From the IMG/VR virus record IMGVR_UViG_3300048072_000021, positions 1-41,604 of that record: a stretch of DNA of 41,604 nucleotides; one strand, 5' to 3'. Position numbers and translations under genes: made by a program. The notes beneath the pieces were generated by a model, which saw only the letters and a list, made by a program, of their open reading frames with translations, was not told where the DNA came from and did no database searches. The stretch comes from a virus. Lineage: Duplodnaviria; Caudoviricetes. Positions 1-41,604 of this stretch are shown here, one piece after another. Numbering within the stretch: position 1 is the first letter of the stretch; each line of letters begins with the position of its first letter.

Positions 1-127
1 GACCGCAACCGATGGACGTCCTATCTGCCAGTTGTCCGAAATCGGATCCCCCTATCCTATTATGCAACGCTATGCGGATACCCTGACCGTTGTCTCTACC
101 GAAAATGACCGGATGATCGCCCGCTTA
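1..127. repeat. 127-bp terminal direct repeat (identical to 41478-41604); circular assembly overlap
   Basis: gaccgcaaccgatgg...cccgctta occurs at both ends; an ORF reads through the junction. Confidence 0.97.
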
Positions 128-219
128 TCCGCTATTCCAGGAGTAGAGTATCTCGGAACCGTTGACGCCCATCTCTTAGAAAACTAACCACCCACACCCA
201 CACAAAGGAAACCCACCCC

Positions 220-372
220 ATGAAAACCCTCATCTGGATCATTCTCGGCACCGCTATTCTGTTTTGCGCCCTCGCCATTGGCACCGGTCTCATGACCGCG
301 GGCGACCTCTTCCAAACCGCAGTCAACACCGCGAGCACCGCGGCAGAATTGACCGCCAACGTTATCAAATAG
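220..372 (+). CDS. small membrane protein, 50 aa (MKTLIWIILGTAILFCALAIG...)
   Basis: Not in ORF track; AAAGGA SD upstream, hydrophobic N-terminal helix, TAG at 370-372. Confidence 0.75.
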   Translation: MKTLIWIILGTAILFCALAIGTGLMTAGDLFQTAVNTASTAAELTANVIK

Positions 373-382
373 GATTGACACC

Positions 383-766
383 ATGCACACCACACACCCT
401 GAACCTCTCCATATTCTCACCTGTGGACATTTCCCTTCCCCGCACTCAGAATTCACCACGGGTTATGGTACTGACCGCGAAGGGCATACCCACTGTTATG
501 AGTGTATCGCGGAACTCGACCGCCAGGACATGATCGCCACCGGAAAAGCCACCCTGTATTTTGAAGAAAAGAAACACACCGTTACCAATTGGCCGGGAAG
601 TTTATCCTTCCCCCTGTACCCTCGTATTGCGAAATCCCGCCACAATTTTGGGATACCCCGCTATGATTATTGGTTCAAAGGGCCAGACGGTTATGTTTGG
701 CATGGTTACACCATTGGCGACATGACACAGATTGCCCACTGCCAACGCACACAGGAAACCCGCTAA
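383..766 (+). CDS. hypothetical early phage protein (CGH...CYEC, possible metal binding)
   Basis: 127-aa ORF, AGGA upstream, tiles with neighbours. Confidence 0.8.
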   Translation: MHTTHPEPLHILTCGHFPSPHSEFTTGYGTDREGHTHCYECIAELDRQDMIATGKATLYFEEKKHTVTNWPGSLSFPLYPRIAKSRHNFGIPRYDYWFKGPDGYVWHGYTIGDMTQIAHCQRTQETR

Positions 767-794
767 TCTAATCACCCTATAAGGACCCGCCCCC

Positions 795-1058
795 ATGAAC
801 GCACAAACTATCTACCACAAAACCGAAACCAAAAACTTTGAACCCTTGACCCTTGACGAGATGAAACAATTATCCGGTCATGTGTGGGGCATGATCGAAA
901 ACCCGCGCCACCCCAAATATGGACGCATGGCCCAAATGAAAGTGACTAGCGTCAAGACATGGAAGCGCCAACCCGCACGCGTGGAAGTACATTGTAAATA
1001 CGGGATGTATGAATACCTCACCTTTACGGAGAGTGAAACCCTTTACAAAGAAGTATAG
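795..1058 (+). CDS. hypothetical early protein
   Basis: TAAGGA SD; 87-aa ORF. Confidence 0.8.
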   Translation: MNAQTIYHKTETKNFEPLTLDEMKQLSGHVWGMIENPRHPKYGRMAQMKVTSVKTWKRQPARVEVHCKYGMYEYLTFTESETLYKEV

Positions 1059-1059
1059 C

Positions 1060-1121
1060 TATTCCTGCCCTCTCAAAGGATACATAACCTCGCGTTGTGT
1101 GTCCCCTAGAGTACAAGAATA
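1060..1121 (+). promoter_or_regulatory. long imperfect intergenic hairpin (possible RNA processing or stability element)
   Basis: tattcctg/caagaata, ctct/agag and ggatacataac/gttgtgtgtcc pair with G-U. Confidence 0.5.
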
Positions 1122-1149
1122 AACCACCCACATAAGGAGAACTCAGAAC

Positions 1150-1443
1150 ATGCAAACTACCGTCACCCTCGCACAATTACAAGATGAAAAATATACCTTC
1201 ATCCAATCGGACTCAGATCTGATCGCCGTCCTTGAATTTGTCGGCTTGCCCCCCACATGGGCCGAGCATATCTCAGGTGCCGTGGTCAAAATCTTAGATG
1301 GAGAATATGGACAAGTCTACTTGTCTGAATCCTCCGCCCCTTACGCCCTTGCCGCATGGTATCACCCCTTGCCCTACTACATGGACACCCACCGCGGCAA
1401 GCAATACCTCCCCGCCTACTGGCAAGAAGAAACGTACCCATGA
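1150..1443 (+). CDS. hypothetical early protein
   Basis: TAAGGAG SD; 97 aa. Confidence 0.8.
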   Translation: MQTTVTLAQLQDEKYTFIQSDSDLIAVLEFVGLPPTWAEHISGAVVKILDGEYGQVYLSESSAPYALAAWYHPLPYYMDTHRGKQYLPAYWQEETYP

Positions 1444-1616
1444 AACGCCCCAACAAATACACCTACCTGTTTATCGTTCAAGGATACTACATCAACCAAT
1501 GGGAAGATGTAGATCAATCCGAGAGCCAACGCGAAGCCCGCGCCAGCCTGAAAGCCTACCGCACCAACGACCCCAAACACGCGTACCGTATGATCTACCG
1601 TCGCGAATTGAACTAA
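1440..1616 (+). CDS. small hypothetical phage protein (MKRPNKYTYLFIVQGYY...WEDV)
   Basis: ATGA overlap with upstream stop; internal start of the 1356..1616 ORF. Confidence 0.75.
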   Translation: MKRPNKYTYLFIVQGYYINQWEDVDQSESQREARASLKAYRTNDPKHAYRMIYRRELN

Positions 1617-1646
1617 CCCACACCCACCCACAAAGGAGATTATCCC

Positions 1647-2039
1647 ATGACCCGCACCCTTGCCCCCGAACTACAAGAAATCTATAGCACCCTCATCAAC
1701 GAGGGCCACGAAGTCTATACCTATACCTTTGCAGGATACACCAACGACGCCGAAGAAATCCTGTGCCTGTGCTGGTACGAAGATGGACGCGTGCTCAATA
1801 TCCAACAATCCACTTGGTACAACGCCCGCTATGCCCGTAATTTATTCACCCTCAGCAATGACTACGTACCCTCACGAGAAAATGGATCGGGATGTCGCCT
1901 ATCCCCCGAAAATACAATGGGCACCCACCCCGCCGACCTCTTGACCTACCGTCACACCCCGACATGGGTACATACCGCCAAACAGTACCGCGATATGTCC
2001 CACTTTTTGAGACTCAATAAACATTACCATAAAATCTAA
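1647..2039 (+). CDS. hypothetical early protein
   Basis: AAAGGAG SD; 130 aa. Confidence 0.8.
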   Translation: MTRTLAPELQEIYSTLINEGHEVYTYTFAGYTNDAEEILCLCWYEDGRVLNIQQSTWYNARYARNLFTLSNDYVPSRENGSGCRLSPENTMGTHPADLLTYRHTPTWVHTAKQYRDMSHFLRLNKHYHKI

Positions 2040-2054
2040 AGGATACCCACCACC

Positions 2055-2363
2055 ATGAACACCCAAGATAAAATCTCCCAATTCGCAGAGCTTTTGCACA
2101 CCGAACAGGTAGCCACCTTGACCAGACGCTACCCCAACATCCCCGATCCTGATCACTATTGCCGAGTCACCGTCACCCCCGCGAAGAAGTATACCCGTGT
2201 AGATGTAGGATCATCCGGTAAATACATGGTCGAGAATGACACCGAAATCATTTATGGTATCAAAGCTTATGGTGTCATCCACCGCGGCCATTCATACGGC
2301 ACCCTTGACACGATCAACGACTGGAAATGGGGCGACTACATTGCCCACCGCAAACCCGCATAA
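2055..2363 (+). CDS. hypothetical phage protein (KKYTRVD...IYGIKAYG)
   Basis: AAAGGA SD; 102 aa. Confidence 0.8.
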   Translation: MNTQDKISQFAELLHTEQVATLTRRYPNIPDPDHYCRVTVTPAKKYTRVDVGSSGKYMVENDTEIIYGIKAYGVIHRGHSYGTLDTINDWKWGDYIAHRKPA

Positions 2364-2452
2364 CCCCGGCTTGCCCGCTCCCCCCGCCCCCCTTCCCCGG
2401 AAGGTGGGCGCACCGAGCAGACAAACCCCACCACACAAGGAGATACAAGACC

Positions 2453-2752
2453 ATGAGAACCCCATACGAAACCCACGCCAGCCACAAGCACCACGTCACC
2501 ACGCACAGCCCGAACGGAATCGATCTCATTGAAGAATGCACCGAATGCCCCGCGCGTTTCCTTGTTCACCACACCGAGCCAGAATTCCCGCGCCAGCTTG
2601 ACCCCTTACCCCCCGCAGAAACGCACCTCAACGGGTATAAAATCAGACGTAATTCATTTTGGACTACCTACCAGGTAAGCCATCCCGCCATTGGATCATG
2701 CGGAGAGTTTACCTTTTATCAAGACGCGATCAACTATTGCAAAGCAGGATAA
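2453..2752 (+). CDS. hypothetical early protein (CTEC)
   Basis: AAGGAG SD before internal ATG of the 2327..2752 ORF. Confidence 0.75.
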   Translation: MRTPYETHASHKHHVTTHSPNGIDLIEECTECPARFLVHHTEPEFPRQLDPLPPAETHLNGYKIRRNSFWTTYQVSHPAIGSCGEFTFYQDAINYCKAG

Positions 2753-2756
2753 CCCC

Positions 2757-2966
2757 ATGAAACGCCACGCCCACACACCCCGCCCCGTATCCATGTTTGC
2801 CGCAACCGCGCAAGACCTCCCGCTTTTTTCTCTCACCCCCATGCGCGCGCAAGAGTCAGTCTACCGCCCAACCCCCGCCACCCGCGCGCCCTCGTTGTTT
2901 GGGTGTGGGATATGCTATGGAACGGGGAGATATAACGGGAAAAAATGCCCGTGTACTTTGAAGTAA
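2757..2966 (+). CDS. small protein with DnaJ-type zinc knuckle (CGICYGTG...CPC)
   Basis: CxxCxGxG motif; AGGA SD. Confidence 0.65.
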   Translation: MKRHAHTPRPVSMFAATAQDLPLFSLTPMRAQESVYRPTPATRAPSLFGCGICYGTGRYNGKKCPCTLK

Positions 2967-2983
2967 AACAAAGGAGATACAAA

Positions 2984-3202
2984 GTGACTACCCCCACCCT
3001 TTACGCCCGACGCGTACCCGCAAATGACGAGATGAAATCCTCGTACCCCGCCGAACTCAACGACAAAGAAGATACCATCTTGACCCACGAATACGACAGC
3101 CCAGAGATTGCCCGCTTCCCGTGGAATAGACCCCTCCGCGTACTAGCCCCAGAAGTCACCATAAACGGCAGTCATTACCGCCTGATATGGAGAACGGACT
3201 AA
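2984..3202 (+). CDS. hypothetical early protein (GTG start)
   Basis: AAAGGAG SD 7 nt upstream of GTG. Confidence 0.7.
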   Translation: MTTPTLYARRVPANDEMKSSYPAELNDKEDTILTHEYDSPEIARFPWNRPLRVLAPEVTINGSHYRLIWRTD

Positions 3203-3275
3203 CCCCATCTACCCCCGGTCGTGTGCAGTACTTGCAACATGGCCGGATAAACTATCTTTATTTTAAGGAGAACCC

Positions 3276-3491
3276 ATGCCCACCCCCGACCTTGACCACC
3301 TCATGCACCACGCCGACCTGCCAAGCGAGACACAGACCGCCCTTGAACGTGCGTTCAATGCGCTCACTCAGGCTGAACGCACCCACGCGGCTACCCCCAC
3401 CCTTGAAACGGCCCAGGCGTTAGCCCAGGCTGAAAACCATTATCAGATCGCCCTCGCAAATAAGCGGGCGCTCTCACCCAAAGGAGCATGA
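3276..3491 (+). CDS. small helical protein
   Basis: TAAGGAG SD; 71 aa. Confidence 0.75.
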   Translation: MPTPDLDHLMHHADLPSETQTALERAFNALTQAERTHAATPTLETAQALAQAENHYQIALANKRALSPKGA

Positions 3492-3676
3492 ACATGCACC
3501 CTACCCCCGCCTACGGCATTCCCAACCTGGATGCCCGCATCAAGCAAGCCGAAGCCATGCTCGATATGGCCCGCGCCCTGGCTAAACGGGAGCCTACCCC
3601 CGAACACACCCACGCGGTCACGCGTTGGGAAATCCACTACAATGATTTGCTCGAAAAGAAAAAGGTGAACCCATGA
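3488..3676 (+). CDS. small helical protein, probable paralogue of 3276..3491
   Basis: AAGGAG SD, ATGA overlap; shared PTxE...ExHY...LxxK pattern. Confidence 0.7.
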   Translation: MNMHPTPAYGIPNLDARIKQAEAMLDMARALAKREPTPEHTHAVTRWEIHYNDLLEKKKVNP

Positions 3677-4110
3677 AAGGCGACTTCTACCCCACCGACT
3701 CAGACGACAACGACCCTACCCCCGGCCCCTCGTGGTTGTGGCTGTGGATTGTCCTCGTCACAATGGCTCTGATCTATATCCTTGTTTCCGTTGGACATTG
3801 GGTGTTTAGTTGGGTCTTTGCCCCCGCCCTTACCTTACCCGCAGGTGCGTGCGTGGCACCCCTATGCGCCTTAATCTTTCGTCCCCGGTTCGTGGCAAAT
3901 GTCATGGACACGGAAGGCAACCGCGTCCACACCGCCTACCCCTACCACGATCTTCACGTCAAGCCGGAACCCATCCACGAAGAAGGCAGGGTACTTTATG
4001 AAACCAGCGGCTCAACCTGGCGCGGCAATCAGAACCAGCGCACGTTTATCGTGTATGCCTTCCAAGATACAAATGGCAATTGGGTCCACTGTGGAAACCT
4101 GGACGGGTAA
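3673..4110 (+). CDS. membrane protein
   Basis: AAGGTG SD; hydrophobic segment WLWLWIVLVTMALIYILVSV. Confidence 0.6.
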   Translation: MKGDFYPTDSDDNDPTPGPSWLWLWIVLVTMALIYILVSVGHWVFSWVFAPALTLPAGACVAPLCALIFRPRFVANVMDTEGNRVHTAYPYHDLHVKPEPIHEEGRVLYETSGSTWRGNQNQRTFIVYAFQDTNGNWVHCGNLDG

Positions 4111-4133
4111 GCAACCCCCACGAGACTACCCCC

Positions 4134-4164
4134 ACCCCCGGCTAACTACCGGGGGTTTTTGTTT
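4134..4164 (+). terminator. Rho-independent terminator ending the early operon
   Basis: acccccgg-ctaacta-ccgggggt followed by T-run, at convergence of + and - operons. Confidence 0.85.
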
Positions 4165-4769
4165 GCCAGCACACGGGCCAGCGCCACCATCCCCGGGGTC
4201 ATTTCCCCGTTCAGGAGCACGTCACATGCCCGCAGTCTTGCCCCCATCTCAGACTGCCTATTCACCCACTCAGGATGATCCGCTTCCGCCTGAATGATGC
4301 GGGCTTCGAGCTTGCGCCGCTTCACTTCGACCTGGATGGCTTGGACGGTAGCCAAAGCCCTACAATCTGGATCGTCAGTAGCTTTAGACCAGGCCATCAC
4401 CCATTCGCACATCTCCTCTGCCCGGTCGAGTTGTTCTTCCATGTCCTCAACCAGCAAGGCCCACCCCAGGATGGCCCGGAATTGGGAACGAGATAAGGGG
4501 TAACGCTCGCGCAAGACAGGCGGGATGTGGGTTGATAACCAATGGCAACCGCGCAAGGTGCTGATGCTTTCCCCCACCTTCGACACCGCCCGGTACAAGT
4601 CAGCGGCCTTCTCGTAGTGGACCGCATCCTCGGCCAACTGATCGCCAAGACTCCACCGCGCCGCATCCCCCATCGCCACAAGCGCGGCATAGAGGGACAG
4701 GTCAGGGGTATGTGTTGCATGTGGAACATCAAACACGGCCAAACCACCTGAGAATATCTTCCGTTTCAT
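4146..4769 (-). CDS. putative DNA-binding protein (LmbU-like HTH region)
   Basis: WSLGD...Y...SISTLRGCHWLS...R...LSRSQF resembles the LmbU-type motif seen in phage proteins. Confidence 0.5.
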   Translation of the reverse strand: MKRKIFSGGLAVFDVPHATHTPDLSLYAALVAMGDAARWSLGDQLAEDAVHYEKAADLYRAVSKVGESISTLRGCHWLSTHIPPVLRERYPLSRSQFRAILGWALLVEDMEEQLDRAEEMCEWVMAWSKATDDPDCRALATVQAIQVEVKRRKLEARIIQAEADHPEWVNRQSEMGARLRACDVLLNGEMTPGMVALARVLANKNPR

Positions 4770-5043
4770 ACGCCATGATCAAGTTGTCGAAGTGAAAGCG
4801 TTCCCAATACTTCGCCTCCGCAGGCGTAAGCGCGTCCATGCCCTTCGCTCGCAGTTCGGTCCGCTTGATTTCTACCCGTACACTCACGGCGCGGGCTAAC
4901 CAGGACGGAAGGCCAGTCACCACAACATCGTAAAGCCCAGGGACGGAGCAGACATCATCCACCTCGTACCCGTAGGCTAACAGTTCTTCCTTGATGGCAT
5001 TGTGGTTGCTATCTTTGTGCGTACCTTTGCGATCATGCGCCAT
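4729..5043 (-). CDS. VRR-NUC / PD-(D/E)XK Holliday junction resolvase-like nuclease
   Basis: DSNHNAIKEEL...GLYDVVV...RVEIK...LTPAEAKYW; start reassigned to MAHDRK. Confidence 0.75.
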   Translation of the reverse strand: MAHDRKGTHKDSNHNAIKEELLAYGYEVDDVCSVPGLYDVVVTGLPSWLARAVSVRVEIKRTELRAKGMDALTPAEAKYWERFHFDNLIMAYETEDILRWFGRV

Positions 5044-5440
5044 GTCCAAACACCTTTGTGCCGCCCTGTTCCCAATTGGAGAGCAGTCTATTCTCTGGAT
5101 AATCAGGGTTACTCTTGTGCACTTGCAAGCAAGCAGGGCACACAGGCCGCGCCGCGAGCGCATGTCCACTTACCTTGCGACTCCCCTCGCACTTGGCCGG
5201 ACATAAGTTCTCCCACGCACTCCACATATCTACGTAGCGCGTCACCACCTCGCCCTTCTTATTCTTTTCTTGCACTCTTACCTTCTCCCACTTCCGCACC
5301 TGGATATGGCCGGGGCTGTCATCTGGCACGACAGAAATCTCGACCTTCTTGGGGTCAACTAAGCGCGCGTCAATCCCTGGCATGAGGGCTTGAGTGCGGA
5401 CGACGAGGGGGTAGTTGTAGCGAAACTCATAAGTGTTCAT
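5033..5440 (-). CDS. hypothetical protein with two Cys pairs (possible zinc finger)
   Basis: CPAKC and CPAC; AAGGAG SD. Confidence 0.65.
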   Translation of the reverse strand: MNTYEFRYNYPLVVRTQALMPGIDARLVDPKKVEISVVPDDSPGHIQVRKWEKVRVQEKNKKGEVVTRYVDMWSAWENLCPAKCEGSRKVSGHALAARPVCPACLQVHKSNPDYPENRLLSNWEQGGTKVFGHGA

Positions 5441-5643
5441 CGGTTCTCTCCTTTGCTCTTGCGTAGTTCCCTACGCAGTTTGATAATTTCTTTACTCTGA
5501 TCGCGGACAGTCACCTCTAACCTGACCGCGTAGTTCAAAAGTCTGTGCGCCATCCATGCGTTGATGCGCTTCTGTTTATGATCCAACAACCGCGCCACCG
5601 CCAGCACGACATCTATTGCGAAGTGTTCGTTGGAAAGTTTCAT
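5437..5643 (-). CDS. hypothetical coiled-coil protein (MKLSNEH...)
   Basis: AAGGAG SD before internal ATG. Confidence 0.65.
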   Translation of the reverse strand: MKLSNEHFAIDVVLAVARLLDHKQKRINAWMAHRLLNYAVRLEVTVRDQSKEIIKLRRELRKSKGENR

Positions 5644-5831
5644 AGTTCTCCTTGTGTCTTCGCCTTCAACGTGGCGATAATCTCGCAGGACGACCTCCGG
5701 TTCAGGTCCCGTTGTTGCGTGAGGATCCAAATGCAAAAGGTACTGATGCCTAGGGCTTGTTCGGTCGCGTGCCACAGGTGTTCCGCATGCTTGAGCAGGG
5801 CAAGTTCCTCATCCGTGAGCGGGGTCATCAC
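5640..5831 (-). CDS. hypothetical protein
   Basis: Tiles between neighbours with coupled start/stop. Confidence 0.6.
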   Translation of the reverse strand: MMTPLTDEELALLKHAEHLWHATEQALGISTFCIWILTQQRDLNRRSSCEIIATLKAKTQGEL

Positions 5832-6020
5832 TCAATCTCCCGAGGCCCAAGCCATCAAGGAGAAGATCATTCCTAGTATTGCGAAAAGAACCGCGACCGC
5901 CAAGAGCGGGGTAAGAGCTTCTATCTCGAAACGCGGAAACACCTTATCAAGAGTGACACACGCGGCGATAAATGCCACTCCCAAAAAACCTATCTTTGCG
6001 AATTGTTCGGACGTTTTCAT
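5832..6020 (-). CDS. small two-TM membrane protein
   Basis: AAGGAG SD; two hydrophobic segments. Confidence 0.7.
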   Translation of the reverse strand: MKTSEQFAKIGFLGVAFIAACVTLDKVFPRFEIEALTPLLAVAVLFAILGMIFSLMAWASGD

Positions 6021-6033
6021 TTGCGATCTCCTT

Positions 6034-7314
6034 CTAATTGAACTTCACGGTTTTCCATTGCTCACTCCGGGCCGTGAACCATTGGCGTTCGATGTGGTAG
6101 TCCAGGCGTACCACTTGGTTGCGCACGTCATCCCTGAACTTCCCGACGATCAATTCAGTCGGCTTGATCGGGGAGGTGGTCGGGGTATAGTAGTCGTCCC
6201 GATGTAAGAAGATGACGTTATCCGCGTTCTCCTCCAGGTGCCCACTCTCTCGCAAGTCGGCCAAGCCAGGGCGCTTATCTTCCCGACTTTCTAACCCGCG
6301 ATTGAGTTGGGTCAGGACCAGGGCATGGGCGTTGTATTCTTTCGCCGCCTCCTTCAACCGAGACGACATCACGCCAAGCCGGGTCAGTTCGTCCCGCCCC
6401 GTATCCCGCAACCAGCGCAGGTGATCCACGACCAGCAGATCGGGGCGCACATGGGACATCTCTCGCCACACCGAGGTGACCGTATTGGGGCGCTCATTCA
6501 CCCATAGATAATCCTTGTACTCCCCCATCAACTCAACCGCAATCCGGTACACTTCCGCTTTCTGGTCCGGGGTCGCCGTGCCCTTCCGCAAATCTCGCCA
6601 ACGCACCCCGGCCTTGCCGCACGCGGTCCTCGCCCATAAGGAGATGGCCGAGGACTCTAAGGTGAAGAACAGCGCCCGGCCTCCACTCTGTGCCACCATC
6701 TGCGCCGCTTGCCAGGCCCAGGCCGTTTTCCCCATACTTGGCCTTGCGGCCAGGATCGTCATGCCTTGCCGCTCTAAGCCCCCGGTCGCTTCATCAAATC
6801 CGCCGACATGGATCGGGAGTGACCGGCCTTCGACATGATCCAGGGCGGTCATGAAATGTTCCAGGCTGACATGCGCCGGCAGGGATTCGGCCTTGCCCCC
6901 CTGTTTACTCTCTGCAAATTGCCGCCTAAGATGTTCGATGCGCTCCCCTTCCCCTTTTCCCAGGGCGACCGCCATCTGCACGGCCAACCCCGCGAGGTGG
7001 GAGTAGTACGCGGCTTGCTCCATCTGGTGCGCGTACTCCCGCACATCCGCAAAGTCAGGGACCTCGAACAGCCACCCACTCAGCGCCTTATGGAAGCCAG
7101 GGCTGACTGCTTGCGCCGCGGCGATGAGACTGTCCCCCGCTTTGAGGCGCGCCCAAAAGGTGCGGACCTCTAAGGTGGGGATGACTTCGGGTTCGAGCCA
7201 GCCCACTTCCCTGAGCGCGGTAGTGGGGTCGAGGGCCACCGTTGCCGCAAACAAGCGGGCGTAACTGGCCGCGACTTGCGCGGTGCTTTCCTCAAGCGAC
7301 GGGTTGTTGGTCAT
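6034..7314 (-). CDS. dnaB: replicative DNA helicase, DnaB family
   Basis: Walker A AARPSMGKT, LLVVDHL, LTQLNR, RPGLADLRESGHLEENAD, KFRD. Confidence 0.95.
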   Translation of the reverse strand: MTNNPSLEESTAQVAASYARLFAATVALDPTTALREVGWLEPEVIPTLEVRTFWARLKAGDSLIAAAQAVSPGFHKALSGWLFEVPDFADVREYAHQMEQAAYYSHLAGLAVQMAVALGKGEGERIEHLRRQFAESKQGGKAESLPAHVSLEHFMTALDHVEGRSLPIHVGGFDEATGGLERQGMTILAARPSMGKTAWAWQAAQMVAQSGGRALFFTLESSAISLWARTACGKAGVRWRDLRKGTATPDQKAEVYRIAVELMGEYKDYLWVNERPNTVTSVWREMSHVRPDLLVVDHLRWLRDTGRDELTRLGVMSSRLKEAAKEYNAHALVLTQLNRGLESREDKRPGLADLRESGHLEENADNVIFLHRDDYYTPTTSPIKPTELIVGKFRDDVRNQVVRLDYHIERQWFTARSEQWKTVKFN

Positions 7315-7495
7315 GGGTTACTCCGGGGGTTTCCCAATATGGTTTCAGGCGGGCATCAAAAGCCAGGTTGCACCCGTTGAGCACCCGCAGATACTCCGTT
7401 CGCCACGCCGCTTCACAGGCAGGCGACTCAAGCCAGGTCTGGATGCGATCCCATTCGGGATCAGCTTCGCGTAAAGTAGTCTTGGAGGTTGGCAT
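7292..7495 (-). CDS. hypothetical protein between initiator and helicase
   Basis: GAGGAG SD, TGATG coupling. Confidence 0.6.
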   Translation of the reverse strand: MPTSKTTLREADPEWDRIQTWLESPACEAAWRTEYLRVLNGCNLAFDARLKPYWETPGVTHDQQPVA

Positions 7496-8295
7496 CAATG
7501 CTCCTCTGTGTATTGGACAGGTTGCGTGGGCTTGGGCGCGTGGCCGTTTTGTTTCAGAGGAAACAGACCCAACCATCCCGCGGTCATGCTCTGTTCCATG
7601 ATGGCAATAGCATCCTCACCTTGATCCAGAAGGAACTTGATTTGCTTGTTCCGGGTGGTCGGGGTCAACTTCTTCTTTCGCTCTACTCGATATGCTTCCC
7701 ACTCGTACCACTTATCCATCATTGCAGGTTTGGAATAAAAGCCCGCAATCATCTGTTGTTCAGGAGAGATGGGCGCTGGTGTCTCCGCATACTCCTTCCG
7801 CTCTCCAAAGATAACAATACCATTGGCTCCGGTGGGCGGCGCGCCGATAGGCGCAGACTCTTTTATATCAGGAGAAGTCTCAGGAGAAGTCTCAGTTTCA
7901 TTTAAGATCGTACCAACTTGAGATGATCCATCGTTCCAAGTTGGTATCTCCGATTGTACCAACTTGGTATATTCGATGGTGTACCACTTGGTTTGGTTCC
8001 AGTCGTTCGCTTCTGGCTTACGAGAAAGAAGATAGCCATCCTTCTCTAGCTTGCGAAAGATGCGCCCGATGGTGTTGGCTGACCAGAAGGGGAAATTCAG
8101 ATCGCGCCAGTCAACGTATGTCCCGTATGTCCACCACCTACCATCAATAAACTTCTTGTCTATCTTGTTGCGCTCGGCGCTCAATAGCCAATAGTGTACT
8201 TGTTGGAGAACGATAGACTCGTTCAGTCCCACGCGCACCGCTAAGGTTGGGAGAATGAGGAGGGGGTACTCATCCAGGAGGAGTTTCGCACTCAT
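7495..8295 (-). CDS. phage replication initiator (N-terminal winged helix)
   Basis: LLLDEYPLLILPTLAVRVGLNESIVLQQVHYW...FPFWSANTIGRIFRKLEKDGYL...WNQTKWYTI; upstream of dnaB; GAGGAG SD. Confidence 0.85.
   Translation of the reverse strand: MSAKLLLDEYPLLILPTLAVRVGLNESIVLQQVHYWLLSAERNKIDKKFIDGRWWTYGTYVDWRDLNFPFWSANTIGRIFRKLEKDGYLLSRKPEANDWNQTKWYTIEYTKLVQSEIPTWNDGSSQVGTILNETETSPETSPDIKESAPIGAPPTGANGIVIFGERKEYAETPAPISPEQQMIAGFYSKPAMMDKWYEWEAYRVERKKKLTPTTRNKQIKFLLDQGEDAIAIMEQSMTAGWLGLFPLKQNGHAPKPTQPVQYTEEH
7868..7991. promoter_or_regulatory. putative replication origin iterons inside the initiator gene
   Basis: TACCAACTTG at 7911 and 7957, exact inverse at 7937, TACCACTTG at 7982, tandem TCAGGAGAAGTC x2 at 7868. 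Confidence 0.65.
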
Positions 8296-8297
8296 GG

Positions 8298-8534
8298 TTA
8301 CTCCTCGAACTTGGCGATGATCTCGTTCACCAGCGCGCTGGCGGTCCACTTGGGGGCGAACTCAGGTAATGGGGCGTTACGCTTCTCGATCAACGCCTTG
8401 ATCTTGCGCCGGTTCTCCGCCGTAATAGAGTAACCAGGGTTGCGCGCATCACTCTTGTCAGCACGCGGCAACATATGAGGGGGGAGGGGCGACTTACGTT
8501 CGTATTTTCGTTTGGGGTTTTCGTTGGTTTCCAT
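8298..8534 (-). CDS. small putative DNA-binding regulator (possible ribbon-helix-helix), probably leaderless
   Basis: YSITAENRRKIKAL...TASALVNEII; first gene of operon, ATG 7 nt from the -10 box, no SD in transcript. Confidence 0.55.
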   Translation of the reverse strand: METNENPKRKYERKSPLPPHMLPRADKSDARNPGYSITAENRRKIKALIEKRNAPLPEFAPKWTASALVNEIIAKFEE

Positions 8535-8541
8535 GCGCACT

Positions 8542-8570
8542 ATGATACTCCCTGGCGTGGGCATTGTCAA
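8542..8570 (-). promoter_or_regulatory. sigma70-type promoter of the replication operon
   Basis: TTGACA-17-TATCAT. Confidence 0.85.
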
Positions 8571-8594
8571 GTACGCAATTTATAAATTTGGATA

Positions 8595-8623
8595 TTGACA
8601 CGCACCACGAAAGAGTTTATACT
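8595..8623 (+). promoter_or_regulatory. sigma70-type promoter of the middle/recombination operon
   Basis: TTGACA-17-TATACT. Confidence 0.85.
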
Positions 8624-8653
8624 AGGGGTACATTCAAACAAAGGAGTACGAAA

Positions 8654-8950
8654 ATGAAAAACATGAACGCCAAACATACATTGTTATACGCCGAATCACA
8701 ACAGATTCCAGGCGGTAAAAACCTCGTCGCTCGAATTCGGGTTCACCGCTGGAAATGCGGGATGTTCGATGAAACCGTTATGCACGAAGAAGTGTATGAC
8801 GGGAGCAATGACTTCGCTGATAACGTCTACGAAAAGAAAACCATTCTTGGCGACATCGCAGACTACGGCGCGCAACGCATAGGGATGACCCGCTTCGATG
8901 GCCTGGTTGCGGAGTTCGGCGCACCCGACGACGACCTTTTCCCCTTCTGA
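8654..8950 (+). CDS. hypothetical protein
   Basis: AAAGGAG SD; first gene after promoter. Confidence 0.75.
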
Positions 8951-9017
8951 CTACCCAATCGCGAGGACCTCCGCATGGGGTCCTCGCATCCCAACTACCG
9001 CGACTATAAGGAGTAAC

Positions 9018-9713
9018 ATGAACAGCAAGAAAACCCGTGACGCCCTGATAGCTTTAGAGATTGAGGCTGACTGCTTACCGGACGATGAACAATGGAACCT
9101 GCGCGGAGCCGACCTGTACGAAGCCAACCTGCGCGGAGCCAACCTGTACGGAGCCGACCTGTACGGAGCCAACCTGCGCGGAGCCAACCTGCGCGAAGCC
9201 AACCTGCGCGAAGCCGACCTGCGCGAAGCCGACCTGCGCGGAGCCGACCTGCGCGAAGCCAACCTGCGCGGAGCCGACCTGTACGAAGCCAACCTGCGCG
9301 GAGCCAACCTGCGCGGAGCCAACCTGTACGGAGCCGACCTGTACGGAGCCAACCTGCGCGAAGCCGACCTGCGCGAAGCCGACCTGCGCGGAGCCGACCT
9401 GCGCGGAGCCGACCTGCGCGGAGCCGACCTGCGCGGAGCCAACCTGCGCGAAGCCGACCTGCGCGGAGCCAACCTGCGCGAAGCCGACCTGCCGTACTTC
9501 CACAAATGGGATATCACCTGGAATACCGATAACCTCATAAAGATCGGATGCAAGGAGAATACGGTTGCGGGATGGGATGAATGGTTTGCCGGAACCGAAA
9601 CCTATTCGACGGCACGCAACACCGAAGATTTTGAGCGCATCGAAGCCGGATACCAACACGCAAAGCGCATGGTTGAAATCTGGCAGAAATACAATCCCGA
9701 AGTGAAGGAGTAA
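9018..9713 (+). CDS. pentapeptide repeat protein with C-terminal IGC-motif domain (DUF5758-like)
   Basis: A(D/N)L(R/Y)(G/E) repeats; TAAGGAG SD; KIGCKE..V..W tail. Confidence 0.9.
9096..9491 (+). repeat. about 26 tandem 15-bp units RACCTG(CG/TA)CGRAGCC
   Basis: Direct reading of the sequence. Confidence 0.95.
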
Positions 9714-9716
9714 CCT

Positions 9717-9950
9717 ATGAACTACACCCCTCCTAATTGGACACACCCCGAAGATAAGTTAGTCGAGATCACCATCTCGGTAACAACTCAGCGCAAGGGC
9801 GTTTACGCTCCACGCGGGTTCGAGGCGCACGACTTTCTTATCGGAGAGGAAGATGCATATATCATCCAGAGCGCGCTTATCCCGATGCTCAAGAGCGCGA
9901 TCAATTCCCTGAACCAGCAAGAGGAAAAGAAGGAAGGCTCCGATGAGTGA
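9717..9950 (+). CDS. hypothetical protein
   Basis: AAGGAG SD. Confidence 0.7.
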   Translation: MNYTPPNWTHPEDKLVEITISVTTQRKGVYAPRGFEAHDFLIGEEDAYIIQSALIPMLKSAINSLNQQEEKKEGSDE

Positions 9951-10212
9951 CCCGATCCGCTTGACCCTCGCTGGATACGAACCTGACCCCGGTGAAAAAG
10001 AAGTGGACACCCTGATCACCATCGCCGGACGCCCGCCGAAGTTTGAGGCCACAAAGCAGGACGATTTCCACAGGAAAGCCGCGCGTTTCTATGAAGCCCA
10101 AGCGCAAGCCCTTTGTTCGGCGCTCACCAACAGTCTCCCAGGTGGCACCATCTACCAACTGACTATCAAACTTTTGGAGCATCGCACCAATATCTTACGC
10201 ATAAAGGAGTAA
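9943..10212 (+). CDS. hypothetical protein
   Basis: Overlap-coupled, 89 aa. Confidence 0.7.
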   Translation: MSDPIRLTLAGYEPDPGEKEVDTLITIAGRPPKFEATKQDDFHRKAARFYEAQAQALCSALTNSLPGGTIYQLTIKLLEHRTNILRIKE

Positions 10213-10214
10213 CT

Positions 10215-10688
10215 ATGAGTGACAACCCGAACGCCCTGGCAACCCTACTAGCGAACACGGTACGCGAAGGCGAGTGCATGGTATGGCAGGGAGACACCAA
10301 CGAGGGGTACGCATCCGACAATAAAGGGAGGTTGAGCCGCAGAGTGTACGCCCTAGCGCATGGTCGCGAACCGCTCCACAATGCGTGTCATACCTGCGAT
10401 AATCGAGCGTGTATCAATCCGGATCACATCTACGATGGGACACAAAAACAAAACATCCAAGACGCGATTGATCGGGGCCGTTTCAAATTCGTAGACCCTG
10501 AGACTATCCGGGGATCAGGGAACGGAAAAGCAACCCTTGCCGACGCTCAAGTGGCGGAGATACGCCGCCGATGGGCGGAAGGGAATGTCACACAACAGCA
10601 ACTCGCGGACGAGTATCATGTTTCGCGTTCGCATATTTCAAACCTGACCCGTCCCAATGGATTTCATTGGGGATGGGCTAAGCAATAG
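10215..10688 (+). CDS. HNH endonuclease with C-terminal HTH
   Basis: ECMVWQG...GY...CHTCDNRACINPDHI..GTQKQN..D; TQQQLADEYHVSRSHISNL. Confidence 0.92.
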   Translation: MSDNPNALATLLANTVREGECMVWQGDTNEGYASDNKGRLSRRVYALAHGREPLHNACHTCDNRACINPDHIYDGTQKQNIQDAIDRGRFKFVDPETIRGSGNGKATLADAQVAEIRRRWAEGNVTQQQLADEYHVSRSHISNLTRPNGFHWGWAKQ

Positions 10689-10696
10689 GAGTAACG

Positions 10697-11737
10697 ATGA
10701 CTGACCAAACAAAAGCCCTGGCAAAACCAGGGGAAGATAAGCTAAAGTCTTTTATGCGGAGCGACGCGATCATGACCCGCTTCCAAGAAATCTTGGGGGA
10801 CAGGGGCGCGCGCTCTTATGTGTCGTCTGTCCTCCTGGCAGTCGCAAACAACACCGCCTTGCAAGAATGTTCCCACGCTTCGATTGTCGCTTCTGCGCTT
10901 CGAGCCGCCACGCTTTCCCTCTCCTGCGATCCCGCTGTCGGTCAGGCGTACCTCGTACCCTACGGCAAGGTAGCGACCTTCGTGGTTGGATACAAAGGGC
11001 TGAGAGACATGGCACTGCGGACTAACAAGTATCGTTTCATCCACGTAGACAAGGTGTATCAAGGCGAGGGGGTGGACATTGATCGCATCACCGGATCAGC
11101 CAAGATGATCGGCGGCAAAGAGAGTGACACGATAGCCGGGTGGGTGGCGACGTTCGAGCTTTTCAACGGCTTCCGCAAAACTCTGTATATGACGCGCGAA
11201 GAAATCCATGCTCATGCCAAGCAATACAGCAAAGGGTATGAGCGGCAAGGCGGAGTATGGAAAGCGAACCCGGCGATGATGGAAAAGAAAACCGTTCTTC
11301 GCCAACTGCTCACCCATTGGGGCGTCCTGGATGCGCGTGATGAGTTGTTCATGAGTGCGGTAGATGGGGCAGAGGTGGAAGATTTGGGAACCATCGAGGC
11401 CACCTTTGTTCACGAAAAACCTGACCCGCGCGAGGATGTCTCCGAGTCGGACATCATGGAAGAATTGGGGTACGAAAATGTTTCACGTGGTGAATCCAAG
11501 AGAGAAATCGAATCGGGAACCCAAGAAACCCCGGCGATGACCTTGAAGATGGCCGAGAACGTGGTCAACGATAAGGGCGTGCGCTACATGGATATGCCTG
11601 ACGACGAACTCATCAAAGCGGTTCAGCATTTACAGCAATCCATCCGCACCACCACCGATACCGACCGGCGCGTCGAACAACAATTCCGCTTGAGCGCGGT
11701 CAATGCGATCCAACTCGCACGGAAGCCCACCGCCTAA
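10697..11737 (+). CDS. recT: RecT-family single-strand annealing protein
   Basis: LSCDPAVGQAYLVPY...FVVGYKGLRDMALR...W...MMEKKTVLRQLL. Confidence 0.92.
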   Translation: MTDQTKALAKPGEDKLKSFMRSDAIMTRFQEILGDRGARSYVSSVLLAVANNTALQECSHASIVASALRAATLSLSCDPAVGQAYLVPYGKVATFVVGYKGLRDMALRTNKYRFIHVDKVYQGEGVDIDRITGSAKMIGGKESDTIAGWVATFELFNGFRKTLYMTREEIHAHAKQYSKGYERQGGVWKANPAMMEKKTVLRQLLTHWGVLDARDELFMSAVDGAEVEDLGTIEATFVHEKPDPREDVSESDIMEELGYENVSRGESKREIESGTQETPAMTLKMAENVVNDKGVRYMDMPDDELIKAVQHLQQSIRTTTDTDRRVEQQFRLSAVNAIQLARKPTA

Positions 11738-11762
11738 CCCGATCCAATCAAAGGAGCATGAA

Positions 11763-12089
11763 ATGTATCTGAACCCAATCATCAACGAGCAGGTGATCCA
11801 CGACGCGTACGGGAACTTAGCCCAGGCGAAAGTATCCTACGCCGACGCGCTGGAGCGTTCCCTTACGATGGACGCCTTCCTCGAAAAACTCAAGGCCAAT
11901 GCCTTGAGCGACGGAACCGTCGTCGGCAAGAATGAGACGGAGCGCAAGGCCGCTCTCTCCACGCTCTTCGCGGCCCGCATTACAGAACTGGAAACCGCCG
12001 AACGCGAAACGCGTAGCGCGCGCGTCGAGGTTGAACTGGCTGAGATTGAAGTGAAGCGCGTCGAAACGCTCGTGCGCTGGTTGAAGTAA
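11763..12089 (+). CDS. hypothetical coiled-coil protein
   Basis: AAGGAG SD; GKNETERKA motif. Confidence 0.7.
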   Translation: MYLNPIINEQVIHDAYGNLAQAKVSYADALERSLTMDAFLEKLKANALSDGTVVGKNETERKAALSTLFAARITELETAERETRSARVEVELAEIEVKRVETLVRWLK

Positions 12090-12134
12090 CCCTACACCCT
12101 GAGCCGGGGCAGGTCATCCCCGGCAAAGAAGGAT

Positions 12135-12446
12135 ATGATGGCACCCACAGTTGCGGATACTTTTAGCAAAGAACATATGGCGAATCAACTTACTGGATTT
12201 CAAAATTACCTGAACAAGCAAGACGAGATGAGCCAAAACGAACGGGACACCTTGTGGCTCGTCGGGCGGGTCGCTTCCCTTTGGAGTGAAGATACCGTCT
12301 CCAATGGCCTGGCTAAAGCCCAGGAGGCCCGCGCCGAATATGATGAGTATTGCCGCGCAGAGGGAGATACGGAAACGCACATTCCCCCGTATGCGGCGCG
12401 CGGCAACACCCCTTACAGCCGCGACACCATTGACCTCTGCCCATGA
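12135..12446 (+). CDS. hypothetical protein
   Basis: AAGGA SD. Confidence 0.65.
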   Translation: MMAPTVADTFSKEHMANQLTGFQNYLNKQDEMSQNERDTLWLVGRVASLWSEDTVSNGLAKAQEARAEYDEYCRAEGDTETHIPPYAARGNTPYSRDTIDLCP

Positions 12447-12949
12447 ACACGTGTGAGAGTTGGAACGCCACCGCCTTCATTGCCGGTTCCATCGCGCTGT
12501 TTGGGGCCAGTGTGTTCCAGTTGTGGCGGCACCAGGAGCGGGCTAACCCGGTCGTGCGGGAAGTGAGGTACGCGTTGGACACCGCGCCCATGCCATACGC
12601 GGAAGGGACGACATTGGCGATCTCTAAGACCCGCGCCGGTGGCCCGCCGTACTTCACCTTCCCCCCGGAAGTCCAGCGCAAACAACTCGAAGCCCTGTAC
12701 GATGTGGTAGTCCGTGAGGGCAAGCCACCTCTTGAAAGGCACATGCTCCCCCGCCTGACCCGGACAGAACTCCGCGCGGTACGTGACCACTTCTATCAGG
12801 AGCAATGGGCCGAGTACCTGCGCAACGGCATGAACGCCCCCTGGAAACTGACCACCCAGGGTGAGCACAATCTAATTTACTTTTACATGCGCCTCAACGG
12901 GAAACTCCCGTATGAGGGGCATGTACACCAAAGGAGAATAAGCAGATGA
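12443..12949 (+). CDS. membrane-anchored hypothetical protein
   Basis: ATGA overlaps on both sides; N-terminal hydrophobic helix. Confidence 0.65.
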   Translation: MNTCESWNATAFIAGSIALFGASVFQLWRHQERANPVVREVRYALDTAPMPYAEGTTLAISKTRAGGPPYFTFPPEVQRKQLEALYDVVVREGKPPLERHMLPRLTRTELRAVRDHFYQEQWAEYLRNGMNAPWKLTTQGEHNLIYFYMRLNGKLPYEGHVHQRRISR

Positions 12950-13143
12950 GTACGACACACGAGCAAGACAAGGATTTATCGGAACTTGTTTTCGATAAGG
13001 TTGTTGGTAACTTACGTGCTCCGCTCTTGAACGCCGACTTTGTGGTCGAGTGGGTAGCCAAGAATCTTTCACCGGGGGACGTGTTCCCTTATGGGGACTT
13101 GGAAGATTGGGCACTCGCTAACGGCTTCATCGAGGACAACTAG
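12946..13143 (+). CDS. hypothetical protein
   Basis: AAAGGAG SD. Confidence 0.7.
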   Translation: MSTTHEQDKDLSELVFDKVVGNLRAPLLNADFVVEWVAKNLSPGDVFPYGDLEDWALANGFIEDN

Positions 13144-13227
13144 CCCTCCCCCTCCCAACCCCAAACATTTTACACGCGCGCGTGTTGCTAGAGTACGTGA
13201 GTGAGCGAGCGTGTGAGTGAGGACAAT

Positions 13228-13434
13228 ATGCGAATAAAATTCATTACCCGCGAACCCCGAAAGGGGGAGGCGATCCTGCTGACAGACGAAGGCCAGGAAG
13301 TTGAACGTATCCCATGCTTTGCACACACGGCGACGGGCAAGCTAGGGGCTATCCGCCACTTCGAGGATGTCCTGCTCAAGAGGGGGATGAGGGCGGATGA
13401 ATTGAAGTTCAAGTTCACGGAAGTGAAGGAATAG
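13228..13434 (+). CDS. hypothetical protein
   Basis: GAGGA SD before ATG 13228. Confidence 0.65.
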   Translation: MRIKFITREPRKGEAILLTDEGQEVERIPCFAHTATGKLGAIRHFEDVLLKRGMRADELKFKFTEVKE

Positions 13435-13436
13435 CG

Positions 13437-13697
13437 ATGGATAACGAACGCAAGAAGCTAACCCCTGAGGAAGCCATCGCCATGCTCCCTGACGACGAGA
13501 TGATCCACACCTTCCGCCAACCGTCACCATGGTATCCCGAACTCTTAGGATGCGACTGGACGCGTGAGGAGTTTGTCGAACTCATGCGGACGGGTGAACC
13601 TGAGTTGTCAGGGGAAGTGGCGACCGGCCTCGGGCACGGTCTTGCAGTGTTCGCCGGGGGCTGGATGTTTGTTGAGACACGCAAGAACAAGGAGTAG
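13437..13697 (+). CDS. hypothetical protein
   Basis: AAGGA SD. Confidence 0.75.
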   Translation: MDNERKKLTPEEAIAMLPDDEMIHTFRQPSPWYPELLGCDWTREEFVELMRTGEPELSGEVATGLGHGLAVFAGGWMFVETRKNKE

Positions 13698-13744
13698 GCA
13701 GGGATAATCCGTAACCGGAGTTACACGCCCCTTCCCGAAATGAT

Positions 13745-14131
13745 ATGTACGACTTTGGACAGATGAGACTATCCATGCAAGAACGCCACTCCAGCGGCGA
13801 AACTTACGAAAAGATCGCCGCCTCTTTCGAGAACGAAAGGATCACCCGCGCGCACGTGTGGAAGATGGTGAACAAGGGATGGGAGCCTGACGATCCCGAA
13901 CTACGGATCATTTTGGGACTCCCCGCTTATAAGCCGATGCCCGTCTGCCCTATTCATGGGGTGGTACACGAATACGATTGTCGCTCACAAGTCGTCAAGC
14001 CCCTACGCCAACCCTCGCCCCCACGTCCGCCCCGGATTTCGATCAGGAAGGATGACATGGGGAAGGCGGCGCGGAGCATCAAGAATAATCTCTCCCTCGC
14101 CCAGGTGCGGGAGTTGAAGGAGTTGTTATGA
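13745..14131 (+). CDS. putative HTH / zinc-binding regulator
   Basis: TYEKIAASF...ITRAHVWKMV (HTH-like); CPIHGVVHEYDC. Confidence 0.55.
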   Translation: MYDFGQMRLSMQERHSSGETYEKIAASFENERITRAHVWKMVNKGWEPDDPELRIILGLPAYKPMPVCPIHGVVHEYDCRSQVVKPLRQPSPPRPPRISIRKDDMGKAARSIKNNLSLAQVRELKELL

Positions 14132-14460
14132 AAGCTGAGTTTCGTCACGTACAAATAGAAGTCGGGCAACACGCAAGCGGTAACGTGTCCGACGCGAAAG
14201 TGAATGTGTACCGCTTTCCGCGCGGTAGTAGTCGCGGGCATCGCGCCTACCCCTTCACCGAGCGCAACTACTGGCGCGCGGTCGGGATGCAAATTGTGTT
14301 GGCGGGGTTCGCTTCGAGTGTACCGTCCATTGCGCGAGAGTGTACCCACGCAGAGAACCACGAGATGTATTTCGGAAATGGAGCGAACTACTGCCCGCAT
14401 TGTGGCACACGGATCGCGGCAGGGTGGGTGCGCGTGGACGATACAAAGGAGATGCTATGA
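14128..14460 (+). CDS. zinc-ribbon protein (NYCPHCG)
   Basis: AAGGAG SD; CT...CPHCG. Confidence 0.65.
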   Translation: MKAEFRHVQIEVGQHASGNVSDAKVNVYRFPRGSSRGHRAYPFTERNYWRAVGMQIVLAGFASSVPSIARECTHAENHEMYFGNGANYCPHCGTRIAAGWVRVDDTKEML

Positions 14461-14645
14461 TTACCCCACTACCTGAACCTGACTGGAAACTACTATTCTT
14501 CACCCTGGCCTTGAAGGTGAAGGAAATCAAGTATGATAAGGAGTACGTCTACAGTCGGATCGATGAGGCAGACAAAATTATCGAAGGTGTCTTATTGCGT
14601 CCTGATTGGTTTGATAGCGCCTTCGATGCGAAGGACGGTGAGTGA
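14457..14645 (+). CDS. hypothetical protein
   Basis: AAGGAG SD; ATGA overlap. Confidence 0.65.
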   Translation: MITPLPEPDWKLLFFTLALKVKEIKYDKEYVYSRIDEADKIIEGVLLRPDWFDSAFDAKDGE

Positions 14646-14896
14646 TGAATAGTTACCTTGCTATTCTTGCGGCCCTTTTGCTTCTCCTCGTCTGCATTGG
14701 TACTGTCTATCTGATTATTAGAAGTATCAAGGTGCGCCAGATTACCTACCCGGAGACGGGGGTAATCGTGGTGGGCAATAGTTCCGATATGGAAGTGGGA
14801 ACTGAGTTGATCATCGGAGGAGCAGAGCGCGTGCGCGTCGTCAAGGCGGATGGGAGTATATTGACTGTTGAATATATCGGAAAGGACGGTGAGTGA
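14642..14896 (+). CDS. membrane-anchored small beta-rich protein
   Basis: N-terminal TM helix; flanked by 18-bp direct repeats. Confidence 0.7.
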   Translation: MMNSYLAILAALLLLLVCIGTVYLIIRSIKVRQITYPETGVIVVGNSSDMEVGTELIIGGAERVRVVKADGSILTVEYIGKDGE

Positions 14897-15129
14897 TGAC
14901 CCCTATCAAATGCGAATACTGCGGCGCGAACAATGCCGGAGAGTTGGAGTGCGAGAAATGCGGCGCGCCCCTTCCGATCACGTACAATACGTGCTACCTG
15001 GAATGGGCCATCGGAGAGGCAGAGATGTTGCGACGAAGATATGGCCCACATTACAACGGCATTGAGACTGTCTCTAGCGGAAGCGGTTACAGAAGTGCTC
15101 GCAATGGGCTTGTAAGCTGGCGCTTGTGA
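14893..15129 (+). CDS. zinc-ribbon protein
   Basis: CEYCGA...CEKCGAPL. Confidence 0.7.
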   Translation: MMTPIKCEYCGANNAGELECEKCGAPLPITYNTCYLEWAIGEAEMLRRRYGPHYNGIETVSSGSGYRSARNGLVSWRL

Positions 15130-15130
15130 G

Positions 15131-15159
15131 TTGACACCCAACCGCGTTCACAGTAAACT
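15131..15159 (+). promoter_or_regulatory. sigma70-type promoter with no downstream ORF, bracketed by a 9-bp inverted repeat
   Basis: TTGACA-17-TAAACT; GAGTTGACA (15128-15136) / TGTCAACTC (15162-15170). Confidence 0.7.
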
Positions 15160-15165
15160 AATGTC

Positions 15166-15240
15166 AACTCGTGGCGTGGTAGTCATAGCCCTCCTTTGTT
15201 TAGAGAACCCCCGTATGGTGTGCGGGGGTTCTCGCTTTAT
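15166..15240 (+). ncRNA. candidate ~75-nt small RNA with anti-Shine-Dalgarno sequence
   Basis: Between promoter and terminator; contains GTCATAGCCCTCCTTTGTTT. Confidence 0.55.
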
Positions 15241-15242
15241 TT
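15203..15242. terminator. terminator hairpin at convergence of middle and late operons
   Basis: gagaacccccg-N9-cgggggttctc, 11-bp perfect stem, then gctttattt. Confidence 0.85.
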
Positions 15243-15638
15243 CCTACTGAATGTTTTGATGACATGCGCCCAGCACGCATCATACGTTTGGCAATCGGGG
15301 TTGGTCACGGTGATCGGTTCGTAAGCAAAGGTTTTGGTAGCGTCGTAAAGGCGCAGGCGCTCAACCTTATCGTTCTGGTTTTCCTCACCCGAGTGCCAGA
15401 TGCCACCGTCAATGAACACAAATGAAATCTTGGGGGTTGTAAAGACTCTAAAGTCTATCTCTAACGCCTTCCCCACAATCCACCATGCCGCCAGGTATTC
15501 ATACTCCCACCCCGCATTACTGAGGGCAATGGCGTACATGACTTCCCAACTACTCCCCGCCTCTTTCCCCTGTATCGCGTAACTCCCTTCCCCTAGTTGC
15601 ACGATCCCCTCAGGCAGATCACCCTCGTAATCTACCAT
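15237..15638 (-). CDS. DUF559/Vsr-like endonuclease-fold protein
   Basis: SSWE...AL...WEYEY...EIDF...FIDGGIWH...ND; TAATG coupling to tail gene. Confidence 0.6.
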   Translation of the reverse strand: MVDYEGDLPEGIVQLGEGSYAIQGKEAGSSWEVMYAIALSNAGWEYEYLAAWWIVGKALEIDFRVFTTPKISFVFIDGGIWHSGEENQNDKVERLRLYDATKTFAYEPITVTNPDCQTYDACWAHVIKTFSRK

Positions 15639-18600
15639 TAGAGGGTGATATCCATGAGTTGCCCCGTAATATAGTATTGCTCCGCATGGGGAACAGTTTC
15701 GAGCGCGGCAACTTTCGCGTTGAGTGAATTGAGGATCACCTTCCGGCTTGACCACGGCACGAGTAAGTCGGTCATCGTCAGGACTGTACCCGCATTGCGC
15801 CAGCTATCCAATTGTGCTAGTTCCACGCTGGCCTTGTGTATGGCCGGACGCAGTTCCAGGTCAGGCTTCTCGTCCCCCACCAAGGCGGAGATGTTGTACA
15901 CGTAGCTTGCCGGGTAGATGGTGATCCCCTTGACGAAGACCGCTTCCACAACGGTTTCTTCCTTGACGCCCCCATTGGCCCGCAGGCGGAGGCGGATTTG
16001 TAATCGCTTACCCGCGACATAGTTGGCGGCAAAGGTGACTTCTTGTACCGGGGAAGTGCTTACGTCCGTGCTGACCCGCGTCCAGGCGGTGCTATCATCC
16101 AGGCGGTAATAGACTGTGATCCAACGCGTCGAAGCGGAGAGGTTGCGCGTGACCAGCGTCACGGACACGAATACTTTTTGTAACCCTAAGGCTCCGTCCG
16201 AGAGATACCCCATGTCCAGGTAGCCGTCGTGAATGTAGGAGAAGTTACTATCCCCGTCTGTGTCCAGGTCACGAAGGGGGTCGCGCGTATAGGACGGAAG
16301 CGGCACCCATACCAGATGTGGCCCAACGTTGATCCATAGGTTATCGGACCTCAAACCAGGAACAACCTGCACCCGTAGGTCGGTAATAGGTAAGCCCACC
16401 GGCCCGCGATACAGTTCGTGTACCCCGGACCCGGCCCGGAGATACACGGCGGAAGTGAAAGCAGAGTCCCGCGCGCCCGCATTGACCGCGTAAATAACCT
16501 GATCCCCGGCGTAGGGGATAACGCAGGAGATGACGCCTTGCCGGTCGAAGGGTAGGCCGTCATCCAGATCGGGGCCAACACTTTCGAGCGAGCCATCGAA
16601 GTAACGCATGAGGCGCGGCCCCATATTGAAGTACAGGTACACCCCTGAGTGGGCGGCGGCGCGTCCGTTACTCTCGTCGGCCAGGGTTTCCATTGCCGTT
16701 ACCAGGACAGGCACACTCAAATCATTATTGAGCGTATCAATGCGGTGTAACCTCTGCGCGGCGAATAAAAGATAGGGTTGCAGAAGTTGATCGTTCTGCC
16801 CGTAGGTCACAATGTTACTGATCCTTTGGCCCCCGGTCGGATGTACGTCCGGGTAATCATTCATCAACTGCACGCCCCCGCGCATCTCAATGTTCATCGC
16901 CCCCAAGTCAGAGGCAAGCAGAAGATAAGCGTTACGGATGACGACTTCATCCGCCAGGTTACTCCCTGGTGTAATGTCGCTCGTCATCCACGTCCACACT
17001 CCCGCACTCAGGGCAGAGGTGATGCTGTATTGTTGCTCGTCCAGGTAAACAGACACCTCCGCCAGGAGGATGTCGTGCGTCAGGGTGGCGGAGAAAACGA
17101 AGTGAAGATAGTACGCGGCGATCCCGTTGAAAGTTTCTTGTTTCCAGTCCGTAGGGGTCGTGATCGTAATGGTGCCGGAAGCGGCGAGCGTGGCCCCACC
17201 CGAGGCGGTGCTATCGCTCGCGACGGTGCAGGCGACTAACTTCTCCCCGTTGTAGTAGTAGCACGCGACGGACGCGGCGTTCGCGTTGGCAACGCTTCCG
17301 ACCGTGATATTCACCCGGTCGAACCGTTCACTCTTGCCTACGACTAAGGCGTCGTTTTGCTGAAACGCAAAAGCCTCATCTGTCAGGTCGCGCCCATCCC
17401 GTCCCCCAAGCGCGGCGCGGTGGGTGTAGGCCTCGGTATCAATGACTGCAATCTCAGCCAGGGCGGTGGTCGAGAGTAAGGTGCCAGAACATTTCAGGCG
17501 CATGGCGTAGCCGGTCACGGAGTTGGCGGTGTACTCCGCCCAATCCCCCGGCATATTGAAGCTGATCGTTTGTTTGCCAATCACCCCGAAGGGGGTATTC
17601 ACCACGCCCCCAAAGTTTCCGGTGATAGTATGGCTAACAAACTCCTCTCCATTGAAATACTCCGCCGTGAGGGTGAGCGGGGTGGTGGTGTTGGCGACCG
17701 TGATGTTAGCTTGGATGGTGTTGTACTTGGCGTCACTGATCACCACGAGATCGTTAATCGTAGTGAGCGGAATGGTATCGGTGCTGTCATCCAGGCCATC
17801 GAATAACTTGGGCACAGAGGTATGCACTCCCGTACTTGGCACCATCGTGCTCACGCTAGTTGCGACGCGGTAGTTATCGAGAGTGGTGTGATACACGTAA
17901 TCCGCGATTAGCTCCTGTTGTTGAGCATACGTGCGATTGGAGAGCCGCAAGCGCAAATCGCCTGACGAGCAGGCAACATCCGACTTGATCAGGACGCCCA
18001 CCTTGCGCCCACTCGCGATATTCAACGGGGTTTCCAGATCATGTGCGGCAATCGTGCCGGTTATAAACCCACCCGCGACGGCGACTTTCGTCCCGAACTC
18101 ACCCACGGACTGCGTACAGTTGGTGATAACCCCCGCTTGCCAGGGTGTATCCGTAGGAGCGATCTCCCCAAGCGGGTTGTACAAATCCCCCCACGCAGGG
18201 GGAACCGCGAACTTGTAATACACAGAGCCGAGCGCGTGACCGTTGTTGTACCCGTACAGGTATTGGCGCGGGTAAGTGGGATCGGGGACCAGAGTTGCGC
18301 CAGTCATACGGGCGACACTCTCTTGCGCGGTGACATCCGTCCAAACCCCCGCATTGTTATAGGAACGCACGCGATACATCGCCGCGTTACTCGCAAACAA
18401 AATATAAAACCACTCCCCGGCGTCAATCGCCCCGGTGGGGTGCGCGAAAAAGGCGGTGAGCAGGGTCCAGTAGTTCACCCCCAAAACCACGTACTCCGTG
18501 TTGGTGCTATGGGTCATCAACCAGGGCGTATCCACGTTGATCACGGAGCCACTCGCGGAAGTGATGGCGCGCCAGGGCTTTTCTTCTTCGCTCCCTGGCC

Positions 18601-19714
18601 CCTTGATAATTAGAACAACCCCGCCCCCCAGGTCGGTTGTCCAGTTCTGAGTCGCGTCCACGAGTTGCGTCAAATCTCCGGCGTTACTGTCCGCGCATCC
18701 GCGCCACCCGTTCATATAGAGTGCCCCAAAGTCGTCGCTGTTGGGCGCGCGCAGGGCATACAGTTGGCGTTTGTACTCAAAGGTTTTATAGCTATATGTT
18801 TGAGGAATACGATCTGAAATGACCGCGCAAGGAGCGCGATAGGGGGAAACGGTTGTCCAGGTCGTCCCATCGGTAGACTGCCGAGAACTCAACGCAGAGA
18901 CAGCTTCCCCTAAAACCTGCCAGTTATTCGTTGCGGTGCCATCGGTGACACTTTCGTAAACTAGCCAGTACAACGTCCCCGCAGTCAAGGTAAGGGTGGT
19001 ATTGAGGTTGACGACAAATTGCCGGGGGATTTCTTCGGTGCCAAACGCGGCGGCGGTCAAGGTTCCGTTTGCGAGCGAAGCGTTTGGATCGGCCAGCGCG
19101 CCCGCCCCTCCATCGTCCGAGTAGATCGCCACGCGCAGGGTGCCGGGAGGCGTCCCTAAAATGGTGATAGGTAAGACGAGCCTATTAGTCGAGAATGTAA
19201 ATGACGGGGTAAACTGTCGGGCCACGAACTGCGCCGCCCCGTACAAGGGGATGTACGCAATCAAGGTGGATGACGTGGTAGGCATGAGGGCGTAGTCCTC
19301 ATACGGGGCATCTCCGCCCGCTTGCCCCCCGGTCCAGACGGGCAAGCCTGAAAGTGTGAGTTGATCTTCCACGTGTGAGAGCACATTCCCCGCGTCCGAG
19401 TAACGGGTCTTGTCCTTGTGGAAGTAGCGCATCCCCCGCCCCCCGGCCCATGTCCCTTGTTCGTAAGGTTGCCAAGGCGGTTGAAAATCGGCATACTCCC
19501 CGCCCGCGTTGGTCATGCGAATCGCCTGATTGGGGAACGTGTTCCGCGTCAGGCCTTCGGGGTCAGGTTCGTAAATCGTTTTGCGCGTCCTGCGGTCTGT
19601 TCCGGCGACACGCACGAGATTGAGAAGAACTTTATTCCCGCTTGCGTCAGCCAACTTGAGATGATGCGACGGAGCCAGGGAGGTAGGGGTTACGTCATCA
19701 ACGGGATAGGTCAT
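15638..19714 (-). CDS. large tail protein (nozzle-like, with inserted beta-rich domains)
   Basis: 1358 aa, beta-rich; follows the adaptor gene as in podovirus layouts; C-terminal ITVYYRLDD...GKRLQIRLRL. Confidence 0.7.
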   Translation of the reverse strand: MTYPVDDVTPTSLAPSHHLKLADASGNKVLLNLVRVAGTDRRTRKTIYEPDPEGLTRNTFPNQAIRMTNAGGEYADFQPPWQPYEQGTWAGGRGMRYFHKDKTRYSDAGNVLSHVEDQLTLSGLPVWTGGQAGGDAPYEDYALMPTTSSTLIAYIPLYGAAQFVARQFTPSFTFSTNRLVLPITILGTPPGTLRVAIYSDDGGAGALADPNASLANGTLTAAAFGTEEIPRQFVVNLNTTLTLTAGTLYWLVYESVTDGTATNNWQVLGEAVSALSSRQSTDGTTWTTVSPYRAPCAVISDRIPQTYSYKTFEYKRQLYALRAPNSDDFGALYMNGWRGCADSNAGDLTQLVDATQNWTTDLGGGVVLIIKGPGSEEEKPWRAITSASGSVINVDTPWLMTHSTNTEYVVLGVNYWTLLTAFFAHPTGAIDAGEWFYILFASNAAMYRVRSYNNAGVWTDVTAQESVARMTGATLVPDPTYPRQYLYGYNNGHALGSVYYKFAVPPAWGDLYNPLGEIAPTDTPWQAGVITNCTQSVGEFGTKVAVAGGFITGTIAAHDLETPLNIASGRKVGVLIKSDVACSSGDLRLRLSNRTYAQQQELIADYVYHTTLDNYRVATSVSTMVPSTGVHTSVPKLFDGLDDSTDTIPLTTINDLVVISDAKYNTIQANITVANTTTPLTLTAEYFNGEEFVSHTITGNFGGVVNTPFGVIGKQTISFNMPGDWAEYTANSVTGYAMRLKCSGTLLSTTALAEIAVIDTEAYTHRAALGGRDGRDLTDEAFAFQQNDALVVGKSERFDRVNITVGSVANANAASVACYYYNGEKLVACTVASDSTASGGATLAASGTITITTPTDWKQETFNGIAAYYLHFVFSATLTHDILLAEVSVYLDEQQYSITSALSAGVWTWMTSDITPGSNLADEVVIRNAYLLLASDLGAMNIEMRGGVQLMNDYPDVHPTGGQRISNIVTYGQNDQLLQPYLLFAAQRLHRIDTLNNDLSVPVLVTAMETLADESNGRAAAHSGVYLYFNMGPRLMRYFDGSLESVGPDLDDGLPFDRQGVISCVIPYAGDQVIYAVNAGARDSAFTSAVYLRAGSGVHELYRGPVGLPITDLRVQVVPGLRSDNLWINVGPHLVWVPLPSYTRDPLRDLDTDGDSNFSYIHDGYLDMGYLSDGALGLQKVFVSVTLVTRNLSASTRWITVYYRLDDSTAWTRVSTDVSTSPVQEVTFAANYVAGKRLQIRLRLRANGGVKEETVVEAVFVKGITIYPASYVYNISALVGDEKPDLELRPAIHKASVELAQLDSWRNAGTVLTMTDLLVPWSSRKVILNSLNAKVAALETVPHAEQYYITGQLMDITL

Positions 19715-20655
19715 GGGATGGGGTAAAACTCATCGGGAGTTCCGCTATAACGCGGGTTTGAAATGTTGAAGGTTTTCACCTGGCGCTTGGGCCTGAGCGG
19801 GGCGAAGGTGGTGGACAAGCGCGCCTCCTCTTGCTCGAGTTCGCTCATTATATCGGCCATGCGTGGGTTGACGAAGTTTCCCCCATGCCGCAGGGAGAGG
19901 ATGTGCCGACACGCCCGGACGACGACCAATTGAAACGGGATACCCTGATCGAGTTCTGTCCAGGTGCGTAGGCCAAGCGGATTCAGGAACGGATGCTGTC
20001 CGAGCATGGTCACGCGTAAGGCGTACCCGGTCGGGGGTTGCCACGCCAGTTCGAGAACATTCATGGTGCCGGGGTTTGATTTCACGACTTGCCAGGGAAT
20101 ATCCAAGACGCGCCACTGATTATCGTTGCTGTCGTTGAGCTTGGTTTGTATCTCAACCTTGATCACTTCCGCGTCAGTGTCAATCACCACCGGAATATCC
20201 CCGGCGTCGGTCTGTTCTACGAGACTGTATTCAGTCTGCGCGGCGACGGTCGTATAGTCGGCGGTTCGCACATAAACGATCTTGCCCAGGCTCTCAATCG
20301 CCCGGTTTACAGCGGCGCGCAGATTGTAAAGATTGTAACGCGCGGTGCATACCGCGTAGTTCACCAGCGACGTAGGAACGGGGTTGAGGACTTCTTCCCC
20401 TACAGTGATCGTACCCGTGGATGATTCAAAATCTCCCACCACGTCTACCTGCCCACCGTGTCCACCGGGGGAGCCGCCCTCGTCAAGGATCCACACAACC
20501 CCGCCGTTGAAGTGATCGTCGGGATAAGCGGAGAGGCGGGCGTCCACTAGGGTATTACCGGAGCCGCTATCGGCGCGGCCGTTGACCACCCCGCCGAGGC
20601 GTTCGGCCACGAGGTAAGTCAGGGTTGCGAGAGTGTAGGGGTTGTAACGGGTCAT
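19711..20655 (-). CDS. head-tail adaptor protein
   Basis: LATLTYLVAERLG...AVNRAIESL...TTVAAQTEYSL pattern; position. Confidence 0.7.
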   Translation of the reverse strand: MTRYNPYTLATLTYLVAERLGGVVNGRADSGSGNTLVDARLSAYPDDHFNGGVVWILDEGGSPGGHGGQVDVVGDFESSTGTITVGEEVLNPVPTSLVNYAVCTARYNLYNLRAAVNRAIESLGKIVYVRTADYTTVAAQTEYSLVEQTDAGDIPVVIDTDAEVIKVEIQTKLNDSNDNQWRVLDIPWQVVKSNPGTMNVLELAWQPPTGYALRVTMLGQHPFLNPLGLRTWTELDQGIPFQLVVVRACRHILSLRHGGNFVNPRMADIMSELEQEEARLSTTFAPLRPKRQVKTFNISNPRYSGTPDEFYPIP

Positions 20656-20664
20656 AAGGTTTCC

Positions 20665-20683
20665 TTTATACGCGCCACGTCAG
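20665..20683 (-). promoter_or_regulatory. late-type promoter-like element CTGACG-N7-TATAAA
   Basis: Same geometry as elements at 26318 and 41274. Confidence 0.55.
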
Positions 20684-20733
20684 GCGGACACGGCGGCGGG
20701 AGAGGGCGAGGAGATGGGGAAGACGGGAAGGGG

Positions 20734-21819
20734 TCATAAAGCTATTGAAAAACGATACTGTTTAATACTGGCGGTATCTTGTGTGCCAAAATATGACAGT
20801 AGCACAAACTGACTCAAATCAGAATCCCAAAACATATCGCTATATCCAGCATCCGGGATTACATTGTCCAAGTATGCGGCGTGCGACCAGGTTGCACCGC
20901 TATCACGCGAAACCCAAACACACGTGCGCCTCCCAAACACAAAGCCGCACATAATAAGAACGGGGTCTGTCCACCAGCTCGCCTCGCCTCGCAGATGGGT
21001 AAGCGTCCAAATCCTATGCCGCCCGCTCACCTCTAAATCTGGCATAGATAAGCCTGCCCACGTCAACCCCATGTCATCAGAAAAGCTAATCCAGGTGTGC
21101 GGACTAAAACCACGCATGACAGCAACAATGCGGGCGTTGCCCAGATATTCCAACCCTACCTCATTCGTCCCCGTCCCAAAGCTAGATATATCACTAACGT
21201 ATGTCCATGTCGCGCCGTTGTCCGCCGACTTTACAAGGATATTTTTTCCGTTGCCCGCCTCCGCGCTTGTCCACATACGCGCCCCCGCGTAAATTACGCC
21301 ATCGTAAACAAAATGGTCATCAGTGGCAAAAACGAGTAAATTGTTAGACTCGCTCAAGCCAATAAAATTTATTAGAGTCGGAGTGCCCCATGTTGCGCCA
21401 CCATCCGTTGAGACGCTCTGCCAAGTTCCATGTGCCGTTGTCGCGTAATCGTTCTTCCACATATGTAGTAAGAGTTTTCCGTCAGGCGCGACCATCAACC
21501 AGGGCTCCTGGCAATCTTCCCCTGCCCCCAATTCGGGCGGGTTCATCGGGAAGCCCGTCACCGATACGCCTGTCAGCGTTTTATCTTCATCGCTCCATGT
21601 CGCGCCGTAATCACCGCTAAACTTGATGTGCAATTCGCCATCATTCATAATATGATTTGATGAGCGATAATAGATAAGTACAATCACCCCGTCCACATTT
21701 TCTAAGGTCGGGCGCGCGTACCAATCCGAACCGGCATACTCCCGCACAAGGCTTGTGGCATGGATGGTTACGTCTAACGTTTCGCGCGTTTCAGGCTCGC
21801 CAGCCGCTAAAAATCCCAT
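20734..21819 (-). CDS. sialidase-like BNR/Asp-box beta-propeller protein
   Basis: Five Asp boxes (SGDYGATW, STDGGATW, SADNGATW, SDDMGLTW, SRDSGATW); YARP (RIP-like); AGYSD. Confidence 0.85.
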   Translation of the reverse strand: MGFLAAGEPETRETLDVTIHATSLVREYAGSDWYARPTLENVDGVIVLIYYRSSNHIMNDGELHIKFSGDYGATWSDEDKTLTGVSVTGFPMNPPELGAGEDCQEPWLMVAPDGKLLLHMWKNDYATTAHGTWQSVSTDGGATWGTPTLINFIGLSESNNLLVFATDDHFVYDGVIYAGARMWTSAEAGNGKNILVKSADNGATWTYVSDISSFGTGTNEVGLEYLGNARIVAVMRGFSPHTWISFSDDMGLTWAGLSMPDLEVSGRHRIWTLTHLRGEASWWTDPVLIMCGFVFGRRTCVWVSRDSGATWSHAAYLDNVIPDAGYSDMFWDSDLSQFVLLSYFGTQDTASIKQYRFSIAL

Positions 21820-22583
21820 TTGCTCGTTAGATACGCCTCCACTGACATCCGCTCTACATCTGATAGGGTACGTGAGAAAACCAGTACCTCGCCCACGTAT
21901 CCGGCGATTTCCTGCGAATATCCCAGCCCGCCCCCCAAGTGTCCGGTGCTACTTTGCCCCTGAGAATTTGTGAATGTCCCGTCCGCGACCCCGTTGAGAT
22001 AAAATGTCCCCGTCCCCGCCGCGACGCGCGAAACGGTAAGAAGTTTCCATCCCGCACTTTGAATATTACTGTTTGCAGGACGATCCGCGCCCGCTCCATA
22101 AGTCCCCCAATTGTTCGCTGACATCTTAGAAAAGACATTAGTCTCGTTTGCACTTCCGTCACCATCGGACGAATAAATGCCCCGATACCCCGCTTGTGCA
22201 TCCATTGAAATTGCAAAAAATAAAGTACATGCCTTTGCACCAAGCGTGAGATTATGAGCATAGCGGTGATTGGCAACACCATCGCAAAGCACGGCACTTT
22301 TTCCGTTTTGCACACTGGTTTTGTAAGTCTGCCGATTCCCGTCGGTAGCTTGCGACGCATGTTTTCCGTTGCCAGATTTATCCGCAATTCCCCCTATTTT
22401 TTCGCCGTCCGCCGTGACTGGCGTTGTTCGCGCCGCGTCCTGGAAAAGCGAACTAGTATCCGAAAAATCGAACCATTGCGCAGGCGATAAAGAAAGCGGG
22501 CTAAAAGCCGCCCCCCCGCCCCCACTCAGCACGCCCGCGGTGATCGGCCTCGTGATTAGACGTGGAAAAGTGAGGAGTCTCAT
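21807..22583 (-). CDS. LamG / concanavalin A-like lectin-domain virion protein
   Basis: WFDFSDTSSLFQD...DKSGNGKHASQ...FYLNG...GYVGEVLVFSRTLS..ER..VEAYL..KW. Confidence 0.85.
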   Translation of the reverse strand: MRLLTFPRLITRPITAGVLSGGGGAAFSPLSLSPAQWFDFSDTSSLFQDAARTTPVTADGEKIGGIADKSGNGKHASQATDGNRQTYKTSVQNGKSAVLCDGVANHRYAHNLTLGAKACTLFFAISMDAQAGYRGIYSSDGDGSANETNVFSKMSANNWGTYGAGADRPANSNIQSAGWKLLTVSRVAAGTGTFYLNGVADGTFTNSQGQSSTGHLGGGLGYSQEIAGYVGEVLVFSRTLSDVERMSVEAYLTSKWDF

Positions 22584-22889
22584 CTATCCGCTCATCTGGA
22601 ATTGCAGAGAGGCGGTCGCCGTTTCTTCGATGACCTTGAGGGTGCATCCCTTGAGCGGGATGGTCAGAGGAGGATCGTCTGCCTTGAGTTGGAACCCAAG
22701 CGAGGCGGTTGGGGTAGTCCCGTCTAAGGTAAAACGCACATCTTGAGTGAGCGCCTGAATGACAATCTTCTCTGCGCCACTTGGATTATAGGTTGCCGAG
22801 GGGTGTAGTTGCACGGCGCTTGAAATATTCAGGCCGCTATTGTGCGCTCCGAGCGCGCCGAGTCTCAGTTCATCAACGGAGGTTTGCAT
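22584..22889 (-). CDS. small virion structural protein
   Basis: VRFTLDGTTPTASLGFQL beta-rich motif; AGGAG SD; position. Confidence 0.65.
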   Translation of the reverse strand: MQTSVDELRLGALGAHNSGLNISSAVQLHPSATYNPSGAEKIVIQALTQDVRFTLDGTTPTASLGFQLKADDPPLTIPLKGCTLKVIEETATASLQFQMSG

Positions 22890-23206
22890 TATTCTCTCCT
22901 GTAATTCGCAGGGAGGCGCACGAGGAACGTGCGCCGGTGGGTGGAGTCAATGGGTTTCTCGACGGGGATTACTAGCAGTTCCCCGGTGCCGGTGCGATCT
23001 CCGTAGCGGGCATCCAGTTCTTTCGCGATGCCCGGATCGGACTTGATCAGCATGGCATCGCTCTTACTCCCCAGTGTGAACGAACGACCCTTATCGAGTT
23101 CGTAGGTTTGTTTGAGGGTGGGGGCCAACTTGACGACCTCAAACTGCTGACGGTCTTTGACGGTCGGGGTGTTGGTTTCCCATTTCTGATCGGTTCCAGT
23201 TTTCAT
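22889..23206 (-). CDS. hypothetical protein
   Basis: GGAG SD; ATGA overlap; start at MKTGTDQ. Confidence 0.65.
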   Translation of the reverse strand: MKTGTDQKWETNTPTVKDRQQFEVVKLAPTLKQTYELDKGRSFTLGSKSDAMLIKSDPGIAKELDARYGDRTGTGELLVIPVEKPIDSTHRRTFLVRLPANYRRE

Positions 23207-23451
23207 TCGAGTTTCTCTCCGCAGAAGGGGCAGAAGTAAATCTGCGTTCCGCCTACCCCAAAGCCCGAACCGGGTTTCAGGAAATTCCAAAAGTTCTTAC
23301 GCGCCCGTTTGAGGTTTTTCTTGGCCTCGTTGCTGCATTCGCCATAGCAGACCAGGGCTTCGGGTTCGGGTGGAGGGCTTGCGCTTTCAAGACGTTTGAT
23401 CTCCGCCCACATCTCTTGTTTTGTTGCTTTGATAAAGTTCAATTCAGTCAT
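23203..23451 (-). CDS. small zinc-ribbon protein (FCPFCGEKL)
   Basis: GGAGG SD; Cys pairs. Confidence 0.7.
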   Translation of the reverse strand: MTELNFIKATKQEMWAEIKRLESASPPPEPEALVCYGECSNEAKKNLKRARKNFWNFLKPGSGFGVGGTQIYFCPFCGEKLE

Positions 23452-24044
23452 AAGACTTCCTCCAGGTTCACGCGGGGATATACTTCAAGGCTTCCGCCAA
23501 GTGTGGCGTTGTAGACTTTTGCGGGCAACCCATCGCGGATGAGTTCGTGACACCGTTGCCAGCGTTCCGTTTCAACCGCGCCGCGATACTGATCGGTAAA
23601 GTGTCCGCCATCGAGATCGCATCCCACGAGGTAAATTTCATCGAACCCCTTGAGGTGCGCGAGTTGGATGAGGGCGGTAATCCCGTTGACATCACAGAGC
23701 ATCGGAAGGTGGAGCGAACGGGGGAATTTCTTGTGGGTGTGGGGAAACTTGTAATGGTGGCAGGTGTTGATATATTCGACATTGGCATGGGTTCCAAGTT
23801 CTTCTTCCCAATGCGGAAAGATACATTTCTCGCCGCTCTTGATGTGAAGTTGGCACTCCTCGAAAAAGACATCGCTATCATGCGCCCAGGTGTGCGGCTC
23901 AAACCGCGCGTAGTACGTTGGACGCCAGGAAGTTTCAGGATACAGTAAGTGGATACGATTGCAGGCGAAGGTGATCTCCGCCTGCAATCGTTCTAAAGGA
24001 GTTCTGAGAAGTGAAGGGCCGTTGCCCACCACAAAGCATCGCAT
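23448..24044 (-). CDS. DUF115 / Maf / CstII-like glycosyltransferase-fold protein
   Basis: CFVVGNGPSL...TFACNRI...QLAHLKGFDEIYLVGCD...HF...VYNATLGGSLEVYPRV. Confidence 0.8.
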   Translation of the reverse strand: MRCFVVGNGPSLLRTPLERLQAEITFACNRIHLLYPETSWRPTYYARFEPHTWAHDSDVFFEECQLHIKSGEKCIFPHWEEELGTHANVEYINTCHHYKFPHTHKKFPRSLHLPMLCDVNGITALIQLAHLKGFDEIYLVGCDLDGGHFTDQYRGAVETERWQRCHELIRDGLPAKVYNATLGGSLEVYPRVNLEEVL

Positions 24045-24045
24045 G

Positions 24046-24426
24046 TTAGGAGATGGTGATGGTTTGGGTTTCGCCCTGGTTCACGAACACATCCCATCCG
24101 GTGCCATCCCACACAACTTCACAGCCGAAGCCGATCCGTTCCGCGGAGGTGTCAATCGTGATGGTGTCGCCCGTCAACTCATTGAAGCAGGTGATGTTGT
24201 CCGAAGAACCCTGCGAGGCAATCACGAGGGCTTGGTTGGCGGCGACGAAGAACCGACACCACCATCCCGCCGCGATGTCAGTAACGACCGGCAGAGTGAG
24301 GGTGACAGACCCGGACGCGCCGCGGTTGGTAAAAATCTTCCCGATGTCACCGGGGAGAATCTGATACGCCGCGGTTTTTGCGGAGATATTGCGGTAAAGG
24401 CTCGCGCCTAATCCCATGAAGGTCAT
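24046..24426 (-). CDS. capsid decoration/cement protein
   Basis: Directly after MCP; GKIFTNRGASGSVTLTLP motif. Confidence 0.7.
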   Translation of the reverse strand: MTFMGLGASLYRNISAKTAAYQILPGDIGKIFTNRGASGSVTLTLPVVTDIAAGWWCRFFVAANQALVIASQGSSDNITCFNELTGDTITIDTSAERIGFGCEVVWDGTGWDVFVNQGETQTITIS

Positions 24427-24427
24427 G

Positions 24428-25645
24428 TTATGCCTCCCGGCTAATGCTTACTTCTAAGCGGAGTAAGCGATTTTGTGAGACGACGCCATAGGAGCCGTAC
24501 CATTTCCAGCCCAGGCTTTCCCACTGTTGGAGTAAGCCTTGTTTCAGGGGGCCGACGACGGTTCCGAACTCACCCACTTCTTGACCCTGGTGAAAGATTT
24601 TCGCCAGAGAAGCAGGAGAGCCAAGCAGGACGGGGCACACGCTGTCAGCATTACTCACGGTTTCACCGGAAGCATGGGCAAAGCGCAAGCCACCATTCGC
24701 ACCCTCTCCGATGATCCCGATGGTTGTCGAGGCCACCGAAGCGACTTTCACGCGCTCGTTGAGTGGGTAATGGGTGTTCGCGGTTTCCAGGGTGCCGATG
24801 GTGAGCATATCGCCCACGTCAATATTGGTCGCAGAGGCGACGACGATGGAGGTCGCCAGGGCATTGACCGCCCCGTTCAGGGTGGTGCCAATCGCGGAGG
24901 CGTTGGCCGCCCCTGCACTCCAAAACATCTTGGCCCAGGCAGACGAGAGCAGTTTGAACGGCCCAAGTTTCCCAAGTTCAAAATTGAAGATCAGGGATTT
25001 GTCCTGGTACTGTCCTGCGGCGATGACGTTTCCGCCCGTGCGTACATCTTTGTACGCATAAGGGTGCATGAGCGCCATCCAAGAAGCCATCCCGCCATCG
25101 AGAACGGTAGGGGATTTCAAGGTTTCGAGGTCGGCCTGAGCATCGGAGAGCAGGTCATCGGTCAGGTTGTGGCCGGTGCCGCCCGCGTCCAAAGAGGAGC
25201 GAGCCGCAACATTGCCGCCGCGCATGACGTTTGAGGCTTGCAAAGCGGTATTCTTGGCGATGAGGTCTACTGACTCCATCTGGTTTTTCCCGATAGCTTC
25301 CATGCGTTGCATCCCATAATTGGTATATGCGCCAAGCATCAAAGCCTCTGACACCTGAATCGCGTTGCCGCGCGAGGTGGGGGAGATGGTGATGGTGGTG
25401 TCGGTTTGCGTGACGGGGGTCACGTCCACCAACTGACTAATGGCTGTCTCGACGGGTTGAAGGTCGCTGATAAAGTTCAGTGTCACACTCGAACCCTGTG
25501 CGAGCGGGCCATCTTTCTCCAAGTTTGCCTCGAAGGGCATGGAGAATTGATCGTATAACCTCATCAACTCCGCGGCTTTCACGTAGTCCGCAATATAGCG
25601 GGTACGCAAAGCACCGGTCAAGTTGGAGGTGGTTTGTACAGTCAT
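24428..25645 (-). CDS. major capsid protein with inserted beta domain
   Basis: 405 aa after scaffold; ALMHPYAYKDVR, GKLGPFKLL, LGWKWYGSYGVV..NRLLRLE. Confidence 0.88.
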   Translation of the reverse strand: MTVQTTSNLTGALRTRYIADYVKAAELMRLYDQFSMPFEANLEKDGPLAQGSSVTLNFISDLQPVETAISQLVDVTPVTQTDTTITISPTSRGNAIQVSEALMLGAYTNYGMQRMEAIGKNQMESVDLIAKNTALQASNVMRGGNVAARSSLDAGGTGHNLTDDLLSDAQADLETLKSPTVLDGGMASWMALMHPYAYKDVRTGGNVIAAGQYQDKSLIFNFELGKLGPFKLLSSAWAKMFWSAGAANASAIGTTLNGAVNALATSIVVASATNIDVGDMLTIGTLETANTHYPLNERVKVASVASTTIGIIGEGANGGLRFAHASGETVSNADSVCPVLLGSPASLAKIFHQGQEVGEFGTVVGPLKQGLLQQWESLGWKWYGSYGVVSQNRLLRLEVSISREA

Positions 25646-25655
25646 GGTTTACTTC

Positions 25656-26285
25656 CTATTTGAACGCACCCAGGCTGTCGATCTCTCTGATGAGGGTTTC
25701 CTGTTCCGCCTTGTTGAGGCGGGGAGTTCGTTGGAGTTCGGCCAGGCGCGCGATTTTTGAGTCTAAGTTACCTGCGCTTCCCACGCTCCCCGAAGGGGCA
25801 GGGATCGCAGAAGCGGGGGCCGGGGGTTGGTTAGCCTTCGCTCGTTGGTAACGAATGAGAGCCAATTCCAGCGCATCGGGATTGTTTCCGTGCTGGCGGG
25901 TAAGCTGGATCACATCGTTCGAGTTCGGGTCAACTCCTACGGCGCTATAAATACTCAAGAAATCTACGGCTTGCGACGCGGCTTGGGGCGCTCCATTTGC
26001 CAATGAAGCGGGTTGAACCTGAGACGGGGGAACGGGTTGGATAGAAGCCTGAACGGGATACCCTGAACGCAGTTCGTTGACTGCGTTCTCAAGTTCCGCG
26101 ATGCGCCGATCCTTCATGGATTGCACACGCTTTTCAATCATCGGCTCCAATGCCGCAATTTGTTCCGCCGTGAACGTCACGACACCGTTTGAAGGCGGCT
26201 GACCAGAGACAACTCCCCCGGCAGGGGTTGGCACTCCCTGCGGTGAAGCTGTGCCTGCGCTCTCCAAGTTTGCTTGATTTGTCAT
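25656..26285 (-). CDS. capsid scaffolding protein
   Basis: Immediately upstream of MCP; helical QSMKDRRIAELE and P/A-rich linkers. Confidence 0.7.
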   Translation of the reverse strand: MTNQANLESAGTASPQGVPTPAGGVVSGQPPSNGVVTFTAEQIAALEPMIEKRVQSMKDRRIAELENAVNELRSGYPVQASIQPVPPSQVQPASLANGAPQAASQAVDFLSIYSAVGVDPNSNDVIQLTRQHGNNPDALELALIRYQRAKANQPPAPASAIPAPSGSVGSAGNLDSKIARLAELQRTPRLNKAEQETLIREIDSLGAFK

Positions 26286-26317
26286 TTTACACGTTTCCTT
26301 GTTGAATGTTTGAATTG

Positions 26318-26336
26318 ATTATACTACGCCCGTCAA
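26318..26336 (-). promoter_or_regulatory. late-type promoter-like element TTGACG-N7-TATAAT
   Basis: ttgacg ggcgtag tataat upstream of scaffold/MCP. Confidence 0.7.
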
Positions 26337-26340
26337 CGTA

Positions 26341-26517
26341 TCACTTCGCTTTGGGCTTGATGTTCTTTTTACCGGGCTGAACAGAGCCTTTTACGGGAAT
26401 GTCTTTGCGGGTGTAGCGGTTCCAATCGTCGGCGTTCTTTCTCCCCTTCGGTGGCGCAGGGGATTTCGGGGACTTGGGGGTGATAGTTCCTTTTTTGGAA
26501 GATGAGTTCGTCGGCAT
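26341..26517 (-). CDS. small Lys/Pro-rich basic protein
   Basis: TAAGGAG SD; 58 aa. Confidence 0.7.
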   Translation of the reverse strand: MPTNSSSKKGTITPKSPKSPAPPKGRKNADDWNRYTRKDIPVKGSVQPGKKNIKPKAK

Positions 26518-26527
26518 AAGATTCTCC

Positions 26528-29500
26528 TTACGGGGTTGCGGGGACCTGCTCCCCAAAATAACTACTCTCCATCTGGAAAAGTAGGGTTTCATATGGAATA
26601 CCCAATTGTTCAGCAAGGCGTGTCAAGGATTTCTTCATCGCGGGGCTGAGGGTGCCCCCCGCGAAGTAGTCCTCAAGCAAGTTGCTCTGGTCTTGGGAGA
26701 TGAGGGCTTGGTAATCCTGCCAGGTGGGGACGGGAGGATTGTACCCAAAGGCAGGAGCGGCTTGCTCTTGCATCGAGCCTTGGGGTTGGGCAAACTCCTG
26801 GCGCAATTCTCCAGGGAGAGGTTCGCGCAGTTTCCCGGCCAGGGCGTCCAGCTTCTCCTCAATCGAAAGGTTCCAGATGTCCGAGGTTTCAAGATATGCC
26901 TTGAGTTCGGGGTGTTCATTCCAGTACGCCCGCGCGCCCTTCGTATCCCCTAAGTCCTTGAGCGCATTGTATCCATCCCATGCGCTTTGAATGTCAGGGA
27001 ATTGCGCGTCCAGGGTGGCGTACTTCTGCCCCTTGTAATACTTCTCGAGGAAATCCAGCCCGCCGTAATAGGTAAAGAGAAGTTCGTTCCCCATGACTTG
27101 CTCCTCTTTCCATGACAAGACTTTCTCCAAGAGCGGATCATTCCCCATAAGAAGTTTGGCGGCGTCGGGGTTGGCTTGGTTGAGGGCGAAATAACGATCC
27201 ACGCGCTCCCAAATATCTTCCCCGAACAGGCGCGCCCCTTCCGCTTGCATCGCTTTGTAGTCGCTCCGTACCATGCCCCACTCCTCACGCGTGGCGTTCT
27301 CTGGCAGGGCGAGGAGCGCGGATAAGTCCACGATCCCGGCCATGAAACGATCTCGGTCGGGCTTGGTCATAAACGAGAGATCGCCCTTGTTGGCGTAGAA
27401 TTGTTCGATGATGCCAGGGTCAATCCCGATCAACTTGGTAATATCCGAGGCTTGTCCAGGGGGGACGCGCCCTAAGACGTTGTAGGCCAGCGCGCGATCC
27501 ACTTCCGGCCCGGACTTCTTGGCGATCAAGATGCTATCCATCCAGGGGTAACGGGTATGCAATTGATCCATGAGATCGCGGAACTCGTCAGCGTTCAAAT
27601 CGCTGGAGCGGTTCCAGAGGGTGTAATACTCTGAGTACATCTTATCGATCTGGATGTCGCTCAGGTTGCGCCCCTTGAACCCCACCCCTAGGAAGAAGGA
27701 TGTCAACTGCCCAGGGGTACGCTTATCTAAGGCGTACTGCGTGGCTTGCTCCCATATCGCCTGAGCTTCGGGATTGGCCGCCCGGATTTCAGGACTAGCG
27801 GCGTCAATCGCTTGCTCATCCGTAATCTGGACATACTCCCCATTGATCGTCACACCCTGCGCCAGCGCCGCCAGAGCCATCGCGACGCGGCGCTGTTCGT
27901 AGGGGTCTTGCCCTCCGGCGAAGAAGTGGGTAAAGGGGTCAACCTCAAGGTTTTGATTGAAGATCGCCCCGATACTCCGTAAGGTGGCGGTTTGCGGAAT
28001 GAGTCTCCCGGCCCATCGTGCGGCGGCGTCCTGCTCGCCCTTCGCGTACAGAGAGAGGGCGAGCGCGAAATTGAGCGGCGTCCAGGTGGAAGGGCCGAAC
28101 TTGCCTACGTCGTCCAAGGAACGAGTGAGCCAGTCTACCCGTTTGGCCGGGTCGTTGAAGTCGGTTCCGGTCAAGCCGTTCAAGGGGTTGAGGGTGGCTT
28201 CCAGGTTGAAGAATAAGGGATTGTCATCGTTGCGCCCCAGGAGTTCATTGGAGTTGATATTGTACTTCCACCACTCCGGGGAACCGGCGTGCAAATGCTC
28301 TAGCGCCGTGCGGTACTTGGCGTAGGCGGCGATAGTTTCAGGGTTGGAGACAAGCCGGGTGAGCCAGTTCTTGTACGTGCGGGTGTACCAGAACTCATAC
28401 GGGAAAAGGTAAGCGGCCACCAGATCAAGGTTTCTCTTCTGAGAATAATCGTGCAAAGCGAAGTCGCGCATGAGGTCCGCATAGCCAGAGGCTAACAGGC
28501 GCGCCTCCCCAATGCGCTCCGTGGCCTGTGTTTTCCATCCGCCTAGGGCTTGCTCCACCTTCGGAGAGAAGTCGGACGGAGTGAGGGTGCCCCAACTATC
28601 GGAGAGTTTCTGATTGACGCGGTTTAACCAGTCCTTTAACCCTGCGAGATTTTCGGCGGTGGCACGTGGACCGGTAGGCATGGAGCCATCCATGTACGGC
28701 GTGCGAAGCGGGATCGGGTTCCCATCCGGCCCCATCGTCAACCCACCCGGAGTAGTGAACCCTGGCATAGTGCCCTGCGTGGGGGGGAGGGTGTTGGCGA
28801 GCGTGGGCGCACCCGCGGGAATCGCCTCGCCCACGCCCCTTATGGCGGGCGGAACGTTTGAGGTGAGCGGCAACTGCCCGGGAATAGGAGAGGTGGGGAA
28901 GGTGTCGAGAGGCGTTACCTTCGGGAGAGGTGCAGACGAAGGAAGGTTTTCAATTTTCTGGCGACTTAGATAACCACTCAGGTATGCGTCCAAATTTTCA
29001 ATCAGCGCTCCCTTACCCTTCGCGCGTCTCTGCGCTTCAAAGGCGGCCCAGGCTTGTTCGACTGACCCTTCGCTGACGCCCTTCCCCTTGAGAATGGAGG
29101 CAACTTCGGTATAAGCCCCACTCATATCTTGGATGCGTTCCCACACTTTCATTTGGATTGCCCGCAAGTATTTGAGGTTGTCGCTCATATCCTTGCCGTT
29201 GACGATCCGATTGAGAGCGTTCAAGAAAGTTCTCTTATTTTTGTAGCCATCCTGGTACAAATCCTTATAAAATCCAGGATTATCGGACATCAAAAGTTTT
29301 TCGATGTCCCACTCCTCCGCCCCGAACTTATCTACTTGCACCGGACCCATCGCATCTTTGAGTTCGTTGTACATATCCCCTGCGGCCCATTGCATGAGTT
29401 GCTTGAAGTCGTCAGGGAGTTTGCTTACCGGCGTCATGGCATCACTCATGGTCATAGACCGCCCTACCCCTCCGTACTTCCCAATCACGTTCTCGATGAT

Positions 29501-32500
29501 GCGTTGGTTGTAAGTTCCTTTGGCGGTGGCCGAGCTAATCCCGTAGTGATCTGCAAGAATTGCAATCGCGGTTTTATTATCCTCGCGCCCCAGGGCCGAC
29601 AGGATTTTATCCTTCGTCTGGAATACTAGCGGCCCCTTACTTGTCGTCTCAACTACCGCATCATCAAATGCCCGCGCTTGCGCCAGGGCTTCGCGGGCCT
29701 GATCTAGAAGCGCCTTAGACGGTTCGTACCCCGAGATTTGACGCACGTTCTGCCAGTAGGTTTCTCCGAAAGAAGCATAGGCTTCGCGTGTGGTGGCCCA
29801 TTGGGTGCGGGTTTCCGTGCGCCAGTGGTTCCAAAGCGCATCCAAAAACTCATCCTTGCCCATCCCGGCGAAAGGTTCCCCGGTCATCTTGAACTCGTCC
29901 CATAGTTGGGCAATAGTTGCTGTACCCTTCCCGCTCTTGAGTTCCTGCGTGCGCGCCCACACCTGCTTGGTAAATAACTCGTGGGTGTTGTTCATCCCTG
30001 ACCACAGGCTATCCATCTGGTTCAGCATCGCCATACCCGTCTCATCTACCTGTTTGGCAAACTCCGGGGCCAGGGATACCGCTTCGCGCCGGATAGTGGT
30101 CACAAGGTTTTCGTAAGCGCGGCGCGTGTAGGCGTTGGCCCACACCCGATGATTGGCGATAGCACTCTCGGCGTCACTCATCAAACCCTGTGCGGTCGCT
30201 TCCGAGGCGTTGAGGAGAATGTTATTCCCTTCCAGCGAGGCCAGCATGTCAGTCGCGCCGGTTTGCTCGAACTTGGCGGCATCTGCGAACTTCTCGGTAT
30301 CCACCGCAAGGGCGGTGATCTTGGCTTGCTTCTCCGCCAGCGTCCCCTCGCCCTGATAGATCACCTTCATCTGTTCCCACACGTTGAAGTTTTGGGCGAT
30401 CCGAATATCTTCCTCACCCATCCATAGGGCGGTCTTGGTGATCTCAATGTTCCCAGGGGCGGCGAGTTCTCTAAAACGGGCGAGGGCCTTGTCTACACTC
30501 CCGTCATACTCAAGCACGAGCCGAGTGAGCAGGTTGGCGGTCTGTGTATCCATCCCGGCGTCCACGAGTGGGGCGATGTCGGGGAGGGCTTTGCCGGGGC
30601 GTAGCATCTGGCGCATCACATCCTTGACTGCCTTGTAGGAGATTTGCGCGGCCCCCAATTCCTCAAACTCCGCCGACTTTTTCAAGCCGAATTGCCACCA
30701 CTTGTACCCTTTCTCCGCTTCCCCGACTCCTTCGATGGTAGCTCCGATCCCCCCAAACCCGCCCATCTTGGCATTGGTGACACCCCCTAATAGCTCGCGC
30801 ACCCCATTGACCGCCTTCTCTTTGCCTACAAAGATGGACCCTGCGCCCGCATCTACCGAGATCGTGAGCGCGTTGTTCATCAAGTTCCTAAACGCAAAGC
30901 CGGGGGACATCCCCATATAGACATTCGCAAAGAAGCGATTGATCGGGGTGTAGATTGCGCCCTTTGTCATCTTATCGAAGCGCGAGATGAAGCGTTGCGC
31001 GGGGGTGATTGCCCCTAAGTTGGCGTATCGCTCCAGGTCTGCCATGGTTTCCCCAGGTTTCAAGACTGCGGTGCCCGTTTTCCGGTAGTCGGCCAGGCGG
31101 TCAATGGCGTCCGCTTGCTCAAGGACGGTAGGGAAATAGGCTTTGGAACTCTCGTCAAGTTTGGAGGTGGCCCACTGAACCACACCCTCTAACCCGCCCG
31201 CCTTTGCCTCCTCAAAGCCACGCAAGAAGGCGGAGAAATCCAGGTTTCCACGCATCCCAGGCAGAGGCGTTTGCCCCGCGGGTTGGGTCGCGTCAATCAA
31301 ATGGTTCCGTAAGATGACCCCTAACTCATCGGCGGCGCGCGAGAAAAGCGGCTTGGGAACCGGAGCATGGGTCAGGATGTCCACCCCTTCCGCCACGGCG
31401 TTCAGGTTGTCGTCGGTCTTGAGGACCAGGGCGCGCATGATCTCCATCGCTTTATCGAAGTCATACGTACCATCCGCCTTCCGCGTGTTCGCAAAAACAA
31501 AACGAACCATCTGCCCGGAGCGGTTGGCTAAATCCTGGCGCTTCCCTTCGGTGGTCAATTGCAGTAGTCCCCGATTTTGGGCGAGTTCGTCCAGGTTGGC
31601 GCTTACTTTGCCCACCTGATCCTTGACGACTTGCGCCAAGTTTTCAAGAGAGTTCACCCCTTCTGCGACGGTGTTTGCCCGGAGTGCCTTGAACGCTTCA
31701 TCTACCTTTGTGGAGGGATTGACGAAGATGTCCTCAACTTTCCCAAGTCTACGGGCTGTAACTCCGGCCCGCGTAAAAAATCCTGCGGCATTGAGCGGAT
31801 CGAGGATCAACTGCCCAATCATCTCGTCAATAGGTTTCTGTAACTCAGTCGCAAGGTAGGCGGGATTTTCTCCGGCCTTGTAGCGGCGCACATACTCATC
31901 CCTGAGGGTGACATCATTCAGAACGGAGTACGCGATCCGACTGGCTTGCCAGTTCTCATCCAGGTTATCGCGGGCTTCGTCCCATGACTTCTTGGGGGCA
32001 GTCAGCACCCGCAAAGAATTATAGGCGGCGAGCGGCCCCACCGCGTCCGTGATCGCGGTAGCCCACCCAGGCATCCAGTCAGGATAATTGATGTCGGGCA
32101 AAGGAGAGCCTTCCTGTGCGTCCTGCATGGTCAACTGCCCGGTTCCAATCAGGCTTTCAGCAGTCTTGGAGAACAACCCGAAGGCGCTCCCGATCCCGCG
32201 CCCCATCTCCGCGATGGTGCGCCCTGCGTAGGTGGCAAAGGTTGGTGCGCCTTCTTCGTCCCCTCCAAGTTCACGTAAGCCCGGCCCCGCTTGCATCAAG
32301 AAATTCCACGCGGCAGGGAGGCCTTGCTTGAAATCGCCCTTCTCTAAATATCCTGCGGCGGTTTCGGCGGCAGATACAAAGGGGTTTTTCTCCTGTGTGG
32401 GGTCGGTTCCCTGGTGGAGGCGATACTGTATCCCCTTGAACCACCCCTCGAAAGAGGCGGCTAAATCTGTGCGCCCAAGTGGGGTGAAGTCCGGTTCTCC

Positions 32501-32857
32501 GTGTGGGTTCCAGCCGGTCGCGCCCGTAGGCAGGGGGTTGCCGTTGAAATCGAGGGGCACCCCCTGATTATTTACGGGAGGATTGCGATAGTCCCATCCC
32601 CCCATCGGATCATTCGGATCGTAATTGACTTGCCCGGTGGGTTCCCAGGCGTCGGGTTGACCTTTCGGTTTATGGAGCGTGCCATCGTTCGCCTCAAGCG
32701 GGGTTCCCGCGTAGGGGTTGAAGGTTCCTTGAGGTTTCTGTTGGCCTTGAGGCTGATAGACTTTATTATAGAAACTCTGTTGCTGGTTTTGGGAACCCGA
32801 GGAGAGCCAGCGTTTACGAGGATCGCCCAGGGGCGCGCCGTTATTTATAGTCGCCAT
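26528..32857 (-). CDS. 2109-aa putative internal virion (ejection) protein
   Basis: Very large helical ORF in the head module; no catalytic motif recognised. Confidence 0.65.
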   Translation of the reverse strand: MATINNGAPLGDPRKRWLSSGSQNQQQSFYNKVYQPQGQQKPQGTFNPYAGTPLEANDGTLHKPKGQPDAWEPTGQVNYDPNDPMGGWDYRNPPVNNQGVPLDFNGNPLPTGATGWNPHGEPDFTPLGRTDLAASFEGWFKGIQYRLHQGTDPTQEKNPFVSAAETAAGYLEKGDFKQGLPAAWNFLMQAGPGLRELGGDEEGAPTFATYAGRTIAEMGRGIGSAFGLFSKTAESLIGTGQLTMQDAQEGSPLPDINYPDWMPGWATAITDAVGPLAAYNSLRVLTAPKKSWDEARDNLDENWQASRIAYSVLNDVTLRDEYVRRYKAGENPAYLATELQKPIDEMIGQLILDPLNAAGFFTRAGVTARRLGKVEDIFVNPSTKVDEAFKALRANTVAEGVNSLENLAQVVKDQVGKVSANLDELAQNRGLLQLTTEGKRQDLANRSGQMVRFVFANTRKADGTYDFDKAMEIMRALVLKTDDNLNAVAEGVDILTHAPVPKPLFSRAADELGVILRNHLIDATQPAGQTPLPGMRGNLDFSAFLRGFEEAKAGGLEGVVQWATSKLDESSKAYFPTVLEQADAIDRLADYRKTGTAVLKPGETMADLERYANLGAITPAQRFISRFDKMTKGAIYTPINRFFANVYMGMSPGFAFRNLMNNALTISVDAGAGSIFVGKEKAVNGVRELLGGVTNAKMGGFGGIGATIEGVGEAEKGYKWWQFGLKKSAEFEELGAAQISYKAVKDVMRQMLRPGKALPDIAPLVDAGMDTQTANLLTRLVLEYDGSVDKALARFRELAAPGNIEITKTALWMGEEDIRIAQNFNVWEQMKVIYQGEGTLAEKQAKITALAVDTEKFADAAKFEQTGATDMLASLEGNNILLNASEATAQGLMSDAESAIANHRVWANAYTRRAYENLVTTIRREAVSLAPEFAKQVDETGMAMLNQMDSLWSGMNNTHELFTKQVWARTQELKSGKGTATIAQLWDEFKMTGEPFAGMGKDEFLDALWNHWRTETRTQWATTREAYASFGETYWQNVRQISGYEPSKALLDQAREALAQARAFDDAVVETTSKGPLVFQTKDKILSALGREDNKTAIAILADHYGISSATAKGTYNQRIIENVIGKYGGVGRSMTMSDAMTPVSKLPDDFKQLMQWAAGDMYNELKDAMGPVQVDKFGAEEWDIEKLLMSDNPGFYKDLYQDGYKNKRTFLNALNRIVNGKDMSDNLKYLRAIQMKVWERIQDMSGAYTEVASILKGKGVSEGSVEQAWAAFEAQRRAKGKGALIENLDAYLSGYLSRQKIENLPSSAPLPKVTPLDTFPTSPIPGQLPLTSNVPPAIRGVGEAIPAGAPTLANTLPPTQGTMPGFTTPGGLTMGPDGNPIPLRTPYMDGSMPTGPRATAENLAGLKDWLNRVNQKLSDSWGTLTPSDFSPKVEQALGGWKTQATERIGEARLLASGYADLMRDFALHDYSQKRNLDLVAAYLFPYEFWYTRTYKNWLTRLVSNPETIAAYAKYRTALEHLHAGSPEWWKYNINSNELLGRNDDNPLFFNLEATLNPLNGLTGTDFNDPAKRVDWLTRSLDDVGKFGPSTWTPLNFALALSLYAKGEQDAAARWAGRLIPQTATLRSIGAIFNQNLEVDPFTHFFAGGQDPYEQRRVAMALAALAQGVTINGEYVQITDEQAIDAASPEIRAANPEAQAIWEQATQYALDKRTPGQLTSFFLGVGFKGRNLSDIQIDKMYSEYYTLWNRSSDLNADEFRDLMDQLHTRYPWMDSILIAKKSGPEVDRALAYNVLGRVPPGQASDITKLIGIDPGIIEQFYANKGDLSFMTKPDRDRFMAGIVDLSALLALPENATREEWGMVRSDYKAMQAEGARLFGEDIWERVDRYFALNQANPDAAKLLMGNDPLLEKVLSWKEEQVMGNELLFTYYGGLDFLEKYYKGQKYATLDAQFPDIQSAWDGYNALKDLGDTKGARAYWNEHPELKAYLETSDIWNLSIEEKLDALAGKLREPLPGELRQEFAQPQGSMQEQAAPAFGYNPPVPTWQDYQALISQDQSNLLEDYFAGGTLSPAMKKSLTRLAEQLGIPYETLLFQMESSYFGEQVPATP

Positions 32858-34428
32858 GTTACCAATCCTGTCCGCGAGAGACTTGCCACGTTGCGCGCGG
32901 GGTTACGTGCCCCTCCTGGCATGGTTGAGCCTTGTGCGTAGACCGGGGGCTGATAGCGTTGCGAGACGCCGCGCCCGGTGTAGCCTCCGGGGTTGCCCCC
33001 GCCTCCCCCTCCGCCACCCCCTCCGCCCCCAGATGGGTTGTAGCCCGTCCCCCCTCCGCCACTCCCGCCTCCCGTAGGTGTGCCCACAGGGCGCTGGGGA
33101 GAGTTCGGGAGATAGTCGGGGTAGCCTTCGCCACCCCCGATGACCCTGTTACCAGACTCAGACCACAAGCCTTGCCTGCCCCCGATCCAACCCACGTACG
33201 CGGCAGGGGTGTTGCGCGGGACACGCACCCAGGTGCCATCCGCTTGCTGAACCACATCGAAGCCAGGATAACCGGAGGTGTTGATGGTTTCTCCGGTGGG
33301 TAAAACGTTGTAGCCCACGACTTGCCCCGCGGTGTTGTAGATAGGTTGGTACACCCCTCTCTGTACCTGATAGGTGTCTTTGGGTTTGGCGGCCTCGCTC
33401 CGTGCGTATAAGTCTTGCTCGATAGCCGCGGCCTGTTGTGAACCCGTCATCCCAGGCGCAAGGGGATTGTTGAGAATTGCCGGACCCTCTGGCGCGCGCG
33501 GCCTACCTCCGGCGTCTGTGTTGACGGGCCTCCCGTAGTAAGCAGGGTTGGCGTAACTTACCGGGCCTTGCGCCGGGGGTAGATACGAAGGCATCCCGAT
33601 TCCTGTGTAATACCCGGTAGCTTGCGGGGTCGTCGGAACACCTGTGCCGGGGATAAGTCCTTGCCCCGCCACGGAAGGAGTGCCCTGAGCGAGCGGGGGT
33701 TGACCCGCACCGATCCCAGGAAAGGTAGGGACGTTACCCCCTCCCTGTTTAGTTAGGCTTCCTTTCTTGAACGCCGGGAGCGGTTTTGTTAGGCGCGCCC
33801 ACCAATCCCCTCCCGCGTATGTCTGCCCTCCAACTGGATACGAGGGAGTATTGACGGGGGCGGGAGAAGTCTTTGGGTAAACAGTCGTTGGCTTGTAACC
33901 CCCACCCTGCGACGGGGGAATATAGCCGGTGTATTGGTTATTCGAAAGGGGCGCATAGGGTCCAGAGGGCTGACCGGGGAACGTGGTTGAGGGATTGGAT
34001 GAAGTTGTCCCTTGTGTTCCGGGTGGGTTTTGCAAGGGGATTATGGGCGGAGGTTGAGTCTGTGAGGCCTGCGCGTTACCACCGCTCATTCCCGCGTAGC
34101 TCGCTTCCCCAGGCGTCACGAGATGCTTCTGCCCTTTCGCCGCCAGGTCTTTCATATACCCCGATAAATCCGGGGCTTTCAACACCATCCCGGCCTGTAA
34201 GGTTCCGCCCCCGATCAGGTCCGCGATCACGTTGAAGTAGCGTTGATCGCCATACAACTTCTGCGCGATGGAGGCAAAGCTATCGCCACTCTGGACGGTG
34301 TAACCCTTGTTGCGCTTGGGTTTCTTGTTGCCCCCACCCCCACCTGAGGCGTTGGGATTGAAGCCCTGATCGAAGCCCTTGCCGGGATTGCCAGGAGAGT
34401 CGAAGTCAAAACTGTTGTTCGGCGGCAT
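32845..34428 (-). CDS. LysM-domain, G/P/Q-rich putative internal virion protein
   Basis: YTVQSGDSFASIAQKLYGD...LQAGMVLKAP; remainder low complexity. Confidence 0.8.
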   Translation of the reverse strand: MPPNNSFDFDSPGNPGKGFDQGFNPNASGGGGGNKKPKRNKGYTVQSGDSFASIAQKLYGDQRYFNVIADLIGGGTLQAGMVLKAPDLSGYMKDLAAKGQKHLVTPGEASYAGMSGGNAQASQTQPPPIIPLQNPPGTQGTTSSNPSTTFPGQPSGPYAPLSNNQYTGYIPPSQGGGYKPTTVYPKTSPAPVNTPSYPVGGQTYAGGDWWARLTKPLPAFKKGSLTKQGGGNVPTFPGIGAGQPPLAQGTPSVAGQGLIPGTGVPTTPQATGYYTGIGMPSYLPPAQGPVSYANPAYYGRPVNTDAGGRPRAPEGPAILNNPLAPGMTGSQQAAAIEQDLYARSEAAKPKDTYQVQRGVYQPIYNTAGQVVGYNVLPTGETINTSGYPGFDVVQQADGTWVRVPRNTPAAYVGWIGGRQGLWSESGNRVIGGGEGYPDYLPNSPQRPVGTPTGGGSGGGGTGYNPSGGGGGGGGGGGGNPGGYTGRGVSQRYQPPVYAQGSTMPGGARNPARNVASLSRTGLVTWRL

Positions 34429-34600
34429 CGTCTTGTTCCTCTTGCATCATCTCTATCATGATCTGCGCGGCTTGTGCTTGTTGTTCGGCGGCGCGGACGG
34501 ACGGGCGATACTCGAACGCCCGTTGAAAATCTTCAAGCCAGTCGTTGACTTGCTCTTGCGCGGCCAGGGTCAACTCCTCCATCATCGCTTTTGTGATCAT
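34406..34600 (-). CDS. small hypothetical protein downstream of portal
   Basis: GGAG SD; ATGA overlap. Confidence 0.65.
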   Translation of the reverse strand: MITKAMMEELTLAAQEQVNDWLEDFQRAFEYRPSVRAAEQQAQAAQIMIEMMQEEQDDAAEQQF

Positions 34601-36462
34601 TGTAGTGGTACTCCCCGGCCATCGAACCCGGTCTGCGTCTCACGCGTGGCGTCAGGGTTCACGAGCGAAGGGGGTATGCCCCCTGCGGCGGAGTTGTAAC
34701 CCTGCCCGGAGATTTGCGGCCCGATAGGGGGCGTGGGTGGGGCCAGCGGAGTTTCCGAGAAATACGAGGCGTCCCCACCCATCGGAGGCTCAGGCTGAGG
34801 GGGTGGTTGTTGGGCGGCTTGTTGCATCTGCATTTGCATCTGCATCTGCATCTGCTGGATTTGCATTTGCGAAAGCGCCTCCATCTCGCTCATCTTGATC
34901 CGCCACATGGTCGCGCTCATTTCCTCCATCGCCCGTTTTGTCATCTCCTTTTGCGGGTCGGCAATCCCCATCCATTCAAGGGCGGTTTCATCGGATAACC
35001 CTACCTGCTTGCCAATCGCCCCGACATTGGCTTGCTGTATCCTGGTGCCTTCGTTTTCGGTGCTGAGTTCAACCGTGATATAGGTGTGTTCAATATCTAT
35101 ATCACCTGGTTTTATGGCGTATTCTTCGGTTTCACGATCCTTGTCCACGCCCCGCGCCCGCACCGGTTCTCCGGCGACCTTGAGCCACTGGAGAAATTGG
35201 TAGCATATCTCAGTTAGGGCGGCTTCCGCGACCGCCTTCACCCCGCTCACGCTCGCTTTCCCCTGGACAATCTGCTGGTTCTGTCCCGCGAACGTTTCGG
35301 CGGAGGTTGCGCCGCCTAACGCCTGAGAGACACCCGTCTCAGATTGGTGCTGCCCCAGGTTGTTTTGAAGGACCTGTAAATTCTGATCGAATTGTGCGGG
35401 GCGGGTCTCCCTGAAAGTATGCCCGGGGAGTTCGTGAAGGACGCCACCCACGATAGCCGTGTAGTCAGGGTCCATGTCAATGTCATTCGTGGGGCCGTTG
35501 TGAACCCAATCCGGCTTGCCTGCGTTCTGAATCCCCTTCGTCATTTGAAGGGAAGCCAACGTACAATCAGTTTCCCAGGAACCCGACTGCACCACATACC
35601 ACAAGAGCGGCTTGGTTTTGTACTTGCCGTTTGCTTCAAGGCTACTTTCCCCACTCTCGCACACCCAAGGGATAAAGCCTGAGGTGTTTGGGTCGTCCAT
35701 AATATCCACCACATCGGCGCTGTCTGCCAGGGCCGGGGTCGTGGTCAAGCCAGGGACAACCCATACATAGGTACGTTCCAGATCGCAGTAGTAAAATTCT
35801 GTGCAGTACTTAAATTTGTAATCCTGCCCCTTCTTCGCGGTGTTCAGTTTCGTTTCAAGTTTCTTGGCGGCATCCCCCCAACTATCCAAAACTTCGTGAA
35901 CGGGGCGCACCGAGACAGATACCACGCGTTCCAGGCCATCGTCACTCGTCTGCCAGTGGACATCCATTGGATTGTACACCTTGACCCCAAAGGGGCCATG
36001 CTGACGCCGGAAGGCGGCGCGGGTCTTGCCCGTCTTATCCGCTTGGGCGCGCTGTGAATATTCCACGTGCCGGACGTGCGCCGTGACGGTCTGGTAGAGC
36101 GCGGCGCTTTCAAGGATGTCCGCTTGAACCGAGTTGCCTTGCCGCCTGTCCGCCTTTTGTAACCACCACTTCAAGGCTTGCTCCCTTTGATTGGCGACTT
36201 CTTTGCCCTTGAACTCCTCCCCCCAGGGCTGGATTTTTACTTTGGGCGACGCTTGCATAAAGGTATTCTTGGTGACAAGAATATCCTTATAAGGGCCGGG
36301 TTTGACGACCGCATGGTAGCCCGCAATGTCCTTCGTTCCTGCGGGGCGGGCGTATTCCAAGTGGTAGGTGCGTTGTATCTCCCGCCACATGGGATTTCGT
36401 TCAGTCTCATCGCGGGCAATCGCGAGCGCGGCCCACGCGCGAATTTGCTTTGTATCCATCAA
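34597..36462 (-). CDS. portal protein
   Basis: 621 aa directly after TerL; Q/M-rich and Pro-rich C-terminus. Confidence 0.8.
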   Translation of the reverse strand: MMDTKQIRAWAALAIARDETERNPMWREIQRTYHLEYARPAGTKDIAGYHAVVKPGPYKDILVTKNTFMQASPKVKIQPWGEEFKGKEVANQREQALKWWLQKADRRQGNSVQADILESAALYQTVTAHVRHVEYSQRAQADKTGKTRAAFRRQHGPFGVKVYNPMDVHWQTSDDGLERVVSVSVRPVHEVLDSWGDAAKKLETKLNTAKKGQDYKFKYCTEFYYCDLERTYVWVVPGLTTTPALADSADVVDIMDDPNTSGFIPWVCESGESSLEANGKYKTKPLLWYVVQSGSWETDCTLASLQMTKGIQNAGKPDWVHNGPTNDIDMDPDYTAIVGGVLHELPGHTFRETRPAQFDQNLQVLQNNLGQHQSETGVSQALGGATSAETFAGQNQQIVQGKASVSGVKAVAEAALTEICYQFLQWLKVAGEPVRARGVDKDRETEEYAIKPGDIDIEHTYITVELSTENEGTRIQQANVGAIGKQVGLSDETALEWMGIADPQKEMTKRAMEEMSATMWRIKMSEMEALSQMQIQQMQMQMQMQMQQAAQQPPPQPEPPMGGDASYFSETPLAPPTPPIGPQISGQGYNSAAGGIPPSLVNPDATRETQTGFDGRGVPLQ

Positions 36463-38222
36463 TTTCTCCCGAACGCCATTGAGTAGGCGTTCTTTTTGGG
36501 GTGCTGGTTTAGGATCGCGCCAGGTAAATTAGGGCTTCGCTTGACAGAGTTAGGGAGATACCCTTCTCCGGCGAAGACGCACATATAAGCGGCATCGAGA
36601 CAGTCATCATTTGGGGTGTTCGGCCAGTTGATCCACTCATTGCGGAAGGCGCGTAAGAAGGGGGTGTCGGTGTCGGCGATCCAGACCCTTTGCATGAAGC
36701 GCGGGGCAAGCCAGTTCTCGAAGCGATCTCCCTTGCTCGTGCGTCCATGCGTGATCGCAAAGAGCGGGAGTACCTTGCCGTTCGTGTCGTTTGTGAGGAG
36801 TAGGTCATTATAAAATTCCTCGCCTTTCCCGATGTTCTCTACCCCAATCTTTAGGAGCGTAGGATACATCGAGGCGTAACTGGCGACCGCTTGCAGGGCT
36901 TCTCCCTTCGAGACGTGGCCCCGGTAGCCATCCACCAAGACAAGCCCGCCCCCAGGGAGCGCCCGCATAATCGCCAGGGCAAAATAATCGCGGCCTTTGT
37001 TCTTCAATTTGTCGGCGGTTGAGGCGTAGTCAATCCCAAAGATCACCGGCCAACTGGCCTTGATGTCGGCGGCAGGATACTCGTGTAACCACTCCGCTTT
37101 CAGGTTCAACCCCTCCATCGCCTTCAAGTCCAAGAGCATCATGCGGGCGAACCCTGCGGCCCCGCCTTCCATCAAGGACGTGCGGTAGAACGTACTCAGG
37201 CGGTCGAAGTTCCATTGTGCGGGCCAGGAGAGTTTCCAGTATCTTCCAGAAAAGGGGATGTTTCCCATTTCGGGAAAGTCCCGATTGAGCGGTGTCTGCG
37301 GCCAGAGTTCCGCCCCAGGAGTTTCCGGGGTGGCGGCGACCATGACGGGGGTGTGAGAAAGGAGATATTCCCCGGTCCCTTTGATGTGGGCGTACACATC
37401 ATTCGAGAGCCAGGGGGTGAAGTTCCAAATTTCCCAACAATCTTTCATCACGCAGAACTTGAGGGTATCGGTGTAGAACTTTTTGACCGCCTTCATTTCA
37501 ATGCCTGACGCGGTATTGTTCTCATCGTGGATATCATCCACAATCAGGAAGCCGTTGTAGCGGGAGCCAATGTTCGAGCCGTTCTTCCAGCCGCGCCCGA
37601 CCCAAGAAGCCCCATCTGGACGCCCGTCACAACGTTTCGCCCATTCTTCTTCGTTCAACTTGTTATCCCTGACATAGTAGCCGGTTTCTGCGCCCCATCC
37701 GCGAGACTTATCGGGGACGACATGCGGGAATACTTTTTTCCAACGCGGATCAAACTCAATCAGATAAGCAATCGCGGCGGCGGTTTCCTGCGCCTTCTGG
37801 TCATTGATCCGAATGATGCCGTTGACTTTGTGGGGTTCGTGCCCAATGCGGAAGGCGGCGAAATATTTTGAAAAGATGGTAGTCTTGGCGCTCTCGCGGT
37901 GGGCCTCTTGCGCCAGGCCCAACCCTTCGGCATGGGCGCGATAGGCTTTTGGCACCCATTCGCAACTTGCCATCGGGGGTAAGTCCATGCCGGTCATCAA
38001 CTTGAAGAAGGCGATAAAGCCCTCGACCGTATCCTTCTGCGGCATGAGCAGGGCTTGTAACTCAAGGATAAGGTTGAAAGTTTCGTCATCCAGGCCGCGC
38101 GCCACCGCGATCCTTTCGTCAGGGGCGAGGGTTTCCCATTGCGCGATCATCTCCGCCAGGGTTTGATCGAGCGGAGAAGGCTGAGGCGCGGGCAGGGTGG
38201 CGGTTTTCTTGGAGCGAGCCAT
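36459..38222 (-). CDS. terL: terminase large subunit
   Basis: HRESAKTT (Walker A-like), LIVDD (Walker B), FGIDYA...DYFA, GVE, NDDCLDA nuclease motifs. Confidence 0.93.
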   Translation of the reverse strand: MARSKKTATLPAPQPSPLDQTLAEMIAQWETLAPDERIAVARGLDDETFNLILELQALLMPQKDTVEGFIAFFKLMTGMDLPPMASCEWVPKAYRAHAEGLGLAQEAHRESAKTTIFSKYFAAFRIGHEPHKVNGIIRINDQKAQETAAAIAYLIEFDPRWKKVFPHVVPDKSRGWGAETGYYVRDNKLNEEEWAKRCDGRPDGASWVGRGWKNGSNIGSRYNGFLIVDDIHDENNTASGIEMKAVKKFYTDTLKFCVMKDCWEIWNFTPWLSNDVYAHIKGTGEYLLSHTPVMVAATPETPGAELWPQTPLNRDFPEMGNIPFSGRYWKLSWPAQWNFDRLSTFYRTSLMEGGAAGFARMMLLDLKAMEGLNLKAEWLHEYPAADIKASWPVIFGIDYASTADKLKNKGRDYFALAIMRALPGGGLVLVDGYRGHVSKGEALQAVASYASMYPTLLKIGVENIGKGEEFYNDLLLTNDTNGKVLPLFAITHGRTSKGDRFENWLAPRFMQRVWIADTDTPFLRAFRNEWINWPNTPNDDCLDAAYMCVFAGEGYLPNSVKRSPNLPGAILNQHPKKNAYSMAFGRN

Positions 38223-39268
38223 TAGAGCGGTTCCACCTCGTCATCGGCCAGATAGCCCCACAGGGGATACCCGCCCACGAATAGCCCGTACATGAACATC
38301 CCCTTCCATTTCTTCGCGGTCAGCTTGCGTATTTCCGTGCCATTGGCGAGCATGATGTGTTCTCCGCTATCCGGGTTATTCTTCAACTTCTCACCGTTGA
38401 GATCGGAGGTGACGACCCGATGGGTCATGGGTGGGCGCAGGAGCAGGGTCAGGTTGGCGACCGCTTCATCGAACTCCGCCCGCGTCACGTAGTCGCCATC
38501 GGGAGGGGGAAGCGGGGGAACATATCCGGCGAACTCTGCCAGTTCCACTTCGTCGCCGTAGAACTTATTACGATCTATATCAGGTTCGCAACCAGGCACC
38601 GGGGGGCACCAACTGAACCCGTCCCAATATCCAATCTGCCATACCTTGCACTTCGCCACGCTCCACCCGGCCGGTTGGGTAGGGAGGGCGGCACTAGTCC
38701 AGTGGGCGATCCAATGCCAGAAGGCATTGATCCACGCGGGCATGGGGGAGAGTTTGGTGTTGGCAAAGCCAGGGCTTGTATAAATCCCGACCTTGCCGGG
38801 GTTCCAGGCGTTGACGCCATCCAAGAGGATTTTGAGGCGGGCCAGGCGCACTTCATTCGCCACGTTGTCTACTGTCTCAACATCCGCCCAAAAGAAGGGT
38901 TTGTACCCCAGGAACTTTTCCACTTGCTCAAGTAAGGCCAGGGCATAGTCCCGTTGGGTTTCACCCAAGACATCGGAACGGAAGAACCAGTAAACCATCA
39001 CGACCGTGCCGGAGGCTTTTGCATCGGCCACGAATTGCCACAGTTTACTATCAGGAAGCGGATCACCTCCTTCGCCAAGTTTCAGGATGGAGAACTTCAT
39101 CTCCGCTTGCTTCTGGAACCAGTTGAGAACGGTGTTCCAGTGGGAAAGATCATCGCCGTGGGTCCAGGTCTGCACCACGGCCAGGGCAGAGCGCCAGGCG
39201 CGTTTGAAGATGGAGAGTTTTTCCTGTTGGGGAGCGGGGTTGAATTGTAAATAGTTTTGCGGGTTCAT
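38222..39268 (-). CDS. GH25 muramidase endolysin
   Basis: DLSHWN, ILKLGEG, YWFF, ADVE, GIYTS, WIAHW, WQ, DIDRN. Confidence 0.9.
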   Translation of the reverse strand: MNPQNYLQFNPAPQQEKLSIFKRAWRSALAVVQTWTHGDDLSHWNTVLNWFQKQAEMKFSILKLGEGGDPLPDSKLWQFVADAKASGTVVMVYWFFRSDVLGETQRDYALALLEQVEKFLGYKPFFWADVETVDNVANEVRLARLKILLDGVNAWNPGKVGIYTSPGFANTKLSPMPAWINAFWHWIAHWTSAALPTQPAGWSVAKCKVWQIGYWDGFSWCPPVPGCEPDIDRNKFYGDEVELAEFAGYVPPLPPPDGDYVTRAEFDEAVANLTLLLRPPMTHRVVTSDLNGEKLKNNPDSGEHIMLANGTEIRKLTAKKWKGMFMYGLFVGGYPLWGYLADDEVEPL

Positions 39269-39269
39269 G

Positions 39270-39545
39270 CTACCTCAGAAGGGCGATCAGACTGATAATC
39301 AAGCTGATCATAGAAATCACGGAGGGGAACCACACCGCCAAGCGAATAACCTGGCTATCGGCCTCCTGTTTCGCGGCAATCTTTGTGACCGCTTCTTGTA
39401 TCCCACCATGTCCATTCTCCCCTTCCAGGGTGATACGCAGGCGTTGGGTGGTAGCCCATGACTCGCGCGAGTCGGTGCGGAGTTGCGAAAGCTCGCGGGT
39501 CAGGGAGCGGATGTCAGATTCGAGACTTAGGTTAGAGGGGTCCAT
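39270..39545 (-). CDS. holin-like protein (coiled coil plus C-terminal TM)
   Basis: Directly upstream of endolysin. Confidence 0.6.
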   Translation of the reverse strand: MDPSNLSLESDIRSLTRELSQLRTDSRESWATTQRLRITLEGENGHGGIQEAVTKIAAKQEADSQVIRLAVWFPSVISMISLIISLIALLR

Positions 39546-39652
39546 AAGGTATAACTCTGTGCGTAGGATAATGAAACAACGAGGGCAATCAGAGCAACCA
39601 CCAGGGCCACTATGACAAGAGCGATCACAATCTTCCAGGTTCGGGCGGTCAT
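39527..39652 (-). CDS. 41-aa single-TM protein (MTARTWKIVIALVIVALVV...)
   Basis: Not in ORF track; ATGA overlap with upstream gene; strongly hydrophobic. Confidence 0.65.
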   Translation of the reverse strand: MTARTWKIVIALVIVALVVALIALVVSLSYAQSYTLWTPLT

Positions 39653-39984
39653 GCGAGAAAGGCTTCCCAGGTGAAACTTACAGTCGCGTCCGGCGTCCCC
39701 ATGACCGCGAGAGAGGCCACTGAATAATCTAGGCCGTTCGCCTCAAAGCGCGCCACGTTGAGCGAGCCTTGTCCAGTAGGGCAGGCGAAGAAGAAAGGCT
39801 CCGTTCCAGCGGGATACGGGATAGGGTAGATAACTTCGAGGATGCCGTAGCCCTCGGGCGAGAGTTGCCCGGACACCTTGCCCATTTGCTTCGCGGGCGT
39901 CTTGGGTTTTCCAGGGCCAGGGGTGCCGAAGATAAACAGAGAGGGAATGAGTTGAAAGAGGGAGAGGAACTTACGGCGGGTCAT
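39649..39984 (-). CDS. protein with twin-arginine-like N-terminus (MTRRKFL)
   Basis: AGGA SD; ATGA overlaps. Confidence 0.65.
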   Translation of the reverse strand: MTRRKFLSLFQLIPSLFIFGTPGPGKPKTPAKQMGKVSGQLSPEGYGILEVIYPIPYPAGTEPFFFACPTGQGSLNVARFEANGLDYSVASLAVMGTPDATVSFTWEAFLA

Positions 39985-40217
39985 GATTCGTTCCTGGCAA
40001 TCGCGGCGTTGGCCCACATCGCGGCGGTTTCGAGTTCAGTCAAGGCGACTGAGAGTTCACGCGACGGGGGACAGGAGGCGGTCAGGAGTTCCGCGAGTTC
40101 TTTCGCTTTTGCGCGGATGGCCTCGTAACGCTCAGGCTGTCCAGGCTTCGGGGCGTGGTAGGTGAAATTCTTGGCGAGTTTGTTTCGGTCAACTTCGGAA
40201 GGGGTATACATAGTCAT
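39981..40217 (-). CDS. Acb2/Tad1-like hairpin protein (putative immune-signal sponge)
   Basis: FTYHAP...RYEAIR...CPPSRELSVALTELETAAMWANAAIAR. Confidence 0.7.
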   Translation of the reverse strand: MTMYTPSEVDRNKLAKNFTYHAPKPGQPERYEAIRAKAKELAELLTASCPPSRELSVALTELETAAMWANAAIARNES

Positions 40218-40495
40218 TCGTTCCTTTGGGGATAGGTGATAAGGTTCTCATCGCCAGGGTCGCAATCCACAAGATACGGGGCAAAGAGATCGTTGGAGAA
40301 CTCAAGTTCCTCGGTGTTTATGTTGTACGTCAACACGGGAGGAGGTAAGCGGCGCATGAGGTCTTGGAAGCGCAGGTAGGTTTCTGCGACATTGGAAAGA
40401 GGGTAAGGTACTCCATCGTGCCCGCCAGACACAGGGCACGACCAGCTTGACGGAGTAGGAACATGAGAAGGGGGCTGGATGTTTTTGGAGATCAT
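40214..40495 (-). CDS. hypothetical protein
   Basis: ATGA overlap with downstream gene; no SD. Confidence 0.5.
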   Translation of the reverse strand: MISKNIQPPSHVPTPSSWSCPVSGGHDGVPYPLSNVAETYLRFQDLMRRLPPPVLTYNINTEELEFSNDLFAPYLVDCDPGDENLITYPQRNE

Positions 40496-40501
40496 AAATT
40501 T

Positions 40502-40636
40502 TCAGTGTCCCACAAGCGTAGCGTAGCAAGCAAGCCCAATAGCGACCCACCCTAAGACGCCAACGACAAGAAGAAGGCGACGCAGAAGGGAGAGAAAGCG
40601 GATTTCAGCAGGGGAGAGAAGGGGAAGTTTTTCCAT
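40502..40636 (-). CDS. 44-aa single-TM protein (MEKLPLLSPAEIRFLSLLRRLLLVVGVLGW...)
   Basis: Not in ORF track; translated by hand; one hydrophobic helix. Confidence 0.5.
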   Translation of the reverse strand: MEKLPLLSPAEIRFLSLLRRLLLVVGVLGWVAIGLACYATLVGH

Positions 40637-40840
40637 GTGATAAATTTTCGGGAGGGACTAAGACGAAAAGGTAAGGAAGGACAAAGAGACGTGGGGGGGG
40701 AGGGGGAAGGAAGTACAGAACACGGATGCTTCTTTCTTTTCTGGCGTGGTGGTCGTCTGGCGTCTGGCGTTTCCTTTGTCGGGCTTGTCTGGTTGTGATA
40801 ATTGTTATTACCCAAACCAGACTTTCGACATTTTACACGC

Positions 40841-41266
40841 TCACCGTGTATCTTGTCGGGTAGTGATGACTTGCGCGAGAACGTCCAGTAGTTTACTCAC
40901 ACCTTCATTGTCTAATCGTAGTCCCGACTGCCCATTGTCCGATGTTTGTACAACGTCAGGTACGTAATCACCCACGCGCAGAACCAGCTTGGCCGCTTCA
41001 GTGGATGCACGCCCTTGACCCGACTTGGCGAGAATTGTTTGAGCCTTCGCAATCTCGCGGATAGCAGATATGGGAGACCGCGCCACGTCAGCCATACCAG
41101 AAGCCCACGCGCGCCGCGCCTTGTCCCAACGGATTCGCGCCATTGCACTCGCCTGCGCTTTGTCTAGCACCGCTCCCTTTGTGATGTGATTCTTTTCAAC
41201 ATCGAACACAGCCCCATTTTTTAGGATGCGCGTCTCGCCAGGTACAGCCGGTATCATATCGCTCAT
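40841..41266 (-). CDS. putative terminase small subunit
   Basis: First late gene, 141 aa, helical, ASTEAAKLVL motif; probably leaderless. Confidence 0.6.
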   Translation of the reverse strand: MSDMIPAVPGETRILKNGAVFDVEKNHITKGAVLDKAQASAMARIRWDKARRAWASGMADVARSPISAIREIAKAQTILAKSGQGRASTEAAKLVLRVGDYVPDVVQTSDNGQSGLRLDNEGVSKLLDVLAQVITTRQDTR

Positions 41267-41273
41267 ATTCCGA

Positions 41274-41292
41274 ATTATACCCCACCCGTCAA
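41274..41292 (-). promoter_or_regulatory. late-type promoter-like element TTGACG-N7-TATAAT
   Basis: ttgacg ggtgggg tataat, 7 nt before the ATG at 41266. Confidence 0.7.
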
Positions 41293-41352
41293 CATCCTAC
41301 ACGGTAACGCACATCCTATATAAACTGGTATGCTATTTGCTTGTTTTGGCTA

Positions 41353-41381
41353 TTGACATCACCCATTGGAACGGTTACACT
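41353..41381 (+). promoter_or_regulatory. sigma70-type early promoter
   Basis: TTGACA-17-TACACT. Confidence 0.85.
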
Positions 41382-41412
41382 TAGAGAAATTAGAGAACAA
41401 AGGACACCCCCC

Positions 41413-41604
41413 ATGCTCACAAACACCCACGTTACCACCCAAGACAACCCCACCGTTTACAACGTAGTCCACACCTGGACCGCAACCGATGGACGTCCTA
41501 TCTGCCAGTTGTCCGAAATCGGATCCCCCTATCCTATTATGCAACGCTATGCGGATACCCTGACCGTTGTCTCTACCGAAAATGACCGGATGATCGCCCG
41601 CTTA
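41413..41604 (+). CDS. first early gene; continues across the circular junction to stop at 185-187
   Basis: AAAGGA SD; MLTNTHVTTQDNPTVYNVV... open through the overlap to ...HLLEN*. Confidence 0.75.
   Translation, partial: MLTNTHVTTQDNPTVYNVVHTWTATDGRPICQLSEIGSPYPIMQRYADTLTVVSTENDRMIARL
41478..41604. repeat. 127-bp terminal direct repeat (copy of 1-127)
   Basis: Exact match to window start. Confidence 0.97.

What the first reader, a model, noticed from the sequence alone, without database searches (positions are those of the whole stretch)
15128..15242. Stand-alone small RNA with an anti-SD complementary to the RBS of early and operon-leading genes
Seen: TTGACA-17-TAAACT fires into about 75 nt with no sense ORF, ending in an 11-bp hairpin. 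The region before the hairpin, GGTAGTCATAGCCCTCCTTTGTTT, is the reverse complement of AAACAAAGGAG-ggcta-TGACTACC. The early gene at 2984 reads AAACAAAGGAG-atacaaag-TGACTACC (11-nt plus 8-nt match over SD and start codon). AAACAAAGGAG also precedes the first middle gene (8636-8646), AACAAAGGA the first early gene (41396), and ACAAAGGA(G) occurs at about 202, 1629 and 12927. The promoter is bracketed by a perfect inverted repeat GAGTTGACA/TGTCAACTC, resembling an operator. Inference: a regulated trans-acting sRNA that shuts off translation of several early genes, possibly substituting for the unrecognised repressor.
Basis: partly seen in the sequence, partly recalled or inferred. Interest (0 to 1): 0.72.

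Follow-up and report, generated by a model that had tools for sequence, protein, structure and literature searches.

The report
Conserved phage anti-ribosome-site small RNA
An uncultured bioreactor phage carries a promoter-to-terminator unit, kept almost unchanged in a diverged sister strain, that likely makes a 75-base RNA predicted to cover the ribosome-binding sites of the phage's own early and middle genes and so would act as an RNA brake on them; no transcript or target has been observed.

Summary
The unit is there: one of four TTGACA-17 promoters of this circular 41.5-kb phage, 37 unpaired-rich bases complementary to a translation start, and an 11-bp terminator at the convergent middle/late junction. 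A sister strain (19% third-position divergence next door) shows no listed change over 15186-15252 and keeps TTGACA in an otherwise unalignable spacer, so promoter, anti-SD and hairpin look selected. Gene 2984 ranks second or third; 8654 and 41413 pair by the SD only. Late genes escape (0 of 24 below -8 kcal/mol). But 7 of 65 ordinary starts of this phage, reversed, pair as well, so target choice is unproven. The operator idea fails: the repeat is common and its left arm is not conserved. The layout recurs in unrelated phages: 16 of 95 promoter+anti-SD sites end in a terminator against 2 of 80 controls (p=0.002); none tested is in Rfam. It works like streptococcal csRNAs and P1 c4 but is neither. 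No transcript was seen. This scan noted similar units before on other DNA.

The parts
15131..15159 (+). sigma70-type promoter, TTGACA-17-TAAACT
   Evidence: TTGACA kept in the sister strain, 18 nt before the aligned -10 position, within unalignable sequence (loose ends of X18 and X22)
15166..15242 (+). predicted small RNA, about 75-77 nt (start inferred 7 nt behind the -10 box)
   Evidence: inferred from promoter and terminator; no transcript seen
15178..15186 (+). anti-start-codon tract (GGUAGUCAU), about half unpaired
   Evidence: sequence; unpaired probability 0.55; its conservation in the sister strain is not readable
15190..15201 (+). anti-Shine-Dalgarno tract (CCUCCUUUGUUU), single-stranded
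   Evidence: unpaired probability 0.83; no listed difference in X18 or X22
15203..15242 (+). intrinsic terminator hairpin and U-rich tail; also closes the middle operon 8654-15129
   Evidence: no listed difference in X18, X22 (whole hairpin) or X24 (from 15222)
15128..15170 (.). 9-bp inverted repeat (arms 15128-15136 and 15162-15170), probably incidental
   Evidence: left arm differs outside TTGACA in the sister strain
15148..15186 (-). 12-codon ORF MTTTPRVDISLL behind a strong SD on the opposite strand; probably not a gene
   Evidence: the in-frame 131-codon continuation has no Pfam or PHROG match
14443..14467 (+). best predicted target: start region of the 62-codon gene 14457-14645 (unknown function)
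   Evidence: duplex -36.6 kcal/mol; net -15.9 with accessibility
2966..2992 (+). predicted target: start region of the 72-codon early gene 2984-3202 (unknown function)
   Evidence: -33.8 kcal/mol; net -15.0
10675..10710 (+). predicted target: start region of the RecT gene 10697-11737
   Evidence: net -15.1 kcal/mol, 2nd of 65 with accessibility; 10th without; RecT
8636..8646 (+). 11-nt SD match of the first middle gene 8654 (SD only, weak predicted target)
   Evidence: -19.5 kcal/mol; net -8.0
15237..15638 (-). last late gene (133 aa), convergent on the unit; gives the divergence yardstick
   Evidence: 9 homologues at 59-83% identity; 24 of 29 listed differences at third codon positions

Best explanation
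The unit likely makes a 75-base small RNA from a host sigma70-type promoter, and its single-stranded anti-SD tract is predicted to pair in trans with the ribosome-binding sites of the phage's own early, replication and middle mRNAs, which would damp their translation while late mRNAs escape. Shown: the anatomy, the complementarity, and conservation of -35 box, anti-SD and hairpin in a diverged strain. Inferred: transcription, pairing, repression. The core UCCUUUG would be the seed, reading the AAAGGAG dialect of non-late genes; the anti-AUG tract would add strength on starts such as 14457, 10697 and 2984. With no conserved operator the promoter is probably unregulated, so the RNA would build up with time and genome copy number and act as a slow brake as infection moves to late genes, or hold these genes down in a carrier state. 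It probably arose from a phage gene start read backwards by an antisense promoter.
For: Selection: a sister strain in two wastewater studies (X18, X22; same differences, so one comparison) aligns from 15152 to 15728 with 38 differences, none listed before 15253; third-position divergence of the next gene is 24 of 128 (19%), so 0 changes in the 51 non-coding bases 15186-15236 has P = 2.5e-5, and at most 3 in 15152-15236 has P = 3e-5. Upstream of 15152 the strain is unalignable yet has TTGACA at promoter spacing; a mere operon terminator would not need that. A third variant (X24) has 0 of its 8 differences in 15222-15266. Exposure: anti-SD 0.83 unpaired. Direction of targets: 41 non-late starts pair better than 24 late ones (p = 1.6e-4; p = 0.003 with accessibility); the top 12 of 65 are all non-late, and 9 of 41 non-late but 0 of 24 late fall below -8 kcal/mol. 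The match exceeds SD+AUG alone: 0 of 400, 0 of 400 and 1 of 400 shuffles with those motifs fixed reach -36.6. Its three best own-genome starts beat those of other phages (p = 0.005). Class: of unique viral sites with a strong promoter, CAT and CTCCTT, 16 of 95 have a terminator within 25 nt against 2 of 80 with a scrambled anti-SD (Fisher p = 0.002); their opposite-strand ORFs are random-sized (median 9 codons, 15 of 16 under 30), so the units are non-coding. A distant relative sharing RecT (50%) and tail genes has such a unit beside its integrase (L474:6068). Precedent: csRNAs carry unpaired anti-SD and anti-AUG tracts and repress at the start region (PMC3091779, PMC4507080, passages).
Against: Target choice is not distinguished from 'it looks like any strong start of this phage': 7 of 65 real starts, reversed, pair as well with another start, 3 of 18 among AAGGAG starts; by best single target, own genome is not significantly better than other phages (p = 0.11). 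The late/non-late gap partly just mirrors SD strength. In X22 a contig leaves the window at 14450 into another gene start, so the best target may be absent where the RNA is kept (that both contigs are one strain is not shown). The anti-SD stretch alone (17 nt unchanged) has only P = 0.03; the hairpin is needed anyway as operon terminator; about 3 unlisted differences probably lie in 15152-15185 and could hit the anti-AUG tract; against all positions of the neighbour, 3 of 101 versus 35 of 476 is not significant (p = 0.12); a recent 100-bp exchange could mimic conservation. In the class, CAT adds nothing significant (16 of 95 versus 9 of 75 with TAC, p = 0.51), and only 10 of 28 units prefer their own genome's starts (6 of 28 by best target; 8 of 28 have p >= 0.79; three of the positives are kin). 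0 of 26 capsid-related records hold the strict pattern. No covariation between RNA and a target could be read.
Confidence: 0.5

Rival explanations
1. The RNA is real but aimed at host mRNAs, or at strong SD sequences in general, as a mimic of the 16S rRNA 3' tail; the match to phage starts is a by-product of a shared SD dialect.
For: The anti-SD, not the anti-AUG, is the enriched feature of the class; 8 of 28 class members show no preference for their own genome; the best phage target may be missing in a sister strain that keeps the RNA. CCUCCUUU resembles the bacterial 16S tail (recalled).
Against: The match to phage starts goes beyond SD and AUG; its top three own-genome starts beat other phages' (p = 0.005). 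The host is unknown, so host 5' UTRs could not be ranked.
Confidence: 0.18
2. Cis-antisense unit of the Sar / RNA-OUT type: the RNA only silences the SD and ATG on the opposite strand (12-codon ORF, or the stump of a lost gene) on late transcripts that read through the hairpin, which has no U tail in that direction.
For: Perfect SD and ATG on the minus strand with a 4-nt spacer, as at gene 9018; the element pairs no better than real starts of this phage; a distant relative has promoter, anti-SD and hairpin over the start of a real 197-aa late gene (L049:13256).
Against: The ORF has 12 codons and no hydrophobic segment; its last codons lie in the promoter spacer that is unalignable in the sister strain, so the peptide's end is not kept; no family match for the continuation; in the class the opposite ORFs are random-sized.
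Confidence: 0.17
3. Only the terminator (end of the middle operon) and perhaps the promoter (transcriptional interference with oncoming late transcription) matter; the anti-SD is a relic of a deleted gene start and does not pair with anything.
For: The hairpin explains most of the invariant bases; 17 unchanged linker bases have P = 0.03 only; this phage shuffles genes at SD-containing junction repeats (14631, 14882), which leaves such relics.
Against: Anti-SD directly before a terminator behind a strong promoter is about 7-fold enriched over a scrambled control across unrelated phages; the -35 box is kept while the spacer is not.
Confidence: 0.15

Closest known systems
csRNAs (cia-dependent small RNAs) of Streptococcus
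   Same: Short RNA from a strong promoter; unpaired anti-SD and anti-AUG tract before a terminator hairpin; a one-hairpin 60-nt form (csRNA9) lies on plasmid pST0; repression by pairing around SD and AUG of several targets (PMC3091779 and PMC4507080, passages).
   Different: csRNAs are chromosomal or plasmid members of the CiaR regulon and act on host genes such as comC; this unit is in a phage, has a plain sigma70-type promoter, no Rfam match, and its predicted targets are phage genes.
c4 antisense RNA of phages P1 and P7
   Same: Phage-coded 77-nt RNA acting in trans on a phage ribosome-binding site (PMC12197685, passages).
   Different: c4 acts on the antirepressor mRNA through loop elements and defines immunity; here there is no recognised antirepressor, the seed is a linear tract, several starts are predicted, and there is no Rfam match.
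P22 sar RNA (and IS10 RNA-OUT, recalled)
   Same: 68-69 nt RNA that blocks translation initiation of a phage gene by pairing (PMC12197685, passages); promoter facing a start region on the opposite strand (recalled).
   Different: Sar overlaps a real target mRNA; here the opposite strand holds only a 12-codon ORF.
C-rich SD-binding sRNAs of Gram-positive bacteria (RsaE/RoxS, LhrC; recalled, LhrC paper seen as listing only)
   Same: Unpaired pyrimidine motif complementary to SD sequences, many targets.
   Different: Host-coded, usually several motifs in loops; no phage-dialect match.

Membership tests
csRNA | [quoted passage not shown] | tested here: met
   (anti-SD 0.83, anti-AUG 0.55 unpaired); feature from PMC3091779 passages
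csRNA | Sequence family match | tested here: not met
   no Rfam family at gathering score in 14000-16500; 7 weak rows to E 10, none a csRNA
csRNA | CiaR-dependent promoter in a streptococcal host | not testable with these tools
   host unknown; CiaR box not searched
P1/P7 c4 RNA | Match to the c4 RNA family | tested here: not met
   no such row in the Rfam scan to E 10
P1/P7 c4 RNA | Target is an antirepressor mRNA | tested here: inconclusive
   no antirepressor among 70 ORFs in PHROGs or Pfam, but most ORFs are unassigned; predicted targets 14457 and 2984 have no family
Cis-antisense RNA (Sar / RNA-OUT type) | A real gene starts on the opposite strand | tested here: not met
   12-codon ORF whose end lies in the non-conserved spacer; continuation without family
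Type I toxin-antitoxin antitoxin | Cognate small hydrophobic toxin gene overlapped or paired (feature recalled) | tested here: inconclusive
   the 12-aa peptide has no membrane segment; 14457 and 2984 products have no family and were not assayed
Trans-acting base-pairing sRNA (general) | Transcript exists and represses a target by pairing | not testable with these tools
   only assembled contigs of RNA runs were available; they cannot show a 75-nt RNA, its strand or ends

The most novel reading that the evidence does not exclude
This is one member of a widespread, undescribed class of phage sRNA genes (strong promoter, free anti-SD tract, terminator) that read the SD dialect of a whole temporal class of the phage's own genes and switch it off, giving phages a protein-free early-to-late or carrier-state timer.
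Probability: 0.35. Interest if true: 0.75.

Novelty: new variant of a known kind. Interest (0 to 1): 0.53.

Why it matters
Known phage antisense RNAs such as sar and c4 each control one antirepressor. An RNA that reads a shared ribosome-site dialect would switch off a gene class after transcription, with no protein. The layout recurs in unrelated phages at about seven times the control rate and the tested units are missing from Rfam, so a common control layer may be unannotated. A 75-nt gene with named targets is cheap to test with reporter fusions.

Tried and rejected
Expression: five metatranscriptome runs laid as contigs. X7 has pieces 14250-15045 and 15234-15384, none across the unit; X10 and X16 have no depth in 14675-15341, X8 and X14 have 3.05 and 1.89 there but their pieces were among 75 not shown. 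Contigs cannot show so short an RNA: no evidence either way. X18, X22 and X24 have no cover over 14451-15151, which alone proves nothing. Close relatives with flanks: none in GenBank phages, IMG/VR by capsid, RecT or the exact tract, or JGI by the neighbour gene (85 pattern hits, 0 confirmed). JGI pattern scan gave 61 loci, 51 distinct, none homologous; about half are one gut-phage family with a like layout. Capsid-related phages (39-56% identity): no sequence match, 0 of 26 with the strict pattern; a looser scan of 57 sequences (929 kb) gave 16 promoter-terminator units, 5 with an anti-SD motif including this one. Operator: rejected. Minus-strand promoter from the second TTGACA: its -10 position reads CGGTTG and the scan lists no such site. 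Read-through of the 12-codon ORF into the 131-codon frame: no family, antisense to two genes. Repressor hunt: 8298-8534 looks like strand-helix-helix by eye, but Pfam gave only HTH_32 at E 0.04, one homologue, and no fold match. Host: seven MAG contigs from six different taxon labels, unusable. Protein atlas gave nothing usable for 2984 and 8654. Literature: searches listed no description of such a phage class; the library lacks most subscription papers, and Supplementary Table S1 of PMC12197685 (38 phage sRNAs without function) was not opened and may bear on novelty. Rfam was run on 19 of the real-pattern loci and 13 further loci, not on all.

Full report
Setting. The window is a complete circular phage genome: 41478-41604 repeats 1-127. 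Family scans of 70 ORFs place terminase, capsid, endolysin and an Acb2/Tad1-like gene on the minus strand (late), DnaB and an initiator in a leftward replication operon, RecT and an HNH gene in a rightward middle operon (8654-15129), and small unknown early genes from 41413 to 4110; no integrase or repressor was recognised. The names early, middle and late are my inference from layout. The DNA is held by bioreactor metagenomes, four of which may be its source. The host is unknown. The finding lies where the middle operon meets the end of the late operon head-on.

Observation. The promoter TTGACA-17-TAAACT (15131-15159) is one of four sites with a perfect -35 and 17-nt spacer; the other three head the early, replication and middle operons. 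The hairpin 15203-15233 has 11 Watson-Crick pairs and folds with z = -3.7. Between them lies the reverse complement of a phage-type start. The 11-mer AAACAAAGGAG occurs 3 times against 0.03 expected. The inverted repeat is there, but perfect 9-bp repeats with 11-40 nt spacers occur at 14 places in the window (21 rows).

Targets. I folded the 37-nt 5' part against 65 hand-chosen starts. With accessibility the order is 14457 (-15.9), RecT 10697 (-15.1), 2984 (-15.0), 12946 (-14.2), then a gap; 8654 is 8th, 41413 12th, 220 54th. The top 12 are non-late; 9 of 41 non-late and 0 of 24 late starts fall below -8 (p = 0.003). In a genome-wide scan of 8,328 windows two sites outside start regions scored better than 14457 on raw duplex energy, so raw energy alone is not specific. 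Two nulls disagree in a telling way. With SD and AUG complements fixed and the rest shuffled, 0, 0 and 1 of 400 shuffles reach the observed best: the tract resembles this phage's starts beyond the SD. But 7 of 65 real starts, reversed, do as well (3 of 18 AAGGAG starts). So the tract is as good as a typical strong start read backwards. That fits an origin from a captured start and does not prove chosen targets.

Conservation. Contigs of three wastewater or sludge runs were laid on 14250-15750. X18 and X22 carry the same sister strain: aligned 15152-15728 (38 differences) and 15152-15687 (33). The first listed difference is at 15253. Differences near alignment ends are not listed; bookkeeping leaves about 3 for 15152-15185 (my inference). 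In the neighbouring gene 24 of 29 listed differences are at third positions, 24 of 128 such sites. At that rate 0 changes in 51 non-coding bases has P = 2.5e-5, at most 3 in 85 has P = 3e-5, and the 17-nt linker alone has P = 0.03. Against all positions of the neighbour the contrast is not significant (p = 0.12). Before 15152 both contigs run into unlike sequence that still holds TTGACA 16 bases upstream of 15152, an 18-nt spacer if the -10 box is unchanged; the three bases before TTGACA differ from the window's, so the left arm of the repeat is not kept (a compensating change in the right arm cannot be excluded). X24 covers 15222-15434 with all 8 differences from 15267 on. An X22 contig leaves at 14450 into another gene start, so gene 14457 may be absent in that strain. 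This is one independent comparison plus a partial second.

Class. No homologue was found with flanks, and capsid-related phages do not keep the unit (0 of 26). I therefore scanned IMG/VR for the layout: strong promoter, CAT, CTCCTT (119 stretches from 28 of 64 parts, about 280 in all), with a scrambled anti-SD (119 from 56 parts, about 140) and with TAC for CAT (120 from 43 parts, about 180). Pooling all loci of the three scans, dropping matches with under 90 bases of flank and collapsing near-duplicates (136 to 95, 125 to 80, 134 to 75), a terminator starts within 25 nt in 16 of 95, 2 of 80 (p = 0.002) and 9 of 75 (p = 0.51). The anti-SD is the enriched feature; the anti-AUG is not shown to be. 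Opposite-strand ORFs of the 16 have a median of 9 codons, while 40 of the 79 without terminator have 30 or more, being real gene starts. Rfam has no family for the 32 loci tested. For 27 analogues and this unit I compared automatically called starts of the own record with those of the others (1,129 starts): own is better in 6 of 28 by best target and 10 of 28 by top three; 8 show none; three positives are kin and one overlaps a real gene. This unit gives p = 0.11 and 0.005. One analogue lies in a relative sharing RecT and tail genes, beside its integrase.

Expression. Five RNA runs exist only as contigs and cannot show a 75-nt RNA. Nothing is shown either way.

Mechanism. Shown: anatomy, complementarity, exposure in the predicted fold, conservation. 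Inferred: an unregulated sigma70-type promoter makes a terminator-capped RNA that accumulates; its seed covers AAAGGAG sites of non-late mRNAs, strongest where the anti-AUG tract also fits; late starts, mostly with weaker SDs, escape. I give this 0.5, host-directed or generic SD mimicry 0.18, cis-antisense to the minus-strand start 0.17, terminator plus relic 0.15.

Known systems. It works like streptococcal csRNAs (PMC3091779 and PMC4507080, passages only) and like c4 and sar (PMC12197685, first sixth of the text and passages). It matches no Rfam family and has no real gene on the opposite strand, so I file it under none. StxS (PMC7547250) was seen as listing and abstract start only. RNA-OUT, RsaE/RoxS and the 16S tail are recalled. 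Searches listed no paper on such a phage class; that library is incomplete. Earlier notes of this scan describe eight similar units in other genomes; none on this genome or with like sequence. They are unchecked and I do not count them as support.

Verdict. New variant of a known kind; interest 0.53.

Noticed in passing
window 8642-8990: In three of four RNA runs the region of the first middle gene stands out (pieces 8643-8951 and 8642-8950 at depth 49-50, others listed 2-12), with adapter-joined ends at 8950/8951; an 11-pair hairpin without U tail follows at about 8961-8987. Weak hint of a short abundant transcript; contigs cannot rank genes. The 98-aa product is unassigned.
   Followed up: partly
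window 14631-14647 and 14882-14898; X22 loose end behind 14450: Identical junction motif AAGGACGGTGAGTGATG joins successive middle genes (each upstream protein ends KDGE); a sister strain switches to another gene at such a junction, suggesting cassette exchange at SD repeats.
   Followed up: partly
window 39981-40217 (-): Acb2/Tad1-like hairpin-domain gene (PF24729, E 3.9e-23), a likely anti-defence sponge, at the head of the late region.
   Followed up: no
window 8298-8534 (-): Nearly leaderless first gene of the replication operon, two helices after a YSIT stretch; ribbon-helix-helix repressor by eye, not confirmed.
   Followed up: yes
L047:10151-10340 and L049:1421-1600: Two capsid-related phages have a short promoter-terminator unit between a recombinase-like or repressor-like gene (by eye) and the late genes, with a 5' hairpin and a sense SD before a tiny ORF, followed by a second shared motif (GAGCCAAGAG..GGGAGT); possibly a conserved ncRNA or type I toxin-antitoxin locus.
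   Followed up: no
L333, L335, L346 and about 30 of L494-L554: A gut-phage family keeps a unit with 5' hairpin, GCCCTCCTTTGG tract and terminator; its best own target is the start of a 393-aa gene in all three records tested; not in Rfam.
   Followed up: partly
L104, L107, L109, L151, L161: Several anti-SD units lie within 3 kb of tRNA arrays, one also near a ROOL RNA.
   Followed up: no
window 180-3500: Early genes have C/A-rich, nearly G-free leaders before their SD (for example CCCACAC at 191, 1617, 2770).
   Followed up: no
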